Positions 1 to 64,000 of a stretch of DNA of 64,000 nucleotides are shown piece by piece. The position numbers and the translations under genes are program-made. Origin of the DNA: Candidatus Portnoybacteria bacterium (GTDB taxonomy: Bacteria; Patescibacteriota; Minisyncoccia; Portnoybacterales; GWB1-42-6). Location: assembly GCA_016208745.1 (NCBI GenBank), contig JACQXN010000020.1, positions 9,062-73,061 of the forward strand. The letters run 5' to 3'. The number at the start of each line of letters is the position of its first letter. Within the stretch, counting starts at the first letter, position 1. The notes under the pieces were generated by a model that was not told where the DNA came from, searched no databases, and saw nothing but the letters and a program-made list of their open reading frames with translations.

Positions 1-1
1 G

Positions 2-1438
2 ACGAGCCTGGAGGTTGCCCTTTGGAATTATCTTAAAGAAAAAAATGAGTTTGACCATAAAAAAATTCCCGAGCTTTATCCCCGTCTTTTTGAGGAGCCT
101 TTTGATAGCGAGAAAAAATATTCTATGACCATTAATCAGGTTGACGGGCATAAAATGGCTTTGATCCTGGGAGCGCCAGAAATTGTTTTGTCTTTTTGTG
201 ATATCGGAGCCGAGCAAAAAACCCAAGCTTTGGCCAAAATTGACAACTGGGCTGAGCAGGGATTAAGGGTTTTGGGCGTGGCTTTCAAGGAAAAAGAAGA
301 TTTAAGAGAAAAAATAAATTATTCCTGGGTGGGGTTGGTTGGGATTGAAGACCCGATCAGAGAATCAGCCAAAGAAACGATTTTAAAAACGCAGGAAGCG
401 GGCATAAAAATAAAAATTGTTACGGGCGACTATAACAAAACCGCCCAGAATGTTGCTAGGCGTCTTGGTTTTAAAATAAATCCGGAAAATATTATGGAGG
501 GGGCGGAGCTTGAAAAAATAAGTCAAGATGAGCTAGAACAAAAAATCGACAACATTTTTTTATTTGCCAGAGTTCTACCCCATCAGAAATTAAAAATTGT
601 TAAAGCCTTACAGGCCAAAGGAGAAACAGTCGCTATGACTGGTGACGGCGTTAATGACGCGCCAGCGCTTAAAGCGGCTGATATCGGGGTGGCAGTTGGC
701 AGTGGTTCGGAAGTGGCCAAAGAGGCTGGCGATTTGATTTTGCTTGATAATAATTTTAAAACGATTGCCGCAGCAGTAGAAGAAGGCCGGTTAATTTATG
801 CCAACATTAAAAAAGTGGTCGGTTATGTATTATCTAATTCATTTGTTGAAATTATTTTAATTTTTGGCGCGATAATGGCTGGTCTGCCTGCGCCTTTAAC
901 CATTGTCCAGATTTTATGGATTCATTTAATTTGCGATGGGCCGCCTGATATTATGCTTGGTTTTGAGCACAAAGAAAAAGGGCTCATGCAGGAAAAACCA
1001 AAAGACATAAAAAAGGACGAGATTTTATCAGGTTACATGAAATTTTTAATTTTCAGTATTAGTTTGACGGCTGGTTTGGCAGCGCTAATGTTTTTCTGGT
1101 ATTTTATGGATAAAACCGGCAATTTAGAGTTAGCCCGAACTATTGCCTTTGCCACAATTGCTACGGTGGATCTGGTCTATGTTTTTTCTTTCAAAAATCT
1201 TAAAAGTTCGCTTATCAAAGCAGGAAAATTCTTTGACAATAAATTATTGATATTGGGAGTGATATACGGTTTTATTTTGATCTTTGCTGCTATTTATTTG
1301 CCCTTTCTTAATCGGATTTTGGGGACGACGCCGATTTTGGCCTGGCATTGGTTAATTGTTTTTGGCGTGGCCTTTGGCGTTACAGCAATGATAGAAATAG
1401 TTAAAGCGCTGGCTAATAATAATGCAAACCATCATTGA
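2..1438 (+). CDS. Cation-transporting P-type ATPase, C-terminal part. The reading frame is open from window position 2, so the gene is truncated by the window edge.
   Basis: The frame is open upstream of the ORF-track start (TSLEVALWNYLKEKNEFDHKKIPELYPRLFEEPFDSEKKYSMT...), which matches the P-type ATPase EPFDSERKRM-like segment. It has the hinge motif MTGDGVNDAPALKAADIGVAVG and the C-terminal TM10 region. Confidence 0.85.
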   Translation, partial: TSLEVALWNYLKEKNEFDHKKIPELYPRLFEEPFDSEKKYSMTINQVDGHKMALILGAPEIVLSFCDIGAEQKTQALAKIDNWAEQGLRVLGVAFKEKEDLREKINYSWVGLVGIEDPIRESAKETILKTQEAGIKIKIVTGDYNKTAQNVARRLGFKINPENIMEGAELEKISQDELEQKIDNIFLFARVLPHQKLKIVKALQAKGETVAMTGDGVNDAPALKAADIGVAVGSGSEVAKEAGDLILLDNNFKTIAAAVEEGRLIYANIKKVVGYVLSNSFVEIILIFGAIMAGLPAPLTIVQILWIHLICDGPPDIMLGFEHKEKGLMQEKPKDIKKDEILSGYMKFLIFSISLTAGLAALMFFWYFMDKTGNLELARTIAFATIATVDLVYVFSFKNLKSSLIKAGKFFDNKLLILGVIYGFILIFAAIYLPFLNRILGTTPILAWHWLIVFGVAFGVTAMIEIVKALANNNANHH

Positions 1439-1495
1439 TTTTTAAAATAAAAAAAATACATCAGATAGCTATTTTATCATTAGGCAGTCAAAAAA

Positions 1496-2053
1496 ATGCC
1501 AAAGCAAAAAAATAATAATATAGTGCGGGATCTTATACTGATTACTTTAAGCGTTATTATTGCTGTTATTCTGGCTAAAACCGGAGCGCTGGAAGGCTTT
1601 TTGGCCGGCGCAAAAGAATACGGATTTTTAGGCAGTCTGATAGCGGGCATGTTTTTTGTTTCAATATTCACTGCGGCGCCAGCAGGCGTTGTTCTTTTTG
1701 AGATTGCTGCTGCTGGTTCTATGTGGGAAGTGGCGCTTTTGGGCGCAATAGGCGCCATGATCGGCGATCTTTTGATTTTCCGATTTATCAAAGTCAGAAT
1801 ATCTAAAGATGTCAGCTGGCTTATCAGAAAAACGAAACAAGAACGATTGGCCTCTATATTTAGGCTTAAGCTTTTTAGGTGGCTGGTGCCGTTTTTTGGC
1901 GCCTTGATTATTGTTTCTCCATTACCAGACGAATTAGGGCTGGCTATGATGGGGCTGTCAAAGATGAAAACAGCGATATTTATGCCAATGTCATTTGTGC
2001 TAAATTTTTTGGGGATACTGATAATTGGTTTGTTTGCCAAAGATCTGCTTTAA
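1496..2053 (+). CDS. Hypothetical polytopic membrane protein
   Basis: 185-aa ORF that is strongly hydrophobic with multiple predicted TM segments. The antisense ORF 1480..2040 is less plausible. Confidence 0.45.
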   Translation: MPKQKNNNIVRDLILITLSVIIAVILAKTGALEGFLAGAKEYGFLGSLIAGMFFVSIFTAAPAGVVLFEIAAAGSMWEVALLGAIGAMIGDLLIFRFIKVRISKDVSWLIRKTKQERLASIFRLKLFRWLVPFFGALIIVSPLPDELGLAMMGLSKMKTAIFMPMSFVLNFLGILIIGLFAKDLL

Positions 2054-2077
2054 TTTTCTCTGTTGATAACTTTCCCC

Positions 2078-2106
2078 TTGACAAGCTTTTTGGATTTTAT
2101 ATAATA
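2078..2106 (+). promoter_or_regulatory. Sigma70-like promoter, TTGACA-17-ATAATA
   Basis: TTGACA at 2078-2083, a 17-nt spacer, then ATAATA at 2101-2106. Read directly from the sequence. Confidence 0.4.
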
Positions 2107-2329
2107 GAAGTAGTTAGATTCTTTCTAACATCAAAAAAAGCGACACCTTAGTGTCAAAAATCATATAGCTCTTTCTCCATCAACCCATTCAAAAGCCCAT
2201 ACCTCGGTATGGGCTTCAATCTTTTTACAGATCTTTATAGTTATTTTTTGTTTGTAGTTTTCAAAGTTTATTACAACGTTGTTATATTGTTGCATTGAAT
2301 TTAACCCGGCATCCAGAAAAACAAATCTG

Positions 2330-2412
2330 GATTCCGGCTGGAGTTTACCCTCGATCTGGATTCCTGCTTTCGCAGGAATAACAGAGTCGGGGCGGGAATG
2401 ACAGAAAGGGGA
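2330..2412. mobile_element. Degenerate copy of the TGTCATTCCCGC-TIR MITE family
   Basis: ATCTGGATTCCTGCTTTCGCAGGAATAACAGAG...CGGGAATGACAGAA. The stem CTGC/GCAG replaces CCGC/GCGG, a compensatory change. Track ORF 2161..2514(-) overlaps it and is probably spurious. Confidence 0.45.
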
Positions 2413-2493
2413 AGCATTCTGCAGAGCCTTATCATAACGATTGCTGACGCTATTTAATCGCCATCTGGGCGGTTTTTTGTTAGAATAAAATAT

Positions 2494-3177
2494 ATGACCC
2501 AGTTGTCTTATCAATATGCCTATATTATTGCCTGTTTAATCCTCCTTATTTTTTGGCTCTTTATATTTCTAAAACGCAAGGATTTGCGAAAAGAAATGAT
2601 TTGGGCAAGTTTAGCTGGCCTGCCCTTTGGTTTTATTGACTGGTTTTTGGTGCCAGTTTATTGGCATCCAGAATCTCTGTTTGATTTAATAAAAAAATAC
2701 GGTGTGGGGATTGAGAGCTTTGTTTTCTTTTTCGCCATGGCCGGCATTGCGGCGGTGGCTTATGAATTTACTGAAAAAAGAAAGATAAAAAGGATAGGCC
2801 GGAGTAAAAAATTGCATCTTCTGCCTTTTTTTCTGGCTTTGGTTTCCTTTCTGATATTAACCATCGCTTCTCCTGAAAAAGCGGTTTATAATCTTATGGC
2901 TTCTGGCGCTATTGGCACTTTTTTAATAATTTTTTTCCGCCGCGATCTTTTAGAGCAGATTTTGGGGAGTGCTTTTATTTTTAGCTTTTTTTATTTTGTC
3001 GCCCTGTTTTTGGTCGGTCGGATTTTTAACGGGGTGATTGAAAGTTTCTATAACCTTTCAAGCATTTGGGGGATATTTATTGCCGGCGTGCCGCTGGAAG
3101 AAATATTGGTGGCATTTTTTGCCGGCGCTTTTTGGTCATGTGCCTATGAATACGCCAAGTCGTATCAAGAAAGATAA
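2494..3177 (+). CDS. Membrane protein, possibly lycopene-cyclase-domain (CrtYcd-like) family
   Basis: 227 aa with two internally similar hydrophobic halves. This resembles lycopene cyclase domain proteins that are common in small genomes. It is a weak family call. Confidence 0.4.
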   Translation: MTQLSYQYAYIIACLILLIFWLFIFLKRKDLRKEMIWASLAGLPFGFIDWFLVPVYWHPESLFDLIKKYGVGIESFVFFFAMAGIAAVAYEFTEKRKIKRIGRSKKLHLLPFFLALVSFLILTIASPEKAVYNLMASGAIGTFLIIFFRRDLLEQILGSAFIFSFFYFVALFLVGRIFNGVIESFYNLSSIWGIFIAGVPLEEILVAFFAGAFWSCAYEYAKSYQER

Positions 3178-3268
3178 TTAAGCCAGTTTAGCTATTATAG
3201 AACTCCCTGTCTATAAAACCCAAGGCATTATTTTAGAAAAGACCGATCTTTCGCCAACTGATCGGCTT

Positions 3269-3805
3269 TTGACTATTTACACTAAAAGCTTTGGCAAAAT
3301 TTTAGTTAGAGCCAAGGGGGTTGGCAAAAAAGAATCAAAGCTTAAATCTTTTCTGGAGCCGTTTAATTTATGCGAATTTTTACTGGCCAGAAGCAAAACC
3401 ATTGATGTTTTAACTGGCGTTGAATGTTTAAAAGAATTTATTCATTTGCGAAGCAATCTTGAGTCTCTGGCGCTCGCTTTTTATTTTTCGGAACTGATTG
3501 ATAAATTAGTTGTGGCGCCAGAACGAGATGAAAAAATTTGGACGTTATTGACAAGGGCGATGGAGGCGTTGGAAAAAGCATCATCCACAGAAGCAGAGCC
3601 AAAATTTTACCCTTCGACAAGCTCAGGGAATAAAATTTTAGCTCCAGGTTTACTCAAATTAAAATCAGCTTTTGAGGAAAAGCTGATTGAGTTTCTGGGA
3701 TATAAAATTGAAAAACCAAAAGATAATTTACGCTATATTCAATCTTTGGCTGGCGAAGAAATAAAATCAGCTAGATTTTTAAGGTCATTAAGTTTAAGCA
3801 AATAA
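3269..3805 (+). CDS. recO: DNA repair protein RecO. The true start is probably upstream, near 3182-3230, with a non-canonical start codon.
   Basis: The N-terminal OB-fold-like sequence continues in frame upstream of the TTG at 3269 (ASLAIIELPVYKTQGIILEKTDLSPTDRLLTIYTKSFGKI...), typical of a RecO N-terminus. No ATG, GTG or TTG lies between the upstream in-frame TAA (3179-3181) and 3269. Confidence 0.65.
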   Translation: MTIYTKSFGKILVRAKGVGKKESKLKSFLEPFNLCEFLLARSKTIDVLTGVECLKEFIHLRSNLESLALAFYFSELIDKLVVAPERDEKIWTLLTRAMEALEKASSTEAEPKFYPSTSSGNKILAPGLLKLKSAFEEKLIEFLGYKIEKPKDNLRYIQSLAGEEIKSARFLRSLSLSK

Positions 3806-5037
3806 GTCTCTTGGGCGTTTCTGGCTTTTAGTTCCATTGAGCTTTTGTCTAACGATTTTTGCGAAATAACAATTCGCCAAGGAATGCCGATTAAATCCGC
3901 TTCAGCAAATTTTTTGCCGGCAGTGGCGTCTCGGTCGTCATATAAAACAGCATATCCGCGGCTTATCAGTTTTTCATAAAGGGCCTCCGCCTCTTTTTTT
4001 ATTTTTTCATCTTCACCTAAAGCTAGAAGATGAATATCAAATGGCGCGACTTCTTTGGGCCAAATAAGGCCTTTTTCATCGTGCCAGACTTCGGCTATGG
4101 CGCCCATGATTCTGGCTGGGCCCATGCCATAGCAACCCATAATGACTAATTTCTCTTGGCCGTCTTTGTCGCGGAATTTTAAATCAAACGGCTCGGAATA
4201 CTTTGTTTTTAGTTTAAAGATATTGGCGATTTCAACGGCTTTGACTTCTTTGAAATCATTACTGCCGCAGTCAGGGCAAGTTGGATTTTCTGGTTTTATT
4301 TCTTCATTAATTGCTAAGTCGCATTGCTGGCAAATATGGATTTTATCCTCGCCGCCTTCGGTTATGGTTTGGAATTCATGGGAATATTTGGAAAAACTGC
4401 CGCCCGAAGCCGCAGTTAAATAAGTTTGTTCATCTAATCCGCAGCGCTCAATGATTTTAAAATAAGCATCGGTTATTTTTTCGTAATAGCTATCAAGGTC
4501 TTTTTCGTCGGCATGAAAGGAATAAAGATCTTTCATGGAAAATTCGCGGGTGCGCAAGAGGCCGGATTTGGCGCGGATTTCATTGCGGAATTTGGTTTGA
4601 ATCTGAAAAATATATAGCGGGAGATCCTTGTAAGATAAAATAAATTTTTGCGCCAAAGGCACAACAATTTCTTCGTGTGTCGCGCCAAGCGCATATTCTT
4701 TTTCATCAGCCCCTTTTATTTTAAAAAGCGCATCAAAATTCTCCCAGCGGCCGGTTTTCTGCCAGTTTTCTTTGGGGTTTAACGCCGGCATCAAAATTTC
4801 TTGTCCGTCAACCGCAACCATTTCCTCACGGACAATGTTTTCTATTTTCCGCAAAACTTTCAAGCCCAGTGGCAGAAAAGAAAAAATTCCAGCTGAAAGC
4901 TTGTCAATAAAACCGCCCCGCGTTAGCAATTTGGCATTGACGCTTATTTCGTCTTTGGGCGCCTCTTTTTGAGTTTTGGTAAAAAGTTGCGATTGATGCA
5001 TTAACTTTAGTATAATAGCTGAAAGTCTATTTTGCAA
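3739..5037 (-). CDS. proS: Prolyl-tRNA synthetase, archaeal/eukaryal-like short form without an editing insertion. It starts with TTG.
   Basis: Class II aaRS motifs (LTRGGFIDKLSAGIFSFLPLGLKV, REFSMKDLYSFH) and a Cys cluster CQQCD...CPDCG. It is 432 aa. Its 3' end overlaps the recO 3' end by about 67 bp. Confidence 0.85.
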   Translation of the reverse strand: MQNRLSAIILKLMHQSQLFTKTQKEAPKDEISVNAKLLTRGGFIDKLSAGIFSFLPLGLKVLRKIENIVREEMVAVDGQEILMPALNPKENWQKTGRWENFDALFKIKGADEKEYALGATHEEIVVPLAQKFILSYKDLPLYIFQIQTKFRNEIRAKSGLLRTREFSMKDLYSFHADEKDLDSYYEKITDAYFKIIERCGLDEQTYLTAASGGSFSKYSHEFQTITEGGEDKIHICQQCDLAINEEIKPENPTCPDCGSNDFKEVKAVEIANIFKLKTKYSEPFDLKFRDKDGQEKLVIMGCYGMGPARIMGAIAEVWHDEKGLIWPKEVAPFDIHLLALGEDEKIKKEAEALYEKLISRGYAVLYDDRDATAGKKFAEADLIGIPWRIVISQKSLDKSSMELKARNAQETYLLKLNDLKNLADFISSPAKD

Positions 5038-5097
5038 TAATCCGATTTTATTGTAGAATACAGAAAGGAGGGTTTTTAGTTTTAAACTTCTAATAAT

Positions 5098-8275
<3,178 letters not shown>

Positions 8276-8483
8276 TTCTTATTATTGGTATTTATACGAA
8301 ATAAAAAAGCGCCGTTTTATTAGCGCTTAAAGAGATGGGCGCGACAGAGAAAGGAAAGGAGAAATAGTTTTTTGCAGTTGGGGCCGGTTTCCCCTTCTGC
8401 AAAATCCTACCCTGTCGCGCCCGGCAAATTGGAAATTAGAAATTAGGGTACTATATTGCAATAATAGGTTAACTCAAATAACT

Positions 8484-8512
8484 TGTCAAGAGACAGGCGA
8501 AATATTATACTA
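8484..8512 (+). promoter_or_regulatory. Sigma70-like promoter, TTGTCA-17-TATACT, upstream of glyQS
   Basis: TTGTCA at 8484-8489, a 17-nt spacer, then TATACT at 8507-8512. Confidence 0.4.
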
Positions 8513-8654
8513 AGTTTAGTTATCGTAGCAGATTTTTACGTTTTTTGATTATTTAACTTTCAACCATGCAAGAAAACAATCTTATGGATAAAATAGTGAG
8601 TCTTTGTAAAAGGCGGGCCGCCCCTTTGGCGAGCCTCGCCTGACTTTTTAACAT

Positions 8655-9968
8655 ATGAAAGAAAATAATACAAACAATCAATCTGTGATGGATAAAATAG
8701 TAAGTTTATGCAAAAGGCGGGGTTTTATTTTTCCGGGTTCGGAAATTTATGGCGGTTTGGCCAATACTTATGATTATGGTCCGCTTGGCGTTGAACTTAA
8801 AAATAATATCAAGAATCTTTGGTGGAAATATTTTGTTCAGACTCGAGATGACATGGTTGGTTTGGACGGCGGGATAATTTCTAATGCCAAAATATGGGAA
8901 GCTTCAGGCCATATTAAAAATTTTAAAGACCCATTGGTAGAATGCAAAAAATGTCATCATCGCTTCCGGCCTGATAAATTAATAGATCCTTCAAAATGTC
9001 CTGACTGCGGCGGAGAATTTACCGAATCAAAAATGTTTAGCGGTTTATTCAAAACAACCATTGGGCCAGTTGAAGAAGAAGGAGAAATTGCTTATTTGCG
9101 GCCTGAAACCGCCCAGAATATGTTTGTGAATTTTAAAAATATTCTTGATTCATCGGGCAAAAAATTGCCGTTTGGCATTGGGCAAATGGGCAAGGCGTTT
9201 CGCAACGAAATAACGACCGGCAATTTTATTTTTCGGACTTTAGAATTTGAGCAAATGGAAATAGAATATTTCATTGCGCCCCAAAGCGATTGGAATAAAA
9301 TTTTTGAAAGTTGGCTGGAATATATTTATGGCTACGCTGATTTAATCGGGCTGGCGCGCGATAATTTCTTTAACCACGAAATTCCGGATGAAGAACGCGC
9401 TTTTTATTCCAAAAGAACAATTGACATAGAATATAAATTTCCTTTCGGCCAAGATGAACTTTGGGCAATTGCCTATCGGACAGATTATGATTTATCAGCG
9501 CATCAAAAAGCATCAAGCAGGAATCTTGAATATTTTGATGAAGAAACTAAGAAAAGATTTATTCCCCATGTGATTGAGCCGACTTTTGGCGTTGATAGAA
9601 CACTACTAGCTCTTTTATCAGAAAGTTACAGCGAAGAAGAAGGTAGAGTTGTTCTAAAGTTAAATCCTAAAGTCGCGCCATATAAAGCGGCGATATTTCC
9701 ATTATTGGCCAATAAGCCGCAATTGGTTGAGTCGGCACGTAAAATTTATGAGGATTTGCGGAAAGAATTTAATGTGGCTTTTGACGATCGCGGCAATATT
9801 GGCAAGCGTTATTTTTCTCAAGATGAAATCGGAACGCCTTTTTGTATTACAATTGATTTTGATAGCCTAGAGAAAAGCGATGTCACAGTACGCGATAGAG
9901 ATACAATGAAGCAGGAAAGGATTAAGATAGAGGACTTGAAGAGTTATTTTGAGAAGAAGCTGAATTAA
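8655..9968 (+). CDS. glyQS: Glycyl-tRNA synthetase, dimeric archaeal/eukaryal-type
   Basis: The N-terminus DKIVSLCKRRGFIFPGSEIYGGLANTYDYGPLG is diagnostic of alpha2 GlyRS, and class II motifs are present. Confidence 0.9.
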   Translation: MKENNTNNQSVMDKIVSLCKRRGFIFPGSEIYGGLANTYDYGPLGVELKNNIKNLWWKYFVQTRDDMVGLDGGIISNAKIWEASGHIKNFKDPLVECKKCHHRFRPDKLIDPSKCPDCGGEFTESKMFSGLFKTTIGPVEEEGEIAYLRPETAQNMFVNFKNILDSSGKKLPFGIGQMGKAFRNEITTGNFIFRTLEFEQMEIEYFIAPQSDWNKIFESWLEYIYGYADLIGLARDNFFNHEIPDEERAFYSKRTIDIEYKFPFGQDELWAIAYRTDYDLSAHQKASSRNLEYFDEETKKRFIPHVIEPTFGVDRTLLALLSESYSEEEGRVVLKLNPKVAPYKAAIFPLLANKPQLVESARKIYEDLRKEFNVAFDDRGNIGKRYFSQDEIGTPFCITIDFDSLEKSDVTVRDRDTMKQERIKIEDLKSYFEKKLN

Positions 9969-9978
9969 TTTTCTTTAA

Positions 9979-10168
9979 GCCACTTTTTGTGCCGACAAAA
10001 AGTGGCCAAAAAACTCTCGCCACGCGTAAAAAATAAAGAAAAATCGGGCTCGCTTCGCTAAATTTGCTATGCCCAGCGCTTCGCGCTGACAACCACAACA
10101 CGCAAATTTTTAACGCTCGGCTCGTCTCGATTTTCTAGTTATTTTTTCGCGATGGCGAATAAATTTTA
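9979..10168 (+). repeat. Copy 1 of a ~190-bp structured intergenic repeat, glyQS to M16 peptidase
   Basis: A 5' hairpin CCACTTTTTGTGCCGACAAAAAGTGG, conserved blocks AAAAAACTCTCGCCA, ATCGGGCTCGCTTCGCTAAATTTGCTATGC and ACGCAAATTTTTAACGCTCGGCTCG, and a variable apical hairpin. Confidence 0.65.
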
Positions 10169-10172
10169 GGCC

Positions 10173-11441
10173 ATGTTTAAAAAATATACTTTACCAAATG
10201 GTTTGAGAATTATTACGGCGCCGATTGAAGGAAGTAAATCGGTGACGGTTTTAGTTTTGGTTGGAACCGGCTCAAAATATGAGACAAAAGAGAATAATGG
10301 CTTATCTCATTTTTTAGAACACATGTTTTTTAAGGGGACAAAAAAGCGGCCGACCACCTTGGAAATTTCTTCTGATTTAGACGCGGTTGGCGGATCATAC
10401 AATGCCTTTACTTCAAAAGAGATGACTGGTTATTGGGCTAAGGTTGATGCTTCCCATTTTGATCTGGCGCTTGATTGGGTCTCAGATATATTTTTAAATT
10501 CAAAATTAGAAGAAGAAGAAATTGAGCGGGAAAAAGGCGTGATTTTGGAAGAAGTTAATATGTATTTGGATACGCCAATGACCGATATCTGGCATATTTG
10601 GGAGAAACTTTTATACGGCGATCAGCCAGCCGGTTGGCTGACGCTTGGCGAAAGAGAAATTATAAAATCAATGCGGCGCGAGCAGTTTTTGCAGTATCTT
10701 AAAAATCAATATGTCGCTAAAAACACAATGGTCGTTGTGGCCGGAAGCGAAAAAATAATTCAAAATTCAAAATCTAAAATTCAAAATTGTTTCAAAGATA
10801 TAAGAAAAGGGAGTTTTAAAAATAAACAAAAGGCCGTTGAGAAACAAAAAACACCGCAGGTTTTAATCCGTTTTAAAGAAACCGACCAGACACATTTAGT
10901 TTTGGGCGGGCGAAGTTATGATATTTTTCATAGAGACAGATTTGCTGCGGCTCTTTTAAATACGATCCTTGGCGGCTATATGAGTTCGCGTTTATGGATT
11001 GAAATTAGGGAGCGCCGGGGTCTAGCTTATTATGTCCGTTCAATCAATGAGACATATACTGACACAGGATATTTAGTGGCCAACGCCGGGCTTGATATTT
11101 CAAGAATCGACGAAGCGATAAAGGTTATTTTGGGAGAATTTAAAAAAATTAAAGAAGAGAAAGTTCCCGATAAGGAGCTTAAGAAAGCTAAAGATCATAT
11201 TAGGGGCGCGACTTTATTGGCTTTGGAATCATCTGATGAAATGGCCTCATATTTGGGCATGCAAGAAGTGATCAAAAAACAAATCTTGACACCAGAGCAA
11301 TTTTTCAGTAAAATAGAGAAAGTAACTCCTAATGATTTACAGCGAGTGGCTAAAGAAATTTTCCGACCTGAAAAATTAAATTTGGCCTTAATCGGGCCAT
11401 TTAAAGATAAGCAGAAGTTTGAGCGGTTGATTAAGATCTAA
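10173..11441 (+). CDS. M16 family zinc peptidase (insulinase-like)
   Basis: It has the inverted zinc motif HFLEHMFFKGT and the N-terminus MFKKYTLPNGLRII typical of M16B. Confidence 0.8.
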   Translation: MFKKYTLPNGLRIITAPIEGSKSVTVLVLVGTGSKYETKENNGLSHFLEHMFFKGTKKRPTTLEISSDLDAVGGSYNAFTSKEMTGYWAKVDASHFDLALDWVSDIFLNSKLEEEEIEREKGVILEEVNMYLDTPMTDIWHIWEKLLYGDQPAGWLTLGEREIIKSMRREQFLQYLKNQYVAKNTMVVVAGSEKIIQNSKSKIQNCFKDIRKGSFKNKQKAVEKQKTPQVLIRFKETDQTHLVLGGRSYDIFHRDRFAAALLNTILGGYMSSRLWIEIRERRGLAYYVRSINETYTDTGYLVANAGLDISRIDEAIKVILGEFKKIKEEKVPDKELKKAKDHIRGATLLALESSDEMASYLGMQEVIKKQILTPEQFFSKIEKVTPNDLQRVAKEIFRPEKLNLALIGPFKDKQKFERLIKI

Positions 11442-11578
11442 AAAGTAGCGTAAAATTGTTCGGTAGAAATAATCATATTTTTCCGCACGCCTCTGTTATA
11501 TTGGCGCTCGCGCCAAAATCAATGAACCCACGGCCAGCCCGATGCAGAAAAATATGATTATTTCCACGCCTTAAAGCG

Positions 11579-12598
11579 ATGAATCAAACAATAAATATTT
11601 CAAGTTCTACTATCTGGCGCGCTATTTTCATAGTGATTTTTATTTTGCTTCTCTATTTTGTGCGCGATATTTTAATCTTGGTTTTCACTTCTTTAATTTT
11701 GGCGGCAGCGCTTGACCGGCCGATTGATCGTCTGCAAAAACATAAAATTCCCCGTGCTTTGAGCGCAATTTTAATATATGTTATCGCCCTCTCTGTTTCA
11801 GGCTTGATTATCTATTTAATAGTTCCGCCTCTGGTTTCTGAGGTTAAGGCTTTTGCTTCCAATTACTCTTTCTATCTTGATAAAATTAGCGATTGGTCAA
11901 AAAATACAGCTTCAATTGATTTTAGCGGTTTGTTAAAAGATTTGCCCGGCCAGCTGGCCGGCGGAGTGCAACCGGTTTTGACGGTGATTTCTAATATTTT
12001 TGGCGGGTTTGTTTCTTTTATCGTTATTTTCTTTTTGGCGCTATTTTTCAATATTCAAGAAAACGGCGTTAAAAAATTTATTTATTATTTAACGCCCAAT
12101 AAAAACCGCGAATATATTTTGGAGCTTTTCGGAAAAATCCAGCAAAAGATGAGCGCTTGGCTCTGGGGAAAAATTCTAATTGCTTTTTCTTTGGCGATTT
12201 TAACTTCAGCCGGATTGTATTTTATGGGAATAAAATACGCCCTGACTTTGGGCGTTTTGGCTGGTTTGCTAAATTTTATTCCTTATATCGGCGTGATTAT
12301 CGCCGCCATTCCGGCCATATTTTTGGGATTAGTTGAATCGCCTTTAATGGCATTAATCGTGGCGGCTTTTTATACTTTTCTTAACGCGGTGGTGGAGTCT
12401 TTTTTCTTAACGCCGCTTTTAATGAGAAAGGTGACCGGGCTTAATGCCGGGCTTTTGATATTAGTTGTTTTAATCGGCGCCAAACTCGCGGGAGTTTTGG
12501 GCATTATTTTGGCAATTCCTACAGCGGTTATTGTTTCTGTCTTAATTGATGAGTATATCAGAGGAAAACAGGTTGTCGGGAAAGAAACTGAACTCTAG
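11579..12598 (+). CDS. AI-2E family transporter (PerM/YdiK-like)
   Basis: 339 aa with a 7-8 TM architecture and a conserved C-terminal region like AI-2E permeases. Confidence 0.65.
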   Translation: MNQTINISSSTIWRAIFIVIFILLLYFVRDILILVFTSLILAAALDRPIDRLQKHKIPRALSAILIYVIALSVSGLIIYLIVPPLVSEVKAFASNYSFYLDKISDWSKNTASIDFSGLLKDLPGQLAGGVQPVLTVISNIFGGFVSFIVIFFLALFFNIQENGVKKFIYYLTPNKNREYILELFGKIQQKMSAWLWGKILIAFSLAILTSAGLYFMGIKYALTLGVLAGLLNFIPYIGVIIAAIPAIFLGLVESPLMALIVAAFYTFLNAVVESFFLTPLLMRKVTGLNAGLLILVVLIGAKLAGVLGIILAIPTAVIVSVLIDEYIRGKQVVGKETEL

Positions 12599-12633
12599 TT
12601 AACGTTTGCGCTTTCCAATCAGGCGATTAGAGA

Positions 12634-13107
12634 TTAATTTAAGGAAAAAAGCAACGCGATAGTAATAATCGTTACAGATGTTTGAAAGACCAGGCCGAAC
12701 CAATTGGGGCCCGGTTTTTCTTTTTGAAGATGAACAGTTTCGTGTATAAGCGCCAATACCTTAAGAATTTTTTGTTTTGGCATGCGCCAGTATAAAAATG
12801 TGAGTCCGTCAGGGATTATTGATCCAAGCATTGCCCAAGTTATCGGTGAATTTAAAGAAGGCGTGCCAAGAATCCAGAAAACAATGACTACGCCTGCGGC
12901 CAAATCCAAGAAGACTTTTAGCATTTGGGACAGAAATTTTTCATTGAATTTTGAATTGACCCTTTTTAAATAATAGATGGGATAATCGTAATGAGGAAAT
13001 AGATCCAAGAAATAATGTCCCAAAACACCAAGGGCAAAAGCGGTCGCGCTTGAACTAACTTGCGAGCCAATTAGTGCACCGGCAAGAATATGGGGGGCTA
13101 GAGTCAT
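12634..13107 (-). CDS. Membrane-bound metal-dependent hydrolase-like protein (DUF457/YdjM-like)
   Basis: 157 aa, hydrophobic, with His-rich motifs (LGHYFLDLFPHYD). A similar protein is at 17308..17847. Confidence 0.45.
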   Translation of the reverse strand: MTLAPHILAGALIGSQVSSSATAFALGVLGHYFLDLFPHYDYPIYYLKRVNSKFNEKFLSQMLKVFLDLAAGVVIVFWILGTPSLNSPITWAMLGSIIPDGLTFLYWRMPKQKILKVLALIHETVHLQKEKPGPNWFGLVFQTSVTIITIALLFSLN

Positions 13108-13151
13108 AAAACGACTTTAAACTTTAAACTTGTTACTTTATACTTCATAAT

Positions 13152-13835
13152 ATGGGTATATTATACATTATTGCGACGCCCATTGGCAATTTGGAGGATT
13201 TAAGCTTTCGGGCTTTGCGGGTCTTAAAGGAGGTTGATTTAATTGTTTGCGAAGATACGCGCCAGACTATAAAATTATTAAATCATTATAATATCCAAAA
13301 ACCGCTGGTTAGTTATTTTCAGCATAGTAAATTATCAAAAATAGAATATATCGGGGAACAGTTGGCGCAGGGCAAAAATATCGCGCTTGTTACAGATGCT
13401 GGCACGCCCGGGATTTCGGATCCAGGAGGCATGCTAGTTAACAAGTTAACAGGTGAACAGGTGAACAAGGAAGAATTTAAAATCGTGCCAATTCCTGGTC
13501 CAAACGCAGCGATTGCGGCTTTAAGCATTTCTGGCTTACCGGCTGACAAATTTATTTTTATGGGTTTCCCGCCGCACAAAAAGGGGAGAAATAAATTTTT
13601 TGATGAAGTCTTAGCTGCAAAATACACGGTCGTATTTTACGAATCAACGCATCGGATTTTGAAAACATTGGGACAATTGAATAAAGTCGCGCCGCAAAAA
13701 AATATTGTAGTTTGTCGTGAGCTAACCAAGCAATTTGAATCTATATATCGGGGTAGTGCACAAGAAATAATTAAAATTTTGGAAAGCGATAAAAATAATT
13801 TAAAAGGGGAATTTGTGATTGTAATCGGGAAATAA
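13152..13835 (+). CDS. rsmI: 16S rRNA (cytidine1402-2'-O)-methyltransferase RsmI
   Basis: N-terminus MGILYIIATPIGNLEDLSFRALRVLKEVDLIVCEDTR matches tetrapyrrole-methylase-fold RsmI. It contains a small tandem duplication, (AACAGGTG)x2. Confidence 0.85.
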   Translation: MGILYIIATPIGNLEDLSFRALRVLKEVDLIVCEDTRQTIKLLNHYNIQKPLVSYFQHSKLSKIEYIGEQLAQGKNIALVTDAGTPGISDPGGMLVNKLTGEQVNKEEFKIVPIPGPNAAIAALSISGLPADKFIFMGFPPHKKGRNKFFDEVLAAKYTVVFYESTHRILKTLGQLNKVAPQKNIVVCRELTKQFESIYRGSAQEIIKILESDKNNLKGEFVIVIGK

Positions 13836-13863
13836 AAAAAGCAGAGCGTTTAATTTGCTCTGC
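13834..13863. terminator. Bidirectional hairpin terminator, GCAGAGC-N10-GCTCTGC, with a flanking A/T run
   Basis: Perfect 7-bp stem at 13841-13863 preceded by A7. It lies between the convergent rsmI gene and the lipoprotein gene. Confidence 0.5.
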
Positions 13864-13894
13864 CATTAGGATAGGATGTAATAGGTGGTGGTTG

Positions 13895-14251
13895 CTATTT
13901 CTTTTGAGTTTCGCCGCCGATGTCGATATTTTTGACAATTTTTGGCGGCCGGTCGTCGTCAAGAAGGACCAACGCGTATTTCTCTTCGCCTTTCTTTTTG
14001 TATATTATTTCATGAACGATTACGGAGCTTTCTTCTGTGATCATGGGGTTGCTTCCTCCTATAAATGGATCATTTGGCGTATCAATGGCCCTGCCAGAAC
14101 GGATATTCAGGTACTGGATTATTCTGTCACAGTCGGAGAGCGAAGACACCACAAACCTAGCTTCCTCTTCGGAAGAACTCTGTAAGTTGGTGCATGCCAA
14201 AATTAAAGCAGAAAGCGATAGTAATACAATAAAAAGTGCTATCTTTTTCAT
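13895..14251 (-). CDS. Putative lipoprotein
   Basis: It has a signal peptide with a lipobox-like LILAC (MKKIALFIVLLSLSALILAC) and is 118 aa. Confidence 0.55.
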   Translation of the reverse strand: MKKIALFIVLLSLSALILACTNLQSSSEEEARFVVSSLSDCDRIIQYLNIRSGRAIDTPNDPFIGGSNPMITEESSVIVHEIIYKKKGEEKYALVLLDDDRPPKIVKNIDIGGETQKK

Positions 14252-14320
14252 TCCATCCTCCCTATTTTCATTATTCCGCTAGAATTCGCGGTTAAATTAA
14301 TATAGTATATATAGATAAAA

Positions 14321-15775
14321 ATGTCAAAATTTTATATCACCACAACCCTGCCTTATATCAACGCTGACCCGCATATCGGTTTTGCGATGGAAATAATTCA
14401 AGCGGATGTTTTGGCGCGGTTTTATCGAAAACAAGGCGCTGAAGTTTTTTTTAACACTGGCACAGACGAGCACGGTTTAAAAGTTTTTCGCAAAGCGCAG
14501 GAATTGGGCATCGAGCCGCAGGTATATTGTGATCAAAAAGTTGAGGTCTGGAAAAACTTAAAAGAGCTTTTAAATTTAAGCTTTGATAATTTTATTAGGA
14601 CAACCGATAAGCATCATATAGAAGCGGCGCAGGAACTTTGGCGGCGCTGTAAGCAAAACGGTTATCTTGATAAGAAAAAGTACAAAATTAAATATTGCGT
14701 TGGCTGTGAATTGGAAAAAACAGAGTCGGAATTAATTAATGGCTGCTGCCCTTTGCATCCCGACCAAAAACTTGAAATTATTGAAGAGGAAAATTATTTT
14801 TTCGCTTTTTCCAAATTTCAAAAAGAGCTCCTTTCTCTTTATGAGGCAAATCCATCTTTTGTTTATCCGCCTAAAAAATTTAACGAGATAAAAAAATTTG
14901 TCCAAATGGGGCTGGAAGATTTTAGCGTCTCACGTCTTAAAGCTAAGATGCCTTGGGGCATTGACGCGCCAGATGACAAGGAGCACGTAATGTATGTTTG
15001 GTTTGATGCGCTGGTTAATTATATTTCCGCCCTTGGCTGGCCAAAAGATTTGGAAAACTTTAACCAATGGTGGCCGGGAAGCCAAATCGCCGGCAAGGAT
15101 AATTTAAGACAGCAGACAGCTATGTGGCAAGCAATGCTTTTGGCCGCTGGCTTGCCAAATTCAAAGCAGATTTTTATCGGCGGCTTTATCACCGTCGCTG
15201 GCCAGAAAATGAGCAAAAGTCTGGGAAATGTTATCAGCCCCAAAGATATGGTGGATAAATTTGGCGCAGACGGCACGCGTTATTTACTCTTAACTTTGGG
15301 AGCTTTTGGCGAAGATGTGGATGTGACAATGGAAAGATTAACGGAAAAATATAATGCCGATTTGGCGAATGGACTAGGAAACTTAATTTCGCGGGTGATA
15401 AAATTGTCTCAAAATTATTCTTCGACCAAGCTCCGACCGAAGGTCGGAGCGCGTGGAGAAGTTCTCGACTCGTCCCGCTTGGCGGGACTCGCTCGAACAA
15501 TAAATGAAAGAATGCGGGAAATGAAATTTAAAGAAATTTTAGATGAAATCTGGGCGCAAGTGGCTTGGGCGAATAAATATATTGAGGAGAAAAAATTGTG
15601 GGAATTGGTAAAAAATGATCCGGAAGAAGGAGAGAAGGTTTTAGCAGAGTTACTTTCTTTAATTTCTGAAATTTCAGATGCCCTTACTCCTTTTATGCCC
15701 GAAACCGCGGAGAAAATTAAAAATATTTTATCTGGCGGCGAGTCGGGAGAAATATTATTTCCGAGGGTAAAATAA
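14321..15775 (+). CDS. metG: Methionyl-tRNA synthetase (short form) with a GC-rich hairpin insertion in the anticodon-binding region
   Basis: Class I motifs are present (PYINADPHIGFA as HIGH-like, KMSKSLGN). The segment KLRPKVGARGEVLDSSRLAGLARTIN is encoded by three GC-rich hairpins at 15428-15495. Confidence 0.9.
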   Translation: MSKFYITTTLPYINADPHIGFAMEIIQADVLARFYRKQGAEVFFNTGTDEHGLKVFRKAQELGIEPQVYCDQKVEVWKNLKELLNLSFDNFIRTTDKHHIEAAQELWRRCKQNGYLDKKKYKIKYCVGCELEKTESELINGCCPLHPDQKLEIIEEENYFFAFSKFQKELLSLYEANPSFVYPPKKFNEIKKFVQMGLEDFSVSRLKAKMPWGIDAPDDKEHVMYVWFDALVNYISALGWPKDLENFNQWWPGSQIAGKDNLRQQTAMWQAMLLAAGLPNSKQIFIGGFITVAGQKMSKSLGNVISPKDMVDKFGADGTRYLLLTLGAFGEDVDVTMERLTEKYNADLANGLGNLISRVIKLSQNYSSTKLRPKVGARGEVLDSSRLAGLARTINERMREMKFKEILDEIWAQVAWANKYIEEKKLWELVKNDPEEGEKVLAELLSLISEISDALTPFMPETAEKIKNILSGGESGEILFPRVK

Positions 15776-15811
15776 TAAATATAAGCGTCATGGATTGCAG
15801 GAGTTAATAAT

Positions 15812-16330
15812 ATGGATGTAAAATCATATTTGTCGCCCAAAATAAAAATAGGCCAAAGCAAGGTACAGGGGCTTGGGTTGTTTGCGGTCGAAAATATAAA
15901 AAAAGACGAAATTATTGGTATAAAAGCGGGGTATATAATTAATAGAGAAACCCTAGAGAGAATAGGAGGATTAAAGAGCGATATAGGGCAAAGTATGCTG
16001 CAGGTTAGCGATGAATTTTTCATCGGTCCGTTAACCGCGGATGATATTGGAGATAGCATGATGTATGTTAATCACTCATGCGAGCCCAATATTGGAATGC
16101 TGGGCGATGTCATTAATGTAGCGATGAGAGACATAGTTATAGGTGAGGAGTTAACCGCGGATTATGCCGTTGCATTGATCCATCCCTCTCTTTTAATGGA
16201 ATGCAATTGTGGGGCTATAAATTGCCGTAAGATAATTACTGGCGAAGATTGGAAGCGACCAGAATTACAAGGCAGATATAAAGGATATTTTTCGGCTTAT
16301 ATTCAAAAAAAGATAAAGGAAGAAAAATGA
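15812..16330 (+). CDS. SET-domain protein (putative lysine methyltransferase)
   Basis: SET signature MYVNHSCEPNIGM and the post-SET Cys cluster CNCGAINC are present. Confidence 0.75.
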   Translation: MDVKSYLSPKIKIGQSKVQGLGLFAVENIKKDEIIGIKAGYIINRETLERIGGLKSDIGQSMLQVSDEFFIGPLTADDIGDSMMYVNHSCEPNIGMLGDVINVAMRDIVIGEELTADYAVALIHPSLLMECNCGAINCRKIITGEDWKRPELQGRYKGYFSAYIQKKIKEEK

Positions 16331-16331
16331 C

Positions 16332-16598
16332 ATGGCAACCATTAAGAAAAAAATTTGGCCGGAATATTTTGATGATGTAGCTTCGGGGAAAAAGAAATAC
16401 GAGCTACGTTTAAATGATTTTAAAGTTAAAGAAGGGGATACATTAATCCTTGAAGAATGGGATCCAAGAACTAAAAAATATACAGGCAGAAAAACTGAGA
16501 AGAAAGTAACTTATGTCGGGAAATTTAAGGTTGATAGATTATTCTGGCCGGAAGAAGAGATAAAAGAAAAAGGAATACAGATTATATCATTGGAATAA
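16332..16598 (+). CDS. Small ASCH/DUF3850-like protein
   Basis: 88 aa. The pattern KIWPEYFDDVASGKKKYELRLNDFKVKEGD resembles DUF3850/ASCH-fold proteins. Confidence 0.5.
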   Translation: MATIKKKIWPEYFDDVASGKKKYELRLNDFKVKEGDTLILEEWDPRTKKYTGRKTEKKVTYVGKFKVDRLFWPEEEIKEKGIQIISLE

Positions 16599-16602
16599 TT
16601 TT

Positions 16603-17151
16603 ATGAGTTTTGAATCTAGCAAAGAAAATATAAAAGAGTCGGAGAAAGAGATAAAGTGGCGCCAGGCCGAACAAGAAATTGAGGGTATCGGAGACAAGCG
16701 GAGGAAAGGAATTGATGAGGGGATAAAATTTACAGTGGTTTCTCTTAGGGTAAATGGTTTTGGAACTACGGCCTCCTGCGAGGGTCATTTAGATCGTGGC
16801 CTCCCTTGGCCATGGGTTGATGTGGAGTCTAAATTAGCGGAAAGTTTGATTGGCAGTCCCCATTATAATGAATTACGAGAAAAGGCCGGAAGCATGTTAA
16901 GGAGAGAAGGGAAAATGATTGAGGAAGAGAAATCAGAATACCAGAGTTTAGTTAGCGCGCAAATAGAAGAGAACGAGAAAGAATATAGGCGGCTTAGCGG
17001 TTTACTGGAAGAGTTTTACGGGCAAGAATCTCAAAAAAAAGAAGAGGGTCTTGTGGGGGTCGCTCATCTAAAAATCAAAAAATTTCCGTGGAACCAAAGC
17101 CGGCTTCAACCGGAAGACGTTCCTGAAAATTTAATGCCGCGGGAAGCCTAG
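16603..17151 (+). CDS. Hypothetical protein
   Basis: 182-aa ORF with good coding periodicity and no recognised motif. Confidence 0.45.
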   Translation: MSFESSKENIKESEKEIKWRQAEQEIEGIGDKRRKGIDEGIKFTVVSLRVNGFGTTASCEGHLDRGLPWPWVDVESKLAESLIGSPHYNELREKAGSMLRREGKMIEEEKSEYQSLVSAQIEENEKEYRRLSGLLEEFYGQESQKKEEGLVGVAHLKIKKFPWNQSRLQPEDVPENLMPREA

Positions 17152-17307
17152 AAATTATGGACCAAGGAAGAAAAATCAAAAAAACTTATGGTATACAGAC
17201 AAGAGATGGAAAGATTTGCCGATTTTCTTAAAGAGAAATTTTTAACGCAGGGAGTATAAATGATGCTTCAAAGCGCAGGGGCAGATAATTAGTAAGTAAG
17301 TAATTCT

Positions 17308-17847
17308 ATGGACATCTTTTCTCACGGCCTTTGGGCCGGTGCGCTTTATAAGGCGATAAATTTAAAGAAGGAAAAGCCTAAATTGAAGGTTTGGCTGGCG
17401 GCTCTTTGGTCAGTGGCGCCGGATATTTTTTCTTTCGCGCCTGTTTTTATATGGGTTTTTGCGGGTGTCATTTTTGGCGGAATGAGTTTTTCTGATTTGC
17501 CGGGCCCTGATTCAGTTGAGCCAATGGCCAGAAATTCGCTGGCAATTTTTCGGTTCACCGACACGCTTTATAATATCACGCACAGCTTAACGATTTTTCT
17601 TATCGCCGCTGGCTTGGTTGGCTTTTTTGGCAAACGCATTCCTTGGGAAGCAGGCGGTTGGCTATTCCATATTCTAATTGATATTCCAACCCATTCTTAT
17701 AAATTCTATCCAACGCCATTTTTATGGCCTTTTTCTGAATGGAAATTTGACGGATTCGCTTGGGGAAATTGGTGGTTTATGATAATTAATTATTCTTTGT
17801 TAATTTTGGTTTTTTTGGCGTTGAGGTCGGCGCGTAAAAAAGGTTAA
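17308..17847 (+). CDS. Membrane-bound metal-dependent hydrolase-like protein (DUF457-like)
   Basis: 179 aa, hydrophobic and His-rich (HILIDIPTHSYKF). It is a paralogue-like relative of the 12634..13107 product. Confidence 0.45.
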   Translation: MDIFSHGLWAGALYKAINLKKEKPKLKVWLAALWSVAPDIFSFAPVFIWVFAGVIFGGMSFSDLPGPDSVEPMARNSLAIFRFTDTLYNITHSLTIFLIAAGLVGFFGKRIPWEAGGWLFHILIDIPTHSYKFYPTPFLWPFSEWKFDGFAWGNWWFMIINYSLLILVFLALRSARKKG

Positions 17848-17932
17848 TTGTGCAACCGGTAACTTGATCAATCGTTGCACAGTCTATTAAATCTCCCCTA
17901 GCCCCTCCTAAAGGAGGGGAATTACTCCTTAT

Positions 17933-18763
17933 ATGCTTATTGATACTCACGCTCACATTAACTTTATTGCCTACAAAGAAGATGGCGGGGAAGTTATAAA
18001 AAGGGCATTAGAAAATAATACCTGGATAATTAATGTCGGCTCGCAATGGGATACTAGCCGCCGGGCAGTTGAATACGCCAAAAAATATGAAGAAGGCATA
18101 TTTGCGGCTGTGGGCTTGCATCCTATTCATTTAAGAAGCATAAAAATAAAAGAGGAATTTGATGAACAGGAATTATTAGAATTTGAAACGCAGGAAGAAA
18201 AATTTGATTATGAAAAATATAAAACATTAGCCAGTGAGTCGGGCGCCATAGCTATAGGCGAAACAGGATTGGACTATTACCGTATTAATGAGGAAGACAA
18301 GGAAAATCAAATAAAACTTCAAAAAGAAAATTTTTTAGCGCATATTAAATTGGCGCAAGAAATTAGCAAACCTTTGATTGTCCATTGCCGCGAGGCGCAT
18401 AACGAGGTTTTGGAAATATTAAAGTCGCAAGTGACAAGTGACAAGTTGCAAGGAGTAATTCATTCTTTCTCGGGCCGGTTGAGCCAGGCAGAGCAATATT
18501 TAGAAATGGGATTTTATTTAGGATTTAATGGTATCATTACTTTTGCGCGGGATTATGATAAAGTAATAAAGGAAATACCGCTTGAGAGAATTTTGGTTGA
18601 AACCGACTGCCCTTATTTAACGCCGATTCCTTTCCGCGGAAAAAGAAACGAGCCTTTATATGTTAAATATGTGGCGGAGAAGATAGCGGAAATAAAAGGA
18701 GTTTCGTTTGATGAGGTGTCAGAAGTGACAACGGATAATGCGAGAGGACTATTCTATATATAA
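17933..18763 (+). CDS. tatD: TatD-family Mg-dependent DNase/hydrolase
   Basis: Contains MLIDTHAHINF, then GLHPIH, and further HS/D motifs. It also contains a heptad-like duplication, (CAAGTGA)x2. Confidence 0.85.
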   Translation: MLIDTHAHINFIAYKEDGGEVIKRALENNTWIINVGSQWDTSRRAVEYAKKYEEGIFAAVGLHPIHLRSIKIKEEFDEQELLEFETQEEKFDYEKYKTLASESGAIAIGETGLDYYRINEEDKENQIKLQKENFLAHIKLAQEISKPLIVHCREAHNEVLEILKSQVTSDKLQGVIHSFSGRLSQAEQYLEMGFYLGFNGIITFARDYDKVIKEIPLERILVETDCPYLTPIPFRGKRNEPLYVKYVAEKIAEIKGVSFDEVSEVTTDNARGLFYI

Positions 18764-18784
18764 TGCAAATATCATGCGAATCTT

Positions 18785-19180
18785 ATGCAAATGCCGCAAA
18801 TAGATAAGATGATCTATCCGGAATTATCATATAAGGTCTGTGGTCTATGTTTTTATATTCATAACCGACTGGGTCGATATAGGAACGAAAAGCAATATGG
18901 CGATGCACTAGAAGTTGCTTTTGATGAAGCGGGCATCATTCACAAAAGAGAAAAAAGGTTGCCAGCATCTTTTGTCGGAGAGAAAAGCTATAGGAATATA
19001 CCGGACTTTATCATTGAAGATAAGCTGATTGTTGATTTGAAAGCCAAAACCATAATCACAAAAGATGATTATTTCCAGATGAGGCGCTATCTAGTCTCTT
19101 ATAAAAAGAGGCTGGGTCTCATTATTAATTTCCGTCAAAAATATTTGAGACCAAAAAGAATCCTAAATAAATTTGCTTGA
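18785..19180 (+). CDS. GxxExxY family protein
   Basis: 131 aa. The N-terminal region IYPELSYKVCGLCFYIHNRLGRYRNEKQYGDALEVAF is typical of the GxxExxY family, which is often mobile or intron-associated. Confidence 0.65.
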   Translation: MQMPQIDKMIYPELSYKVCGLCFYIHNRLGRYRNEKQYGDALEVAFDEAGIIHKREKRLPASFVGEKSYRNIPDFIIEDKLIVDLKAKTIITKDDYFQMRRYLVSYKKRLGLIINFRQKYLRPKRILNKFA

Positions 19181-19228
19181 TTTATTCGCATCATTTGAAT
19201 ATCATTCGCATTTATTTGAATTATATTT

Positions 19229-19705
19229 ATGCTTGAGATCAAAAAATACGGCGAGCCGATTTTAAGGAAAAAAGCTAAACCGGTTGGAAAAATAGACCCG
19301 GAGATTTTGAAATTGATAGATTATATGATTCAGGCCATGCGGCAGAATCAGGGAGTCGGCGTGGCGGCAAATCAAATTGGCATTGATTTGAGAATCGCGG
19401 TTGTCGACGCGGGCAATGGTTTAAAAATTTTAATTAATCCCGAAATTATTAAAGCAAGGGGAAAAAGCGTTAAGGATGAAGGATGTTTGAGTTTCCCGGG
19501 AATATATTTTAAAATCGCGCGGCCAGAAATCGTGGAAATGAAAACTTTAAATAAAAAAGGCGAGGAGGTTATTTTAAAAGCCCAGGGCTTGGAAGCCCGG
19601 GCTTTTTGTCATGAGATAGACCATTTAAACGGGAAATTAATTATAGACCATTTAAGTTTTTGGCAGAAATTAAAGTTTAAAAAGGGTCGGCTATCTAATC
19701 GTTGA
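19229..19705 (+). CDS. def: Peptide deformylase
   Basis: All three Def motifs are present: GVGVAANQIG, EGCLSFPG and HEIDHLNG. Confidence 0.9.
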   Translation: MLEIKKYGEPILRKKAKPVGKIDPEILKLIDYMIQAMRQNQGVGVAANQIGIDLRIAVVDAGNGLKILINPEIIKARGKSVKDEGCLSFPGIYFKIARPEIVEMKTLNKKGEEVILKAQGLEARAFCHEIDHLNGKLIIDHLSFWQKLKFKKGRLSNR

Positions 19706-19721
19706 TAAAGGTAAGCAAAAA

Positions 19722-19748
19722 GAAAAAGGGCATAGCGCCCTTTTTAAG
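19722..19748. terminator. Bidirectional intrinsic terminator, AAAGGGC-ATAGC-GCCCTTTTT
   Basis: Perfect 7-bp stem flanked by an A-run and a T-run. It lies between def (+) and the convergent - strand gene. Confidence 0.6.
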
Positions 19749-19766
19749 TTTGAGATTTAATCTCCT

Positions 19767-20198
19767 TCATCTTTTCTCCCTGTATATTAGTCGCAAGACG
19801 AAGAACGTTACCCCAATTACAACCAGAGAAAAAACTAATTCTGCTGCGCTATTTACTATCAAAGATTTCCACCCTATTTTTCGTGAGAGATCCAAAACAA
19901 AGCCTGCCAATCCAAAAGACATATTTGCTATCAGGATTGTAATTGCCCAGAGCGCCAATTTTTGATTGAGGTCCATTTTATTTCTTTCGTTTCTTTTTGT
20001 CGCTTTATTAAGAAGTCGCGCTCCGAAGAAGGCGAGGATGCAGGCTGCAATAGCGCAGATCAGGATATCTGTTTTTGAAATAAGCGGTATAGTTTGATAA
20101 TTTCCGGTCGCGGCTAATGCGTTTAAGAATATAAGCATAAACCACATACAAAATATGGGTAATGCTTTTTCAAAGCGGGTCAATTCCATTTCTGCCAT
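19767..20198 (-). CDS. Hypothetical membrane protein
   Basis: 143 aa with four predicted TM segments. It is more plausible than the overlapping + ORF 19702..19965. Confidence 0.45.
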   Translation of the reverse strand: MAEMELTRFEKALPIFCMWFMLIFLNALAATGNYQTIPLISKTDILICAIAACILAFFGARLLNKATKRNERNKMDLNQKLALWAITILIANMSFGLAGFVLDLSRKIGWKSLIVNSAAELVFSLVVIGVTFFVLRLIYREKR

Positions 20199-20228
20199 AA
20201 GCCCCCTCCTTTTTTAAGATAAAATTTG

Positions 20229-20423
20229 TTAGTATTTTCTAATGTAAATGAACTTCCATAGCTGTTTATACTCTCTTGGTTCAACAAATCCACCTTTCAT
20301 TGCTCGCCGGTCAAGCCACGGGTTAATAACGAATGCCCATGCCATATCAGCGATAATCGCTGTCAGAATTAAAGGCCACCATTCTTTCAGAAATCCCATC
20401 ATTAATTCTATCAAGGCAATCAC
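20229..20423 (-). CDS. Small hypothetical protein of 64 aa, downstream of ccdA
   Basis: Small ORF co-oriented with ccdA with no motif. This is a weak call. Confidence 0.25.
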   Translation of the reverse strand: MIALIELMMGFLKEWWPLILTAIIADMAWAFVINPWLDRRAMKGGFVEPREYKQLWKFIYIRKY

Positions 20424-20438
20424 CCCCTCAATATTTTT

Positions 20439-21236
20439 TTATAACCATCCTCCCAACATAACAATTCCCAAGCCAATTAATATTACGCCGGCGATTAAAT
20501 GCAGAAGCCGGATTTTTTGTTTACGCCAATTTTCAGCGCGCTCTGGAGCAAGGCCCCAATACATCGCAAAAACTATAACTAACATTGGTAAAACAAAAAT
20601 TAAGTTGTAAATAATAAGATATAAAATCGCTTTGATAAACGAAACCTTGCTGGCTAGCATTCCAAGAATTACTACATAGGGCCCAGAAGTGCAGGGCAGT
20701 AAAAACAGGCTGATTAAAAGACCAATGGCAAATGCGCCAACGGGATTGGTTACCCTTTTTATCATGGATTTCATTTTTGGCCGCCAGCTTTGCGGAACTT
20801 CCATTAAAAAACCCTTGCCATACCAAAAATAATCCTTGATATTTAAAAGCCCAATAATTATGGCTAAAATGCCAATAACTTTATAAAAAACTCCTGAAAA
20901 AGAAAGAGTATATTGCCGGATAACAGCGAAAAGCCCGACGCCCATTAGGAAATAGGCAAGAAAAATTGCTGTGGTAAACGCCAGCCCCGCCCAAAGCGCC
21001 TTTTTCCTATTACTTTCATCAATTAGCATCGAGGCCATTAAAAGTATTAAAATAGCAAATTCACAGGGATTAATTGCATCAACCGCCGCGCCACAAATAA
21101 CTGCCACAGGCGTTAAATGCAGCGATTGAAGGCCTGTATGGCAGGCGGCTTCATCCGCAGAGGCAAATTCAGGCAATAAAAAAACAGCTGCAATAAGTAT
21201 TGATAAAGCTATCTTTACGGCTAAGTGTTTATTCAT
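20439..21236 (-). CDS. ccdA: Cytochrome c biogenesis / thiol-disulfide transporter CcdA (DsbD-family) membrane protein
   Basis: It has two conserved Cys in TM segments (NPCEF and LLPCTSGP), a signal peptide, and 6 TM segments. Confidence 0.7.
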   Translation of the reverse strand: MNKHLAVKIALSILIAAVFLLPEFASADEAACHTGLQSLHLTPVAVICGAAVDAINPCEFAILILLMASMLIDESNRKKALWAGLAFTTAIFLAYFLMGVGLFAVIRQYTLSFSGVFYKVIGILAIIIGLLNIKDYFWYGKGFLMEVPQSWRPKMKSMIKRVTNPVGAFAIGLLISLFLLPCTSGPYVVILGMLASKVSFIKAILYLIIYNLIFVLPMLVIVFAMYWGLAPERAENWRKQKIRLLHLIAGVILIGLGIVMLGGWL

Positions 21237-21365
21237 ATAGTCTTTGGATATAGTAGATCATATTTGAAAAAAAAGCAAAATTGAGGTAGAGTAAAATAAA
21301 AATCCACCCCGACCCTCCTTTTCCAAAGGAGGGGATATTCCTTCTTTCGAAAAAGGGAGGCCAAG

Positions 21366-21488
21366 ATGGATTTGGAATATATGGATAAATATGACCCGAA
21401 AAAAGTAGAGCCCAAATGGCAGAAGTTTTGGGAGGAACATCCCGAGCTTTTTTCAGCCAAAGAAGATTCCAAGGGAAAAAAGGAATAG
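21366..21488 (+). other. leuS: N-terminal 40 codons of leuS, separated from the main ORF by an in-frame TAG at 21486-21488
   Basis: The translation MDLEYMDKYDPKKVEPKWQKFWEEHPELFSAKEDSKGKKE is followed by TAG, then ILDMFPYPSGDG. This is the canonical LeuS N-terminus (YNPKEIExKWQKxW...). Confidence 0.8.
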
Positions 21489-21491
21489 ATT

Positions 21492-23987
21492 TTGGATATG
21501 TTTCCATATCCTTCAGGCGATGGTTTGCATACCGGGCATGTTGAAAGCTATACCGCAACAGATATCATTTCCCGTTATTGGCGTATGAAGGGAAAAAATG
21601 TTTTGCATCCGCAGGGCTTTGACGCTTTTGGTTTGCCGGCAGAAAACTTTGCCATTAAAACAAAGATTCATCCTTCGCAAACCACTCAAAAAGCAATTGC
21701 CACTTTCAAGCAGCAAATGAATATGCTCGGATTTTCCTATGATTGGTCGCGGGAAGTTAATTCGTCTGACCCAAAATATTATAAGTGGACACAATGGTTT
21801 TTTCTTTTACTTTACAAAAATGGTCTGGCATATAGGGGTAAAGCAAAAGTTAATTGGTGCAATTCTTGTCAAACGGTTTTGGCCAACGAACAGGCCGAAG
21901 GCGGAGTTTGCGAGCGATGCGGCAGTCCGGTTGTGCAAAAGGATTTGGAGCAGTGGTTTTTTAAAATTACTGATCTTATTGAATCCAAGGGCGCTACTTC
22001 CGGATTGCTACAGGGTCTTGATAAAATTGACTGGCCAGAATCAACCAAAGCCGGCCAGCGCAACTGGATAGGGAAGTCAGAGGGAGCGCAGTTTAAAATG
22101 GAAATTATAACCAGTACCACCCCGGCCTCCGGCCACCCCTCCTCAGCTGAGGAGGGGACGAAAGGGGAGGTGTTGGATTATATTGAAGTTTTTACAACGC
22201 GATTGGACACGGTTTTTGGGATGACTTTTGCCCTTATCGCTCCGGAACATAAGATTATCAACGAGCTTAAATCGCAAATTGAGAATTGGAGTGAGGTTGA
22301 AAAATATATTGAAGAGGCCAGGAAAAAATCAGAGTTGCAAAGAATTTCTGAAACCAAAGAAAAAACAGGAGTGGAAATAAAAGGCGTAAAAGTTATTAAT
22401 CCTTTTACCGAGCAGGAAATTCCGGTTTTTATTTCCGACTTTGTTTTAGCGCATTATGGAACAGGCGCTGTTATGGCCGTTCCCGGACACGACCAGCGCG
22501 ATTACGAATTTGCTAAAAAATTTAACCTGCCGATTATTGAAGTGATAAAAAGCGAGGACAGAAAATCATCAATTGAAAAGGAGGCATTTATAGAAGATGG
22601 GGTATTGGCTAATTCGCGCGAATACGACAATACAACTTCTGCAAAAGCACGCGAAAAATTAATTGAGTGGATCCAGAAAAATAATCTGGGCGAAAAGAAA
22701 ATTAATTACAAAATGCGCGATTGGTTGGTTTCGCGGCAAAGATATTGGGGCGCGCCAATCCCGATAATTTATTGTCCGCAATGTTGTCATTCCCGCCCCG
22801 CATCGCAGTACGGGGCGAATCTAGAAAACGAAAAATCTGGATCCCGGATCAAGTCCGGGATGACAGAATTTGAAATTACAGAGATTGACGGAAAAAAATA
22901 TGCGATGGTCCCCATTCCAGAAAAAGATTTACCAGTGCTTTTGCCTGATGATGTTGATTTTATGCCGCATGGCGAATCCCCTCTTTCAAAATCAAAAAAA
23001 TTTCACGATGTTTCGTGTCCAAAATGCGGAGAGAAGGCGAAAAGGGAGTCAGACACAATGGACACATTTGTCTGTTCCTCCTGGTATCATTTCCGTTATG
23101 CTGATCCGAAAAACGAAAAAGAATTTGCCAGCAAAGAGAAAATAGAGAAATGGTTGCCAGTTGATTTGTATGTTGGGGGCGCGGAGCATACGGTTTTACA
23201 TCTTTTGTATTCCCGTTTTTTTACCAAGGCCTTGCATAATCTCGGCTACATTGATTTTGACGAGCCGTTTTTAAAAATGCGGCATCAAGGAATAATTTTG
23301 GCTGAAGACGGCCAAAAAATGTCAAAGTCGCTCGGCAATGTTATCAATCCTGATTCGGTGGTGGCACAATATGGCGCCGATGCCTTACGGATGTTTGAAA
23401 TGTTTATGGGGCCGCTGGAAGATGCAAAACCTTGGAATACTAAGGGGATCACCGGGATCTATAGGTTTTTGGAGAAAGCATGGAGGATAAGCTTAAAGTT
23501 TAAAGTTAAAAGTGAAAAGTCAGGGCTAGAAGTTAAAAGTTTAATACATAAAACAATTAAGAAAGTTAGTGAAGACATAGAAAAATTAAAATTTAATACA
23601 GCTATCAGCGCATTAATGGTTTTGCTAAATGAGATTGAAAAAAACGAAGAAATGCCCATCGAGGTTTTTGAAAAGTTTTTAATTCTCCTTTCGCCCTTTG
23701 CGCCGCATATCTCAGAGGAGATTTGGTCACAGTTAGGTCATGAAGAAAGTATTTTTAAAGAAAAATGGCCTGAATATAATCCCGAATTAATTAAAGAAGA
23801 GATAATTGAGTTGATCATTCAGATTAACGGCAAGGTGCGCGATACGATTTCTGTGGCGGTTGATATTTCGGAAACTGACGCTAAAAAACTCGCGCTTGAA
23901 AGCGAGAAGATAAAAAAATATCTTTTGGGCAGAGAGCCAAAGAAAATTATTTTTGTTAAAGAGAAACTAATAAATATTGTATTGTGA
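21492..23987 (+). CDS. leuS: Leucyl-tRNA synthetase main ORF (TTG or ATG restart just after the TAG). It carries at least three in-frame repeat insertions.
   Basis: Contains MFPYPSGDGLHTGH (HIGH), KMSKSLGN, the editing domain and a Zn knuckle CPQC...CPKCG. The insertions are at 22118-22175, 22785-22865 and 23492-23547. Confidence 0.9.
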   Translation: MDMFPYPSGDGLHTGHVESYTATDIISRYWRMKGKNVLHPQGFDAFGLPAENFAIKTKIHPSQTTQKAIATFKQQMNMLGFSYDWSREVNSSDPKYYKWTQWFFLLLYKNGLAYRGKAKVNWCNSCQTVLANEQAEGGVCERCGSPVVQKDLEQWFFKITDLIESKGATSGLLQGLDKIDWPESTKAGQRNWIGKSEGAQFKMEIITSTTPASGHPSSAEEGTKGEVLDYIEVFTTRLDTVFGMTFALIAPEHKIINELKSQIENWSEVEKYIEEARKKSELQRISETKEKTGVEIKGVKVINPFTEQEIPVFISDFVLAHYGTGAVMAVPGHDQRDYEFAKKFNLPIIEVIKSEDRKSSIEKEAFIEDGVLANSREYDNTTSAKAREKLIEWIQKNNLGEKKINYKMRDWLVSRQRYWGAPIPIIYCPQCCHSRPASQYGANLENEKSGSRIKSGMTEFEITEIDGKKYAMVPIPEKDLPVLLPDDVDFMPHGESPLSKSKKFHDVSCPKCGEKAKRESDTMDTFVCSSWYHFRYADPKNEKEFASKEKIEKWLPVDLYVGGAEHTVLHLLYSRFFTKALHNLGYIDFDEPFLKMRHQGIILAEDGQKMSKSLGNVINPDSVVAQYGADALRMFEMFMGPLEDAKPWNTKGITGIYRFLEKAWRISLKFKVKSEKSGLEVKSLIHKTIKKVSEDIEKLKFNTAISALMVLLNEIEKNEEMPIEVFEKFLILLSPFAPHISEEIWSQLGHEESIFKEKWPEYNPELIKEEIIELIIQINGKVRDTISVAVDISETDAKKLALESEKIKKYLLGREPKKIIFVKEKLINIVL
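22785..22865. mobile_element. TGTCATTCCCGC-TIR MITE inserted in-frame (81 bp, 27 codons) inside leuS
   Basis: TGTCATTCCCGCCCCGCATCGCAGTACGGGGCGAATCTAG...ATCTGGATCCCGGATCAAGTCCGGGATGACA encodes the extra segment between CPQCC and EFEITEIDGKKY in the LeuS Zn-knuckle region. Confidence 0.65.
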
Positions 23988-24011
23988 TTTTCAGTTTTTT
24001 ATATAAAAAGA

Positions 24012-24040
24012 TTGACTTTAAAGTGCTATTGCGATAGATA
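24012..24040 (+). promoter_or_regulatory. Sigma70-like promoter, TTGACT-17-TAGATA
   Basis: TTGACT at 24012-24017, a 17-nt spacer, then TAGATA at 24035-24040. Confidence 0.35.
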
Positions 24041-24302
24041 TAACATAAAGGGAGCAAAAATCGGTATCTGTTGCATGGGGCGTGTGGAAATAAGCAAAAT
24101 GAGAAGTCCCGGGCTAGTATCGTTTTGCAAAACTTCCATAATCTTGCTGGAGGCCAGGCGCATTTATTGCGGCTGTTGCCGAAAAAAAGAGTGCATGAAA
24201 GATTTTGCCGGTTAATCTCCTCTCTCCCTTCCCCCTTGCATCAACAAGGGGGATTTTCATTTGTATTTTTAGCGAGATTGAGGATATAATTGATTTAAAG
24301 AT

Positions 24303-24947
24303 ATGGACGTTATTAAAATCAACCCCGAAAATTTAAGGCCTTCGCGATACGGCATAGAAAAAGCCGCCGAAATTATTTTGCGCGGCGGGGTAGTTGTAAT
24401 TCCTACAGACACTGTTTATGGTTTGGCGGCTGACGCGACAAAAGAGTATGCTGTCAAAAAGATTTTTAAAATAAAAAAAAGACCGGAAACCAAGCCTGTG
24501 CCTTTGATTGTCCGCGACTTAGAAATGGCAAAAAAACTGGCGTTTGTCGATAAAAGGCTTGAAAGAATTTTAAACCTTATCTGGCCGGGCGCCATCACGG
24601 CTATTTTGCAAAAAAAATTTAATTTGCCAGAAATTGTGACAGCCGGGAAAAGAACGATTGGCCTGCGGATTCCAGATTATAAACTAATTCATTTTTTGAT
24701 TGAAGAGATTGGCCGGCCTCTTACTGCCACTTCCGCTAATATTTCCAGTCAGCCGCCATCAAATAAAATTGAGGATGTTTTAAGCCAATTTCGAAACGAA
24801 TTTTTTCGGCCGGATTTGGTTTTGGATGCTGGCGATTTGAAATGTTGTGAACCTTCAACTGTTCTTGATTTATCAACTGATCAGCCAAAAATTATCAGAA
24901 TTGGGCCAGCTAGCCCTAAGAAGTTGATGGAGATACTTTCAATATGA
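24303..24947 (+). CDS. tsaC: L-threonylcarbamoyladenylate synthase (TsaC/Sua5/YrdC family)
   Basis: Contains GGVVVIPTDTVYGLAADA and KIFKIKKRPETKPVPLIV, the YrdC-domain signature. Confidence 0.85.
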   Translation: MDVIKINPENLRPSRYGIEKAAEIILRGGVVVIPTDTVYGLAADATKEYAVKKIFKIKKRPETKPVPLIVRDLEMAKKLAFVDKRLERILNLIWPGAITAILQKKFNLPEIVTAGKRTIGLRIPDYKLIHFLIEEIGRPLTATSANISSQPPSNKIEDVLSQFRNEFFRPDLVLDAGDLKCCEPSTVLDLSTDQPKIIRIGPASPKKLMEILSI

Positions 24948-24954
24948 TTTTCAT

Positions 24955-25150
24955 GCCGCTTTTTTGGCAGCAAAAAAGCGGCGGAAAAAACTGCGCCCAG
25001 AGCGTAAAAATTTAATAAAATCGGATTCGCCTCGCTAAATTTGCTATCCACAACGCCCCAACCTTACGGTCGGGGCCCCACCACAGCACGCAAATTTTAC
25101 GCTTGGCTCATCGCGATTTTATTAATAAATTTTTCGCTATAGGCGGTGAA
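24955..25150 (+). repeat. Copy 2 of the ~190-bp structured intergenic repeat, tsaC to PAP2
   Basis: Same block order. The 5' hairpin is CCGCTTTTTTGGCAGCAAAAAAGCGG, a different sequence with the same fold. Confidence 0.65.
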
Positions 25151-25154
25151 TTAA

Positions 25155-25697
25155 TTGGATTATTTAATCTTTCAGTATTTCAACAATCTTGCTGGGCAAT
25201 ATAAGATAGTCGCTGATTTGGCGATTTTTTTTGCTCGCTTTTTCCAATATTTTTTAATTGGCGGAGCGATTCTATTTTTGCTGGCGAGGAAAAATAAACT
25301 AGGCAGGATAAAAAGTTTTAAAATTATCATTTTGTCTTTTGCGGCGGCCTTAGTTTCCCGTTTTATTTTCGCCGAAATTATTCATCTTTTTTGGTCTAGG
25401 CCCCGACCATTTTTAAGCCACGAAGTTTATAAATTAATTCCTGTTTTAACGGACGTCTCTTTTCCTTCGGGCCATATGTCGTTTTTATTCGCTTTTAGCG
25501 TTGCCGCATATTTATTAATTAAAAAAACCGACCCCTCAATTAAATGGGTCGGCTGGCTGCTTTTTTCAGGCAGTTTTTTAATCGGCATTGCCAGAATTTT
25601 TTCTGGAGTCCACTATCCTTCAGATATTCTAGCAGGCATTATTTTAGGGATTCTGGTGGGGTGGGGAAGCTATGTAATATTCAAAAAATGGTGGTAG
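25155..25697 (+). CDS. PAP2-family membrane phosphatase (undecaprenyl-diphosphatase-like)
   Basis: PAP2 motifs PSGH and SGVHYPSD are present and the protein is membrane-embedded. Confidence 0.8.
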   Translation: MDYLIFQYFNNLAGQYKIVADLAIFFARFFQYFLIGGAILFLLARKNKLGRIKSFKIIILSFAAALVSRFIFAEIIHLFWSRPRPFLSHEVYKLIPVLTDVSFPSGHMSFLFAFSVAAYLLIKKTDPSIKWVGWLLFSGSFLIGIARIFSGVHYPSDILAGIILGILVGWGSYVIFKKWW

Positions 25698-25717
25698 GGG
25701 ATTAATATGTTAGCTTT

Positions 25718-26863
25718 CTATCCAAAGAGTAACTTTTTCAAAATAACATCCGGCCTGAGCCGTTTTTTTAATTCAAAAAATGTTTTATCGCCTCGAATCA
25801 CCCGGCAGAATGTATTCCAGGAGCGATCGTTATTTTTTAAGACATTAAAGACAAACGAAGATATAGGCATAAGTATTCCAGAAAGTTTTTTTGAAGCTTT
25901 AAGTTCCGGCATAATCTGTTGGTTGATGTCGGTTTCGTAATCCCCGATAGCTTTTTTATGTCCTTCAAAAAATCTTTTTATTTGTTTGGCCGCGATTTTG
26001 GCGCTTTTAATAGCATAAAAAATTCCTTCGCCCGTCCAATAATCTACTAACCCCGCTGCTTCGCCAACCAAAAGCGCCTGTTTGGCAGTAATGGGTTTTC
26101 CGCTTGTGCGGTGATTAAATAAGTGGCCAGTTAGATTCAGGTTATCCGTTTTGACTCCTAGATATTTTAATAGTTCAAAAAGATACAATTTTAATTGCTG
26201 GCCGGAAGTTATTGGTCCGCCAACGCCAATTGAGAATAAATCGCTTTTTGGAAATACCCAGCCATAGCAATGCTTTATGGTCCCCAAATCAAGGAAAATC
26301 GTTTGGGCGTTAAGGGCAGAATAATTTTTTGCTAGACTGGCCGGAATTTCAACCTGGATGGCCACTCCCATAAAATCAATTGGGTTTAACCCAATGTTTT
26401 TGGCAACGAAACTATCTGCGCCGTCAGCGCCAACTAAAATTTTTCCTTGAAAAAAGTTAGTAGATGTGTTTATTTGCCAATTATCTTTTTCAAAAAATAT
26501 GTTTTCTATCCTCTGGCCATCAAAAAATTCAGCACCAGCCTCTTTTGCCTTTTGAACTAAAAAATCATCAAATTTTTCCCGTTTAATCATAGCAACCAGG
26601 CGCTTATCGTAGCTTCTTGTAAATTCTTTTTTAAGGCCATGAGCTAGGGTAATTTTGGAAATTTCGCATTCAATAATCGAGCTAATATCAAAGGGGAGGA
26701 CACTAAAGACCCTGTTGCTTAATCCGCCGGCGCAAACTTTTTTTCTCGGAAATTTTTCTTCATCAATAAGCGCGACTTTGAGTTTTGATTGCGCGAGATA
26801 AAAAGCCAGCGAAGATCCTGCTGGCCCAGCGCCGACGATTACTATGTCGTAATTTTTGTCCAT
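25718..26863 (-). CDS. FAD-dependent oxidoreductase of the geranylgeranyl reductase family
   Basis: N-terminal dinucleotide fold DIVIVGAGPAGSSLAFYLA and CAGG present; 381 aa. Confidence 0.8.
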   Translation of the reverse strand: MDKNYDIVIVGAGPAGSSLAFYLAQSKLKVALIDEEKFPRKKVCAGGLSNRVFSVLPFDISSIIECEISKITLAHGLKKEFTRSYDKRLVAMIKREKFDDFLVQKAKEAGAEFFDGQRIENIFFEKDNWQINTSTNFFQGKILVGADGADSFVAKNIGLNPIDFMGVAIQVEIPASLAKNYSALNAQTIFLDLGTIKHCYGWVFPKSDLFSIGVGGPITSGQQLKLYLFELLKYLGVKTDNLNLTGHLFNHRTSGKPITAKQALLVGEAAGLVDYWTGEGIFYAIKSAKIAAKQIKRFFEGHKKAIGDYETDINQQIMPELKASKKLSGILMPISSFVFNVLKNNDRSWNTFCRVIRGDKTFFELKKRLRPDVILKKLLFG

Positions 26864-26879
26864 TGAGGAATGAAGCTAG

Positions 26880-26963
26880 TGCCGCTGGTCGGAGTCGAAC
26901 CGACATGAGCTTGCGCTCACAGCATTTTGAGTGCTGCGTGTCTGCCAGTTTCACCACAGCGGC
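26880..26963 (-). tRNA. tRNA-Leu (anticodon CAA), class II with a long variable arm
   Basis: Folded by hand from the reverse complement. Acceptor GCCGCTG/CAGCGGC, D-stem GTG/CAC, anticodon stem CAGCA/TGCTG with loop CTCAAAA, variable arm TGAGCGCAAGCTCAT, T-arm GTCGG-TTCGACT-CCGAC, discriminator A. CCA is not encoded. Confidence 0.85.
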
Positions 26964-27003
26964 GCGACCTTCTTTAGATTTATCTTATTTGGATAACTGC
27001 TAT

Positions 27004-27031
27004 TTGTCAATTTGGATAGTTGAAGTATAAT
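27004..27031 (+). promoter_or_regulatory. Sigma70-like promoter, TTGTCA-16-TATAAT, upstream of parA
   Basis: TTGTCA at 27004-27009 and TATAAT at 27026-27031. Confidence 0.45.
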
Positions 27032-27039
27032 AGACTTAA

Positions 27040-27804
27040 ATGGCCAAAATTATTTCATTTATCAATCAAAAGGGAGGCGTTGGGAAAACGACCTCGGCTG
27101 TTAATTTGGCAAGTTATTTAGCCGCGCTTGGTAAATATGTTTTGTTAGTTGATTTAGATCCGCAAGCCAATGCTACAGCTGGTCTTGGTTTTGAGCCAGA
27201 AAGCCTGGAAAGAAGTCTTTATCATAGCTTGCTTGGCCAGGCACACCCTTTGGAATTAGTTAAAAAGACCAATCTTTTCGGTTATGAGTTGATGCCTTCT
27301 TCTTCGGATTTGGCCGGAGCGGCAGTGGAGCTAGTTTCTATTCCCAATCGAGAGTTTAGGCTTTACGAACTTTTAAATAGCATCCGGACTAACTATGATT
27401 ATATAATAATTGATTCGCCGCCAAGTCTGGGACTTTTAACAATTAATGGTTTGGTAGCGGCAGATGAGGTTATCGTTCCGGTGCAGTGCGAATATTATGC
27501 TTTGGAAGGGTTAGGGCAACTTTTAAAAACCGTTAATTTAATTCAGGAAAATTTAGGCAAGGATTTAAAGATTAAGGGCGCGCTCTTAACGATGTTTGAT
27601 AAACGTAATAAACTTGCTCAACAAGTAGCTAAAGAAGTGCGTTTGCATTTTCCCGGCTATGTTTTTGAATCAGTTATTCCCCGTTGTATCAGACTGACCG
27701 AAGCGCCGAGTTTTGGCCGAACAATCCTGCAATACGATCCATCTTCCAAGGGCGGAAAAGCATATAGGCAACTAGCAGAAGAATTTTTGAGAATGGAAAG
27801 TTAA
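27040..27804 (+). CDS. parA: Chromosome partitioning ATPase ParA/Soj
   Basis: Deviant Walker A KGGVGKTT and the N-terminus MAKIISFINQKGGVGKTTSAVNLA. Confidence 0.9.
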   Translation: MAKIISFINQKGGVGKTTSAVNLASYLAALGKYVLLVDLDPQANATAGLGFEPESLERSLYHSLLGQAHPLELVKKTNLFGYELMPSSSDLAGAAVELVSIPNREFRLYELLNSIRTNYDYIIIDSPPSLGLLTINGLVAADEVIVPVQCEYYALEGLGQLLKTVNLIQENLGKDLKIKGALLTMFDKRNKLAQQVAKEVRLHFPGYVFESVIPRCIRLTEAPSFGRTILQYDPSSKGGKAYRQLAEEFLRMES

Positions 27805-27810
27805 ATTTTG

Positions 27811-27963
27811 CTACGGAATACAGATAAGTACAGATATACGGATAAAAACAAAATCCACCCCGCCCCTCCTTTAAAAAGGAGGGAGATTCCTCCCTTTGAA
27901 AAAGGGAGGGTAGGAGGGATTTGGATTTAATCTGTATATCTGTAATAAATCCATAATCCGTAG
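27811..27963. mobile_element. MITE-like element. It has roughly 35-bp terminal inverted repeats (CTACGGAATACAGATAAGTACAGATATACGGAT) and a CCTCC-family palindromic core.
   Basis: The left end 27811-27845 and the reverse complement of the right end 27925-27963 match. A second copy with the same TIRs and a different core is at 44658-44858. Confidence 0.6.
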
Positions 27964-27970
27964 AGAAATC

Positions 27971-28867
27971 ATGCAAAATATCGGCAAAGGCCTTCATTCA
28001 TTAATTCCGCCAAAATCAGCTTCCGGCGAAGTTTCTTTTCCGAAAATCTCCCAGCCTCTAAGGTCAAAAAAAGAGAGCGTTTTTAATGTCGAAACGAATA
28101 AAATTAAACCTAATCCCATGCAGCCGCGTCAGGAAATGGACAGAGAAGATTTGCAGGATTTAGCGGAATCAATAAAAGAACACGGCATTTTGCAGCCTTT
28201 GATTGTTACCAAATCTGTCAAGGATTTAGCCAAGGGGCAAGACGTTGAGTATACATTAATTGCCGGCCACAGGCGATGGGAGGCGGCTAAAATGATCGGT
28301 TTGCCGCATGTGCCAGTTATTATCAGGGACTCCACGGAGCAGCAAAAATTAGAATTGGCTTTAGTTGAAAATCTACAAAGGAGCGATCTAAATGGCCTTG
28401 ATAAGGCCAAAGCATTTAAGCGCTTAAGCGAGGAATTTGATTTAACGCATCAGGAAATCGCGCAGAAAGTTGGCAAAAGCCGAGAGCTGGTAACAAATAC
28501 CATCAGGCTTTTAAATCTTCCCCAGGAGATTAAAGATGGAATGATGGCGGGAAAAATTTCCGATGGTCATGCCAGAACCCTAGCTGGCATAAAAAGCCCG
28601 CAAGCGCAGAAGGCGCTTTATGACGAGATTATCAAAAACAATATGAATGTCAGGCAGGTTGAGCAGAGAGTGAGAGAAATTTCCGTTAAAGCTCATAGGC
28701 GGAAAGTATTTTTGGACCCGGAAATTAAAAAAATCGCCGGGGAATTAACGGCGTTTTTGGGAAACAAAACTGAAGTTAGGCGGGCGGGTATTGGCGGGAA
28801 AATAGTTATTGAATTTTCAGATAAAGGGGACTTAGAAAAAGTGATTAAAAAGATTTTAAAATCGTAG
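27971..28867 (+). CDS. parB: Chromosome partitioning protein ParB/Spo0J
   Basis: ParB box ILQPLIVTK...GHRRWEAAKMIGLPHVPVIIRD and an HTH region are present. Confidence 0.9.
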   Translation: MQNIGKGLHSLIPPKSASGEVSFPKISQPLRSKKESVFNVETNKIKPNPMQPRQEMDREDLQDLAESIKEHGILQPLIVTKSVKDLAKGQDVEYTLIAGHRRWEAAKMIGLPHVPVIIRDSTEQQKLELALVENLQRSDLNGLDKAKAFKRLSEEFDLTHQEIAQKVGKSRELVTNTIRLLNLPQEIKDGMMAGKISDGHARTLAGIKSPQAQKALYDEIIKNNMNVRQVEQRVREISVKAHRRKVFLDPEIKKIAGELTAFLGNKTEVRRAGIGGKIVIEFSDKGDLEKVIKKILKS

Positions 28868-28971
28868 AAGCCAATTCACGCAAGGCCGAATTCTAGAAGC
28901 CAATTCACGCCAAATTGGCGTTTCGTCTGGCTTATAGTATTTTATTTTGGCGTTTTGTTTATTGGCCTCTA

Positions 28972-30714
28972 CTATTTCCTCCACGACACCGGAATTAATC
29001 TTTCGGTGTTTTTTAGCTTTTTGATATTTGAACAGCTGATTTTGTGGACGGATATGCCGCGGTTTAAGGTTATATAACCAATTATTTCGTCGCCTACTTG
29101 AGGATGGCAGCATTTAGCAAAATTGGTTAAGATTCTTGTCTCGCCTTTGATTTCAACGGCTTGCAGAGGAAGTCTTTTTTTGCGAATGGGCGGCGGTTGA
29201 ATAATTTTAGGCGTTGGTTTAGCTTCTTCTATTTCTGGCTCCTGTAGCCCAATTATTTCGACTCTATTTCTCTTAAACCAATTTTTTATTTTGTTTCTGG
29301 CAAAATTTGTTTTAACAAAATTTAGCCAGTCGCGAGAGGGCTTTTCTTTGTTTTGGGTAACAATTTCCACAACCTGTCCATTATTAAGCGGCTGGTCTAA
29401 AGAAACAAGCTTTCCTTCAATTTTTGCGCCGACACACCGATGGCCAATGGCTGTATGGACGCGATAGGCAAAATCAATCGGCGTGGCTCCTTCTGGCAAA
29501 TCAATCAGGTCGCCCTTGGGGGTAAAAACAAAAATCTGGTCTTTGAATAAATCAATTTTTAGCGATTGAATAAATTGGGGGTCGGCTTCCTGCTCTTTCT
29601 GCCACTCCTGCAATTCCTTTACCCAAGTGAGCTCCTTTTCGGGCGGTTTATAAAAAAGCCGTTTGATATAAGCCATAAGCCCCTTTTGCTCTGAATAATA
29701 CCAATGAGCGGCGATGCCGTATTCGGCTTCTTTGTGCATTTCGGGCGTTCTAATTTGAAATTCCGTAATTTTTCCGCCCGGACAAAAGACGGTTGTGTGA
29801 AGCGATCGATAGCCATTCGGTTTTGGCAGAGCAATATAATCTTTTATTCTGCCGGGCAACGGCCGCCATAATTTATGGATAACGCCAAGCGCGGCATAGC
29901 AGTCATCTATATCTTTGACAAGAATTCGCAGCGCCACTAAATCATATATTTTATTTAAATCCATATCATAGCGCTGGAGTTTTTTAAAAAGACTAAAATA
30001 TCTCTTGGCGCGGGAATGAATTTCCAGCGGTACAACATTAATTTTTTCAAGCTCCCTTTTAATTATTGGCATCAATCTATTCAAATATCTATCCCGTTCT
30101 TGATATTTGTCTTTCACCTGATTAAGCAGCCATTTGTATTCCTGCGGGTAGACCAAAGGAAAAGCCGCATCTTCCAGCTCGCCGGAAATTTTCCGCATAC
30201 TTAAGCGGTAGGCAATAGGTGCATAAATTTCCAATGTCTCCTGGGCCAGCCTTCTTTGCTTTTCTTTATCAAAAACTGAAATTGTCTTTAAGCCATGCAG
30301 CCGATTAATTAATTTAATAATCACCACCCGGATATCTTTGGCGGTGGCCAAAAACAATTTTCTTAAATTTTCCATGCTGCGCTTAACTCCTTTATGCTCA
30401 ACCTTCCCAACATTGGTTACGCCCTCAACTAAAAACACAACTTCTTCTCCAAACTCTTTTTTTAGTTCCAGCCGGTTGACATCAGTTTTTTCCAAGGCTT
30501 CGTGAAGAAGGCCGGTTATGACAGAGGGAGAGCCTAAATTTATTTCTGCTAATTCCAAAGCGATTTCAGCACAATGGTCAATCATAGTTTGTCCGGAGAG
30601 CCTTTTTTTCTCATTGTAGATTTTTTTGGCATAATTAAAAGCCCGGCCGAGCTGGTCTTTGCTAAGCCTGGGATTTATCTGCTCTATTCGCATTAAAAAT
30701 TCTTCTTTTTCCAT
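28972..30714 (-). CDS. RelA/SpoT-family bifunctional (p)ppGpp synthetase/hydrolase, short 580-aa form
   Basis: HD-domain N-terminus (MIDHCAEIALELAEINL...LLHEALE), synthetase motif RSLHTTV, and a TGS-like C-terminus. Confidence 0.85.
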   Translation of the reverse strand: MEKEEFLMRIEQINPRLSKDQLGRAFNYAKKIYNEKKRLSGQTMIDHCAEIALELAEINLGSPSVITGLLHEALEKTDVNRLELKKEFGEEVVFLVEGVTNVGKVEHKGVKRSMENLRKLFLATAKDIRVVIIKLINRLHGLKTISVFDKEKQRRLAQETLEIYAPIAYRLSMRKISGELEDAAFPLVYPQEYKWLLNQVKDKYQERDRYLNRLMPIIKRELEKINVVPLEIHSRAKRYFSLFKKLQRYDMDLNKIYDLVALRILVKDIDDCYAALGVIHKLWRPLPGRIKDYIALPKPNGYRSLHTTVFCPGGKITEFQIRTPEMHKEAEYGIAAHWYYSEQKGLMAYIKRLFYKPPEKELTWVKELQEWQKEQEADPQFIQSLKIDLFKDQIFVFTPKGDLIDLPEGATPIDFAYRVHTAIGHRCVGAKIEGKLVSLDQPLNNGQVVEIVTQNKEKPSRDWLNFVKTNFARNKIKNWFKRNRVEIIGLQEPEIEEAKPTPKIIQPPPIRKKRLPLQAVEIKGETRILTNFAKCCHPQVGDEIIGYITLNRGISVHKISCSNIKKLKNTERLIPVSWRK

Positions 30715-30847
30715 GGCATATTAATAGTGTAAAATTCTTAACCTGCCCGCTAAAGCTTGTTTGGCGCATGCGGGCGAGTTCGCCCATGCGAATAAAATCC
30801 GAGTCATCCGGGTGTAATCCGGATAATCAGGGTCGCCTTGAAAAACA

Positions 30848-30875
30848 TTGACAATCTTGACGAAAAGCCTATAAT
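30848..30875 (+). promoter_or_regulatory. Near-consensus sigma70 promoter, TTGACA-16-TATAAT, upstream of the NUDIX gene
   Basis: TTGACA at 30848-30853 and TATAAT at 30870-30875. Confidence 0.5.
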
Positions 30876-30953
30876 TATATGATAAAAGAGAGTCAGTTCC
30901 TTTCAAAAAACTTAAAAATTGCTGATAAAGAAGTATAACACGGAGGTGTAAAA

Positions 30954-31469
30954 ATGGGCAAAGAAAGGGTTTCTGCTGCTCCTGTGGCAGTAGGATTTAT
31001 TAGAAATCCCAAAAGCGAATTATTGCTTGTTGGAAGATTGAATTTATTAACGCTTCCGACCGGCCATATGAAGCCGGGCGAAAAAAGCTTAAAAGAAACA
31101 CTCGTGCGGGAAATGGTTGAAGAACTAAGCATAAAACCTGATCAGATTAAAATTACAGAATCTCTCGGAACACTCTTTCGTGACAATGGCAGTGGACTAA
31201 AGGTCTTTGAGATTTTTTCTTGTAAAATAGGGCAAGGAACAGCGGATGAGGTTAGATACAAGGAAGATGGAGAAGTAATTCATATGTGGCTGACTCCGGC
31301 ACAAGCTATAAGATCTAGCGCATTAGATCCGCTGGCAAGAGAAGCCATCAGTATGTTTATCAAGAAATATCCAAGATACACAGGTCCGCAGAGCAATAAG
31401 GAGGGGTCATGGAGAAAGAGAGATTTACAAGATCAGGGAGCAAGAGGCCAGAGAGCCGTCAATTTTTAA
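30954..31469 (+). CDS. NUDIX hydrolase
   Basis: Nudix box GHMKPGEKSLKETLVREMVEELSI, which fits Gx5Ex7REUxEExGU. Confidence 0.7.
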   Translation: MGKERVSAAPVAVGFIRNPKSELLLVGRLNLLTLPTGHMKPGEKSLKETLVREMVEELSIKPDQIKITESLGTLFRDNGSGLKVFEIFSCKIGQGTADEVRYKEDGEVIHMWLTPAQAIRSSALDPLAREAISMFIKKYPRYTGPQSNKEGSWRKRDLQDQGARGQRAVNF

Positions 31470-31483
31470 AACTTTATCAGCAA

Positions 31484-31530
31484 AAAACAGGGCCTCGATT
31501 AATTTTAAAATCGAGGCCTTTTATTTTTCT
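31484..31530. terminator. Bidirectional intrinsic terminator, GGCCTCGAT-N10-ATCGAGGCC plus a T-run
   Basis: Perfect 9-bp stem at 31491-31518 with an A-run before and a T-run after. It lies between the convergent NUDIX gene and topA. Confidence 0.6.
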
Positions 31531-33557
31531 TCTTTTTGGATAAAGCCGCATTCTTTGTTTGAGCATTTAATTCGGCCTTTTTTATCAGAGATCAACAGGG
31601 AGCCGCATTTGGGGCAGGTTTCGCCGGTTGGCTTGTCCCAGAGAGCGAATTTGCAGTCGGGATAATTTGAGCAAGCATAGAAAATTTTTCCCTTTCTGGT
31701 TCTTTTTTCATTGATTTTTCCCTGTTTACATTCCGGGCAAGTCACGCCGGTTGAATTGGCAATGTTTTCAGTATAACGGCATTCAGGAAAACCGGAGCAA
31801 GCATAGAATTTTCCAAAACGGCTGGTCCTAATTACTAGCGGCTTGCCGCATTGGGGGCAAGTTTTGTCTGTCGGCTCAACAGGCGCTTTTTGTTTTTTTA
31901 CTTCTTCGTATTTTTGGTCTAAGTTTTCTTTAAAGGGATCATAAAATTCTTTAATAACTGGTTGCCATTTTATTTGGCCTTCAGCTATTTTGTCTAAATC
32001 CTCTTCCATATGCGCGGTGAATTTTAAATCAACAATTACGGGAAAATGTTCAACTAATAAATCGTTAACCGTAAAACCAATATCAGTCGGGAAAAATTTT
32101 CGCGCCTCATCTTTTTGGATATAATTTCGGTCTTGGATGGTGGAAATAATCGGCGCATAGGTTGATGGCCGGCCAATGCCGTCTTCTTCCAAAGCCTTAA
32201 TCAGTGTTGCTTCTGAGTATCTTGGCGGTGGTTGGGTGAAATGCTGGCTAGAAATTAATTTTATCAATTCCAAAATTTCTTTTTCTTGGAGCGACGGCAA
32301 ATCCATTTCTTGAAATTTTATCGGATAGACCCTTAGAAAGCCATCAAATTTCATCATTGAACCATTGGCGCGGAAAATGTGATTATTCGCTTCAATATCA
32401 ATACTAGTTGAATCAAAAATTGCGCTTGACATCTGGGAAGCCAAAAATCGCGACCAGATAAGTTGATAGAGTTTTGCTTGGCTTGCATCTAGTTTAAGAT
32501 TCTCCGGCTCAGCTTCCGGAGAAGTTGGCCTAATTGCTTCGTGCGCTTCCTGCGCGCCTTTTGATTTTGTTTTGTATGTTTTAGAAAACCCCGGCCAATA
32601 AGTAGCCCCAAATTTTTCTAAAATAAATTTTTTAGCAGCGTCCAAAGCTATTTGGGAAATATTTAAAGAATCGGTTCGGTGATAAGTTATATGACCTTCT
32701 TCATAGAGTCTTTGCGCCAAACTCATTGTCATCTTGGCCGAAAAATGGAATTTTTGCCAAGCAGCCTGTTGAAGAGTGCTGGTGGTAAATGGCGGCAGGG
32801 GATTTCTCTTCGTTTCTTTTTTCTCTATTTTTGCAATCTGATATTTTGCACCTTCAAGATCTTTTAAAATTTTATCGGCGTTTTCCTTAGTTCCAATATC
32901 AAGCTTGCCGATTGGTATTTCTCCTCTTTTGATAAGGGTCGCGGTGAATTCTTTTTCCGACTCAGCTTTTTTAAGCAGCGCTTCTATGCTCCAGTATTCT
33001 TCCGGTTTAAAATTTTGGATTTCCCGTTCTCTCTCAACAATTAAGCGCACAGCCACTGATTGCACTCGTCCAGCTGAAAGGCCCTTGGCTATTTTACGCC
33101 ATAAAAAAGGCGAAAGCTGATAGCCAACAATTCTATCTAAAATTCTGCGCGCTTGCTGGGAATCAACCAAATCCATATCTATTCTTCGGGGATTTTTGAG
33201 CGCCTCTTGAATCGCACTTTTGGTTATTTCATGAAAAACAATTCTGTCTGATTTTTCGGCATCCAGTTTTAAGGCCTGCGTTAAATGCCAGGCAATGGCT
33301 TCGCCTTCGCGGTCTTCGTCAGTTGCCAGAATAACTTTGTCTGCTTTCTCTAAAGATTTTTTTATCGGCGTCAACTTTTTTCTGGATAGCATTGGCACAA
33401 CATATTTTGGCTCAAAATTATTTTCAATATCAATGCCGAGCTCCTTTTTTGGCAGATCGCGGATATGGCCAAAAGAAGACACGACCGAATATTCCTTGTT
33501 CAGGAATTTTTGGATTGTTCGGGCTTTAGTTGGGGATTCAACGATGATAAGATCCAT
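31521..33557 (-). CDS. topA: DNA topoisomerase I with C-terminal zinc ribbons
   Basis: TOPRIM N-terminus MDLIIVESPTKARTIQKFL, an active-site Tyr region, and four C4 zinc-finger repeats. Confidence 0.95.
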   Translation of the reverse strand: MDLIIVESPTKARTIQKFLNKEYSVVSSFGHIRDLPKKELGIDIENNFEPKYVVPMLSRKKLTPIKKSLEKADKVILATDEDREGEAIAWHLTQALKLDAEKSDRIVFHEITKSAIQEALKNPRRIDMDLVDSQQARRILDRIVGYQLSPFLWRKIAKGLSAGRVQSVAVRLIVEREREIQNFKPEEYWSIEALLKKAESEKEFTATLIKRGEIPIGKLDIGTKENADKILKDLEGAKYQIAKIEKKETKRNPLPPFTTSTLQQAAWQKFHFSAKMTMSLAQRLYEEGHITYHRTDSLNISQIALDAAKKFILEKFGATYWPGFSKTYKTKSKGAQEAHEAIRPTSPEAEPENLKLDASQAKLYQLIWSRFLASQMSSAIFDSTSIDIEANNHIFRANGSMMKFDGFLRVYPIKFQEMDLPSLQEKEILELIKLISSQHFTQPPPRYSEATLIKALEEDGIGRPSTYAPIISTIQDRNYIQKDEARKFFPTDIGFTVNDLLVEHFPVIVDLKFTAHMEEDLDKIAEGQIKWQPVIKEFYDPFKENLDQKYEEVKKQKAPVEPTDKTCPQCGKPLVIRTSRFGKFYACSGFPECRYTENIANSTGVTCPECKQGKINEKRTRKGKIFYACSNYPDCKFALWDKPTGETCPKCGSLLISDKKGRIKCSNKECGFIQKEEK

Positions 33558-33683
33558 AAATAGTTAGAAGGTTTAAGTTAAAAGTTCAAAGTCAAAGTTG
33601 AAAGTTTAAAATTTATTGCGCAAAGCGCGATGCCAAAATTTTTCATTTTCAACTTTTAATTTTTAACTTAGTTCTTTCGAGAT

Positions 33684-34778
33684 CTATCTTGAAAGAACGT
33701 AATTCATTCCTCCTAAATTTCTAATCTTTCCTTTTATCTCCATCAAGGCAATCGTGGCGTTAATTGTCGCGGTGTCTATTTTAGTTTCAATTACGATTTT
33801 GTCAATATGCGTTGGCTCGTCTCCGAGTATTTCTAAAATTTTTGCCTCCTCTTCGTTGTCAGGCAGAATTTGTCGAATTTCAATCTGCTCAGTTAGCGCT
33901 TTCAGGTTTAATTCTTCTAAAATATCATTGGTGCCAAGAACTAGCTTTGCCCCCATTTTTATTAAGTTATTTGGCCCAATTGAAGTTTGAGAATATATGG
34001 GGCCGGGGATAGCAAAGACTTCGCGGTTTTGTTCTAAAGCATGCTTGGCAGTAATTAAGGCGCCGGATTTTTCTTTTGCTTCAATAACTAATGTGCCAAG
34101 CGATAAACCACTGATAATGCGATTTCGGGCATGAAAATGGTGTTTCAAAGCCGGCGTGCCGGGCGGATATTCTGAAATCACCGCGCCGTTTTCTGAAATT
34201 TGCTGGGCTAATCGGCGATTTGATGGCGGATAAACGCTCTGTTCGTCAATGCCAGAGCCGACAACTGCGATTGTCCGTTTTTTATCCTGCAGGGCCGCCA
34301 TATGCGCCAGTGAATCAATTCCGCGCGCCAGGCCCGAAACAATAGTTAAACTAGCTTGGCTTATTTGATTAGCTAAATGCGAAGCAACCTGTTGGCCATA
34401 GAGAGTCGGTATTCTTGTTCCGACTATTGCCAGCGCCCTTTCGTCTTGAGGCATAATTTTCCCTCTAACATATAATAGCGGAGGCGGGTCGTAGATTTCT
34501 TTTAAAAGCGAGGGATAGTTTTCGTCTGAAATTGTAATAACATCAATGTTGTGCGCTTTTAATTCTTCAAGTTTTTTATCCGGATTAATAGTTATCCTTC
34601 GGCTGCAAAATTCTTTGATAATATTTTCATCAAGCCCGGCGTTTAAAAGCTCCAATTCTTCTGCTTTCCAGGCGTTTTCCAAATTTCCAAAATAATTCAA
34701 TAGCCGCTTGATTCTTTGCGGCCCGATTTTTTCGTGGAATTGGTTGAAGGCGATAAAGTATTTTGTTTGGTCGCTCAT
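33684..34778 (-). CDS. dprA: DNA processing protein DprA/Smf
   Basis: Rossmann-like core ALAIVGTRIPTLYGQQVASHLANQISQASLTIVSGLARGIDSLAH. Confidence 0.9.
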   Translation of the reverse strand: MSDQTKYFIAFNQFHEKIGPQRIKRLLNYFGNLENAWKAEELELLNAGLDENIIKEFCSRRITINPDKKLEELKAHNIDVITISDENYPSLLKEIYDPPPLLYVRGKIMPQDERALAIVGTRIPTLYGQQVASHLANQISQASLTIVSGLARGIDSLAHMAALQDKKRTIAVVGSGIDEQSVYPPSNRRLAQQISENGAVISEYPPGTPALKHHFHARNRIISGLSLGTLVIEAKEKSGALITAKHALEQNREVFAIPGPIYSQTSIGPNNLIKMGAKLVLGTNDILEELNLKALTEQIEIRQILPDNEEEAKILEILGDEPTHIDKIVIETKIDTATINATIALMEIKGKIRNLGGMNYVLSR

Positions 34779-34783
34779 CCTTT

Positions 34784-34856
34784 TGTCATTCTGGGCCCCT
34801 ACCCGTCCGGCAGACGGGAACCCGCAATCTAGATTCCCGTTTTCACGGGAATGACA
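34784..34856. mobile_element. MITE of the TGTCATTCCCGC-TIR family (REP-like hairpin pair)
   Basis: It starts TGTCATTC and ends GGGAATGACA, with internal hairpins CCCGTCCGGCAGACGGG and TTCCCGTTTTCACGGGAA. Related copies are at 2330-2412, 22785-22865 and 52780-52849. Confidence 0.55.
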
Positions 34857-34913
34857 GAATAGAAATTAAACAACTTGTATTTAATATAACACTTAGAATA
34901 AATCGCGACAAAT

Positions 34914-34942
34914 TTGACAGATTAACGGCCCAGCTGTATATT
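34914..34942 (+). promoter_or_regulatory. Sigma70-like promoter, TTGACA-17-TATATT
   Basis: TTGACA at 34914-34919 and TATATT at 34937-34942. A strong RBS AAAGGAGG follows before the ATG at 34980. Confidence 0.45.
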
Positions 34943-34979
34943 AAAATTAAAATTTGTTTTTTAAAAAAAGGAGGCAGTT

Positions 34980-35441
34980 ATGTTCCCGAATATTTCTGAA
35001 AAGCAAAAGAATACCCTTGGATCGTTTGTTGAGCTTTTATGCCTGTATTTTAAAGGAAAAGAGATCCCTCTAAAATATTACATGGATAGATCTTGGTTTA
35101 TTGAGAATCGACAGCGAATTGGGTGTTTGCCTAATACTCCTGGCGCAGAAGAAAAGTTCGGCGGTTGGTTTAATTCTTTGGAGAAAGGCGACAAGAATAT
35201 TTGGGCTCGGTTCCTCGGCGATCTTTCGGACGCCGGGGTAAGCGAACATATGTATGCAGAAGTAAAAAAATATTCGCCCTTTGCAGATGAGCTTATTGTT
35301 GTCAAGCGAGGCGCAGGCGAAATTTATTTGTCTAAGCACGAGGGGCATGCGTTGATGAAAAATGTTTTTCCTGTTGAGTGCGGAGAAACATTTTTGGTTT
35401 TTTCAATCGATAGACGACAGATTATCTATCCAAGGCCATGA
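34980..35441 (+). CDS. Hypothetical protein
   Basis: 153-aa ORF with a good RBS and promoter and no recognised motif. Confidence 0.5.
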   Translation: MFPNISEKQKNTLGSFVELLCLYFKGKEIPLKYYMDRSWFIENRQRIGCLPNTPGAEEKFGGWFNSLEKGDKNIWARFLGDLSDAGVSEHMYAEVKKYSPFADELIVVKRGAGEIYLSKHEGHALMKNVFPVECGETFLVFSIDRRQIIYPRP

Positions 35442-35577
35442 TTAAGGTTATAAGCCCGAGCCATTTTTAGGATTCGGGTTTTTTATTTCTTCATTTCCTC
35501 CACCCCGTTAGAAATTACTGCGATTAATCGTATGAGGCAAAATTATCTTTTTGCGTTATAAGTATACTTATTTATGT

Positions 35578-37695
35578 TTATACGTTCTCATAATTTCTAA
35601 CGAGGTCCACCGCTTCATTCAGCATCTGGATATATAGATTAAGCCCCACGGCGTTGATTTGGCCTGATTGTTCGCGGCCCAAGATATTGCCTGCCCCGCG
35701 GATTTCCAAATCGCGCAGAGCGATTTGATAGCCAGAACCAAGCGCTTGCGCTTCTTTTAGCGCGTCTAATCTTTGTTGCGCAATGTCGGTCAGATTTTTT
35801 TCATTATACAAAAAATAGGCATAGGCCTGTTTATCAGAGCGCCCAATTCTGCCTCGCAATTGATAGCTTTGGGCCAGGCCAAGTTTTGTCGCGTTTGCAA
35901 CAATTAGAGTATTAACATTGGGAAAATCCAAGCCGTTTTCAATAATTGTTGTGGCCACTAGAATATCAATCTTTTTTTCGCCAAAATCATCCATCACTTT
36001 TATCAATTGTTTTTCGTTCATGCGGCCGTGAGCAATAGCAATATAAATTTTCCCCCCCTCCTTTTTAAAGCCTGCCTGTCCGGTAGGCAGGGAGGGGTGG
36101 GGTGGATTTTTTGAATTATCTCCATCCGTAGAATAAATCCCTCCCAGCCTCCCTTTAAAAAGGGAGGAGTTTTTTAGTAATTTCTCAATCTGCTTCTTTG
36201 CCAGTTCAATTGTTTCAATCCGATTATGCAGATAATAAATTTGTCCGCCTCGCTTTAATTCAAATTCAATCGCTTTTTTAATTGTTTTTGGTGAATAGGG
36301 TTCAATAAATGTTTTAACTGCCAATCGGCCGGGCGGCGCGGTTTGAATTAAACTGATATCGCGCAAGCCGGTTAAAGATAAATGCATTGTTCTTGGGATA
36401 GGCGTGGCGCTCAAACTTAAAATATCTATGTTGGCGCGCATTTCTTTAAATCGCTCTTTTTGTTTAACGCCAAATCTTTGTTCCTCATCTATTATAACTA
36501 GTCCAAGACTTGGAAACTCTACGTCTTTTTGAATGAGACGATGGGTGCCAATAACAATATCAGTCTGGCTGTCTTTAATTTGTTTTATGGTTTGAGCCTG
36601 ATTCTTTTTTGATTCCAATCTTGAAAGCAGCGCGATATTAATTGGAAATTTTTTAAGCCGGTTTAAAAAATTATGATAATGCTGGTGGGCTAAAATGGTT
36701 GTTGGCGTGATTAAAGCTACCTGTTTGCCAGCAGTTACTGCTTTAAAAGCCGCGCGCAAAGCGATCTCTGTTTTGCCAAAACCAACATCCCCGCAAATTA
36801 ATCTGTCCATTGGTTTTTCCGATTCCATATCTTTTTTAACGTCTCTCATAGCAGACAATTGATCTTCGGTTTCAATATATAAAAAAGAATCTTCCAGCTC
36901 TTTTTGCAAAGCGTCATCTGGCGGAAATTTAAAACCAGAAACTGCTGCGCGCTTGGCATAAATCTCCAATAATTCTTTAGCCAGATTCAAGGCGCTTTCT
37001 TTGATTTTTCTTTTGGTTTTATACCAGAGCGTTCCGCCAAGGCGATGCACAATCGGCGTTTCAAAGCCAATGTATCTGGTTAATTTTTCTTCCAGTTCAA
37101 GCGGCACATAAAGCCGGTCATTTTTGGCGTATTCTAAAACGAAATATTTTTCTTGACTCTCGGGCGTCGGCGAGTTAAAAGAAAGCTCGCCACCTAGTTC
37201 TTTGGCAAAGCCCTTAAAAATGCCAATGCCATGGTCCAGATGAACCAGATATTCATTCGGTTTTAAATTTGCCAGAAGTTGCGAAGGCGCTTGTTTTTTA
37301 AGGGCTTTCTTGATTGTTTCTGGCTTTTCGTCGATTTTAATTTCAAGAGAAAAAATTTCAGCCAGCTCATTGCCGGAAAATTCAAGGCGCAAGGCCGAAT
37401 CCATATTTATCGGAAAAATATCTAAGATCCCGCCGCGTTGGGAGAGCTCGCCGGGTCTAGCCAATGTTTGCACGCGCTCATAACCAAAATTAGTCAGTTT
37501 TCTTAATAGCTCAAATAGATTTATTCTCTGATTTTTTTCTAAAAAGATCGTATTATCCTTCCACCAGATCTGGGTTTTAGCTACTTCTTCTATTTTTTTT
37601 TGGTTTTCGGAGAACCAAAAGATATCCCGATCTAGGAAATACGGCGACAAGCTTGCAATTAGAATTTTAGTTGGATTTTTACTTTCTGATATCAT
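35578..37695 (-). CDS. mfd: Transcription-repair coupling factor Mfd, compact 705-aa form, carrying an in-frame palindromic-repeat insertion
   Basis: UvrB-homology region (ARPGELSQRGGILDIFP), SF2 helicase motifs (GDVGFGKTEIALRA, DEEQRFGV) and the TRG motif. The insertion ...KGRLGGIYSTDGDNSKNPPHPSLPTGQAGFKKEGG... is encoded by a CCTCC-family element at about 36050-36172. Confidence 0.8.
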   Translation of the reverse strand: MISESKNPTKILIASLSPYFLDRDIFWFSENQKKIEEVAKTQIWWKDNTIFLEKNQRINLFELLRKLTNFGYERVQTLARPGELSQRGGILDIFPINMDSALRLEFSGNELAEIFSLEIKIDEKPETIKKALKKQAPSQLLANLKPNEYLVHLDHGIGIFKGFAKELGGELSFNSPTPESQEKYFVLEYAKNDRLYVPLELEEKLTRYIGFETPIVHRLGGTLWYKTKRKIKESALNLAKELLEIYAKRAAVSGFKFPPDDALQKELEDSFLYIETEDQLSAMRDVKKDMESEKPMDRLICGDVGFGKTEIALRAAFKAVTAGKQVALITPTTILAHQHYHNFLNRLKKFPINIALLSRLESKKNQAQTIKQIKDSQTDIVIGTHRLIQKDVEFPSLGLVIIDEEQRFGVKQKERFKEMRANIDILSLSATPIPRTMHLSLTGLRDISLIQTAPPGRLAVKTFIEPYSPKTIKKAIEFELKRGGQIYYLHNRIETIELAKKQIEKLLKNSSLFKGRLGGIYSTDGDNSKNPPHPSLPTGQAGFKKEGGKIYIAIAHGRMNEKQLIKVMDDFGEKKIDILVATTIIENGLDFPNVNTLIVANATKLGLAQSYQLRGRIGRSDKQAYAYFLYNEKNLTDIAQQRLDALKEAQALGSGYQIALRDLEIRGAGNILGREQSGQINAVGLNLYIQMLNEAVDLVRNYENV

Positions 37696-38134
37696 AGCGA
37701 AAGGGATATCTTTTCAGAAGGGGCGACGGGGAAACTGGGTGTTTCCCCGTGGTGGAAATATTAAAACCGCAAGGTTTTAAGGAGTGAGCCTAAAAAGGCG
37801 AACGACAAAATATCCCGCTCTAAAAAATAGGGGGTAAGGCTGGCAATTAAAATTTTTTCTTTTTCACTTGACAAGCCCATTAAACCAGATAATAATAACC
37901 TATTCTGGATAAATGGTCAAAAAGCATCCGAATAGCGCAAAATTCTACACGAATGCGTCCATACGAATAAAAATTCTTTCTACCATCCTATCTGTGAGTG
38001 GCCAAAGCCAAAGTTAACCCTCCTAAACTTTGGTGAGTAACCTCAAGTATCAAGGGCGAATCCTTTTGGAATCTGCTCTTGTCACTCGCAGGTAGGATGG
38101 TGGATGGGATTAAGTTCTTTTAAAAAGGAGAAGT

Positions 38135-38344
38135 TTGATGAGCAAAATTTTTAAGCATTTCTCTGCATTCGGGCTATTTTTGCTTCTGTGTTTAGGAAGT
38201 TACTCGTTTTCGGATCTAATCCAAGCAATAATAGGAATAGTTGTTGGACTTTTCTTGACTTTTTGTTTTTTACCTTCCGGGTATTTGATAAAAAAGGGTT
38301 CTTCATGTGGGGGAGAGAAGCTCTTAAAAAAAGGAGAATTCTGA
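38135..38344 (+). CDS. Small membrane protein of 69 aa with 2 TM
   Basis: RBS AAGGAG 8 nt upstream; hydrophobic. It shares the leader AAGTTCTTT(T)AAAAAGGAG with the downstream cassette ORFs. Confidence 0.45.
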   Translation: MMSKIFKHFSAFGLFLLLCLGSYSFSDLIQAIIGIVVGLFLTFCFLPSGYLIKKGSSCGGEKLLKKGEF

Positions 38345-38757
38345 TGGGTTTTAAAATTTTTGGAGCGATCTCTATTGTCATCGGATTATTGCTGGTATGG
38401 TATTGGTGTGCGAATCGCGAAGCGATAAAGGGGGGTTCGTCAATGAATTCGTTTTTATTTTTAAGCAGTCCTCTGCTGGCCATAATAGCCGGGATTATTT
38501 TTATTGTCTCCTCGCCATCGTATTGGTTAAACTTGTTTGCTGCGAACAATTTAAAGAGTGGCAGTGTGACGCTTGGCGAAGCTATGAGCGCTACACTATT
38601 CTTTGCCACGTCGGTATTTTTAGCAGGATCGCTTTTCTGCGTGGTCTGGAAACGGATTTTCAAAGAAGACAGAAGAAGATTCGCGGTTATCGTTGGGTCG
38701 TCTACCTTCTTTGCTGTTACGATTATTCTCTGGCTGAAATATTTTAAGGTGTTTTGA
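38344..38757 (+). CDS. Small membrane protein of 138 aa with about 4 TM
   Basis: The start overlaps the upstream stop (TGATG), which suggests translational coupling. RBS AAGGAG is present. It is the same frame as track ORF 38188..38757. Confidence 0.5.
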   Translation: MGFKIFGAISIVIGLLLVWYWCANREAIKGGSSMNSFLFLSSPLLAIIAGIIFIVSSPSYWLNLFAANNLKSGSVTLGEAMSATLFFATSVFLAGSLFCVVWKRIFKEDRRRFAVIVGSSTFFAVTIILWLKYFKVF

Positions 38758-38813
38758 CCAATTGGTGGGCAAGGATGGTGGATGGGACTAAGTTCTTTAA
38801 AAAGGAGGTTTGT

Positions 38814-39053
38814 ATGAGGCCGGAAGCATATTCTGTACTCGCTACTATAGCTGTTTGGGCCGTAATTTTAATCTTTATGTATATTTTTCGCCCCATGGCT
38901 TTTTGGTGTTTGCGTGGATTATTAGAGCAGAGGGAATTGGAAGACGCCGTAAATGCAGTGCAGGTATTTTCATTAGTAACCCTACACGCCGTTTTTTTCT
39001 TAACGTTGATCGGTATAGGGGTATATTATCAAATACTAATACAGGTTAATTAA
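38814..39053 (+). CDS. Small membrane protein of 79 aa
   Basis: The ATG at 38814 is preceded by the duplicated leader GGATGGTGGATGGGACTAAGTTCTTTAAAAAGGAGG. The product is hydrophobic. Confidence 0.45.
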   Translation: MRPEAYSVLATIAVWAVILIFMYIFRPMAFWCLRGLLEQRELEDAVNAVQVFSLVTLHAVFFLTLIGIGVYYQILIQVN

Positions 39054-39100
39054 ACCGATTCGCGGTTTAATTAAAAACAAGTTCTTTATAAGGAGGAAAT

Positions 39101-39328
39101 ATGAAGCTAGCAGTGAGTGGCGGTATACAATCGGTTGGCGGTAAAATTATGGGAGATTCTTTTGATATAATCCCGGACGATCCCATGGCTCCTGTAGTTC
39201 TCTATTTGCACCCGGGCGAACATCTAGAGGTGGCTTATGAGCTTGACGGAAGAGGGGCAAAGAAATGCATTTTTATTGATGAGAATAGCAATCTTGTAAT
39301 GGCAAATAAATTTCCCGGCCAAGATTAA
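39101..39328 (+). CDS. Small soluble protein of 75 aa
   Basis: RBS TAAGGAGG is present. It has GG-containing N-terminus MKLAVSGGIQSVGGK. No family assignment. Confidence 0.4.
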   Translation: MKLAVSGGIQSVGGKIMGDSFDIIPDDPMAPVVLYLHPGEHLEVAYELDGRGAKKCIFIDENSNLVMANKFPGQD

Positions 39329-39912
39329 TTAAATCGATTCATCGCGGATTCAATGCCGCTTTCGCATGCCGTCTCAATCGCTTGAGCGGCTTTTTTTATT
39401 GTTTCTTGAACCGCCGGTATTTCCTCTTTTGAAAAATTTTTGAGAACGAATTTTTCAAGCGATGTAATTTTTTGCATTATAGTTGAAATGAAAGTTTTTC
39501 CAATAGGATGGATACCAAGACGGAAGCGGATAAATTCTTTATTGCCAAGAGCCTCAATAATTGATTTAACGCCATTATGGCCGCCGCCAGAAGAATTTTT
39601 ACTGATTCTAATGAGTCCCAAAGGCAAATCAAAATCATCATGGATTATCCAAATATCTTCTGGCTGCGTTCTGTAAAAATCAGCTAATTCTTTGACTGCG
39701 GAACCAGAAAGATTCATAAAAGTCTGGGGTTTGGCTAGAATGATTTGCTCGCCTTTTATCTGGCCTTCGGCGATTTGAGATTTGTCTTTTTCCCGCCAAC
39801 CAGAAAATCCGCCCAGATTTTTCTGGATATAATCTAGAGCCATAAAACCAAAATTATGGCGCGTCCTTTCGTATTTTTGGCCCGGATTGCCAAGACCGAA
39901 GATAATTTTCAT
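39325..39912 (-). CDS. pth: Peptidyl-tRNA hydrolase
   Basis: N-terminus MKIIFGLGNPGQKYERTRHNFGF and the HNG region GGGHNGVKS. Confidence 0.9.
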   Translation of the reverse strand: MKIIFGLGNPGQKYERTRHNFGFMALDYIQKNLGGFSGWREKDKSQIAEGQIKGEQIILAKPQTFMNLSGSAVKELADFYRTQPEDIWIIHDDFDLPLGLIRISKNSSGGGHNGVKSIIEALGNKEFIRFRLGIHPIGKTFISTIMQKITSLEKFVLKNFSKEEIPAVQETIKKAAQAIETACESGIESAMNRFN

Positions 39913-40052
39913 AATTTCTAATTGATCTAATTGCTCTAATTAACCTAATCAATACTCAATGCCCAACGGCAAAATTATTAAAAATTTTTAGACATTGGAT
40001 ATTCAAAAAATTGGGATTTGATTAGAAATTAGGAATTAGAAATTAGATATTT

Positions 40053-41138
40053 CTATTGGTTTTTATCAATAAATTCCTGTATCTCCTCATAGTTTTCCAA
40101 TCCCGCTTTCGGTTTTAAAATTGATGCCTGTTCGTTGCCTAGCCAAATTTGTCCGGAGGCTAGCAGGTTATTTTCGTCTCTGTCAATTACAATATTTTTA
40201 ATATTATCCGGCGAAATATTTTTGGCGATTTGCCAAAATTGCGGCACTTCTGTTAAGGGGAGATTGGTTTTTGTCTGGCTCCAAATATTATTTAAAACCT
40301 TTAGCAACGAAGGCAAATCCCAAACAGGATGGAGGCCAGCCACTTTTTGTTTTAAAGCTTCAAGCACTTGTTGTTGGCGTCCGATTCGGTCGAAATCTCC
40401 AGCGACGCTGTGCCTTGTCCGGACATATTTTGAGGCGGTTTCGCCGTCCATATACCGCCAGCCAGCCTGAATTTGGAAAGTTTGATAAGAATGATTCGGA
40501 CCGGGAAATTGCGGGTCGTAGATATCTTTTTCCACCCAGACATTAATTCCGCCCAAACTATCAATCACTTTTTTGACAACCGACAAATCAACAAAAACAT
40601 AATAATCAATTTTTTGGCCGGTTATCTCTTCTACTTCTTGTTTTACAAGTTCTAGTCCATAATTTTCATCTTTGGAGTTTTTCCCTAAAGCATACAGCGA
40701 GTTAATTTTAGCATAAAAATTAGTTTCTGGAACTTTAACCCAAAGATCGCGGGGGATTGAAATTAAGGTGGCGTCGTTTGAGGAGCTGGGATTAATTTTT
40801 GCCAGAACAATTGTATCAGTCAAATCCGGCGCGTCATTGCCCGGACCAGCCGCGCCCAAAAGCAAAATGTTAATTTCTTCTTGAGACGACGAAAAACTGG
40901 ATGGCAGAAAAGAGGCCGCTAATTTTTTAAAACTTGTCTGGCTAGCCTTTTCTTTGTTGGCGAGGTTCTTTCCTTGTGATCGAGAAACGTCTTTAACGAA
41001 AAATTTTGGCAGAAAGAAAAATAGAGCGACAAGAGTAATAAAGACAAGAAGCCAGAGCCAGATTTTTTTGGATTTGGTCGATTGGCTTCCTAGGTCGCCT
41101 TGTACTATTTGATTAAATTGGTTTAGATAATCAGCCAT
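40053..41138 (-). CDS. LytR-CpsA-Psr (LCP) family cell-envelope glycopolymer transferase
   Basis: An N-terminal TM followed by the LCP core (ILLLGAAGPGNDAPDLTDTIVLAKIN...ISIPRDLWV...YVRTRH...DFDRIGRQQQVL). Confidence 0.85.
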   Translation of the reverse strand: MADYLNQFNQIVQGDLGSQSTKSKKIWLWLLVFITLVALFFFLPKFFVKDVSRSQGKNLANKEKASQTSFKKLAASFLPSSFSSSQEEINILLLGAAGPGNDAPDLTDTIVLAKINPSSSNDATLISIPRDLWVKVPETNFYAKINSLYALGKNSKDENYGLELVKQEVEEITGQKIDYYVFVDLSVVKKVIDSLGGINVWVEKDIYDPQFPGPNHSYQTFQIQAGWRYMDGETASKYVRTRHSVAGDFDRIGRQQQVLEALKQKVAGLHPVWDLPSLLKVLNNIWSQTKTNLPLTEVPQFWQIAKNISPDNIKNIVIDRDENNLLASGQIWLGNEQASILKPKAGLENYEEIQEFIDKNQ

Positions 41139-41250
41139 TGGTTCTATTATAAATAATATTGCGGATTTTAGAAACAGGCCGCTCTAGATTCGGGCTTGAC
41201 AGCGCGGGTAGCAAACGTTATGCTTTTTATAAAAAACGAGGAGGGAAAAT

Positions 41251-41835
41251 ATGTTTAGTTCTCTAAAAAAAGAAAATAAAAAAACAGAAGGGGAAACCCA
41301 GAGAGCGGTTCTTAGCCTAGTTAGGCCAATTGCTTCTTTGCCCAAAACAGAGAATGCGCCGCTGGATGATTACGAAGCTCTCGCAGGAGAATTGGGCTTC
41401 AGGCCTGCGCAGCTTTTAAAAGAGCAGGTATTGCGATTTTTGGCCGAGCAAGGGATTCCAATTTTTGATTATGGCGAAGTTGATCGATATTTAACCAACA
41501 CAGTCAAGCAGACAGAAGAGAACTGGATTTGGAGGCCGCTTCGTGAACAGGACAAGCTGGAACATGGATGGAGCGGCCATTGCCCCGAGGGTACTATTCT
41601 TACGCGTGGTCACGGAAGCTATCATAATGAATGGGGATACCGCCCCTACGATAAGGCGGTGCCACTGCCTATTTTGAAGCAAGTTAAAACTATTCAAGAT
41701 CGCTTAGGGGATCAAGTCTCATTCTTTGTCAGCGACTATGCTGCTGTGAATCCTGATCCTTTCATTATGCTCACCGCTGTTGACTTGGGAATAATCGTCT
41801 TCGGCGTTTGGGACGAGCCGGGATTTGGAGTATAG
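41251..41835 (+). CDS. Hypothetical protein
   Basis: 194-aa ORF with an RBS GAGGAGGG and locally higher GC. No recognised motif. Confidence 0.5.
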   Translation: MFSSLKKENKKTEGETQRAVLSLVRPIASLPKTENAPLDDYEALAGELGFRPAQLLKEQVLRFLAEQGIPIFDYGEVDRYLTNTVKQTEENWIWRPLREQDKLEHGWSGHCPEGTILTRGHGSYHNEWGYRPYDKAVPLPILKQVKTIQDRLGDQVSFFVSDYAAVNPDPFIMLTAVDLGIIVFGVWDEPGFGV

Positions 41836-41967
41836 GGGGTCGCTTGCTCCCGTGTGTTAAGTTGAATATTCTTTATCGCCGCTTAGATTTCCTAGGCGGC
41901 TCTTTTATTTAAAATTGGGAGACAGGACTAGCTTAAAAGCCTTTCTACTGATAAAATAAACGAATAT

Positions 41968-42570
41968 ATGACAAATCAAATATTCCAAAAAATAGTTAAA
42001 GAATCTCAGTCAATATTAGAGGGGCTCGCCAAGAAAAACGGTTGGTCGTGGTTTATTAATATGCATCAGAAAGAAGTGATAAAGTATGCAAGTAGACTAT
42101 TGAAAATTTATAAAAAAGCAGACAGGAAAATAGTTTTAATTTCATGTTGGTTGCATGATATCGCCCATTTATATGCTAAAGATGGTGAAGAAATTACAAT
42201 GGTTAAAAAGGATCATCATATAAATAGCGCTAAAATAGCCGAACAAATTTTAAAAAAATACAATATTGAGGAGAAGGAAATCGACAGAATTAAAAATTGT
42301 ATTTTAAGACATAGAAACGCAGGTTTGCATAAGGCAAGAAGTTTAGAGGAAAAAGTTGTTGCTGTAGCCGATACTTTATCGCATTTTGGAAGCATTTTTT
42401 ATTTTACCTATTTTAAATTTCATCCCCATCGTTCCCTAGAGAGAATGGTGAAAGACGACCTGGCAAAATTGGAGAGGGATTGGCGGGATTTACAGCTTTT
42501 GCCGGGCGCAAGGGAGTTGGTTGAGGCTGAATACAAAGTCTTAAAAAGACTGCTAGGAAATTATAAGTAA
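41968..42570 (+). CDS. HD-domain phosphohydrolase-like protein
   Basis: Contains H...HD (WLHDIAH) and a later D. This is a weak family call. Confidence 0.45.
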   Translation: MTNQIFQKIVKESQSILEGLAKKNGWSWFINMHQKEVIKYASRLLKIYKKADRKIVLISCWLHDIAHLYAKDGEEITMVKKDHHINSAKIAEQILKKYNIEEKEIDRIKNCILRHRNAGLHKARSLEEKVVAVADTLSHFGSIFYFTYFKFHPHRSLERMVKDDLAKLERDWRDLQLLPGARELVEAEYKVLKRLLGNYK

Positions 42571-42682
42571 AATAGTCCTAATCTATTTGTGAATCATAGT
42601 CTCGATTAAATAGATGACCCCTTGCGGCAAGCCTAAAAATGTTTTAATATATATTTAATCCGTTTAATGCTAATATTATTTT

Positions 42683-43231
42683 ATGAAAACCTTTGGACTT
42701 TTTGTGTGGGAAATATTTAAGATAGTGATTATTTCTTTGGCGATCATTATCCCGATTCGTTATTTTTTGGTTCAGCCGTTTTTCGTCAAAGGCGCCTCAA
42801 TGGAGCCAAATTTTGAGGATAATCAGTATCTGCTAATTGATGAGATATCGTATAGGTTTAGAGAGCCGCAGAGAGGAGAAGTGGTAGTTTTTAAATACCC
42901 GCTTAAGCCATCGGAATTTTATATCAAAAGAATTATTGCTTTGCCCGGAGAATCAGTCCAGATAAAAGATAGCAAGATTTCTGTTTACAACAAAGAACAT
43001 CCGGATGGTTTTTCCCTAGATGAATCCAGCTACCTTGGGACTATTCCTATGTCTGACGAGCCCAAAATTACCTTAAAGGAAAATGAGTTTTTCGTTTTGG
43101 GCGACAATCGCCAAGCCAGTTATGATTCAAGGCGCTGGGGGCCTTTGCCCCGCGAAGATTTAATCGGGCGAGTTTGGATAAGAGTTTGGCCACTAGCCCA
43201 AGCGCAGGCGATCGGAGCGCCGGCATATTAA
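42683..43231 (+). CDS. lepB: Signal peptidase I
   Basis: Catalytic Ser box GASMEPNF, the Lys box YIKRIIALPGE, and GDNRQASYDSRRWG. Confidence 0.9.
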   Translation: MKTFGLFVWEIFKIVIISLAIIIPIRYFLVQPFFVKGASMEPNFEDNQYLLIDEISYRFREPQRGEVVVFKYPLKPSEFYIKRIIALPGESVQIKDSKISVYNKEHPDGFSLDESSYLGTIPMSDEPKITLKENEFFVLGDNRQASYDSRRWGPLPREDLIGRVWIRVWPLAQAQAIGAPAY

Positions 43232-43327
43232 TAAATTAAAAATTAAAATTTAAGAATTAAAAACGACATTTAAAAAATAAAAACAGAAAAATCCTAATTT
43301 TTTACTTTTTCATTTTTACTTTTTAAA

Positions 43328-44644
43328 TTGAGCGGAGCGAACGTGCCGCGAAAAAAAACAAAACTTTTGCAGGCGCCGCGAGGCACCTACGATATTCTAC
43401 CCGAAGACCAAATTTATTGGGAGCGGGTTTTTCGGGTGGTTAAAGAATTAGCCAATGATTATGGTTTTGAAAAAATTGACACGCCTATTATTGAAGACAC
43501 AGAGCTTTTTATTAAAGGCACAGGCCAGACGACCGATATAGTTGAAAAGCAAATGTACACTTTAAAAACAAAAGGCGGCTCCAGCCTTACCCTGCGGCCC
43601 GAAGGCACGCCGGGCATTATCCGCGCGTATCTTCAAAACGGCCTTTTTAACCTTCCTCAACCCTTAAAGCTTTTTTATTTTGGTCCGATGTTTCGCCATG
43701 AGCATCCTCAAGCCGGCCGCTTCAGGCAGTTTTATCAATTTGGTTTTGAAACGATTGGCGGGACCGAACCGGTTTTGGATGTTCAGATCTTGCAGCTTTT
43801 TTTGCATATTTTAAAAGACTTAGGCCTAAAGAAGATAGGTGTCCAAATCAATAGCCTCGGCTGTCCCAAATGCCGACCAGCTTTCAGGCGCGCTTTAATA
43901 GACTATTATAAAAACAAAAAACAGAAAATTTGTCCGGATTGCGAGCGGCGTCTAAAAATAAATCCATTGCGCCTGCTTGATTGCAAAGAAGAAAAATGCC
44001 AGCCGATTAAAGTCGGCGCGCCTTTATTTCTTGATTATTTATGCCAAGAATGCCATAATCATTTCAAAAGCGTCTTGGAATTTCTGGATGAGTTGGAAAT
44101 GCCGTATTTTTTAAATAATCATCTGGTTCGGGGATTGGATTATTACACTAAGACGGTTTTTGAGGTTTGGTTTGACGAGAAAAAAGATGAGGCTTCTCAA
44201 GCCCCTCTTGCTTTGGGCGCTGGCGGCCGTTACGATGATTTGGTAAAGCAGCTGGGCGGCAAAGCAACGCCGGCAGTAGGCATGGCAGCTGGCATTGAGC
44301 GGATAATTGCTTTAATGAAAGAGCAAGAAGTTAAAATTTCTCCTCGTTTGGCCCCGAAAGTATTTTTAGTTCAGCTTGGCGAGCTTGGCCAGAGAAAAGT
44401 CCTAAAGCTTTTTGAAGAATTGCATCAGGCAAATATCTCGGTCGCCGAATCAATTAGCAAGCCCAGCATTAAATCGCAATTAAAAATCGCTGATCGGCTC
44501 GGCTCTAAATTTTCTTTGATTTTGGGCCAGCAGGAAGCACTTGATGGCTCGGTGATAATCAGAGATATGGAGAGCGGCGTTCAGGAAACACTGCCTAAAG
44601 ATAGGGTTATTAATGAACTTAAAAAGAGATTAGCGAAGAAGTAA
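43328..44644 (+). CDS. hisS: Histidyl-tRNA synthetase
   Basis: Class II motifs (RGTYDILPED, LRPEGT, GGRYD) and a Cys-rich insertion (CPKC...CPDC...C...C). Confidence 0.9.
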   Translation: MSGANVPRKKTKLLQAPRGTYDILPEDQIYWERVFRVVKELANDYGFEKIDTPIIEDTELFIKGTGQTTDIVEKQMYTLKTKGGSSLTLRPEGTPGIIRAYLQNGLFNLPQPLKLFYFGPMFRHEHPQAGRFRQFYQFGFETIGGTEPVLDVQILQLFLHILKDLGLKKIGVQINSLGCPKCRPAFRRALIDYYKNKKQKICPDCERRLKINPLRLLDCKEEKCQPIKVGAPLFLDYLCQECHNHFKSVLEFLDELEMPYFLNNHLVRGLDYYTKTVFEVWFDEKKDEASQAPLALGAGGRYDDLVKQLGGKATPAVGMAAGIERIIALMKEQEVKISPRLAPKVFLVQLGELGQRKVLKLFEELHQANISVAESISKPSIKSQLKIADRLGSKFSLILGQQEALDGSVIIRDMESGVQETLPKDRVINELKKRLAKK

Positions 44645-44657
44645 TTATAGAAAATAG

Positions 44658-44858
44658 CTACAGAATACAGATTTTATACAGATATACGGATAAATGCCGA
44701 CTGGCGGTTAAGATTACGAGGCTCGTTTTGCCAAGCGGTTAGGTTTTACGTCTTTTTGACGAATGACGCTTGACGCTAAACGATACGAGCTTTGTAACCG
44801 ATAGACGTTAAACGAATGACCAAGTATCTGTATATCTGTACTTATCTGTAATCCGTAG
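44658..44858. mobile_element. Second MITE-like element with the CTACRGAATACAGAT...TIRs and a different internal sequence
   Basis: The left end CTACAGAATACAGATTTTATACAGATATACGGATAAA matches the reverse complement of the right end (GGCTACGGATTACAGATAAGTACAGATATACAGATAC). It shares TIRs with 27811-27963. Confidence 0.55.
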
Positions 44859-44865
44859 CCAGATC

Positions 44866-45216
44866 ATGGCTTGTATTTTTTGCAAAATCGCCAGCAAAGA
44901 AATCCCGGCCGATATTTTATATGAGGACGAATTAGTAGTGGCATTTAAAGATGCTAAACCCATTGCGCCGGTGCATATTTTAGTTATTCCCAAAGAGCAC
45001 ATAGAGAGTGTCGCGGATTTGAAAGATAATCACGAAGTATTAGCTGGCCGAATGATTATGGTTGCCAGGAGATTGGCCGAGGAATTAGGAATTTCAGAAA
45101 ACGGCTACAAATTGCTTTTTAGAGTGAGAAAATATGGTGGCCAAGAAGTGCCGCATATTCATTTGCATCTTTTGGGCGGGGCGAGATTGAGCGAGAATAT
45201 TAAACCAGTAGAATAA
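44866..45216 (+). CDS. HIT-family (histidine triad) nucleotide hydrolase
   Basis: Histidine triad HIHLHLLGG is present, with N-terminus MACIFCKIASKEIPADILYEDE. Confidence 0.9.
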   Translation: MACIFCKIASKEIPADILYEDELVVAFKDAKPIAPVHILVIPKEHIESVADLKDNHEVLAGRMIMVARRLAEELGISENGYKLLFRVRKYGGQEVPHIHLHLLGGARLSENIKPVE

Positions 45217-45312
45217 TAGGGCGGCCCGCCTTCGCCCCGCAAATGCGGGGCTTCGGCGAGGCGCTAAATTTTCTAACAAAATTAAAATTTTGAGAAAATT
45301 TGCGAAAGGAGG

Positions 45313-45585
45313 TTGATTATATTGGCAATTGAAGTAAGAAAAAAACAAAAAGAATCAACAGGATCATTATTAAGACGCTTTTCAAGGCGAGTCCAGCAAA
45401 GCGGGGTTTTGTTGCGTGCCAGACGCCAGAGATTTTACAAAAAGCCAAAAACCAAACTTCAGGAAAAACAAAGCGCCCTGCGCGCTACGCAGCTGCGCCG
45501 GCAAAGAGTAAAATTGATGAAGCTGGGGCTGCTTGAAGAGGGCCAGCTGATTCCAAAGGAATTATTAAAGTTTGAGAAAAAATAA
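45313..45585 (+). CDS. rpsU: 30S ribosomal protein S21. The start is probably TTG at about 45322.
   Basis: AIEVRKKQKESTGSLLRRFSRRVQQSGVLLRARRQRFYKKPKTK matches the S21 core. AGGAGG lies upstream. Confidence 0.7.
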   Translation: MIILAIEVRKKQKESTGSLLRRFSRRVQQSGVLLRARRQRFYKKPKTKLQEKQSALRATQLRRQRVKLMKLGLLEEGQLIPKELLKFEKK

Positions 45586-45667
45586 ATTTTCAGCTGCAAG
45601 AAGAAATTAAAAATCAGGCATCAGAATTTTTATTTTTTACTTCTGATTTTTTACTTTTAACTTTTTT

Positions 45668-46159
45668 ATGACTCTTCGCGAAAAAATTGATCAAGATTTC
45701 AAGGAAGCGTTTAAGGCCCAGAAAGAGGCGCAGGTTTCAACCTTGCGTCTTCTTTTGTCGTCTATAAAAAACAGAGAGGTTGAGAAAAGAACAAAATTGA
45801 GCAAGACAGAAGCAGCAGAAAAATTAGAAGAGTTAAGTAAGCTTGGCGACGAGGAAATCATAGGGGTTATTTCTTCAGAAGTTAAAAAACGAAAGGATTC
45901 AGCCGAGCAATATAAGGCAGGCAATCGCAATGAACTAGCCGAGAAAGAAGAAGCAGAAATCAAAATTCTATCAGTCTATCTGCCCGAGCAATTGGGCGAA
46001 GATGAAATCCGAAAAATGGTCAAGGAAGCAATTCAAAAATCAGGCGCGCAAAGCCAGAAAGAAATGGGAAAAGTGATGGGAATTTTAGCGCCGCAGATAA
46101 AAGGCAAGGCGGATGGCGGCTTGGTGAGTGGGATTGTTAAAGAAGAACTTTACGGTTAG
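45668..46159 (+). CDS. GatB/YqeY-domain protein
   Basis: N-terminus MTLREKIDQDFKEAFKAQKEAQVSTLRLLLSSIKNREVEKR with a YqeY-like C-terminus. Confidence 0.8.
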   Translation: MTLREKIDQDFKEAFKAQKEAQVSTLRLLLSSIKNREVEKRTKLSKTEAAEKLEELSKLGDEEIIGVISSEVKKRKDSAEQYKAGNRNELAEKEEAEIKILSVYLPEQLGEDEIRKMVKEAIQKSGAQSQKEMGKVMGILAPQIKGKADGGLVSGIVKEELYG

Positions 46160-46200
46160 CACTTTTATTTTTCGGCATATCCCTTAGTGAATTTTTTAAA

Positions 46201-46390
46201 CCTACTTTTTGTACCGACAAAAAGTAGGCAAAAAACTCTCGCCAAGCATAAAATTTTGATAAAATCAGACTCGGCTCGCTAAAATTGCTATGCACCCCGC
46301 ATTCTGCGGGGCCCAAAGGCACAGCACGCAATTTTTTAACGCTCGTCTTGCCTCGATTTTATTGCAAAATTTTTGCTATGGCGAAGAGGG
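46201..46390 (+). repeat. Copy 3 of the ~190-bp structured intergenic repeat, yqeY to ybeY
   Basis: Same block order. Hairpin CCTACTTTTTGTACCGACAAAAAGTAGG. The long-stem pairing AAAATTGC/GCAATTTT differs from AAATTTGC/GCAAATTT in copies 1 and 2 in a compensatory way. Confidence 0.65.
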
Positions 46391-46423
46391 TATTAAAAAT
46401 GCAGAGGCCTGAACTCTAGATTT

Positions 46424-46816
46424 ATGTTGGAAATCACCAATCTTACAAGGCATAAGATATATGGACGGGAATTAATAGAGGTAGCTCAAAAAGTTTTAAA
46501 AATTGTTGGCAGCGAAAATCTTAAAGAGATTAGCCTGGTTTTCGTTGACGAGAAAAAGATTCAGGAAATCAATAAAAAATACCGCCGTAAAAATAAGCCG
46601 ACTGATGTTTTAAGCTTTGAGGGTTTAAATGAAGTTTTCATTTGTCCTCAGGTAGTCGCAAAACAAGCGCGAGAGCTTGGAGTTAGTTTTGAAAGTGAAT
46701 TGATGAGAGTTTTGGTTCATGGTATATTACATTTAATAGGGCATGACCACGAAAAAAGCGCGAAAGAAGCGGAGAAGATGAGAAAAATAGAAGAGAAAAT
46801 TTTGAGACAGGATTAA
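46424..46816 (+). CDS. ybeY: rRNA maturation endoribonuclease YbeY
   Basis: Zinc motif HGILHLIGHDHE. Confidence 0.9.
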   Translation: MLEITNLTRHKIYGRELIEVAQKVLKIVGSENLKEISLVFVDEKKIQEINKKYRRKNKPTDVLSFEGLNEVFICPQVVAKQARELGVSFESELMRVLVHGILHLIGHDHEKSAKEAEKMRKIEEKILRQD

Positions 46817-46875
46817 TGATGGTAAGCTAATTTTTTAATTTCTTCGCCCACTAAGATAGGCGGGCTGAAATTTTT

Positions 46876-48141
46876 TTGATGTCCAGACAAAAAATCATCG
46901 TGGGCCTTGATATAGGCTCATCTAATATTAAAGTGGCGGTAGCTCAGCAAAGAGAGCAGGCAGAGCAGGCTTTTCAGATTTTAGGCGTGGGGCAGGCAAA
47001 ATCTTCTGGCATAAGGCGGGGGGTGGTGGTTGATTTGGAAGAAACGATAAGAAATATTAGAGAAGCCGTTATTTGCGCTGAGCGAACCAGCGGCATGCAG
47101 ATTGAAAACGCCATCATCAGTCTTGGCGGCGGTCATTTGGGTTGTCGCCAGAGCAAGGGCGTGATTGCTGTTTCCAGAGCCGATGGGGAAGTTTCAAGAG
47201 AAGATACAGACAGGGCAGTTAGCGCGGCTTCGGCCATTTCTTTGGGCGCTAATCGCGAAATCATTCAGATTATTCCCAAGCAATTTAATGTTGACAATCA
47301 GGGCGCGATAAAAGACCCGGTTGGAATGAGCGGGGTCAGGCTTGAGGTAGATGTTTTAATTGTTGACGGCTCAACGCCTTTTATCAAAAATTTAGTTAAA
47401 TGCCTTTCTGAGGCGGAGGTTGGGATTGAAGGTTTGGTGCCTTCTTCCTTGGCGGCTGCCCGTTCGGTTTTGGATAGACGCCAAAAGGAACTTGGCGTTT
47501 TAGTTTTGGATTTAGGCGGCGGCACGACCGGTTTTACGGTTTTTGAAGAAGGAGAGGTTTTGGATACCTGCGTTTTGCCGGTGGGTTCCGGCCATATAAC
47601 TAATGATTTGGCTATCGGCCTTAGAACTTCTATTGATGTGGCTGAAAAGATTAAATTAGAATACGGTTCTGTTTTGCCTGAGGAAATCAATAAAAGGGAA
47701 ATGATAAATTTAGAAAAATTAGGCGGTGAAGCAGGAGAAATTTCCCGCCAGAAGGTGGCGGAAATTATTGAAGCCAGGATCAGCGAAATTTTTGATTTAG
47801 CGTTGAAGCGCCTAAAGCAAATTGACCGGGCGGGACTTTTGCCGGCTGGCGTTGTCTTGGTTGGCGGCGGAGCTAAATTGCCCGGCTTGGTTGATTTGGC
47901 AAAAGAGAAGTTGAGGCTGCCGGCTCAGGTTGGTTTTCCGATTCAATTTGAAGGGATAGTTGAGCAAATAGATGATCCAAGCTTTGCGACAGTTTTGGGT
48001 TTAGTTTTGTGGAGCGAGGATGAAAGCGGCGAATTTAAAGCGCCAAAAATGCCTTTGGCAAATTTGTCGCGCAATCTTTCAAAAAAGATGAGTCCGCTGA
48101 TGAAAAAATTTAGAAGTTTGATTAAGGGAATAATACCGTAG
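46876..48141 (+). CDS. ftsA: Cell division protein FtsA
   Basis: Actin-fold N-terminus IIVGLDIGSSNIKVAV and a GGG motif VLVLDLGGGTTG. Confidence 0.9.
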   Translation: MMSRQKIIVGLDIGSSNIKVAVAQQREQAEQAFQILGVGQAKSSGIRRGVVVDLEETIRNIREAVICAERTSGMQIENAIISLGGGHLGCRQSKGVIAVSRADGEVSREDTDRAVSAASAISLGANREIIQIIPKQFNVDNQGAIKDPVGMSGVRLEVDVLIVDGSTPFIKNLVKCLSEAEVGIEGLVPSSLAAARSVLDRRQKELGVLVLDLGGGTTGFTVFEEGEVLDTCVLPVGSGHITNDLAIGLRTSIDVAEKIKLEYGSVLPEEINKREMINLEKLGGEAGEISRQKVAEIIEARISEIFDLALKRLKQIDRAGLLPAGVVLVGGGAKLPGLVDLAKEKLRLPAQVGFPIQFEGIVEQIDDPSFATVLGLVLWSEDESGEFKAPKMPLANLSRNLSKKMSPLMKKFRSLIKGIIP

Positions 48142-48437
48142 AATTTTTAATTAACCTAATTATTCTAATTTCTAATCAAATCCCAAAATCCCAATACCTA
48201 ATTTAATTTTAAAACAGGGATATCCGGTATTTTATTAGAAATTGGAATTTGGGAATTATTTAGGTCAATTAGAAATTAGGTTAATTAGAAATTCTCCTCC
48301 TGCCTCTTGACAGCTTTCGCCCTTTTGACCTATCCTGATATAATCTTTACATAAAGAAAAATTTCTCAATTTTTTCAAAATCTTTCCCTTCGACAAGCTC
48401 GGGGCAAACTAAGCCCGGGGTATAATTATAAAATATT

Positions 48438-49568
48438 ATGGCGCAAATTAAACCAAACATAGAAACATTTGCTAAAATAAAAGTAGTGGGAGTTGGCGGC
48501 GGCGGCGGCAATGCGGTTTCGCGAATGGCCGATTGCAAAATTCAAGGCGTGGAATTAATTGCTATTAATGCCGACGCGCAGGATTTGCATAGCTGTCTTG
48601 CTCCTCAAAAAGTTCTTATCGGAAAAAATTTAACCAGAGGTCTTGGCGCGGGAATGAATCCAGACATCGGCCGCCAGGCAGCTGAAGAAAACCGCGATGA
48701 AATCCACGAAGTTGTTAAAGGCGCGGATTTGGTTTTTGTTACCTATGGTTTGGGCGGCGGTGTTGGCACAGGAGCCGGGCCGGTGGTGGCCGAAGCAGCC
48801 AGAGATGCAAGCGCTTTAACTGTTGGCGTTGTTACCAGGCCTTTTTCTTTTGAAGGAAATCAGAGGTCTCGTTTAGCTGAAGAGGGCTTAAAGTCGCTGG
48901 CTGATAAGGTTGATGCTTTAATCACTATCCCCAATGACAAACTTCTTTCTATAATTGACCGCAACACTTCTTTATTGGATGCGTTCAAGGTGGTTGATGA
49001 TGTTTTGCGACAAGGCGTTCAGGGGATTTCCGATATAATCGTTACGCCCGGAATTGTTAATGTTGACTTTGCTGATTTGAAGGCGATATTGCAGGGAGCC
49101 GGCTCCGCGCTTATGGGCATTGGATTTGGTTCGGGCGACGATAGAGCAGCCGAAGCCGCGCGTCAGGCAGTAAATTCTCCTTTGCTTGAGGCTTCAATTG
49201 AGGGGGCAAGGGGAGTCGTGTTTAATGTTAGCGGCGGTTCTGATTTAACAATGGCTGAAATCAACGAAGCAGCTAAAATTATTACAGATGCTATTGACCC
49301 GCAGGCCAAAGTCATTTTTGGCGCGGTGACAGATGATAAATTAAAGAAAGGCGAAATAAAGATAACGGTTATTGCGGCTGGTTTTGGCGAACGCCAGGCC
49401 AAAAAAGAGGAAGCGACAACGCGTCTGCCGCTTGATGAAAGAATGATGTCTGCGGCAGCAAAAACTAAAAAACAGCCCGCTTTCACCACATCTCAGGTGA
49501 ATCCTACAGAAGGTCAGGAAGAAGACGAATGGGATATACCGGCTTTTATTAGGAAGAAGATGAAATAA
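48438..49568 (+). CDS. ftsZ: Cell division GTPase FtsZ
   Basis: Tubulin signature GVGGGGGNAV, a T7 loop and a C-terminal tail. Confidence 0.95.
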   Translation: MAQIKPNIETFAKIKVVGVGGGGGNAVSRMADCKIQGVELIAINADAQDLHSCLAPQKVLIGKNLTRGLGAGMNPDIGRQAAEENRDEIHEVVKGADLVFVTYGLGGGVGTGAGPVVAEAARDASALTVGVVTRPFSFEGNQRSRLAEEGLKSLADKVDALITIPNDKLLSIIDRNTSLLDAFKVVDDVLRQGVQGISDIIVTPGIVNVDFADLKAILQGAGSALMGIGFGSGDDRAAEAARQAVNSPLLEASIEGARGVVFNVSGGSDLTMAEINEAAKIITDAIDPQAKVIFGAVTDDKLKKGEIKITVIAAGFGERQAKKEEATTRLPLDERMMSAAAKTKKQPAFTTSQVNPTEGQEEDEWDIPAFIRKKMK

Positions 49569-49587
49569 TCCCAATCCATTTTTTAAA

Positions 49588-49622
49588 AAAGAGCCCATAA
49601 TTACAGGGCTCTTTTAGTTTTT
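49588..49622 (+). terminator. Intrinsic terminator downstream of ftsZ
   Basis: AGAGCCC-ATAATTACA-GGGCTCT followed by TTTTAGTTTTT. Confidence 0.55.
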
Positions 49623-49798
49623 AATCTCAGTTTTAGCATTAACTGGTTTAATTTATGAGGCATTATCTCTTTTTGCCTCAGTAATATCAGGCGTTCTTTG
49701 AGCCTTGAGAAGATAAAAATATTGACAAACTATCTATTATGTGGTAGCCTAAATAATCCAAAAATAAGGGGGAAAATCCCTTTAACCTACCCATAAAT

Positions 49799-50842
49799 AT
49801 GAGAATTTCTATTCTGATTCCTTGCCACAACGAAGAGCGGTCAATAGAAAGATGCGTCAAATCGTGTTTGGAGCAGACGAGAAAACCCGATGAGATTATC
49901 GTTGTGAACGACGGCAGCACCGATAAAACCGCCCAGATTCTGGCGGGTTTTGGCGACCAAATAAAAGTGGCTAATATTGAAAAGGCGACCGGCAATAAAA
50001 GCTATGCCCAGGAATTTGGGTTGCAATTTATAACCGGCGACATATTTATTGCCACAGACGGGGACACTTTTCTAGACAAAGATTTTGTCAAAACGATTGA
50101 GGAAGATTTTCTTGCCGAGCCCAAGCTGGCGGCAGTTGGTGGCTATGTCAGAAGTTTAAAGTATAATTGGTTGACCGCCTGTCGGGAAATGGATTATATC
50201 CTTGGGCAGGATTTATATAAAGTGGCCCAGGCAAGCATTGATTTCCTTTTTGTTATTCCCGGATGCGCCGGCGCTTTTAAGACGGATATTTTCAGACAAT
50301 ATATTAAATTTGATCACGACACCCTAACCGAAGATTTGGATTTTACATACAAGCTTCATCTTAATTATTTCAAGATTAAATATAACAAAAAGGCGATTTG
50401 CTATACGCAAGACCCCTTTACGCTTGGAGCCTATATTAATCAGATGAGGCGCTGGTTTGGCGGCGGCTGGCAGAATTTGATTAAGAACTTTCGGATTGCT
50501 AACCGGCCGGCCAACGCGCTTGAGCTTTCTTTAATGTATATTGAGGGGCTCATCTTTTCTTCCTGCCTCTTTATTTTCCCTTTGGTTAATATCCTCTTTT
50601 TTGAGCGGTTTATGAGCGCCTATTGCGTTTTTGTGCTTATGCTGGGTCTTTACTGCTCAATTAAAAGAAAAAGAATTGATCTTCTGCTTTTCTCCCCGCT
50701 TTATCTTGTTTTGGTTTTTATAAATTCATGGGTGTTTTTAGAGCAGTTTGTTAAAGAAGTTGTCTTGGGGCGAAAAAATCTGGATTGGTTTAAGCCGGAG
50801 AGATTTAAAAACGAGGAAATGAATCTAGCGCAGAAAATTTAA
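49799..50842 (+). CDS. Processive family-2 glycosyltransferase (PgaC/IcaA/NodC-like; QxxRW motif)
   Basis: GT-A N-terminus ISILIPCHNEERSIERCVKSCLEQT, DxD (TDGDT), and QMRRWFGGGW (QxxRW), with C-terminal TM helices. Confidence 0.8.
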   Translation: MRISILIPCHNEERSIERCVKSCLEQTRKPDEIIVVNDGSTDKTAQILAGFGDQIKVANIEKATGNKSYAQEFGLQFITGDIFIATDGDTFLDKDFVKTIEEDFLAEPKLAAVGGYVRSLKYNWLTACREMDYILGQDLYKVAQASIDFLFVIPGCAGAFKTDIFRQYIKFDHDTLTEDLDFTYKLHLNYFKIKYNKKAICYTQDPFTLGAYINQMRRWFGGGWQNLIKNFRIANRPANALELSLMYIEGLIFSSCLFIFPLVNILFFERFMSAYCVFVLMLGLYCSIKRKRIDLLLFSPLYLVLVFINSWVFLEQFVKEVVLGRKNLDWFKPERFKNEEMNLAQKI

Positions 50843-50861
50843 TTTTAAAGGGCAAACTTAT

Positions 50862-51347
50862 ATGCTTCCAAACGGATTATCGCTTATCGTGCATTTACTG
50901 ATTTTATTTTTAGTCTTTCTTAAAAGAACGATTGATTTGGCTATTCAAAAATTAGGATGGTATATTTTAAGATTTAAAATAAGTTTCTGGTTTAGAAAAA
51001 AATTGATTGTTTTTTTAATTGGCCAGCCGGGGAATATATTGTCCAGAAAAATCCTTTCTTATGCGATAGTGCTGTTTGTTTTTTCCGCTATTTCTTCTTT
51101 GATGATAATTTCAATGTGGCCGCGCTTAAGCACAGATTCAAACATAGAGCTTGTTGGGAGCGTATTAAAAAATAATTTTGCGGTTGCTGATGAAAGGGCC
51201 GCGGAAGTCTTTATCAAAGATGATTTTGATGTGGAGTATATCAATGTTTTGCCTTCATCTGATGACATTTCTTATCCGGAGCAAGACGTTTTTGTAGCGC
51301 TCCTGCCGGTTTCTGAAGATATCAAAGAGCCGATTAATAATAATTAA
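50862..51347 (+). CDS. Small membrane protein, possibly PgaD/IcaD-like accessory subunit of the GT2
   Basis: 161 aa with 2-3 TM, immediately downstream of the GT2 gene. The functional link is inferred from position only. Confidence 0.4.
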   Translation: MLPNGLSLIVHLLILFLVFLKRTIDLAIQKLGWYILRFKISFWFRKKLIVFLIGQPGNILSRKILSYAIVLFVFSAISSLMIISMWPRLSTDSNIELVGSVLKNNFAVADERAAEVFIKDDFDVEYINVLPSSDDISYPEQDVFVALLPVSEDIKEPINNN

Positions 51348-51393
51348 ACCAACGCTCAAGCCCGGCGCTAGACGCTAATCAACTGACCAAAAA

Positions 51394-52749
51394 ATGAAAA
51401 AAATTTATTTAATTCCAATTTATATCCTCTGTGTAAGCCTAATCTTTTCGCCGCTTAATTTCTTGTTGGCGGCCGATAAAGTTGATTTGGCCGGATACGC
51501 AATGAGCCGTTTGAGCGGTCTGTCTTTTGGCTTGTTTAATCAAGACCAAAATCAGTCAGAAGAACTAATCTTGTTAGACGGGGATATCTCTGAAGAATTT
51601 TCCTTGCTTTCGCCCGGCGCGCCATTTGGCCCCAATCTTATTAAAAATCCCTCGCTGGAGACAGCCGGCCTTTTAAGCGGTTTGCCGGAGTTTTGGTCCC
51701 ACGGAAGTTGGGACAAAAATAATCCAGTTCCAAGCTACCCGGTTTCTGGATTTGACGAAGAAAGAGCGGTTAGGATAGATATTGATAAATACGTTGGCGG
51801 AGACAGCAAATGGTATTTTGAAGACGTGGAGATTGCCGCTGGCAAGCATTATCTTTTTTCGGATTCATTTAAGTCTACAATTCCCAGCGTTTTAACTGCC
51901 AGATTCCTTTTAGCCGATAATACTTATCGATATTTTGATGTTGCTAATTTGCCTGCTTCATTTATTTGGCAGACAGCCTCGCAAATGATAACCGCGCCTT
52001 ATAACGCAAAATCGCTGACAATTTTCCATTCAATAAGAGGTAATGGTTCGTTGACTACTGATAACTTTTCTTTAAGAGAAATACCGGTCAGCGGCGGATT
52101 TTCTCAAGGTTTTGTTTCTTTGGATTTTGATGATGGTTGGGCGCTTACCTATAAAAACGCTTTGCCGATTTTAAACAAAGCGGGTCTAAAAAGCACGCAG
52201 AGCATAATCAGCGGTAGCATAAAAGATTGGCATTATGTTAATAAATCTCAGATTTTAGATATGCAAAATTCCGGACACGAAATTGCTTCGCATACAAAAA
52301 CGCACGCAGACTTAACTCGATTTTCAGCGAGCCGGGTGAAAGATGAAGTAGCCGGCTCAAAGAAAGCTTTATTATCGCTTGGCGTGGAGGCAATCAATTC
52401 ATTTGTGTATGCTCACGGAAAATACAATAACCAAGCAGAGGAAGCCGTAAAGGATGCTGGCTTCATAAATGCAAGAACCATTGATATTGGTTACAATACA
52501 AAAACATCCAATCCATATTTATTGAAAAGTCAGGTAATCGCATTAAACACTAGTTTTGATGAAGTAAAATTCTGGATTGACAGAGCGATTGCCGATAAAA
52601 CTTGGGTGATTTTGGTTTTTCATCAGATAGATTATAGCGGTCAAACATATAGCGCTACCCCAGAAATGTTGCAGCAAATTGTTGATTATCTAGTTTTACA
52701 GAATGTTTCGGTTTTGACCAATTCGCAAGGCGCGGCATTGCTTGAATAG
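51394..52749 (+). CDS. Secreted polysaccharide deacetylase (NodB homology) with an N-terminal CBM-like domain
   Basis: Signal peptide, a CBM-like segment (NLIKNPSLE...), then NodB motifs VSLDFDDGW and HEIASHTKTH. Confidence 0.75.
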   Translation: MKKIYLIPIYILCVSLIFSPLNFLLAADKVDLAGYAMSRLSGLSFGLFNQDQNQSEELILLDGDISEEFSLLSPGAPFGPNLIKNPSLETAGLLSGLPEFWSHGSWDKNNPVPSYPVSGFDEERAVRIDIDKYVGGDSKWYFEDVEIAAGKHYLFSDSFKSTIPSVLTARFLLADNTYRYFDVANLPASFIWQTASQMITAPYNAKSLTIFHSIRGNGSLTTDNFSLREIPVSGGFSQGFVSLDFDDGWALTYKNALPILNKAGLKSTQSIISGSIKDWHYVNKSQILDMQNSGHEIASHTKTHADLTRFSASRVKDEVAGSKKALLSLGVEAINSFVYAHGKYNNQAEEAVKDAGFINARTIDIGYNTKTSNPYLLKSQVIALNTSFDEVKFWIDRAIADKTWVILVFHQIDYSGQTYSATPEMLQQIVDYLVLQNVSVLTNSQGAALLE

Positions 52750-52779
52750 TTTTTGAATTGAATCATAGGCTCTGTTATT

Positions 52780-52849
52780 TGTCATTCCCGCGAAAGCGGG
52801 AATCCAGGCTCTTTTTTGAATCTAGATTCCCGCTTTCGCGGGAATGACA
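52780..52849. mobile_element. MITE of the TGTCATTCCCGC-TIR family (inverted pair of REP-like hairpins)
   Basis: TGTCATTCCCGCGAAAGCGGGAATCCAG...ATCTAGATTCCCGCTTTCGCGGGAATGACA. The two halves are reverse complements of each other. Confidence 0.6.
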
Positions 52850-52923
52850 AGACTGAGTATTATGTAATTCAAGCAGGAAGTTTTTTAAAAACAAAATAAA
52901 ACAAAAACATAAGGAGGCAAAAG

Positions 52924-54162
52924 ATGAAAGCAAGATTGAACGGTGTTTTTTTGGTGGCTTGTGCGGTTTTTTTCTTATTAACCTTAACCAGCGCGAGTTT
53001 CGCGTATGAACTGCCAAAGATGGTCGGCATTACCTGTGATGACGGGCAAGCCGATTCTTTGGAAAGAATGCTGTCTGTCACGATCCCTCTTGGGCTCAAG
53101 GTTGACCTTTTTTTGGTTACTGATTTCCTTGATGAAGGGGATTGGTCTATTGACTGGGCCAGGGCGAAAGAGCTCCAAACTCTTTATCCCGGCCTAGTTA
53201 AAATCAATAGTCACTCAAGGACTCATCCCTACTTTACGTCGCTTACCAATGCGCGATTGATTGATGAGACGCGCGGCTCAAAGCTTCAGTTCTCGGCTCA
53301 CGGCATTAATACAGATGACATGGGGATCGCCACGCCGTATGGCGACTTCAACCTTAAGGTCTTGTCTTTTGTGGCAAGATATTATCCTTGGCATCGGGCG
53401 GCTTGGGATTATGATGGTGATGGCGTGATCAACAAATGGCCTTTAAATGATTGTCAGTTGGAGATCTTTGAGCCGACACCGAATATGCCGGGCGAAGAAG
53501 TGATTGCCCGGGTCCAAGAAGACATAGCGCAAGGTGGACTTCCATTGCTTTTATTCCACGAATTTACGCCGGCTGGCGTTGTGCCGGGAGATTGGCAATA
53601 TCCAATTGAGGAATTCAAAAAAATTGTAAATTGGATTGCCGCAAACAGTGACACGATTAAATCTGTCACGATTTCGGAGGCACTGCATCTAACCGACGCC
53701 CCAAATTTGGTGAAAAACTATTCTTTTACTAACCGGAATGTTAATGGTTGGGCGAAGAATTGGTCGCGGAGCGGCGCGGGAGTTACGATCAATACGGCTC
53801 ACCAGGGCAATTTTCCTGAATTTACAAACAGCTTGCGAATTGTCGGTGGTTCTGTGGAGCGCAAAGCCTGGAACGATCAGGTGCCAGTGGATGAGGGCTC
53901 CGAATACATTATCAAGATGTATCAGAGCTGCCAGAATTGGGTCGCGGGCGGTTGGTGCGTCTGGGTTGATGAATTTAACTTAGACGGATATTATATTGGC
54001 GGCCAACGGTTAGGAGGCAACTACTGGAACTTCGTTGGCTGGCGGTATTATCAATATCAGCCTTCACCCGGAACCGCCAAAGCTTCTATCCAACCTTATG
54101 TAGAGGCGGGCAGTCGGTTGACTCTGTTCGTTGATTCAGTGGAGATGAGGAAGCTGCCATAG
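52924..54162 (+). CDS. Secreted polysaccharide deacetylase (NodB) with a C-terminal CBM-like domain; paralogue A
   Basis: Signal peptide, NodB motifs (ITCDDGQAD, NSHSRTHP), and a C-terminal CBM-like domain (NLVKNYSFTN...FVDSVEMRKL). Confidence 0.75.
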   Translation: MKARLNGVFLVACAVFFLLTLTSASFAYELPKMVGITCDDGQADSLERMLSVTIPLGLKVDLFLVTDFLDEGDWSIDWARAKELQTLYPGLVKINSHSRTHPYFTSLTNARLIDETRGSKLQFSAHGINTDDMGIATPYGDFNLKVLSFVARYYPWHRAAWDYDGDGVINKWPLNDCQLEIFEPTPNMPGEEVIARVQEDIAQGGLPLLLFHEFTPAGVVPGDWQYPIEEFKKIVNWIAANSDTIKSVTISEALHLTDAPNLVKNYSFTNRNVNGWAKNWSRSGAGVTINTAHQGNFPEFTNSLRIVGGSVERKAWNDQVPVDEGSEYIIKMYQSCQNWVAGGWCVWVDEFNLDGYYIGGQRLGGNYWNFVGWRYYQYQPSPGTAKASIQPYVEAGSRLTLFVDSVEMRKLP

Positions 54163-54257
54163 ATAATTATTTCCCCCTTTATAAAAGGGGGATTCAGGGG
54201 GATTTTTAAAATCCCTCCCAGCCTCCTTTTTTCAAGGGAGGAGTAAGAAAACAAATA

Positions 54258-54294
54258 CACCCGACGCAAAATAAAGCGTCGGGTTTTTAATTTT
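54258..54294 (+). terminator. Intrinsic terminator, CACCCGACGC-N8-GCGTCGGGT plus T5
   Basis: Perfect stem plus TTTTT. It is duplicated after the next paralogue at 55685-55718. Confidence 0.6.
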
Positions 54295-54397
54295 AGCAGC
54301 ACAAAAAACTTGACAACATTATTGTTGTGTGTTAGATTGGTTGATTCAAAGAGTGAGGAGAAATTCCTTAAAAACAAAACAAAAACGGAGGTAAAAA

Positions 54398-55621
54398 ATG
54401 GAAACAAGAAAGGTAGTAAGTATTTGGATGATTATTTTAGCGGTAACTTTTATGGTAACCGCGAATTCGGCCGCTTATGAGCCGCCGGCCAAGTGTACAA
54501 TCTTTTTTGATGATGGTCAGAGGTCAATTTATGACATCGCCTTGCCTATAATGGCGGCGAGAAACCTTAAGGCCGTAATTTGCCCTAGGGCCGATTGGAT
54601 GGGTTTGGGAGAAGGCTGGGTGATGAACTGGGAAGAGGTCTCGACTCTGAAGACGCAATATAAGTGGGAAGTTACCAGCCATGGAATAGACCATCCAGAT
54701 TTCACCACATTGTCAGACCCGGATCTGGAATGGCAGATGATAGGTTCCAAGGATGCATTTGCCGACCACAATATTATTGTTAGGGGCATCGCAACGCCTT
54801 TTGGTGCTTACAATGGCAAGGTTTTGTCGGCTATCGCCAGAAACTATTTTTGGCATCGCACAGCAGACGCAGGGGTGGATTCTTGGCCCTATAATGACTA
54901 TATGCTTAAGGTTATAGAGCCAAAAAGGGACACGCCGCCTGAAGATGTAATTACGCAACTTCAGGACGCCTTTGCTCAAGGCCAATGGCCTAAGCTTTTG
55001 TTTCACAATCTCGTGGATGGGGTGCCGTTGGATTATCAATACAACTCGGCGGACTTCGCCCAGATTATGGACTTTATCCAAGCAGAGAGAGACCGGGGAG
55101 CCGTTAAGGTTGTGACGGTTACGCAAGGTTTGAGGTTGCCTGCTGGCAACAACTTGGTGCCAAACAGCAGCTTTGAGAATTTAAAACCCAACGGTTGGCC
55201 AAAAAATTGGTGGCTGAATGATGGGGCTGATTCAAGCAAAGTCTTCTTGGACAACGCTAATCACGGTAATTTTCCAAAGCCGAAAAACTCCATCAAGATT
55301 ATTGGTGATGCTCTGCCGCAAGGCATCCAATCAGCCAAAATCGCAGTCAGCAGTAATTCTGAGTATATCGTCAAGATGTTTCAGAATGTTCAAGATCTTG
55401 TTGCTGGTGGTTGGAGCGTCCATGTAGACGAATTTGACTCATCTGGCGCTTATATCGGGACTCGGTGCCTTGGCAACAACTGGGATAATTTCTTTGACTG
55501 CCGGTATTATGAATATCAGCCATCTGTCAAAGCCGTGAAAACGGCTATCATAATTTCAACTTGGGAAAACAGCGAGTTGACGCTACGTGTTGACTCGGTT
55601 GAATTCCGGAGATTAAATTAG
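54398..55621 (+). CDS. Secreted polysaccharide deacetylase (NodB) with a C-terminal CBM-like domain; paralogue B
   Basis: Same architecture as 52924..54162 (IFFDDGQRS, SHGIDHP, C-terminal ...VDSVEFRRLN). This is a tandem duplicate that includes the downstream repeat and terminator. Confidence 0.75.
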   Translation: METRKVVSIWMIILAVTFMVTANSAAYEPPAKCTIFFDDGQRSIYDIALPIMAARNLKAVICPRADWMGLGEGWVMNWEEVSTLKTQYKWEVTSHGIDHPDFTTLSDPDLEWQMIGSKDAFADHNIIVRGIATPFGAYNGKVLSAIARNYFWHRTADAGVDSWPYNDYMLKVIEPKRDTPPEDVITQLQDAFAQGQWPKLLFHNLVDGVPLDYQYNSADFAQIMDFIQAERDRGAVKVVTVTQGLRLPAGNNLVPNSSFENLKPNGWPKNWWLNDGADSSKVFLDNANHGNFPKPKNSIKIIGDALPQGIQSAKIAVSSNSEYIVKMFQNVQDLVAGGWSVHVDEFDSSGAYIGTRCLGNNWDNFFDCRYYEYQPSVKAVKTAIIISTWENSELTLRVDSVEFRRLN

Positions 55622-55684
55622 CAAAAAGGGGAATAAATCCACCCCACCCCTCCTTTTTCAAAGGAGGGAGTAAAAAAACAAATA

Positions 55685-55718
55685 TACCCGGCGCAAAGCA
55701 ATGCGTCGGGTTTTTAAT
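55685..55718 (+). terminator. Intrinsic terminator (duplicate of 54258-54294)
   Basis: ACCCGGCGC-N9-GCGTCGGGT plus TTTTT. Confidence 0.55.
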
Positions 55719-55768
55719 TTGTCCGGCCTTTATTTTCAGGAAGTTATCCACAATAAACTTTTGACGTC

Positions 55769-56240
55769 TTGACAGCATTTTACTATTTGCTAAACTAATA
55801 TAACGCCTTAAAAAGGCGCTAAAAAACCATAGATTAAAATTAGAAAACAAAATTAGAATTTAGATTTAAACCACCTACGGAGGGTAGCGAGAATCGTAAT
55901 GCAAGAGCCCGATAAGCTCACACATTACATACTGATTGACTAGAAGGGTGGTTTTTTTATTTTCTCGTCAAAAATTTCAAGTGTTAACGCAGAAATTTTT
56001 GTAACGAGAAAATAACCCCGCATTTATTCTTACCAAAGGGCAAGAAGACCAGTAAACGAAGGCGCAGGTCTCAAGGCCGGAGCCGTTTCGCGCAATAATA
56101 CAGAAATAGATAAACTTGGCTGGAATAAGTGCGGGGTTGAAAACAGAATTTATTGTCCGCATACCCGCCGTCGCCAAGGCTTTGGCGGGCAGGCGCGGGA
56201 GATTCTTCTCCGTCCGCAAATGCGGACGGAGAAGAATGAC
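55769..56240 (+). ncRNA. Copy A of a conserved promoter plus structured non-coding element of unknown class
   Basis: Promoter TTGACA-16-TAAACT, then hairpin H1 (AAACCACC...GGTGGTTT plus T-run), hairpin H2 (16-bp stem), a domain H3 closed by a 15-bp stem ACCCCGCAYTTATTC/GAATAAGTGCGGGGT, and a 17-bp perfect hairpin at 56195-56236. It is homologous to 62808-63205 with compensatory changes. Confidence 0.5.
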
Positions 56241-56548
56241 AGAAGAAAGTTAATCCAAATTTTAACATCCGATTGTTAATCTGGCGCATAGGGGGCGAAG
56301 TTCTATAAATAATTTTTTTATAAATCCCTCCCAACCTCCCCTAAAGGGGAGGAGTAAAAAATTCCCCTCCTTTAGGAGGGGTTAGGGGAGATTTAGTAAA
56401 AGGTCGACATTGCCTGCTTTCCGCTTTTAGCGGTTTTCTGCCAAAAGCAGGGCAGTGAACTAGCACATTTTAAAAATAAAGGCAGAAAACAGATATTAAC
56501 GAATTGCGGATTAACGAATTTTAACGCGTTAGTTCGTTAATTCATAAA

Positions 56549-57412
56549 ATGATACAAAAATCTATGAAAAAAGTTTTCGTTACCTTAACAGTTTTATCGT
56601 TAATGGTATTGACGGCGGCTCCTGCTTTGGCTGGTCATCGTCCTTCAAGACACCAAATGCCAGCTAATGACAGCGATATCACAATTAATATTGATAATGA
56701 GGCGACTGTTACCAACATCGTTTCTGTCGGAGCTTACACCGGCGGCAATACCTCTAAAGGCGATGACGGCGGCGACGGCGGCGACAGCGGCGAAGCAGAA
56801 GTTGAAGGAGCTAAAGGCACTGCCACTTCCGGCGACGGCGGCGACGGCGGCGACGGCGGCAATGGCGGCACAATCACCTCTGGTGATGCAGATGCGAGCG
56901 CCTATATTGCTAACGTAGTTAATACCAATTTGACTTCAGTTGATGCTTGCGGTTGCGAAGAAGGAGAAGAGGAAGATGGCTGTGGATGTGAAGATCCTTG
57001 CGGCTGTCAGTCTCGCTGCGGCGGCTCTCAACAAGGGGATGACTGTGGTTGCATTGATGACATCAAAGTTGACATAGAAAACAAAAAGACTGATGTTAAC
57101 AACAATGCAGGAGTTATGGCCGACACAGGTTTAAATGAATCCAAAGGCGATGACGGCGGCAATGGCGGCGACAGCGGCGAAGCAGAAGTTGAAGACCAAG
57201 ACAAAGACAGAGACAACAGATGGCATCGCGGCGGCTGCAATACTTGCGGCAGTGATTCAGAAGACAGCGAATGCTGCCCTGAAGCCACTTCAGGTGATGC
57301 AGGCGATGGCGGCGACGGCGGCAATGGTGGTGAAATCACCAGCGGCGCAGCTGCGGCTACAGCCAAAGTATTTAATCTGGTTAACACCACTGTTACCAGA
57401 GTTCGCAGATAA
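56549..57412 (+). CDS. Secreted Gly/Asp/Cys-rich repeat protein
   Basis: Signal peptide, two internal repeats (SKGDDGGxGGDSGEAEVE...TSGDAxxxAxxxNxVNTxxT), and a CGC-rich metal-binding-like segment. The antisense ORFs are spurious. Confidence 0.6.
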   Translation: MIQKSMKKVFVTLTVLSLMVLTAAPALAGHRPSRHQMPANDSDITINIDNEATVTNIVSVGAYTGGNTSKGDDGGDGGDSGEAEVEGAKGTATSGDGGDGGDGGNGGTITSGDADASAYIANVVNTNLTSVDACGCEEGEEEDGCGCEDPCGCQSRCGGSQQGDDCGCIDDIKVDIENKKTDVNNNAGVMADTGLNESKGDDGGNGGDSGEAEVEDQDKDRDNRWHRGGCNTCGSDSEDSECCPEATSGDAGDGGDGGNGGEITSGAAAATAKVFNLVNTTVTRVRR

Positions 57413-57737
57413 CTATTTTTTGCGAAACGAGCAGGAGAAGCTTTCGGGCTTCTCCTCTCGGATAAGCTCTTAATTTATTTCCCCCTTTTTAAAGGGGGAT
57501 AAAGGGGGATTTAAAAAGACAAATCTAAATCCACCCCTCCCCTCCTTTAAAAAGGAGGGGAGGAATATCGATTGATAGCTTATGCGAGGGAAAAATGCCA
57601 GAATTTCTAATTACTCCGCCCAAGGCGGATCCGCCTCTGGCGGATAATTCAATCCCAATGCCCAATGTCAAGATTTAAAAATTAGACATTTGGGAACTAA
57701 ATATTTTATTGGAAATTAGGAATTATTTAAGAAATTT

Positions 57738-58346
57738 ATGGAGGTAAAGACGAGAAAAATTTTAAAAGTTATTTTACTTTTTTCATTAGTTTTGCCTCTG
57801 TCAGCCCAAGCGGCGTTGTTTGACGATTTTGTTAGCGGGATTGAAGATTGGGTTTCTGAACAAACAGGCAGTCAAACAAATAGTTCGGGCAATGTCCAGA
57901 TAAAAAACGAAGTAAAAGTTGAAGCTTCAACCGGCGGAAATTCTGTTGGTTCAGGCGGGGAAATTAAACAGGGCGAACAAAAAACCGAAATTGAAATAAA
58001 AAACATTATCAACGGACAGGAAATAGAGCCGGTTAATATTAATTCTTCAAGCAGCAAGGCAAAAGTGGAAATAAAAATAGAGGCCAATGATGGAAAAATT
58101 GAAGTTGAAAGAGAAATTGAAGTTGATTCGGAAAAAAGCGAGCAGAATTACCAGATTAATGCGGATAATCAAAATTCCCAAGATGATGCAAGCTCGCAAG
58201 AGTCTGCTGGCGCAGGCACAGATAGCGGCGTAGAAACGGAAAAGGAAAATATATTGGAAAAAACCGCAACAACAACTTCGGATTTCTTTTCAGCGATTTT
58301 TGAAAGCATAAAATCTTTTTTTGAAAATATATTTAGTATTTTTTAG
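57738..58346 (+). CDS. Secreted hypothetical protein sharing the (S/T)GGNS motif
   Basis: Signal peptide with a cleavage site ...LSAQA; acidic with low complexity. Confidence 0.5.
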   Translation: MEVKTRKILKVILLFSLVLPLSAQAALFDDFVSGIEDWVSEQTGSQTNSSGNVQIKNEVKVEASTGGNSVGSGGEIKQGEQKTEIEIKNIINGQEIEPVNINSSSSKAKVEIKIEANDGKIEVEREIEVDSEKSEQNYQINADNQNSQDDASSQESAGAGTDSGVETEKENILEKTATTTSDFFSAIFESIKSFFENIFSIF

Positions 58347-58544
58347 ATTCACTGAATCATAAAGCGGGCATTTTTTGCCTCCCCTCCTCAGATGAGGAGG
58401 GGAATTAAAGGGGTGGTGGTGACCTTAATAATTCAACACCCCACCCTACCCCTCCCCTCATCTGAGGGGAGGGAAGACGCCTATTTTATAATTCAATGTT
58501 AAGCCAATATTTTAATCTAACTCCGGAGGGAAGTTATATCGGTT

Positions 58545-61349
58545 ATGAAAGCCAAACAGAGCAGGAGGGGAGATAATTGTTTTTTAACTAATTTAACTCG
58601 GGGAAAACAGAAAAACTTTATTTTAATTCCCTTACTGGTTATCAGTTTGGTGGTTTTTAATTTTCCCGCCATATCGGTTTTAGCCGAAGAAGTCCCGACT
58701 GACGCGCCAGCAGACACAACTTTAAGCCAAGATGCGCCAGCGCCTGCAGAAACTCCTGCGCCAACGGAAAATCCTGCTCCGCCGGAAGATGTGGTTATTG
58801 ACACCGGGGACGCCAATGGCGGCATTGAGGTTGAAAACTCTGTTAACACCAATATCGCCCAGCTTGGCGATCCGGCAGAAAGCCAGACAGACTGGTCAGA
58901 GCTTGAAGGAGAAGTCCAAGGACAGGCTGATGAAGCCGCTCAAACAGAGGCTGAAGAAACCGGTGAAACTGAAACTCAAGAGACCGCAGAAACTTTAGGC
59001 GACAATCCTCCAGCCGAGCCAGAAGAAGAATTGGCTCAAGGCGTTGACAATAGCAATGACGAGGAAAATAATGACGGCCAAAACACACTCGATATTACAA
59101 ATGATAATCAGGCTGATGTTGGAAACGACGTTGTTGGAGTCGGCTCAACCGGCGACAATCAAGCAGAGGGCGAAGCTTGCGACGTTGATATTAATACCGG
59201 CGCTGTCAATTTATACACCTATTTAATAAATATCGTTAACACCAATATTTTTGCCTCTGATTTCTCCCAGTTTTTGTTAAATCTTTTTGAGGGTTTGCAA
59301 GGCGATATTGATTTATCCAGCGAAATTGCTTCTTCGGCAGAAGGATGCCTAGGCGATGATTGCATAGACAATATTAATATCACCAATAATAACAACGGCA
59401 CAACGACCAACGATGTTTTGCTTGACGGCTCAAGCGGGGGAAACACCGCGCAAAGCAATGGCGGATCGGCAACTATTAACACCGGCGATGTTAATGTGGT
59501 GGCCAATGTTTTAAATATCTTAAACTCCAATATCGTTGGCGCAAACTGGACTCAATTTATCATCAATGTTTTTGGCGATTGGATGGGCGATTTGGTTTTG
59601 CCCGGCAAGGACCAGATGCAGGATCAATTTGGCAATAGCGGCTCTGCCTGCTGCGGCGATTTGTCCATTACCAATTCAAATCAAGGCCAGATAATAAATG
59701 ATGTTAGCGTTATTTCAGACACCGGTTTAAACACAACGCAAGGCGATGGCGGCTCAATTAACACCGGCGACGCGCAAGCGGATGTTAATGTTTTCAATAT
59801 CGCCAATACCAATATAACCGGCAATAATTTCTTTTTGATGAAGGTTAATAATTTTGGCGACTGGAACGGCAGTATTTTCAGTCTGCCGCCCGGATTTTTC
59901 ATTAGCCAAGACGGAATGGGCTTTGAAATTATAAACGCTGGTTCAAGCAGCGGCGTGGGAATTTCTGGCAGCGACTTAAATATCACCAACAATAACGCCG
60001 GCGCGATTATAAACAGAGTAATCATCAATGCCTTTACCGGCGGAAACACCGCTCAATCATCAGGCGGCTCTGCTTCAATTAATACCGGCGATGCCCAAGC
60101 GATAGTCAATTTGATGAATATTATGAATACCAATATCGTGGGCAATAATTTCCTTTTGGGCATGGTTAATATTTTTGGCAACTGGCAGGGCAATTTGGCC
60201 TTTGGCCGGCCAGACAACTGGATTGGTTCCTCTGCCGCCACCCTGCCTGATCCGGTCAGCCCGGGCGGCGAAATTGCCTATAACCTGGCCTACACTAACA
60301 AAGGCAATGCCGATGCGAGCAATGTTTTGGTCAAAGCCGGCTTCAATAAGGGGATTGTGGAAATCTTAAATAGCGGCGGCGGCTTTATTGACGAAGCAGC
60401 CGGCGAAATTATCTGGAATGTTGGCGATTTATCAATCGGCGAAACCGGCGCAGTTTCCTATGCTGTCCAGGTTAAAGATGATGTGCAAAATGACGTAAAA
60501 ACAATTGATACCACTTCTTCCATTTCAAGCCTTGAGAGCGACAATAACAGCCAAGACAACACAGACACTCTTTCGGTGGCTCTTTATCGCGGCAGTTCTT
60601 TGGGCGCTTTGGTTGGCGGGCCAAACGAAACTTTGCCGAATATGAAATTAACTCAAGCCAACAATGCTTATGATGGCGCCTGGCAAGGTGGCAGCATTAG
60701 TTTCTCTACCAAGCTTTTTAACGATAGTTCGGGCTCTTCTTATGACACGATTCTTTACAATAACATCCGATCAGTTTCTTCAACCGATATTCTAGACACC
60801 CAGCAATGGAATTTGGGCAAAGTTTTTCCCAATGAAGAGATAACAATTGATTTTGCCATTGTGGTTGGCGAAAATTTGCCGCCGGGCGAGTATCTAAGCT
60901 TTACCCAGGCGGCTGGCAAAGATGCTTCTGGCAACGCCAGCTATTCAACTATTGCTTCAAGCGTATTTAAAGTTGTAGAAGCTCCGGATACTGAAAATGT
61001 CGCGTCAGAAGAGGCAGCCGAGCTGAATGAAGAAGAGAATTCACAAAACAATATTGTGTCGGACATAAAAGATGTGGTTCAGGAAATATTAGCGCCTCTT
61101 AGACCAAAAACCATTAGCGCTTCGGATGAAAATGGGCCAGCAGTTGTTCGCGAAGTTTCAGCTTCAAACGAACAAGGTGGCGTTTTAGGGGATTTGCAAG
61201 AAGAGTCAAATAACAGACGCAGCTTAAATCTTTTTTCAGCGATTGGGTCTTTGGGCTGGTGGGGCTGGCTGATTATATTGGCTATCTTGGCAGCATTCTT
61301 GATTCTTCTGTTTTTGACAAAGAAAAGGAAAAAGGAAGAATCTTATTAG
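58545..61349 (+). CDS. Large cell-surface protein with four tandem ~60-aa repeats and a C-terminal TM anchor
   Basis: N-terminal TM/signal, an acidic Pro/Glu-rich linker, four copies of ...GGNTAQSxGGSAxINTGDxxAxVNxxNIxNTNIxGNNF..., and a C-terminal LGWWGWLIILAILAAFLILLFL-KKRKK anchor. Confidence 0.75.
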   Translation: MKAKQSRRGDNCFLTNLTRGKQKNFILIPLLVISLVVFNFPAISVLAEEVPTDAPADTTLSQDAPAPAETPAPTENPAPPEDVVIDTGDANGGIEVENSVNTNIAQLGDPAESQTDWSELEGEVQGQADEAAQTEAEETGETETQETAETLGDNPPAEPEEELAQGVDNSNDEENNDGQNTLDITNDNQADVGNDVVGVGSTGDNQAEGEACDVDINTGAVNLYTYLINIVNTNIFASDFSQFLLNLFEGLQGDIDLSSEIASSAEGCLGDDCIDNINITNNNNGTTTNDVLLDGSSGGNTAQSNGGSATINTGDVNVVANVLNILNSNIVGANWTQFIINVFGDWMGDLVLPGKDQMQDQFGNSGSACCGDLSITNSNQGQIINDVSVISDTGLNTTQGDGGSINTGDAQADVNVFNIANTNITGNNFFLMKVNNFGDWNGSIFSLPPGFFISQDGMGFEIINAGSSSGVGISGSDLNITNNNAGAIINRVIINAFTGGNTAQSSGGSASINTGDAQAIVNLMNIMNTNIVGNNFLLGMVNIFGNWQGNLAFGRPDNWIGSSAATLPDPVSPGGEIAYNLAYTNKGNADASNVLVKAGFNKGIVEILNSGGGFIDEAAGEIIWNVGDLSIGETGAVSYAVQVKDDVQNDVKTIDTTSSISSLESDNNSQDNTDTLSVALYRGSSLGALVGGPNETLPNMKLTQANNAYDGAWQGGSISFSTKLFNDSSGSSYDTILYNNIRSVSSTDILDTQQWNLGKVFPNEEITIDFAIVVGENLPPGEYLSFTQAAGKDASGNASYSTIASSVFKVVEAPDTENVASEEAAELNEEENSQNNIVSDIKDVVQEILAPLRPKTISASDENGPAVVREVSASNEQGGVLGDLQEESNNRRSLNLFSAIGSLGWWGWLIILAILAAFLILLFLTKKRKKEESY

Positions 61350-61691
61350 TTTTTTGAGGCTGAGTTTGTCTAATAATAACTTGATTAGCCACAAATCCTC
61401 CCTCGCCTCGCTTAAGCTCCGGCGAAGCGGGCCAGCCCTCCCCCGTATCAAGTACGGGGCAAGCTCTAAAGGGAGGGAGCAGGGATTATTCCCCTCCTTT
61501 AGGAGGGGTTAGGGGAGATTTAGATTGGTGTAAGAGTTAATTAATTTCAGGAACCATCGCAGATTACATTATTATTCATTAAACCCTAGGCTATTATTTG
61601 TTTGACAGGATTCCTTGAGGCGGTAAAATGATAAATAAACATCGCTTTTTTTGCAGCGGGCGAGTTTTAATAATTATTAAAACTATAAAAA

Positions 61692-62504
61692 ATGAATAAA
61701 AAATCGCTTCTCAATAATTTAATTGTTTTGCTGGCGGCCTTTGCTTTGCTTTTAAGCCCGGTTTTGGCTAAAAACGACAATGCCATAGAAGTTGATATTC
61801 CAGACCAAGATGGGATATATGACGTGCCCGGCCATCAGGAACTTAAACTAAGAGTTATTGTCCACAAAGAGAAACCGGCAAAAACCGATCCAGAGGCTTT
61901 GCAATCTTTTGTCTGCACTCTCTCCGATCCTGATTCTCTGTCATTTATTGGCGCAACCGGCTGGTATTTGGCAACAACAACACCTTTCGTTTATACCTTA
62001 AATCCAAGCAGTGTGCCCGCTTCCATTGGCGCCAGCAACTTGCCAAAAATAGCGGAAAATTCATTTAAGGTTTGGACGGATGCGATTGGCAATAAGGTGA
62101 CTATTTCAAGAAACCCGATAAACACTTTAATCGCCAAAAAAGCTCTTGATGGCAAAAATATTATTGCCTGGAACAGATTGTCAAAATCAATTTTAGGCGT
62201 TACCTACACTTGGTATTACACGAGCACCGGTTTAGTAGCGGAGATTGATACCATAATGAATAAAAGCGTTGCTTGGAGCTGGTCTAATCCGACAACCTGG
62301 CCCCTGCCCTATATTTGCGCTGATAAATATTCTTATGACGCGCAGAATATCCTAACTCATGAAATCGGCCATTGGTTTGGCCTGATTGATAGATATGAGA
62401 CTGATTATGCCGCAAACACAATGTATGGTTATGGTTCAAAAATGGAAACAAAGAAGGATACTCTAACTGAAGGCGATATTTTGGGGGTAGAGGCGATTTA
62501 TTAA
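61692..62504 (+). CDS. Secreted zincin-like metalloprotease
   Basis: Signal peptide and HEIGHWFGLID, which is HExxH followed by G, matrixin/metzincin-like. Confidence 0.6.
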   Translation: MNKKSLLNNLIVLLAAFALLLSPVLAKNDNAIEVDIPDQDGIYDVPGHQELKLRVIVHKEKPAKTDPEALQSFVCTLSDPDSLSFIGATGWYLATTTPFVYTLNPSSVPASIGASNLPKIAENSFKVWTDAIGNKVTISRNPINTLIAKKALDGKNIIAWNRLSKSILGVTYTWYYTSTGLVAEIDTIMNKSVAWSWSNPTTWPLPYICADKYSYDAQNILTHEIGHWFGLIDRYETDYAANTMYGYGSKMETKKDTLTEGDILGVEAIY

Positions 62505-62526
62505 AACAGAGAAGTATTTATTTCAA

Positions 62527-62566
62527 AAACAGTCCGTTCGTAAAGGCGATCGGGCTGTTTTTTATG
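62527..62566 (+). terminator. Intrinsic terminator downstream of the metalloprotease gene
   Basis: ACAGTCCG-N14-CGGGCTGT plus TTTTTT. Confidence 0.5.
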
Positions 62567-62807
62567 TCTTTTTTCCTCCTCTCAGACTTGCCCCGTTCAG
62601 CGGGGTGAAGGAGAGGTAGGGTGGGGTGTTGAAAAGACAAATTTTACAATAATTCCCTCTCCTCAGTTGAGGAGAGGGGAAGGGTGAGGTGATGTTTTCA
62701 AATCAACACCACCCCCAACCCCTCCTCATCTGAGGAGGGGAGGAATCATTTTAGGGTTTTCCACAGATTTCTCCACATTTGGTTCACTTTTCATAAACAG
62801 CGCGATT

Positions 62808-63205
62808 TTGACGCTGTTTTTTTGTTTGGTTAAACTGATATAACGGGCTGGAAAAAGCGAGATTTTTTTCATCTGAAATTAATCTTTGTTATTTTAGAAT
62901 GCGATTGGGACATGATTATTTTATTTTAATTTTTTCAATTAGTTAAAAAACCACCTAATTATCAATAACTATGCTGAGGGAAAAACCCAAAATTGCATTT
63001 ATAGTTAGCTGAAAAGAAAGGGTGGTTTTTATTTGTTTGTCAAAATTTTAGAACTCGCCGCAGCGAGCGATAAAAATTTTATAACAAACAAATAACCCCG
63101 CACTTATTCTTACCAAAGAGCAAGAATGTCAAAGAACAAAGGCGTAGCCGTTTCGTGCGATAAGACGGAAATAAGAATACTTGGCTGGAATAAGTGCGGG
63201 GTAAC
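62808..63205 (+). ncRNA. Copy B of the conserved promoter plus structured non-coding element
   Basis: Promoter TTGACG-17-TAAACT and H1/H2/H3 homologous to copy A. The H2 stem is TTTGTTTGT/ACAAACAAA where copy A has TTCTCGT/ACGAGAA, a compensatory change. Spurious ORFs are called over it. Confidence 0.5.
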
Positions 63206-63410
63206 TCCCGATAAATAATTGCTCTCTCTATCAGAAAGTCCTTGATAGGTGGGGGAAAAGGTCGAAAAGTGGCTTCCCTTGGTTCTGCAGAAACGGAGCT
63301 AAGGCGAGCCACTTTAAGTAAAAAATTAATAAATTAGTCAATTAACGAATTAAAGAATTAACGAATTAAATCCGTTAATCCGTTAATGCGTTAATAAATA
63401 ATAATTAATA

Positions 63411-64000
63411 TGAAGAAGATTATATTAAGTTTAAGCATTATCGCGGCGGCCGCGGCAGTGGTCATCGGCGTCACGACTTCATTTTTTTCCGACACCGAAA
63501 CTTCCAGCGGCAACACCTTTACCGCTGGCGACATTGATCTCCAGATTGATAATGAAAGTTATGTGACTAATGAAGACGGAATATTGGTTGCGAGCCCTAA
63601 TACGAGCTGGGATTTAGCAGATCTTACAATAGAAAAATTTTTTGATTTTGATGATCTAAAACCCGGCGACATTGGCGAGGATACAATTTCAATTCATATT
63701 GGCTCAAACGACGCATGGGTTTGCGCTGCGGCAAGAATTACCGCAGACGAAGATGTTACGTGTACTGAGCCAGAAGGCGATGACGATTCAAATTGCGCCG
63801 AGTCGGGCGCGGGGCTTGGAGAGTTAGATGAAGAAATAAATTTTGCATTTTGGGTAGACGATGGTGATAACGTGCTTGAGGATAATGAGGTTAGCTCTAT
63901 TTTTCTCGAAGGACCATTAAGCGGAATTGGCGCGCAGGGGCAAATTACCTTGGCGGATTTCGATGAATCGATTCTTCCAGACAAAGGTCCTATTCCGGGC
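63411..64000 (+). CDS. TasA/camelysin-like protein with a SipW-cognate-class signal peptide; 3' end truncated by the window edge
   Basis: MKKIILSLSIIAAAAAVVIGVTTSFFSDTETSSGNTFTAGDIDL matches the SipW-cognate N-terminal signature (FSDTETS...N.F.AG.LDL). No stop codon before the window ends. Confidence 0.7.

What the first reader, a model, noticed from the sequence alone, without database searches (positions are those of the whole stretch)
21366..21500. leuS is interrupted by an in-frame TAG between codon 40 and the catalytic core
The frame translates 21366-21485 as MDLEYMDKYDPKKVEPKWQKFWEEHPELFSAKEDSKGKKE, a typical LeuS N-terminus. A TAG follows at 21486-21488, and the same frame continues as ILDMFPYPSGDGLHTGH... 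(HIGH region) through 23987. A TTG (21492) and an ATG (21498) directly downstream could reinitiate translation. TAG is used as a normal stop by other genes in the window (AI-2E transporter, parB, ORF 16603), so a genetic-code change is unlikely. The remaining options are a sequencing or assembly error, a split or N-terminally truncated but functional LeuS, stop-codon readthrough, or a pseudogene (unlikely for the only leuS seen here).
Basis: seen in the sequence. Interest (0 to 1): 0.7.

Follow-up and report, generated by a model that had tools for sequence, protein, structure and literature searches.

The report
One-base stop codon discrepancy in leuS
The stop codon that seems to split this bacterium's leucyl-tRNA synthetase gene is a single-base difference found only in this one low-coverage metagenome assembly; independent assemblies of the same population read a normal tyrosine codon there, so the gene is almost certainly intact and ordinary.

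Summary
leuS starts at ATG 21366 behind a strong Shine-Dalgarno site, reads 40 sense codons, hits TAG at 21486-21488, then continues in frame to TGA 23985-23987. The biological readings are not supported.

- **Source:** a Candidatus Portnoybacteria (CPR) MAG, where NCBI calls an 829-aa LeuS from ATG 21498.
- **Independent assembly:** a 7,092-nt Logan contig (SRR12113404, seen in 2 runs) matches window 17894-24985 at all but three bases. One is 21488, where it reads T. That gives TAT (Tyr) and an uninterrupted 873-aa LeuS.
- **Conservation:** this residue is Tyr, or sometimes Phe, in all 117 informative homologs and in solved LeuRS structures.
- **Allele private to this MAG:** no product of the TAG allele occurs in any other assembly.
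- **Nature of the differences:** the three lie within 370 bp. All are transversions from T, and all change the protein.
- **Genetic code:** TAG ends 17 of 56 long ORFs at the expected family C-termini, and the window has no suppressor tRNA.

Most likely this is a consensus error in a bin of probably about 5x coverage. Less likely it is a rare real variant. It is not recoding, a split gene or a pseudogene. Interest is low.

The parts
21355..21360 (+). Shine-Dalgarno site GGGAGG, 5 nt upstream of the leuS start codon ATG 21366
   Evidence: Read directly from the sequence. It supports 21366 as the true start of a full-length leuS.
21366..23987 (+). leuS, bacterial-type leucine--tRNA ligase, 873 codons plus TGA. 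Codon 41 is TAG in this record and TAT in independent assemblies.
   Evidence: TIGR00396 scores 979.7 bits. It aligns end to end with Thermus LeuRS 1h3n. P0121 (873 aa, Logan) equals the read-through translation with Tyr41. Across the 2,622 nt of the gene, the window and L001 differ only at 21488.
21486..21488 (+). The in-frame TAG. Position 21488 is G here and T (TAT, Tyr) in Logan contig L001 from SRR12113404, which was seen in 2 runs.
   Evidence: The position aligns with Tyr in 1h3n and 6q89 and is Y or F in all 117 informative homologs. Relatives use TAC (L002) and TAT (L003/L004).
21492..21500 (+). TTG 21492 and ATG 21498, the possible restart codons. NCBI's 829-aa call (MBI4709213.1) starts at ATG 21498. 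AAGGA at 21480-21484 lies 7 nt before the TTG.
   Evidence: Both codons are ordinary internal Leu and Met codons of the conserved motif Y-I-L-D-M-F-P-Y-P-S-G.
21119..21138 (-). The two other differences private to this MAG, in the neighbouring membrane-protein gene (20439-21236, minus strand). 21119 is G versus T (N40H); 21138 is A versus T (Q33H).
   Evidence: The window's H33/H40 protein occurs only in this NCBI MAG, while the Q33/N40 form is on 2 Logan contigs. Together with 21488, all three differences fall within 370 bp.
22137..22156 (+). Palindromic REP/MITE-like element CCCCTCCTCAG/CTGAGGAGGGG inserted in frame in leuS. It encodes ..GHPSSAEEG.. and is one of about 11 copies in the window.
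   Evidence: (I5). It appears as an insertion relative to Thermus LeuRS, and it is identical in L001.
22785..22904 (+). Second in-frame insertion in leuS, rich in hairpin repeats (aa 474-513, CHSRPASQYGANLENEKSGSRIKSGMT...), after the CPQC zinc-knuckle motif (aa 470-473) and before the stretch that aligns with Thermus LeuRS again from aa 514.
   Evidence: There is an alignment gap against 1h3n between query residues 473 and 514. The DNA and a shared 14-mer at about 2403 on the minus strand are. It is identical in L001.

Best explanation
The organism's leuS is an ordinary, intact, single-ORF gene of 873 codons for a bacterial-type leucyl-tRNA synthetase. In this sequence record alone, the third base of the Tyr41 codon (TAT) reads G, which gives TAG. 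This is a single-base discrepancy private to this MAG. Most likely it is a consensus or base-calling error that survived assembly of a low-coverage bin. Nothing is programmed: no recoding, no readthrough signal, no split enzyme. The 829-aa NCBI protein starting at MFPYPSG is an annotation consequence of that one base. Shown here: TAT in an independently assembled contig of the same population; an aromatic residue at this site in every informative homolog; TAG working as a terminator in this window. Inferred: that the G is technical rather than a real rare allele, and that the MAG is the roughly 5x bin Portnoybacteria_40_5 of He et al. 2021.
For: 1. P0001 (829 aa, NCBI, this MAG only) shares its 90% cluster with P0121 (873 aa, Logan, 2 contigs). 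P0121 equals the window's read-through translation with Y at position 41.
2. Logan contig L001 (SRR12113404, 7,092 nt, seen in 2 runs) equals window 17894-24985 except at 21119, 21138 and 21488. At 21488 it has T, giving TAT.
3. The 40-aa, 35-aa and 831-aa products of the TAG allele are absent from a collection of 15 billion proteins. The 829-aa product and the window's H33/H40 neighbour protein occur only in this NCBI MAG.
4. The TAG column is Tyr in solved LeuRS structures. It is Y, or F in a minority, in all 117 informative homologs of 120. Of the 3 others, which were called from MFPYPSG, one is this MAG's own call (P0001), one is a start-calling artefact with an open upstream frame (P0058), and one was not examined (P0039).
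5. The three local differences are all transversions from T and all change the protein (Q33H, N40H, Y41stop). None is synonymous, which is the pattern expected of unselected error rather than strain divergence.
6. TAG ends 17 of 56 long ORFs, at positions where the Pfam profiles end. The window has no suppressor tRNA.
7. The project's supplement lists one Portnoybacteria bin with 40% GC, named ..._40_5, where the suffix gives GC and coverage. Its tree neighbour is CG_4_9_14_3_um_filter_40_10, which also carries the closest named LeuS homolog. The window's GC is 40.6%.
8. Broken leuS calls occur elsewhere in public assemblies as evident artefacts (L014, L015).
Against: - I could not inspect reads, so the G at 21488 is not shown directly to be an error.
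- The window differs from Logan contigs at a similar low rate elsewhere (3 in 10,069 nt). One site, 60962, varies among the Logan runs themselves, so real microdiversity exists and the G could be a true minor allele.
- Three differences within 370 bp could also be a linked haplotype. MEGAHIT's default k-mer multiplicity filter (my knowledge of the assembler) makes a variant seen in only one read unlikely to be assembled.
- In run SRR12113406 the contigs break on both sides of this region (20968 and 22006). That would fit local heterogeneity as well as low coverage.
- The link from MAG to bin, and from the SRR runs to the BioProject, is inferred and not verified.
Confidence: 0.85

Rival explanations
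1. The TAG is a real allele carried by a subpopulation or strain captured in this sample. It is a recent nonsense mutation in leuS, linked to two nearby missense changes. It is either a defective variant at low frequency that the low-coverage consensus happened to follow, or a variant rescued by another means.
For: - Real SNP-level microdiversity exists in this population: 60962 varies among Logan runs, and 7969 and 8042 are transition differences.
- The three private differences cluster within 370 bp, as a linked haplotype would.
- Contigs in SRR12113406 break around this region.
Against: - The allele is seen in no other assembly.
- It has zero synonymous changes and zero transitions among three differences.
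- It inactivates an essential gene that is single-copy in the window, at a residue that is aromatic in all 117 informative homologs.
- The two runs that assembled this region both read T. They are probably other filters from the same site and date (inferred).
Confidence: 0.11
2. The TAG is real and tolerated. Ribosomes terminate at TAG 21486 and restart at TTG 21492 or ATG 21498, using the AAGGA at 21480-21484 as a Shine-Dalgarno site. This would give a 40-aa peptide plus an N-terminally truncated LeuRS of 831 or 829 aa that still works, possibly with the peptide bound in trans. Alternatively, near-cognate tRNA-Tyr reads through the TAG at a low level.
For: - AAGGA lies 7 nt before TTG 21492, and the stop is 3-9 nt from two possible start codons.
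- One CPR lineage (P0069; L003 and L004, two independent assemblies) naturally lacks the N-terminal KWQ helix, so that helix can be lost.
Against: - The restart products would lack Tyr41-Ile-Leu of the first beta strand, which leads into the HIGH motif. Even the naturally short P0069 keeps KKYILDMFPYPSG.
- The AAGGA, TTG and ATG are simply codons of the conserved K-E-Y-I-L-D-M motif and are equally present in the intact TAT allele.
- No homolog shows such an arrangement.
- The same population has an uninterrupted gene.
Confidence: 0.03
3. TAG is recoded in this organism, either reassigned or programmed to a sense meaning such as Tyr, Gln or pyrrolysine, and leuS is one of its targets.
For: Some CPR lineages use altered codes (UGA as Gly in Gracilibacteria and Absconditabacteria; established knowledge). 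The TAG sits at a conserved sense position.
Against: - TAG ends 17 of 56 long ORFs, at family C-termini.
- This is the only gene in the 64-kb window found to carry an in-frame TAG; the window was not scanned exhaustively for others.
- ARAGORN and Rfam find only tRNA-Leu(CAA) in the window.
- Orthologs use TAT, TAC or Phe codons at this position, never TAG.
- The same population reads TAT.
Confidence: 0.01

Closest known systems
Bacterial-type leucyl-tRNA synthetase (TIGR00396 leuS_bact; structures 1H3N/2BYT of Thermus thermophilus, 4AQ7 of E. coli)
   Same: It has the full architecture: the N-terminal KWQ helix, beta-1 plus the HIGH motif (HTGH), the CP1 editing domain (PF13603), KMSKS, the anticodon-binding domain (PF08264) and the C-terminal domain. 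It scores 979.7 bits against the equivalog model. Tyr occupies the TAG position in the structures.
   Different: This record has TAG in place of the Tyr41 codon. The gene also carries two in-frame insertions derived from repeats (22137-22156 and about 22785-22904) that Thermus LeuRS lacks.
Single-base consensus errors and artefactual 'interrupted genes' in metagenome-assembled genomes
   Same: The features match: one base, private to one low-coverage assembly, contradicted by independent assemblies of the same population, and causing the annotation pipeline to call a truncated protein. Other leuS genes in public contigs are broken by evident assembly errors (L014, L015).
   Different: Those other examples look like indel frameshifts in long-read-style contigs. 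Here the lesion is a substitution in a short-read assembly. The error itself was not demonstrated from reads.
Split alpha-beta LeuRS of Aquifex aeolicus
   Same: A LeuRS encoded as two polypeptides (my knowledge; PDB 3o0a, 3pz0 and 3pz5 'Leucyl-tRNA synthetase subunit alpha' appear among the hits).
   Different: In Aquifex the split lies far downstream (alpha about 634 aa, beta about 289 aa; from memory) and is a fixed gene arrangement. Here the 'split' follows residue 40, cuts the first beta strand, and is absent from the same population's other assemblies.
Stop-codon reassignment in CPR bacteria and phages (code 25 UGA=Gly in Gracilibacteria/Absconditabacteria; TAG-recoded phages, code 15)
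   Same: A CPR organism with a stop codon at a conserved sense position.
   Different: Reassignment acts genome-wide and removes the codon from terminator use. Here TAG ends 30% of long ORFs, and only one in-frame TAG was found.

Membership tests
Bacterial leucine--tRNA ligase (TIGR00396) | Whole-protein score above the curated equivalog cut-off, with a match along the full length | tested here: met
   979.7 bits against a cut-off of 548.4. The profile is covered from position 1. Three collinear stretches align to 1h3n residues 1-875.
Bacterial leucine--tRNA ligase (TIGR00396) | Class Ia catalytic signatures HIGH and KMSKS, plus CP1 editing and anticodon-binding domains | tested here: met
   The translation has LHTGH at aa 54-58 and KMSKS at about aa 651-655. 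PF13603, PF00133, PF09334 and PF08264 are recorded on the identical product.
Bacterial leucine--tRNA ligase (TIGR00396) | A single uninterrupted ORF | tested here: inconclusive
   It is interrupted by TAG in this record but uninterrupted (TAT) in independent contig L001 of the same population. Reads were not available to settle which is true of the sampled cells.
Genome-wide stop-codon reassignment (TAG as sense) | The codon is not used as a terminator and occurs in frame in many genes | tested here: not met
   TAG ends 17 of 56 long ORFs. AI-2E_transport is matched to 326 of 327 and DprA_WH to 60 of 61 just before TAG. No other interrupted gene was found in the window, though it was not scanned exhaustively.
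Genome-wide stop-codon reassignment (TAG as sense) | A cognate suppressor tRNA (anticodon CUA) and loss of release factor 1 | tested here: inconclusive
   The window holds only tRNA-Leu(CAA). The rest of the genome and prfA could not be examined.
Programmed readthrough / pyrrolysine-type site-specific recoding | The in-frame stop is conserved at the same position in orthologs | tested here: not met
   All 117 informative homologs have Y or F at this position. Relatives use TAC and TAT. The same population uses TAT.
Naturally split aminoacyl-tRNA synthetase (Aquifex LeuRS alpha-beta type) | Two stably inherited ORFs, each with its own start signals, conserved among relatives | tested here: not met
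   The interruption is absent from the conspecific contig L001 and from all homologs. The apparent short homolog P0058 is a start-calling artefact.
Pseudogene | Several disabling lesions, or relaxed constraint relative to intact orthologs | tested here: not met
   There is a single lesion. The other 2,621 nt of the gene are identical to the intact allele, and all motifs are preserved.

The most novel reading that the evidence does not exclude
The G at 21488 is a real allele at high frequency in the sampled bulk-filter population of this Portnoybacteria species. Those cells would survive with leuS cut after codon 40. They would either restart translation at TTG 21492 or ATG 21498, giving a LeuRS that lacks its N-terminal helix and half of beta strand 1, or rely on low-level near-cognate readthrough of UAG by tRNA-Tyr, which would restore the wild-type protein.
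Probability: 0.04. Interest if true: 0.45.

Novelty: not a real feature. Interest (0 to 1): 0.07.

Why it matters
As biology it matters little. The evidence points to an intact, ordinary leuS, so there is no new recoding event, split synthetase or essential-gene pseudogene in a CPR bacterium.

It matters for data quality. The public protein MBI4709213.1 (829 aa, starting at MFPYPSG) is probably truncated by 44 residues because of one base. The neighbouring protein MBI4709212.1 probably carries two spurious substitutions.

It is also a worked example of a cheap check. Independent assemblies of the same population can resolve an apparent in-frame stop without access to the reads. If the unlikely alternative were true, a viable strain with leuS cut at codon 41 would show that the LeuRS N-terminus and part of beta strand 1 are dispensable or can be supplied in trans.

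Tried and rejected
- **Suppressor tRNA or recoding RNA:** ARAGORN and Rfam at gathering thresholds found only tRNA-Leu(CAA) at 26879-26963.
- **Global TAG reassignment:** rejected on stop-codon usage and on Pfam profile ends.
- **Recurrence of N-terminal truncation in homologs:** P0058 is a start-calling artefact with an open upstream frame. P0069 is truly short but keeps YILD. P0039 sits on a 2.4-kb contig and was not pursued.
- **Further independent copies of the locus:** exact-pattern scans with the variable base left open found nothing in the GTDB representative genomes or the JGI metagenomes. A second large protein search with only the N-terminal 216 aa returned no fragment above 80% identity. 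Exact look-ups of the TAG-allele products found nothing.
- **Coverage of the site in SRR12113406:** tried through the neighbouring genes. Contigs L011 and L013 stop at 20968 and start at 22006, so they are uninformative for the site.
- **Provenance:** I could not find the locus-tag prefix HY764 or the SRR numbers in the supplement of He et al. 2021. The assignment to bin Portnoybacteria_40_5, and of the runs to PRJNA640378, rests on GC content, tree position and a neighbouring run number (SRR12113421) cited in another paper.
- **Not run:** structure prediction and fold search. The model output would not give the contact information needed to judge a truncated enzyme, and the independent-assembly result made it moot.
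Full report
**1. The observation**

A strong Shine-Dalgarno site, GGGAGG (21355-21360), lies 5 nt upstream of ATG 21366. Forty codons follow: MDLEYMDKYDPKKVEPKWQKFWEEHPELFSAKEDSKGKKE. TAG then occupies 21486-21488. The same frame continues as ILDMFPYPSGDGLHTGH... through KMSKS to TGA at 23985-23987.

TTG 21492 and ATG 21498 follow the stop. With the stop masked, the 873-residue product scores 979.7 bits against the NCBIfam equivalog leuS_bact, whose cut-off is 548.4. It also aligns end to end with Thermus thermophilus LeuRS. This is a bona fide bacterial leuS with one in-frame TAG in this record.

**2. What belongs at that codon**

In the alignments to solved structures, the TAG column is Tyr: Thermus KQ-Y-VLVMFPYPSG and Neisseria KY-Y-CLSMFPYPSG.

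I examined the 120 best homologs from a 5.8-billion-protein database. All 117 that include this region have Y, or F in a minority, in the motif K-x-[YF]-[IV]-L-D-M-F-P-Y-P-S. The three that start at MFPYPSG are as follows:
- P0001, which is this MAG's own NCBI call.
- P0058, a start-calling artefact. Its upstream frame is open and encodes the normal N-terminus, with TAC at the Tyr codon.
- P0039, which sits on a 2.4-kb contig and was not examined.

P0069 has a truly short N-terminus but still keeps KKYILDMF, with TAT at the Tyr codon. The TAG is therefore one third-position change away from the expected Tyr codon.

**3. Genetic code**

The window has 40.6% GC and is densely coded under the standard code. 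Among 56 non-overlapping long ORFs, the stop codons are TAA 26, TAG 17 and TGA 13.

TAG-terminated ORFs end where their families end. AI-2E_transport is matched to profile position 326 of 327. DprA_WH is matched to 60 of 61, seven residues before the stop. ParB, RelA/SpoT and FtsA are also complete.

The only tRNA in the window is tRNA-Leu(CAA). I found no other gene in the window with an in-frame stop, though I did not scan for them exhaustively. Global or frequent TAG recoding is excluded within the limits of 64 kb.

**4. The decisive comparison**

The window comes from a MAG labelled Candidatus Portnoybacteria bacterium, on an 82,099-nt contig. NCBI annotated LeuS there as 829 aa (MBI4709213.1), starting at ATG 21498.

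The same 90%-identity cluster has one other member, P0121. It is 873 aa long and comes from Logan assemblies of public sequencing runs. It is identical to the window's read-through translation with Tyr at position 41.

Its contig is L001 (SRR12113404_17057, 7,092 nt, recorded in two runs). It is collinear with window 17894-24985 and differs at only three bases:

| Position | Window | Logan | Effect |
|---|---|---|---|
| 21119 | G | T | N40H in the minus-strand membrane protein 20439-21236 |
| 21138 | A | T | Q33H in the same protein |
| 21488 | G | T | TAG versus TAT in leuS |

**5. Is the TAG allele seen anywhere else?**

No.
- The 40-aa and 35-aa N-terminal peptides and the 831-aa TTG-start product are absent from the 15-billion-protein collection.
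- The 829-aa product and the window's H33/H40 version of the neighbouring protein exist only as this MAG's NCBI entries. The Q33/N40 version is on two Logan contigs.
- Pattern scans with the variable base left open found no other copy in the GTDB representative genomes or the JGI metagenomes.
- A second protein search restricted to the N-terminal 216 residues found nothing above 80% identity.
- In a further run, SRR12113406, the flanking contigs are 100% identical to the window. They stop at 20968 and resume at 22006, so they say nothing about the site.

**6. Error or real variant?**

For a baseline I compared other Logan contigs of the same population (SRR12113398, SRR12113399, SRR12113404, SRR12113406) with the window. 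They differ at 1424 (A434S), 7969 (synonymous) and 8042 (E331K) within 10,069 nt. Position 60962 (synonymous) varies among the Logan runs themselves. So there is a low background of differences, about 3 per 10 kb, and some real microdiversity.

Several points favour a technical origin for the trio around leuS:
- All three are transversions away from T.
- All three change the protein, and one is a nonsense codon in an essential gene at a residue that is aromatic in every informative homolog. None is synonymous. Natural divergence between close strains is normally rich in transitions and synonymous changes.
- All three lie within 370 bp, less than one library insert (400-600 bp according to the source paper).
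- The probable source bin has very low coverage. The supplement of He et al. 2021 lists three Portnoybacteria bins: 44_9, 40_5 and 44_12. Only SR1-18-Bp1_QB3_181220_Portnoybacteria_40_5 (JACQXN000000000) matches 40.6% GC. Its suffix denotes about 5x coverage by that laboratory's naming convention. Its tree neighbour, CG_4_9_14_3_um_filter_40_10, is also the source of the closest named LeuS homolog.

The link from bin to window, and from the SRR12113xxx runs to BioProject PRJNA640378, is an inference. It is supported only by a neighbouring run number cited for that project's groundwater data.

Against a purely technical origin: three clustered differences could be a linked haplotype. MEGAHIT's k-mer multiplicity filter (my knowledge of the assembler) makes errors seen in a single read unlikely to be assembled. 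Without reads I cannot separate the two.

My estimates are as follows:
- About 0.85 that the feature has no biological meaning for the organism's leuS, mostly technical error.
- About 0.11 for a real but rare or defective variant.
- About 0.03 for a tolerated allele using restart or readthrough.
- About 0.01 for recoding.

**7. Mechanistic alternatives**

If the TAG were real, restart is at least conceivable. AAGGA (21480-21484) lies 7 nt before TTG 21492, and the stop is 3 and 9 nt from two possible starts.

However, these are simply the codons of the conserved K-E-Y-I-L-D-M motif, and they are equally present in the intact allele. The restart products would lack Tyr41-Ile-Leu, the start of the first Rossmann beta strand leading into HIGH (established class Ia synthetase architecture). 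Even the naturally shortened P0069 lineage keeps these residues.

A split enzyme of the Aquifex alpha-beta kind is not comparable. That split lies far downstream and is fixed, whereas this one is absent from conspecific contigs. A pseudogene is excluded because the other 2,621 nt of the gene are identical to the intact allele.

**8. Comparison with the known, and verdict**

The gene is a standard member of bacterial LeuRS (TIGR00396). The interruption belongs with single-base assembly discrepancies that create artefactual truncated gene calls in MAGs. Other public contigs show leuS broken into 2-4 pieces by evident assembly errors (L014, L015).

I rate the novelty as not a real feature. Interest is low (0.07). 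The practical outcome is that MBI4709213.1 is probably truncated by 44 residues and MBI4709212.1 probably carries two spurious substitutions. Read mapping over 21050-21550 would settle the matter.

Noticed in passing
window 17903-17918, 21313-21333, 22137-22156, 27864-27883, 55648-55668, 56365-56380, 57535-57559, 58382-58401, 58450-58473, 61492-61507, 62720-62739: A family of short palindromic REP/MITE-like elements with the core CCCCTCCT-loop-AGGAGGGG, often preceded by ATCCACCCC. They are mostly intergenic, but one copy (22137-22156) sits in frame inside leuS and encodes ..GHPSSAEEG.., an insertion relative to Thermus LeuRS. The independent contig L001 has it too, so it is real. Logan contigs L001 and L011 begin at 17894, next to one copy, as expected where a repeat breaks an assembly.
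   Followed up: partly
window 22785-22904 (leuS aa 474-513): A second in-frame insertion of 40 aa, after the CPQC zinc-knuckle motif (aa 470-473) and before the stretch that aligns with Thermus LeuRS again from aa 514. It is built from GC-rich hairpin repeats (TGTCATTCCCGCCCCG...CGGGGCGAA and GGATCCCGGATCAAGTCCGGGATGACA) and gives the peptide CHSRPASQYGANLENEKSGSRIKSGMT. A 14-mer from it recurs at about 2403 on the minus strand. Similar repeat-derived peptides appear in other CPR LeuS N-termini: SFDGLRT in P0028 and P0068, LDSRFRGNDN in P0119.
   Followed up: partly
window 21119 and 21138 (gene 20439-21236, minus strand); also 1424, 7969, 8042: Other single-base differences private to this MAG relative to Logan contigs of the same population: N40H and Q33H in the DsbD_TM/SfLAP-like membrane protein, A434S in ORF 125-1438, and one synonymous change plus E331K in Tgt (7052-8275). 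In 5 of the 6 private alleles the MAG base is G or C where the Logan base is T or A. This might be a technical signature.
   Followed up: partly
L003 2402-4975 and L004 380-2953 (P0069): One CPR lineage, assembled independently in ENA and JGI data, has a LeuS that naturally lacks the N-terminal KWQ helix and starts MDKKKAKKKYILDMFPYPSG. A long GC-rich hairpin lies just upstream. So the first 27 or so residues of LeuRS appear dispensable in that lineage, but the YILD strand is kept.
   Followed up: partly
homolog list (e.g. P0003, P0004, P0020, P0025, P0047, P0051, P0060, P0068, P0071): Many Parcubacteria LeuS homologs are 950-1,285 aa long. They carry extra domains: alpha/beta-hydrolase (PF12697, PF00561, PF06821), NUDIX (PF00293) or Ham1/ITPase (PF01725). 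This suggests recurrent fusions of LeuRS to small hydrolases in CPR bacteria. The window's LeuS has no such fusion.
   Followed up: no
L014 4001-6572; L015 4001-6540: On long contigs of 214 kb and 229 kb (ENA ERZ25039515 and ERZ25039524, named contig_NNN), leuS is called as 2 pieces (336 + 514 aa) or as 4 fragments (307, 73, 68 and 56 aa). These are most simply indel errors in the assemblies. They show that broken leuS calls are a common artefact.
   Followed up: partly
window 20968-22006 relative to L011 and L013 (SRR12113406): In run SRR12113406 the population's contigs end at 20968 and resume at 22006, which leaves unassembled exactly the stretch that holds the three MAG-private differences. 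The cause could be low coverage, the repeat at 21313-21333, or local heterogeneity. It is not resolved.
   Followed up: partly
window 55622-56548 and 62505-64000: These are the largest stretches without a long ORF in my ORF tiling. Both contain copies of the palindromic element. I did not examine them further.
   Followed up: no

What the first reader, a model, noticed from the sequence alone, without database searches (positions are those of the whole stretch)
22785..22865. TGTCATTCCCGC-TIR MITE (81 bp) inserted in-frame within the leuS zinc-knuckle region
The element begins TGTCATTCCCGC and ends CCGGGATGACA. It contains the hairpins CCCCGCATCGCAGTACGGGG and TCCCGGATCAAGTCCGGGA. The first hairpin is a variant of the intergenic hairpin CCCCGTATCAAGTACGGGG at 61436. 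Its length of 27 codons preserves the frame and adds ...SRPASQYGANLENEKSGSRIKSGMT... between the CPQCC and CPKCG zinc ligands. Family members in intergenic DNA are at 2330-2412, 34784-34856 and 52780-52849. The TIRs are a GGAATGACA / TGTCATTCC pair.
Basis: seen in the sequence. Interest (0 to 1): 0.7.

Follow-up and report, generated by a model that had tools for sequence, protein, structure and literature searches.

The report
Hairpin repeat pair inside leucyl-tRNA synthetase
An 81-base pair of hairpin repeats from a known, very widespread bacterial repeat family sits in-frame in a flexible surface loop of the leucyl-tRNA synthetase gene of a candidate-phyla-radiation bacterium, which is a new host and an unusually recurrent site for an already described phenomenon.

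Summary
Window 22785-22865 is an 81-nt, stop-free, in-frame insert in leuS of a Candidatus Portnoybacteria MAG. It lies directly after the second Cys of the first CxxC of the ZN-2 zinc knuckle. Of 121 close LeuRS sequences, 96 lack any insert there.

It is not a TIR/TSD transposon-type MITE. It is an inverted, tags-outside (HH) heterodimer of CGTC/TGTC-tagged REP hairpins (Di Nocera 2013). These equal the NTS/SRM repeats recognised by Ssn GIY-YIG ssDNA nucleases (Chenal 2025). The published SRM pattern hits four units in the window against 0.10 expected.

In-frame copies of this superfamily are already known, including in tRNA synthetases and as Rickettsia RPE-4/-6. The encoded 27 aa are predicted disordered, so the insert is most likely a tolerated passenger.

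Three points are new:
- The host phylum (CPR) is new for this repeat family.
- The same junctions recur in at least four other CPR LeuRS lineages, one only about 45% identical.
- The repeat nucleotides are conserved well beyond synonymous-site expectation.

Caveats: this leuS copy has a premature TAG at a conserved Tyr. No Ssn or transposase gene was found in the window.

The parts
21366..23987 (+). leuS (bacterial-type leucyl-tRNA synthetase). It is interrupted by an in-frame TAG at 21486-21488. The long ORF as listed starts at TTG 21492.
   Evidence: P0001, annotated Candidatus Portnoybacteria leucine--tRNA ligase, is 100% identical. T. thermophilus LeuRS 1H3N matches at E 1e-208. The N-terminal 40 codons lie in the same frame upstream of the TAG.
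22785..22865 (.). 81-nt head-to-head (tags outside) heterodimer of CGTC/TGTC-tagged REP hairpins. It is in frame and encodes residues 432-458, CHSRPASQYGANLENEKSGSRIKSGMT.
   Evidence: It is absent from 96 of 121 homologues.
22785..22824 (+). Left REP unit. Tag TGTC is 22785-22788. Arms are ATTCCCGCCCCG (22789-22800, with a 2-nt bulge) and CGGGGCGAAT (22811-22820). The loop is enlarged to 10 nt (22801-22810). The tail is CTAG (22821-22824).
   Evidence: Read from the sequence. Its first 16 nt equal the intergenic copy at 2403 on the minus strand. It does not fit the SRM pattern because of the long loop.
22825..22836 (.). 12-nt A-rich spacer (AAAACGAAAAAT) between the two units.
   Evidence: Spacer length and sequence differ among the leuS copies of other lineages.
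22837..22865 (-). Right REP unit, read on the minus strand as TGTC|ATCCCGGA|CTTGA|TCCGGGAT|CCAG. It has an 8-bp stem, a 5-nt loop and a CCA-type tail, so it is CGTC-2-like.
   Evidence: it matches the published SRM pattern. The identical 26-mer occurs in more than 120 loci across many phyla.
22866..22904 (+). 13-codon 'long-form' extension EFEITEIDGKKYA. It is not part of the repeat. It forms a beta-hairpin segment shared by a subset of CPR LeuRS.
   Evidence: The AF2 model shows strands 462-465 and 468-474 with pLDDT above 80. The motif xxTxIDGxEYA is present in all carriers and in many other divergent LeuRS.
22773..22784 (+). First zinc knuckle CPQC (C428, C431), aligned to T. thermophilus C439/C442.
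   Evidence: Query residue 431 aligns to Tt C442, and the alignment resumes at query 472 = Tt V444. C428 is invariant and C431 nearly invariant among 70 homologues.
23016..23027 (+). Second zinc knuckle CPKC (C509, C512).
52780..52849 (.). Canonical intergenic homodimer of the same family: TGTCATTCCCGCGAAAGCGGGAATCCAG, a 14-nt spacer, then its inverse.
   Evidence: Inverted repeat I15 has 29-nt arms, 97% complementary. Both units match the Neisseria NTS consensus with at most 1 mismatch. It lies between ORFs.
34784..34856 (.). Intergenic dimer with a canonical right unit and a degenerate left unit. It starts 6 nt upstream of the dprA start codon.
2330..2403 (-). Degenerate composite copy. It has a TGTCATTCCCGCCCCG fragment followed by a TGTT-tagged unit, ATTCCTGC GAAA GCAGGAAT CCAG.

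Best explanation
The 81 nt are an inverted pair (tags outside, CCA-type tails inside) of CGTC/TGTC-tagged repetitive extragenic palindromes. This is the repeat superfamily also described as Neisseria NTS/dRS3, 'Ssn-related motifs' and Rickettsia RPE-4/-6.

A copy became inserted into the variable loop that follows the first CxxC of the LeuRS ZN-2 zinc knuckle. It persists for four reasons:
- Its length is a multiple of three.
- The reading phase in use (TGT CAT TCC ...) is stop-free.
- The encoded Ser/Gly/Asn/Glu/Lys-rich 27-residue peptide is a disordered surface loop.
- All four zinc ligands and the flanking beta-strands are left intact.

Shown here: family identity, insertion status, frame, position in the protein, and predicted disorder.

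Inferred:
- The peptide is a functionally neutral passenger.
- The units spread, or are kept homogeneous, through single-stranded-DNA hairpin recognition by a trans-acting enzyme. The Ssn GIY-YIG nuclease family is the only enzyme shown, in other bacteria, to recognise them.
- Alternatively, they are kept homogeneous by gene conversion from other genomic copies.
For: Family identity.
- Tag, AT-initiated 8-bp stem, 4-5-nt loop, CCA tail and HH dimer layout match the CGTC REP definition.
- The published SRM pattern hits the leuS right unit and three intergenic units, against 0.10 hits expected. The NTS consensus with at most 1 mismatch hits 52780 and 52849.
- The right-unit 26-mer is found in more than 120 loci from Alpha- and Betaproteobacteria, Binatia, Omnitrophota, Firmicutes and CPR. 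Its variable 8th base pair is complementary in 126 of 128 copies.
- A Saccharimonadales intergenic copy (L054) is the same heterodimer type.

Insertion status.
- 96 of 121 close homologues and T. thermophilus LeuRS have CxxCG-VPVPE with nothing in between.

Tolerance.
- In the AF2 model, residues 435-458 have pLDDT below 50 and are coil. They are flanked by confident strands.
- The zinc ligands are conserved.
- Intact full-length LeuRS ORFs with the same insert exist in other lineages.

Precedent.
- In-frame CGTC dimers of 20-30 aa are reported in IleRS and GlyRS-beta of E. litoralis and in R. conorii proteins.
Against: - Mobility is not demonstrated. I found no filled/empty polymorphism among close strains, and I saw no target-site duplication on inspecting the flanks.
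- No transposase, RAYT or GIY-YIG gene was found in the 64-kb window.
- The left unit departs from the family definition, with a 10-nt loop and a bulged stem.
- Identical junctions occur in LeuRS lineages that do not cluster in an NJ tree and are 45-70% identical. Codon identity inside the repeat is 14/14, 14/15 and 14/15, against about 50% elsewhere. A simple 'one recent neutral insertion' does not explain these two facts.
- This particular leuS copy has a premature TAG. Whether the insert is tolerated in an active enzyme therefore rests on the other lineages.
Confidence: 0.8

Rival explanations
1. The repeat pair in leuS is kept by selection at the nucleotide level. For example, it could act as a functional Ssn-type ssDNA cleavage or recognition site that limits replacement of this gene during natural transformation. 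It could also act as an mRNA structure. Under this reading it is not a neutral passenger.
For: Same-amino-acid codons are identical in 14/14, 14/15 and 14/15 cases inside the repeat, against about 50% in the rest of the gene (P = 5e-5 to 9e-4). The codons used are minor ones in this genome. The innermost stem pair shows A-T in the window, G-C in L002 and an A/C mismatch in L001, which could be a compensatory path. The nucleotides that matter most for SsnA are retained: GTC upstream and C just after the palindrome. The window encodes DprA, with a dimer 6 nt upstream of it.
Against: The same pattern is expected from recent independent insertion or from gene conversion by other genomic copies. 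The left unit, spacer and junction (an extra TGT in the window) differ between lineages. No Ssn gene was seen in the window. In Neisseria only 2% of NTS lie in genes.
Confidence: 0.12
2. It is a classical MITE: a deletion derivative of an insertion sequence, moved by a DDE transposase through its terminal inverted repeats, leaving target-site duplications.
For: The termini TGTCATTCC and GGGATGACA are inverted (8/9). Several copies are dispersed in intergenic DNA.
Against: I saw no direct repeats flanking any of the four copies on inspecting the sequences. Each half is a self-contained hairpin with an unpaired tag and tail, found elsewhere as singletons and in mixed pairs. No IS or transposase was found among 50 ORFs. 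The literature assigns these units to REPs that lack a dedicated transposase.
Confidence: 0.04
3. This leuS copy is a decaying pseudogene, so the in-frame state of the insert has no biological meaning here.
For: An in-frame TAG at 21486-21488 replaces a Tyr that is present in the full-length homologues inspected. TAG is an ordinary stop in this window, ending 13 of 41 long ORFs.
Against: The remaining 832 codons contain no stop or frameshift, and catalytic and zinc motifs are intact. That fits a sequencing or consensus error, or a very recent mutation, better than decay. The same insert sits in intact genes of other lineages.
Confidence: 0.15
4. It is a native, lineage-specific LeuRS peptide that only resembles the repeats by chance.
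For: The insert lies next to a conserved 'long-form' beta-hairpin extension that is a real part of some CPR LeuRS.
Against: The left half of the L001 leuS copy is identical over 29 nt to the window's intergenic unit at 52780 and to the Saccharimonadales intergenic copy L054. The right half is identical to a 26-mer found across phyla. The peptide is predicted disordered.
Confidence: 0.02

Closest known systems
CGTC-tagged REPs, families CGTC-1 and CGTC-2 (Di Nocera, De Gregorio & Rocco 2013, PMC3733652)
   Same: The shared features are an unpaired CGTC tag (commonly TGTC), an 8-bp stem starting AT, a 4- or 5-nt loop and a CCA-type tail. The predominant organisation is HH dimers, often heterodimers. 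In-frame dimers encoding 20-30 aa are known, including in tRNA synthetases.
   Different: The host phylum is new: that survey covered 5 phyla and not CPR. The left unit here has an enlarged 10-nt loop and a bulged stem. The spacer is only 12 nt. The same protein site is occupied in several divergent lineages, whereas that paper found same-site insertion only for Xanthomonas recB.
NTS / Ssn-related motifs and the Ssn GIY-YIG ssDNA nucleases (Chenal et al. 2025, PMC11893778)
   Same: The units at 52780 and 52849 fit the Neisseria NTS consensus with at most 1 mismatch. The leuS right unit and three others fit the SRM pattern. The positions reported as critical for SsnA binding and cleavage are present.
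   Different: No Ssn (cd10448) gene was seen in the window, and none could be searched for in the rest of the genome. NTS are rarely intragenic in Neisseria (2%). A role in transformation is untested here.
Rickettsia palindromic elements (RPE). RPE-4 and RPE-6 are equated with CGTC-4 and CGTC-1. In-frame RPE insertion in Rickettsia genes is from my own knowledge of Ogata et al. 2000.
   Same: These are selfish palindromic repeats inserted in frame into housekeeping proteins at surface-exposed positions. They are tolerated without destroying the fold.
   Different: The hosts here are CPR bacteria, known from environmental metagenomes, rather than obligate intracellular alphaproteobacteria. The element is a two-hairpin REP dimer of 81 nt, not the longer RPE-1 type. 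Sequence-level membership in a named RPE family was not tested.
REPIN/RAYT systems (GTAG-tagged REP doublets moved by IS200/IS605-like tyrosine transposases)
   Same: Both have two inverted REP hairpins separated by a short spacer, forming a larger hairpin. Both are presumed to act through single-stranded DNA.
   Different: The tag is (C/T)GTC, not GTAG. No RAYT (Y1_Tnp) gene was found in the window. The literature reports no dedicated transposase for CGTC REPs.
Bacterial MITEs that overlap genes (for example Coxiella QMITE1/2, PMC5896051)
   Same: They are small non-autonomous repeats that alter coding sequences.
   Different: QMITEs have TIRs and direct repeats, are 150-400 bp long, and mostly overlap gene ends. 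This element is 81 nt, shows no direct repeats, and lies in the middle of the gene.

Membership tests
CGTC-tagged REP superfamily (Di Nocera 2013) | Unpaired terminal tetranucleotide CGTC (TGTC or CCTC variants accepted) | tested here: met
   TGTC is at 22785-22788. Its inverse GACA is at 22862-22865. The same holds at 34856, 52780 and 52849. L002 has CGTC.
CGTC-tagged REP superfamily (Di Nocera 2013) | Stem of 8-9 bp beginning with complementary A and T residues, and a loop of 4-5 nt | tested here: met
   The right unit is ATCCCGGA / CTTGA / TCCGGGAT. Intergenic units are ATTCCCGC / GAAA / GCGGGAAT. Exception: the leuS left unit has a 10-nt loop and a 2-nt bulge.
CGTC-tagged REP superfamily (Di Nocera 2013) | Short unpaired tail fitting CCA | tested here: met
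   The tail is CCAG on the right unit and at 52780. It is the variant CTAG on the leuS left unit and at 34856 and 52849.
CGTC-tagged REP superfamily (Di Nocera 2013) | Mostly arranged as HH dimers (tags outside), homo- or heterodimers, with a spacer | tested here: met
   All four window copies and the leuS copies of L001, L002 and L054 have tags outside. The spacer here is 12 nt, shorter than the usual 20-100.
CGTC-tagged REP superfamily (Di Nocera 2013) | Repeated and dispersed in the genome above chance | tested here: met
   Four SRM-pattern units occur in 64 kb against 0.10 expected. TGTCATTCC occurs 5 times against 0.43 expected. The whole-genome count is not available.
NTS/SRM-Ssn system (Chenal 2025) | Sequence fits the SRM search pattern HGTCWYN(0-2)YYVSBRHN(0-5)WNVSBRGN(0-2)RNCYNB | tested here: met
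   The leuS right unit, 34856(-), 52780(+) and 52849(-) match. The leuS left unit does not.
NTS/SRM-Ssn system (Chenal 2025) | A single-domain GIY-YIG (cd10448) ssn gene in the genome, typically flanked by the repeats | tested here: inconclusive
   No GIY-YIG protein was found among 50 Pfam-scanned ORFs or in a motif scan of all small ORFs of the window. Only 64 kb of the genome is available.
NTS/SRM-Ssn system (Chenal 2025) | Strand-specific cleavage of the single-stranded repeat by the cognate Ssn | not testable with these tools
   This needs biochemistry.
Classical MITE | Target-site duplication flanking the element | tested here: not met
   Inspection of the flanks: CAATGT|...|GAATTT (leuS), TGTTATT|...|AGACTG (52780), ATCCTTT|...|GAATAG (34784). 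I saw no direct repeats.
Classical MITE | Termini related to an autonomous IS with a transposase | tested here: inconclusive
   No transposase was found in the window. The rest of the genome was not seen.
REPIN/RAYT (GTAG REPs) | GTAG tag next to the hairpin, and an associated RAYT gene | tested here: not met
   The tag is TGTC. No Y1 transposase was found in the window.
Bacterial LeuRS (host gene) | Class Ia catalytic core, CP1 editing domain, ZN-2 CxxC...CxxC, and anticodon-binding domain | tested here: met
   Pfam domains are PF00133, PF13603 and PF08264. The alignment to T. thermophilus LeuRS has E 1e-208. The four Cys are conserved. A premature TAG at codon 41 is the exception.

The most novel reading that the evidence does not exclude
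The loop after the first CxxC of CPR LeuRS is not just a permissive site. It could be a specifically targeted or selectively maintained landing site for Ssn-type REP dimers. Under this reading the repeat is preserved at the DNA level across lineages whose LeuRS proteins have diverged to about 45% identity. It could act as an ssDNA nuclease site governing recombination of an essential gene during natural transformation. It could also act as a recombination seed through which larger modules entered the same loop, such as the roughly 190-aa alpha/beta-hydrolase inserts seen at this exact position in other CPR LeuRS.
Probability: 0.12. Interest if true: 0.7.

Novelty: new member of a known kind. 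Interest (0 to 1): 0.38.

Why it matters
The phenomenon itself, selfish palindromic repeats inserted in frame into housekeeping proteins, has been known since the Rickettsia RPE work. It was catalogued for CGTC REPs in 2013, so the core finding is ordinary.

Three things add modest value:
- It places the CGTC/NTS-SRM repeat superfamily in candidate-phyla-radiation bacteria. Their genomes are very small, so they could narrow the search for whatever spreads these repeats. The spreading agent has been an open question; Ssn nucleases are the current candidate.
- It shows a single LeuRS loop colonised again and again. REP dimers, two other repeat types and whole enzyme domains all occur there. This makes the loop a natural map of where a class I synthetase tolerates insertions.
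- The nucleotide-level conservation of the repeat across deeply diverged LeuRS genes is a concrete, testable hint. Either conversion or targeting is ongoing, or the DNA or RNA hairpin itself is under selection.

Tried and rejected
- A protein search with only the 57-aa insert region gave nothing significant against 5.8 billion sequences.
- A search with the 126-aa region returned only short LeuRS fragments and no new carriers.
- TAG recoding was rejected. TAG ends 13 of 41 long ORFs in the window.
- A recurrent N-terminal stop in relatives was rejected. P0027 merely has a mis-called start and is intact.
- Rfam has no family for the element. The only hit was a sub-threshold chance match.
- I looked for target-site duplications by inspecting the flanks of the four copies and saw none.
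- RAYT, transposase and GIY-YIG genes were not found in the window. One GIY-YIG ORF next to a REP was seen in an unrelated locus, L086.
- A single clean clade of carriers was not recovered. The NJ tree is star-like and the carriers are scattered. Neighbour-joining on sequences about 70% identical is too weak to decide between one gain with losses and several gains.
- Literature searches for CPR or Patescibacteria combined with REP or MITE elements in genes found nothing relevant.
Full report
**What is there.**
Window 22785-22865 reads TGTCATTCCCGCCCCGCATCGCAGTACGGGGCGAATCTAGAAAACGAAAAATCTGGATCCCGGATCAAGTCCGGGATGACA. It is 81 nt long and lies in frame inside the 831-codon ORF 21492-23987. That ORF is 100% identical to a protein annotated as leucine--tRNA ligase of a Candidatus Portnoybacteria MAG. 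It aligns to Thermus thermophilus LeuRS with E = 1e-208.

The stretch folds much better than shuffled sequence, as DNA (z = -4.7) and as RNA (z = -4.7). The terminal 9-mer TGTCATTCC occurs five times in the window against 0.43 expected. Small corrections concern the right terminus, the position of the hairpin near 61441, and the degenerate state of the copy near 2330-2403.

**It is an insertion.**
I aligned the protein with its 120 best homologues. Apart from the identical P0001, these are 61-71% identical where identity was reported. The aligned stretch from IYCxxC to KDLPV has the minimal 18-residue form...IYCxxCGxVPVPEKDLPV, in 96 of 121 sequences.

In the alignment to T. thermophilus LeuRS, the first matched block ends at query residue 431 (= Tt C442). 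The next block starts at query 472 (= Tt V444). So 40 residues are extra: 27 encoded by the element (432-458) and 13 more, EFEITEIDGKKYA. From my own knowledge of the Thermus structure, C439/C442/C484/C487 are the ligands of the ZN-2 module. The corresponding C428, C431, C509 and C512 are invariant or nearly so among 70 homologues.

**What the element is.**
Each half is a self-contained hairpin with an unpaired tag and tail.
- On the minus strand the right half reads TGTC|ATCCCGGA|CTTGA|TCCGGGAT|CCAG.
- The intergenic copies read TGTC|ATTCCCGC|GAAA|GCGGGAAT|CCAG or CTAG.

This matches the published definition of CGTC-tagged REPs. That definition is a terminal CGTC often changed to TGTC, an 8-9-bp stem starting with A and T, a 4- or 5-nt loop, a CCA-like tail, and a predominance of HH dimers with the tags outside.

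The same units were later described as the Neisseria NTS (CGTCATTCCCGCGMAVGCGGGAATCYRG) and, more generally, as Ssn-related motifs. They are bound and cut as single-stranded DNA by the small GIY-YIG nuclease SsnA. I applied the authors' own patterns to the window:
- The SRM pattern hits four units (22865-, 34856-, 52780+, 52849-) against 0.10 expected.
- The NTS consensus with one mismatch hits both units of the 52780-52849 dimer.

The leuS left unit is atypical. It has the tag, the AT start and the tail, but its loop is enlarged to 10 nt and its stem is bulged, so it fails the SRM pattern. Its first 16 nt are shared with the intergenic copy at 2403 on the minus strand.

These came from Alpha- and Betaproteobacteria, Binatia, Omnitrophota, Zixibacteria, Firmicutes MAGs, Legionellales, Rickettsiales and two CPR lineages. 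Two positions were left free in that search; they form the innermost base pair. They are Watson-Crick complementary in 126 of 128 copies. One Saccharimonadales intergenic copy is the same left-plus-right heterodimer as in leuS.

I saw no target-site duplication on inspecting the flanks of any copy. No transposase, RAYT or GIY-YIG gene was found among 50 ORFs scanned with Pfam or in a motif scan of the small ORFs. Rfam has no matching family. The label 'TIR MITE' is therefore not the best description.

**Why it is tolerated.**
Frame +1 of the element is stop-free, and only two of the six frames are open. The peptide CHSRPASQYGANLENEKSGSRIKSGMT is rich in Ser, Gly, Asn, Glu and Lys.

In an AlphaFold2 model built on 70 homologues (mean pLDDT 76), residues 435-458 have pLDDT below 50 and no secondary structure. 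The strands on either side, 425-428 and 462-474, are modelled; the 461-480 blocks have mean pLDDT 83-87, while 421-430 averages only 53.

In-frame CGTC REP dimers of 20-30 residues are already documented. Examples include isoleucyl- and glycyl-tRNA synthetases of Erythrobacter litoralis and many Rickettsia conorii proteins, where RPE-4 and RPE-6 are CGTC-4 and CGTC-1. The most likely reading is a tolerated passenger in a surface loop.

**What goes beyond a routine case.**

*1. The same site is used repeatedly.* Two homologues at 68-69% identity, P0009 and P0021, carry the same kind of dimer with the same junctions. The sequence is TGT CAT TCC CGC ... GGG ATG AC(A/G), followed by six codons and IDGKEYA.

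A metagenome scan for the right junction found those two lineages again in independent assemblies. It also found a third lineage (L129, L130, L132) whose LeuRS is only about 45% identical to the window's. That lineage has a composite form.

A search of representatives clustered at 50% identity added P0241. It also showed many divergent CPR LeuRS with a 'long-form' loop. In these, CxxC is followed by 10-60 variable, often repeat-like residues, and then by a conserved xDFxxIDGxEYAxxPVPE hairpin.

Other homologues carry different inserts at the same point:
- an AT-rich repeat;
- a GC hairpin;
- a roughly 190-residue alpha/beta-hydrolase domain.

*2. The carriers do not cluster.* They are scattered in a neighbour-joining tree built without the insert columns. 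That tree is star-like and weak.

*3. The repeat is conserved at the nucleotide level.* Among the window, L001 and L002, codons for identical amino acids are the same in about 50% of cases across the gene. Inside the repeat they are the same in 14/14, 14/15 and 14/15 cases (P between 5e-5 and 9e-4). The codons concerned are minor ones in this genome.

Three explanations fit these facts:
- independent or repeated insertion into a preferred site;
- ongoing gene conversion from other genomic copies;
- selection on the hairpin itself.

The window's junction has one extra TGT codon (CPQCC against CPNC and CSYC). The left units and spacers also differ between lineages. This argues against simple inheritance of one frozen copy. 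I cannot decide among the three explanations with the data available.

**Caveats.**
- This leuS copy has an in-frame TAG at 21486-21488. The full-length homologues inspected have Tyr there, in ...KKYILDMFPYPSG.
- TAG is a normal stop in the window, so this is a nonsense mutation, a polymorphism or a consensus error. The remaining 832 codons are intact.
- Whether an Ssn gene exists in this genome could not be tested.

**Comparison and verdict.**
The element is a member of the CGTC REP / NTS-SRM superfamily. It works like the in-frame RPE and REP insertions already described. It is not a GTAG REPIN and not a TSD-forming MITE. The novelty lies in the host phylum and in the recurrent, nucleotide-conserved occupation of one LeuRS loop. 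I file it as a new member of a known kind, of moderate interest.

Noticed in passing
window 21486-21488: There is an in-frame TAG in leuS at a position where the full-length homologues inspected have Tyr (..KKYILDMFPYPSG). The NCBI model of P0001 therefore starts at MFPYPSG. TAG is otherwise an ordinary stop in the window.
   Followed up: partly
window 22126-22162: A second in-frame hairpin repeat of a different family (CCCCTCCTCAGCTGAGGAGGGG, with copies near 58371 and 62709) lies in the LeuRS editing-domain loop. It encodes ..TPASGHPSSAEEGTKGE.. and has AF2 pLDDT below 50 at residues 212-223. P0003, P0005, P0006 and P0055 share it. 73 of 121 homologues have no insert at this site.
   Followed up: partly
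window 23496-23552: An AAGTTAAAAGT-type repeat, similar to copies near 33568 (about 10 nt past the topoisomerase I ORF 31521-33557) and 43233 (overlapping the last bases of the signal-peptidase ORF 42683-43231), lies in the variable linker of the LeuRS anticodon-binding domain (KFKVKSEKSGLEVKS). Homologues carry many different repeat-like peptides at this position.
   Followed up: no
window 7626-7717 (tgt, 7052-8275) and 36129-36175 (mfd-like, 35578-37695, minus strand): Two more housekeeping genes contain in-frame copies of another double-hairpin repeat family (..AAATCCACCCC..CCTTTAAAAAGGAGGG..). The encoded peptides are [29 protein letters not shown] and SSLFKGRLGGIYS. In-frame repeat colonisation appears common in this genome.
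   Followed up: partly
window 34784-34856 and dprA 33684-34778 (minus strand): An NTS/SRM-type dimer starts 6 nt upstream of the start codon of dprA, the ssDNA-processing protein of natural transformation. In Neisseria these repeats modulate transformation. The link here may be a coincidence.
   Followed up: no
homologues P0003, P0041, P0046, P0054, P0058, P0063, P0070, P0076; also P0025, P0047, P0070, P0106: Some CPR LeuRS carry an alpha/beta-hydrolase domain of roughly 190 aa (PF06821/PF12697) inserted at exactly the ZN-2 loop site. Others carry a domain of roughly 210 aa (with PF01725 precomputed on P0025, P0070 and P0106) in the editing-domain loop. NUDIX fusions also occur.
   Followed up: no
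L129, L130, L132 (metagenome contigs), leuS loop: This is a composite element. An outer TGTCATTCCCGTTCCGCATC ... CTCGGGATGACA encloses a complete inner dimer with a TGTT tag. The same 'fragment plus TGTT-tagged unit' layout is seen at window 2372-2403 on the minus strand. This suggests a recurring composite subfamily or nested insertion.
   Followed up: partly
window 9970-10159, 25006-25134, 46192-46385: A module of roughly 150-190 nt is repeated three times at 73-84% identity in intergenic DNA. It contains a ...ACTTTTTGTNCCGACAAAAAGT... hairpin. It matches no Rfam family at gathering threshold.
   Followed up: no
window 56740-57340: There are GGCGAC/GGCGGC-rich tandem 9-nt periodic repeats inside ORF 56549-57412, which has no Pfam hit. 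They probably encode a Gly/Asp-rich repetitive surface protein.
   Followed up: no

What the first reader, a model, noticed from the sequence alone, without database searches (positions are those of the whole stretch)
22118..22175. Second repeat-derived in-frame segment in leuS (CCCCTCCTCAGCTGAGGAGGGG hairpin)
CCGGCCTCCGGCCACCCCTCCTCAGCTGAGGAGGGGACGAAAGGGGAGG encodes TPASGHPSSAEEGTKGEV within LeuS. The core CCCCTCCTCAG(C/A)TGAGGAGGGG is the same palindrome found in intergenic composite elements at 58382-58400 and 62655-62735.
Basis: seen in the sequence. Interest (0 to 1): 0.55.

Follow-up and report, generated by a model that had tools for sequence, protein, structure and literature searches.

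The report
Triplex-forming DNA repeat inside leuS
A 60-base GC-rich repeat of the "intrastrand triplex motif" kind (like E. coli BoxC) sits in frame in the essential leucyl-tRNA synthetase gene of a Candidatus Portnoybacteria genome, adding about 19 residues to a surface loop that related bacteria have filled again and again with other repeats.

Summary
A perfect 22-nt palindrome, CCCCTCCTCAGCTGAGGAGGGG (22136-22157), lies in frame in leuS, and the same core occurs in intergenic composites at 58380-58473 and 62655-62740 (0 matches expected by chance).

73 of 119 LeuS orthologues have a basal 17-residue loop here, against 36 residues in the window.

The element is more specific than "a palindrome". 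It has the layout of a class II purine-motif intrastrand triplex motif: pyrimidine arm, loop, purine arm, linker, then a G/T/A strand that mirrors the purine arm. This is the kind of element known as BoxC, PIT or TM. Arm variants carry matching third-strand variants across many phyla.

About 12 such loci occur in the 64 kb window, and only leuS and mfd carry one inside a gene. The leuS insert maps to the tip of the first beta-hairpin of the editing domain. AlphaFold2 confidence there is below 50, and other lineages hold unrelated repeats or a 210-residue domain at the same place.

The same element sits at the same junctions in five LeuS lineages that do not group together. It is also in frame in miaA and guaA on other contigs.

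Most likely this is a tolerated selfish or structure-prone repeat. How it spreads is unresolved.

The parts
21492..23987 (+). leuS ORF that hosts the insert. The HIGH-type motif (HTGH), KMSKS and the editing motif TTRLDT are intact.
   Evidence: It is 100% identical to P0001, named 'leucine--tRNA ligase [Candidatus Portnoybacteria bacterium]'. Pfam families tRNA-synt_1, tRNA-synt_1_2 and Anticodon_1 are recorded for the hits.
22116..22175 (+). The inserted repeat, 20 codons, encoding TTPASGHPSSAEEGTKGEVL. It is 70% G+C. The left end may reach 22107. About 3 ancestral codons (xGS) are missing, so the net gain is 19 codons.
   Evidence: Codon alignment with the empty sites L002 (P0011) and L148 (P0119) and with the filled sites L001, L149, L147 and L134. 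G+C.
22116..22123 (-). ACCACCCC. On the minus strand this is the third (reverse-Hoogsteen) strand GGGGTGGT(A) of a second, minus-strand triplex motif, with 8 of 9 triads.
22124..22134 (.). Small GC hairpin GGCCTCCGGCC. It acts as the linker of the minus-strand motif. In other genomes this position holds hairpins of different sequence.
22136..22157 (.). Central perfect palindrome: pyrimidine arm CCCCTCCTC, centre AGCT, purine arm GAGGAGGGG.
22158..22163 (+). Linker ACGAAA (loop 2 of the plus-strand motif).
22164..22172 (+). Third strand GGGGAGGTG. It is the mirror image of the purine arm with G->G and A->A/T, giving 9 of 9 triads.
58380..58473 (.). Intergenic inverted doublet of the same family: plus-strand motif 58380-58418 (10/10 triads) and minus-strand motif 58437-58473 (10/10 triads).
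62655..62740 (.). Intergenic doublet: plus-strand motif 62655-62691 (arm variant GAGGAGAGGG with the matching third strand GGGTGAGGTG, 10/10) and minus-strand motif 62707-62740 (9/9).

Best explanation
The segment is a copy of a short, multi-copy, non-coding DNA repeat that landed in leuS.

The repeat has the sequence layout of a class II purine-motif intrastrand triplex motif. A pyrimidine arm and a purine arm form a hairpin. After a short linker, a G/T/A strand mirrors the purine arm, so that it could lie antiparallel in the major groove as G.G-C and A/T.A-T triads. The leuS copy carries such a third strand on both DNA strands.

The insert is 60 nt long and about 9 nt of target are gone, so the frame is kept. 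It has no stop codon in the frame used. It encodes a hydrophilic peptide with a low-confidence (probably disordered) structure prediction, at the tip of the first beta-hairpin of the CP1 editing domain.

Inferred: the insert is neutral or nearly so for LeuS. It survives because this loop tolerates almost anything, while copies landing elsewhere in genes are removed by selection.

Shown: the anatomy, the family membership by sequence rules, the absence from most orthologues, the position in the predicted fold, and the depletion of the family from coding sequence.

Inferred: folding into a triplex in single-stranded DNA (by analogy with the E. coli motif studied in vitro in PMC4666352) and neutrality for the enzyme.

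Unknown: the mechanism of copying and insertion.
For: Palindrome and chance.

Insertion relative to orthologues.

Mirror rule:
- 21 motif hits in the window against 0.07 in Markov-1 simulations.
- A perfect mirror strand lies downstream of 119 of 278 hairpins, against 12 of 278 on the wrong (upstream) side.
- A hairpin's own arm fits its flank perfectly in 33.5% of cases, against 3.3% for arms swapped between elements, over 33 distinct arms.
- Individual covariations include AGAGGGGAGGA/AGGTGGGGTGT, GGAGAGGGGG/GGGGGTGAGG and GGGGAGAAGG/GGATGAGGGG.
- The P0055 leuS copy changed TCA/TGA/..G to TTA/TAA/..A on all three strands and keeps 9/9 triads.

Known class: PMC4666352 describes class II motifs and the TMECO/BoxC pattern CCCTCNCCC N3-6 GGGNGAGGG N3 GGGNGAGGG. 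It reports inverted pairs, no associated transposase, and triplex formation in vitro.

Structural position:
- The site aligns to the gap in T. thermophilus LeuS 1h3n around residues 228-236.
- The AlphaFold2 model has strands 195-207 and 227-235 flanking a coil with pLDDT below 50 at residues 210-223.
- 46 of 119 orthologues have an enlarged loop here. Four of them carry a roughly 210-residue insert in this loop, and PF01725 is among the Pfam families recorded for all four.

Selection filter: 2 of about 12 motif loci lie in genes, although at least 72% of the window is coding (P about 1e-4).

Mobility: the same element is in frame in miaA (L127) and guaA (L130) and is intergenic in high-GC contigs. 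The core is in frame in truB, a tRNA-binding-domain gene, a CCA-enzyme-like gene and a radical SAM gene of other Patescibacteria.
Against: No closer relative than about 76% identity exists in the databases. The empty site of this lineage is therefore not seen, and the exact boundaries are uncertain.

The insert DNA is much better conserved between lineages (0.88-0.91) than the gene (0.70-0.72). The five carriers share identical junctions without being sister lineages. A purely passive, random-insertion model does not predict either point.

Triplex folding was not measured. In the two-sided leuS copy, ordinary Watson-Crick folding gives a competing three-way junction.

An in-frame TAG upstream (21486-21488) raises the possibility that this leuS copy is damaged.
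Confidence: 0.75

Rival explanations
1. The element is kept inside leuS because its DNA (or RNA) structure does something there. It might pause replication, transcription or translation at the boundary between the catalytic body and the editing domain. It might also act as a site-specific homing or recombination signal.
For: Insert DNA is 0.88-0.91 identical between lineages whose leuS genes are 0.70-0.72 identical. The P0055 copy keeps both the hairpin and the triads through changes on all three strands, while the peptide changes from SSAEEG to SLTKEG. The junctions are identical in five non-sister lineages. The plus-strand RNA would fold at -41.4 kcal/mol, z = -4.2.
Against: Most orthologues do without it. 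Unrelated repeat families and a whole domain occupy the same loop, which fits tolerance better than function. In E. coli no effect of these motifs on transcription, termination or conjugation was found (PMC4666352). Conservation can also come from recent transfer.
Confidence: 0.1
2. The extra peptide is an adaptive addition to LeuS, for example a new contact with tRNA or a partner protein. Its likeness to a repeat is secondary.
For: The peptide TTPASGHPSSAEEG.GEVL recurs in five LeuS lineages and in MiaA.
Against: AlphaFold2 confidence is low across the segment. Variation follows DNA pairing rules, not residue similarity. The same DNA is common between genes and is read in other frames in spurious ORFs. 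The loop holds unrelated sequences in other lineages.
Confidence: 0.06
3. The segment was present in the ancestor of these LeuS proteins and was lost or replaced many times.
For: The five carriers share the same junctions and the same missing xGS codons.
Against: Carriers are scattered among plain, hydrolase-bearing and NUDIX-bearing LeuS forms. Their nearest relatives have the 17-residue loop. The 17-residue form keeps the consensus xGSDK, which the carriers lack, so loss would have to rebuild it. An ancient neutral insert should not be 90% identical at the DNA level.
Confidence: 0.05
4. The segment is an assembly artefact, a chimeric join through a repeat.
For: The source is a metagenome-assembled genome. 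Repeats are frequent in it.
Against: The reading frame is intact for 831 codons on both sides. Independent assemblies from JGI and ENA carry the same insert at the same place in orthologous genes: L001, L126, L133, L142, L134, L147 and L149.
Confidence: 0.03

Closest known systems
BoxC / PIT elements / TM (TMECO) intrastrand triplex motifs of E. coli, Enterobacter and cyanobacteria (Hoyne et al. 2000, as cited in Holder et al. 2015, PMC4666352)
   Same: The order is pyrimidine arm, loop, purine arm, short linker, mirror G/T/A strand (class II purine motif). Arms are 9-10 nt and G/C-rich. There are many copies per genome, often as inverted pairs. No transposase is nearby. Sequence identity between copies is high.
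   Different: The arm sequence differs (CCCCTCCTC/GAGGAGGGG, not CCCTCNCCC/GGGNGAGGG). A variant uses a small GC hairpin in place of the 3-nt second loop. The hosts are Patescibacteria, Acidobacteriota, Bacteroidota and Bathyarchaeia rather than Proteobacteria. TMECO is reported as always intergenic in E. coli, whereas this copy is translated inside an essential gene.
Rickettsia palindromic elements (RPE; Ogata et al. 2000 and 2002, as summarised in PMC10969869)
   Same: These are palindromic repeats inserted in frame into unrelated housekeeping genes. They add a peptide at places compatible with the fold. Copies are also found between genes.
   Different: RPEs are about 100-150 bp and confined to Rickettsia, and each family encodes its own conserved peptide. 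They are not triplex-type mirror repeats. The element here is 60 nt and its family crosses phyla.
REP / REPIN elements mobilised by RAYT transposases
   Same: These are short GC-rich palindromes, present in many copies, with inverted doublets that fold into long hairpins.
   Different: REPs are extragenic and are tied to a RAYT gene and a conserved GTAG tetranucleotide. Neither link was established here. REP families are species-specific, whereas this core recurs across phyla. REPs carry no mirror third strand.
MITEs found inside genes (ERIC, Nezha, Correia and others)
   Same: These are small non-autonomous repeats that can create in-frame fusions.
   Different: MITEs have terminal inverted repeats plus target-site duplications and a parent IS. 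No duplication is visible at the leuS junctions and no parent element is known.

Membership tests
Class II purine-motif intrastrand triplex motif (ITxF criteria of PMC4666352: stems 6-15 nt, at most 1 mismatch, loops 1-6 nt) | Homopyrimidine arm followed by a complementary homopurine arm of at least 8 nt | tested here: met
   CCCCTCCTC / GAGGAGGGG is a 9-nt homopurine stretch within an 11-bp perfect stem.
Class II purine-motif intrastrand triplex motif (ITxF criteria of PMC4666352: stems 6-15 nt, at most 1 mismatch, loops 1-6 nt) | A third strand 3' of the purine arm that is its mirror image (G for G, A or T for A) | tested here: met
   Plus strand GGGGAGGTG gives 9/9 triads. Minus strand GGGGTGGTA gives 8/9.
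Class II purine-motif intrastrand triplex motif (ITxF criteria of PMC4666352: stems 6-15 nt, at most 1 mismatch, loops 1-6 nt) | Both loops of 1-6 nt | tested here: inconclusive
   The plus-strand motif meets it (centre AGCT, linker ACGAAA of 6 nt). The minus-strand motif has a 12-nt linker that is itself a hairpin, which is outside the published limit.
Class II purine-motif intrastrand triplex motif (ITxF criteria of PMC4666352: stems 6-15 nt, at most 1 mismatch, loops 1-6 nt) | More copies than chance gives | tested here: met
   21 hits in 64 kb against 0.07 in simulations. The own-arm against swapped-arm test gave 33.5% against 3.3%.
Class II purine-motif intrastrand triplex motif (ITxF criteria of PMC4666352: stems 6-15 nt, at most 1 mismatch, loops 1-6 nt) | Folds into a triplex (CD, NMR, DMS footprint) | not testable with these tools
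   Only nearest-neighbour Watson-Crick folding is available here.
TMECO / BoxC in the strict sense | Pattern CCCTCNCCC N3-6 GGGNGAGGG N3 GGGNGAGGG | tested here: not met
   The leuS arms are CCCCTCCTC / GAGGAGGGG. Hairpins with the arm GGGAGAGGG, and in some cases the third strand GGGTGAGGG, do occur in some fetched loci such as L021.
TMECO / BoxC in the strict sense | Intergenic location | tested here: not met
   The copy lies inside the leuS reading frame.
Rickettsia palindromic elements | Element of about 100-150 bp in Rickettsia with a family-specific peptide | tested here: not met
   The element is 60 nt and the host is Candidatus Portnoybacteria. No RPE sequences were compared.
Rickettsia palindromic elements | In-frame insertion into unrelated genes at fold-compatible sites | tested here: met
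   Hosts are leuS, mfd, miaA, guaA, truB and others. The leuS site is a low-confidence loop tip.
REP / REPIN with RAYT | Cognate RAYT (Y1 transposase) gene and GTAG-flanked palindrome | not tested
   Window ORFs were not screened for Y1 transposases. No GTAG check was made.
MITE | Target-site duplication flanking terminal inverted repeats | tested here: inconclusive
   The ends are palindromic (ATCACCACCCC ... GGGGAGGTGCTGGAT). No direct duplication is seen at the leuS junctions, and about 9 nt of target are missing instead. The empty site of this exact lineage is unavailable.

The most novel reading that the evidence does not exclude
Triplex-type repeats are not merely tolerated in genes of Candidate Phyla Radiation bacteria. 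Either they reach one precise site in leuS repeatedly by site-specific insertion, or they are passed between lineages on short recombination tracts. Their three-strand geometry is then kept by selection inside the coding sequence. That would make them active, structure-dependent elements that reshape surface loops of essential enzymes, and it would explain why the same 36-60 nt sequence is shared by unrelated phyla.
Probability: 0.15. Interest if true: 0.8.

Novelty: new variant of a known kind. Interest (0 to 1): 0.58.

Why it matters
Two known things meet here.

Intrastrand triplex motifs (BoxC, PIT, TM) were described as strictly intergenic in E. coli, with no known function or means of spread. 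In-frame palindromic repeats in housekeeping genes were regarded as a peculiarity of Rickettsia.

In Patescibacteria, triplex-type repeats are translated inside leuS, mfd, miaA, guaA, truB and other genes. One LeuS loop has been filled independently by at least five repeat families and by a whole domain.

This has three consequences:
- It gives a natural map of permissive loops in essential enzymes.
- It warns annotators that odd low-complexity inserts in proteins of these bacteria are repeat DNA.
- The identical junctions in non-sister lineages, and the three-way covariation inside a coding sequence, offer a concrete way to ask how these motifs move and whether their DNA structure is under selection.

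I found no paper in the held library that describes this for these bacteria.

Tried and rejected
Rfam:
- The window at gathering thresholds gave only a tRNA.
- Six loci rich in the element, searched at E <= 0.1, gave nothing at the element.
- It is therefore not a curated RNA family.

Literature:
- No paper holds the core sequence.
- Searches for in-frame palindromic repeats in CPR, Patescibacteria or Parcubacteria gave nothing relevant.
- A search for follow-up work on BoxC/PIT motifs from 2016 on listed nothing on motifs inside genes among its top 15 results; most of its 6,690 hits came from the unrelated word 'BoxCar'.

Peptide search:
- A doubled 42-residue query found no candidates.

Watson-Crick pairing of the G-rich box with the pyrimidine arm: checked by hand on the sequences. 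It gives 2 mismatches plus a wobble in 9 positions, and is worse in the arm variants, whereas the mirror rule is perfect. Rejected.

A direct repeat of the purine arm as an alternative hairpin partner: rejected on the same variants.

TAG reassignment as the reason for the in-frame TAG: rejected, because TAG closes 13 of 41 long ORFs.

Shared descent of the five carriers: neighbour-joining with 100 bootstraps never grouped any of them. The tree is star-like, so this is not decisive.

Recombination tract:
- Identity between the window and P0003 is raised only over the insert and the 20 codons to its right (0.89 against 0.77 for a non-carrier). The stretch is too short to be significant.
- The P0005 rows of that table failed and are not used.

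Phage carriage: only 1 viral contig holds the core.
Full report
**What is there**

The window is 40.6% G+C. Its leuS ORF (21492..23987, +) is 100% identical to a protein named leucine--tRNA ligase of a Candidatus Portnoybacteria genome bin.

At 22136-22157 lies a perfect 22-nt palindrome, CCCCTCCTCAGCTGAGGAGGGG. It is read in frame as part of ..IITSTTPASGHPSSAEEGTKGEVLDYIEVF... The same core occurs at 58381-58402, at 62719-62740 and, with two changes, at 62655-62678. No shuffled copy of the window gave a single match.

**It is an insertion**

I aligned 70 orthologues of 68-76% identity (A1). The stretch between NWIGKSEG and TTRLDT is 17 residues in 41 of them (consensus AQFKMxIxGSDKxIEVF) and 36 in the window. 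Over all 120 hits, 73 have the basal loop and 46 an enlarged one.

The syntenic empty site of P0011 reads ATG GGA ATT TCC GGC ATA GAC AAA AAG CTT GGT GTT (L002). Codon alignments place about 60 nt of new DNA (22116-22175, 70% G+C) between the Ile codon and the Asp codon. About three ancestral codons (xGS) are missing.

**What the element is**

By record title these come from Hymenobacter and Solirubrum, Terriglobia and other Acidobacteriota, many Patescibacteria, Bathyarchaeia, a cyanobacterium and others.

In 106 of 135 occurrences, a box GGGGTGGTG (at most 1 mismatch) lies within 50 nt on one or both sides. It is separated from the palindrome by 3-8 nt, or by a small GC hairpin whose sequence varies while its pairing is kept.

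The box is the mirror image of the purine arm, with G kept and A replaced by T or A. That is the rule for a third strand lying antiparallel to the purine strand in a purine-motif triple helix.

The rule holds when the arm changes:
- Window 62655: arm GAGGAGAGGG, third strand GGGTGAGGTG.
- Window 58450 (minus strand): GAGGGGAGGG, GGGTGGGGTG.
- Window 21313 (minus strand): AAAGGAGGG, GGGTGGATT.
- L017: AGAGGGGAGGA, AGGTGGGGTGT.
- L077: GGAGAGGGGG, GGGGGTGAGG.
- L117: GGGGAGAAGG, GGATGAGGGG.

Statistical support:
- A perfect mirror strand follows 119 of 278 pyrimidine-purine hairpins, against 12 of 278 on the wrong side.
- A hairpin's own arm fits its flank ten times more often than arms swapped between elements (33.5% against 3.3%, 33 distinct arms).
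- The window has 21 such hits (about 12 loci), against 0.07 in simulated sequence.

Watson-Crick pairing of the box with the pyrimidine arm does not fit these variants. Neither does a direct repeat of the purine arm.

**It is a described class**

Holder et al. 2015 (PMC4666352) describe exactly this layout as class II intrastrand triplex motifs. Their E. coli example is TMECO, earlier called BoxC and PIT, with the pattern CCCTCNCCC N3-6 GGGNGAGGG N3 GGGNGAGGG.

According to that paper, TMECO:
- forms a triplex in vitro;
- occurs in inverted pairs;
- has no transposase nearby;
- is always intergenic in E. coli;
- marks unstable genomic sites.

The paper also states that purine-motif triplexes do not form in RNA.

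The leuS element obeys the class rules but not the TMECO sequence pattern. Rfam has no family for it.

**Anatomy of the leuS copy**

| Coordinates | Sequence | Role |
|---|---|---|
| 22116-22123 | ACCACCCC | Complement of a minus-strand third strand (8/9 triads) |
| 22124-22134 | GGCCTCCGGCC | Small hairpin |
| 22136-22157 | CCCCTCCTCAGCTGAGGAGGGG | Central palindrome |
| 22158-22163 | ACGAAA | Linker |
| 22164-22172 | GGGGAGGTG | Plus-strand third strand (9/9 triads) |

As ordinary single-stranded DNA the block folds into a three-way junction (-19.2 kcal/mol, z = -3.1). As RNA the value is -41.4 kcal/mol. In this two-sided copy, therefore, a Watson-Crick fold competes with the triplex.

**Where it sits in the protein**

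The site aligns to a gap in T. thermophilus LeuS (1h3n, about residues 228-236..ILFPVEGKEVRIPVFTTRPDT). That is the first beta-hairpin of the editing domain, just before the TTRPDT motif.

The AlphaFold2 model (mean pLDDT 75.5) has strands 195-207 and 227-235 around a coil with pLDDT below 50 at residues 210-223.

Other lineages carry unrelated repeat-like peptides in the same loop, for example ..SEAKQSH..PRNDK..VILSPKGEES..RSFA.AQDDK..FQFSNKSQN.. and ..PSSFKGEG... Four lineages carry a domain-sized insert of about 210 residues there, and all four have PF01725 among their recorded Pfam families. L120 and L121 show other triplex-type repeats at this loop, and L121 has them elsewhere in leuS as well.

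The loop is thus a permissive site. Within the window only 2 of about 12 motif loci lie in genes, although at least 72% of the window is coding (P about 1e-4). That is what a selection filter would give.

**Spread**

The same element, with the same junctions, is present in five LeuS sequences:
- P0001 (the window);
- P0003 (EIIVSTTSASGHPSSAEEGKKGEVLDYIEVF);
- P0005 (the L134 type);
- P0006 (L001, L126, L133, L142);
- P0055.

These belong to plain, hydrolase-bearing and NUDIX-bearing LeuS forms. Their nearest relatives have empty or differently filled sites. No grouping of carriers appeared in 100 bootstraps.

Insert DNA is 0.88-0.91 identical between carriers whose genes are 0.70-0.72 identical. 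The P0055 copy has changed all three strands together and keeps 9/9 triads.

A metagenome scan for the 36-nt left part found 24 contigs. Four carry leuS. One carries miaA with NDNTTPASGHPSSAEEGKGEVLKR in frame. One carries guaA. The rest are mostly intergenic sites in high-GC contigs.

In species-representative Patescibacteria the core is in frame in four further genes: truB, a gene with a tRNA-binding domain, a gene with HD and CCA-type tRNA nucleotidyltransferase domains, and a radical SAM gene.

The element is therefore mobile in some sense and often ends up translated. I cannot decide from these data whether the five leuS copies reflect site-specific insertion, short recombination tracts or old ancestry with turnover.

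**Verdict**

It is best described as a BoxC/PIT/TM-type triplex motif behaving like a Rickettsia palindromic element (PMC10969869), in a Candidate Phyla Radiation bacterium, at a recurrent hot spot.

The most likely account is a tolerated selfish or structure-prone repeat. The conservation of its three-strand geometry, and the identical junctions in non-sister lineages, remain unexplained.

Noticed in passing
window 21366-21491: An ATG at 21366 opens the normal LeuS N-terminus (MDLEYMDKYDPKKVEPKWQKFWEEHPELF..KGKKE). It is in frame with the ORF at 21492 but separated from it by TAG at 21486-21488, where orthologues have Tyr (K.YILDMFPYPSG). TAG is an ordinary stop in this window (13 of 41 long ORFs), so this is a nonsense change, a split gene or a sequencing error. 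The public record starts the protein at the Met after the TAG.
   Followed up: partly
window 22790-22870: A second in-frame insert in leuS (CHSRPASQYGANLENEKSGSRIKSGMT) is made of two other GC hairpins (CGCCCCG..CGGGGCG and ATCCCGGA..TCCGGGAT) and is not triplex-type. It sits at IIYCxKC|GE|VPVPEKDLPV, a second hot spot where other orthologues carry different repeats. AlphaFold2 pLDDT is below 50 at residues 435-457.
   Followed up: partly
window 36050-36167 (minus strand): An inverted doublet of triplex-type repeats (CCTCCCTTTTTAAAGGGAGG ctg GGAGGGATT, 9/9 triads, plus a partner with a nested hairpin) is translated in frame inside mfd (..LLKNSSLFKGRLGGIYSTDGDNSKNPPHPSLPTGQAGFKKEGGKIYIAIAHGRM..). 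It interrupts the Helicase_C domain. Orthologues were not compared.
   Followed up: partly
window 17891-17919, 21301-21333, 27851-27921, 54172-54204, 55636-55668, 56324-56392, 57480-57563, 61491-61519: These are further intergenic triplex-type motifs with other arms (CCCTCCTTT.., CCTCCCTTT.., TCCCCCTTT..), each followed by its own mirror strand (GGGTGGATT, GGAGGGATT, AGGGGGATT). That is about one locus per 5 kb. They generate spurious ORFs of about 100 residues, such as 21229..21558 (-).
   Followed up: partly
window 62577-62611: The hairpin CCTCCTCTCAGACTTGCCCCGTTCAGCGGGGTGAAGGAGAGG has its loop replaced by a nested GC hairpin. It is followed by GGGTGGGGTG, which does not mirror its own arm. 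It looks like a hybrid or decayed copy.
   Followed up: no
P0025, P0047, P0070, P0106; P0003, P0005, P0021, P0041 etc.; P0055, P0119 etc.: LeuS of these bacteria also carries whole-domain insertions. An insert of about 210 residues sits in the same hairpin loop, in proteins that have PF01725 (Ham1/ITPase) on record. Alpha/beta-hydrolase domains (PF06821, PF00561) and NUDIX domains (PF00293) sit elsewhere in other lineages.
   Followed up: no
L121 2115-2200, 2324-2426, 2811-2892: The leuS gene of P0083 carries triplex-type repeats at three separate places in the coding sequence, not just at the hot spot.
   Followed up: no
L130 and L112: Two different contigs carry the palindromic core in frame just after a ..YLKYRGAEI.. 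stretch. In L130 the ORF is guaA (Pfam GMP_synt_C). The L112 ORF was not checked against Pfam, so a second hot spot in GMP synthase is only a lead.
   Followed up: no
L005, L026, L045 and many Terriglobia loci: In Acidobacteriota the element is part of a larger unit of about 100 nt: GGCGCCA, CCCCTCCTGAATCAGGAGGGG, a spacer, CCCCTCCTCAGATGAGGAGGGG, TGGCGCGCCGAGCGCCG, GGGTGGTGCTGA. GGCGCCA and TGGCGCC could pair around both hairpins.
   Followed up: no
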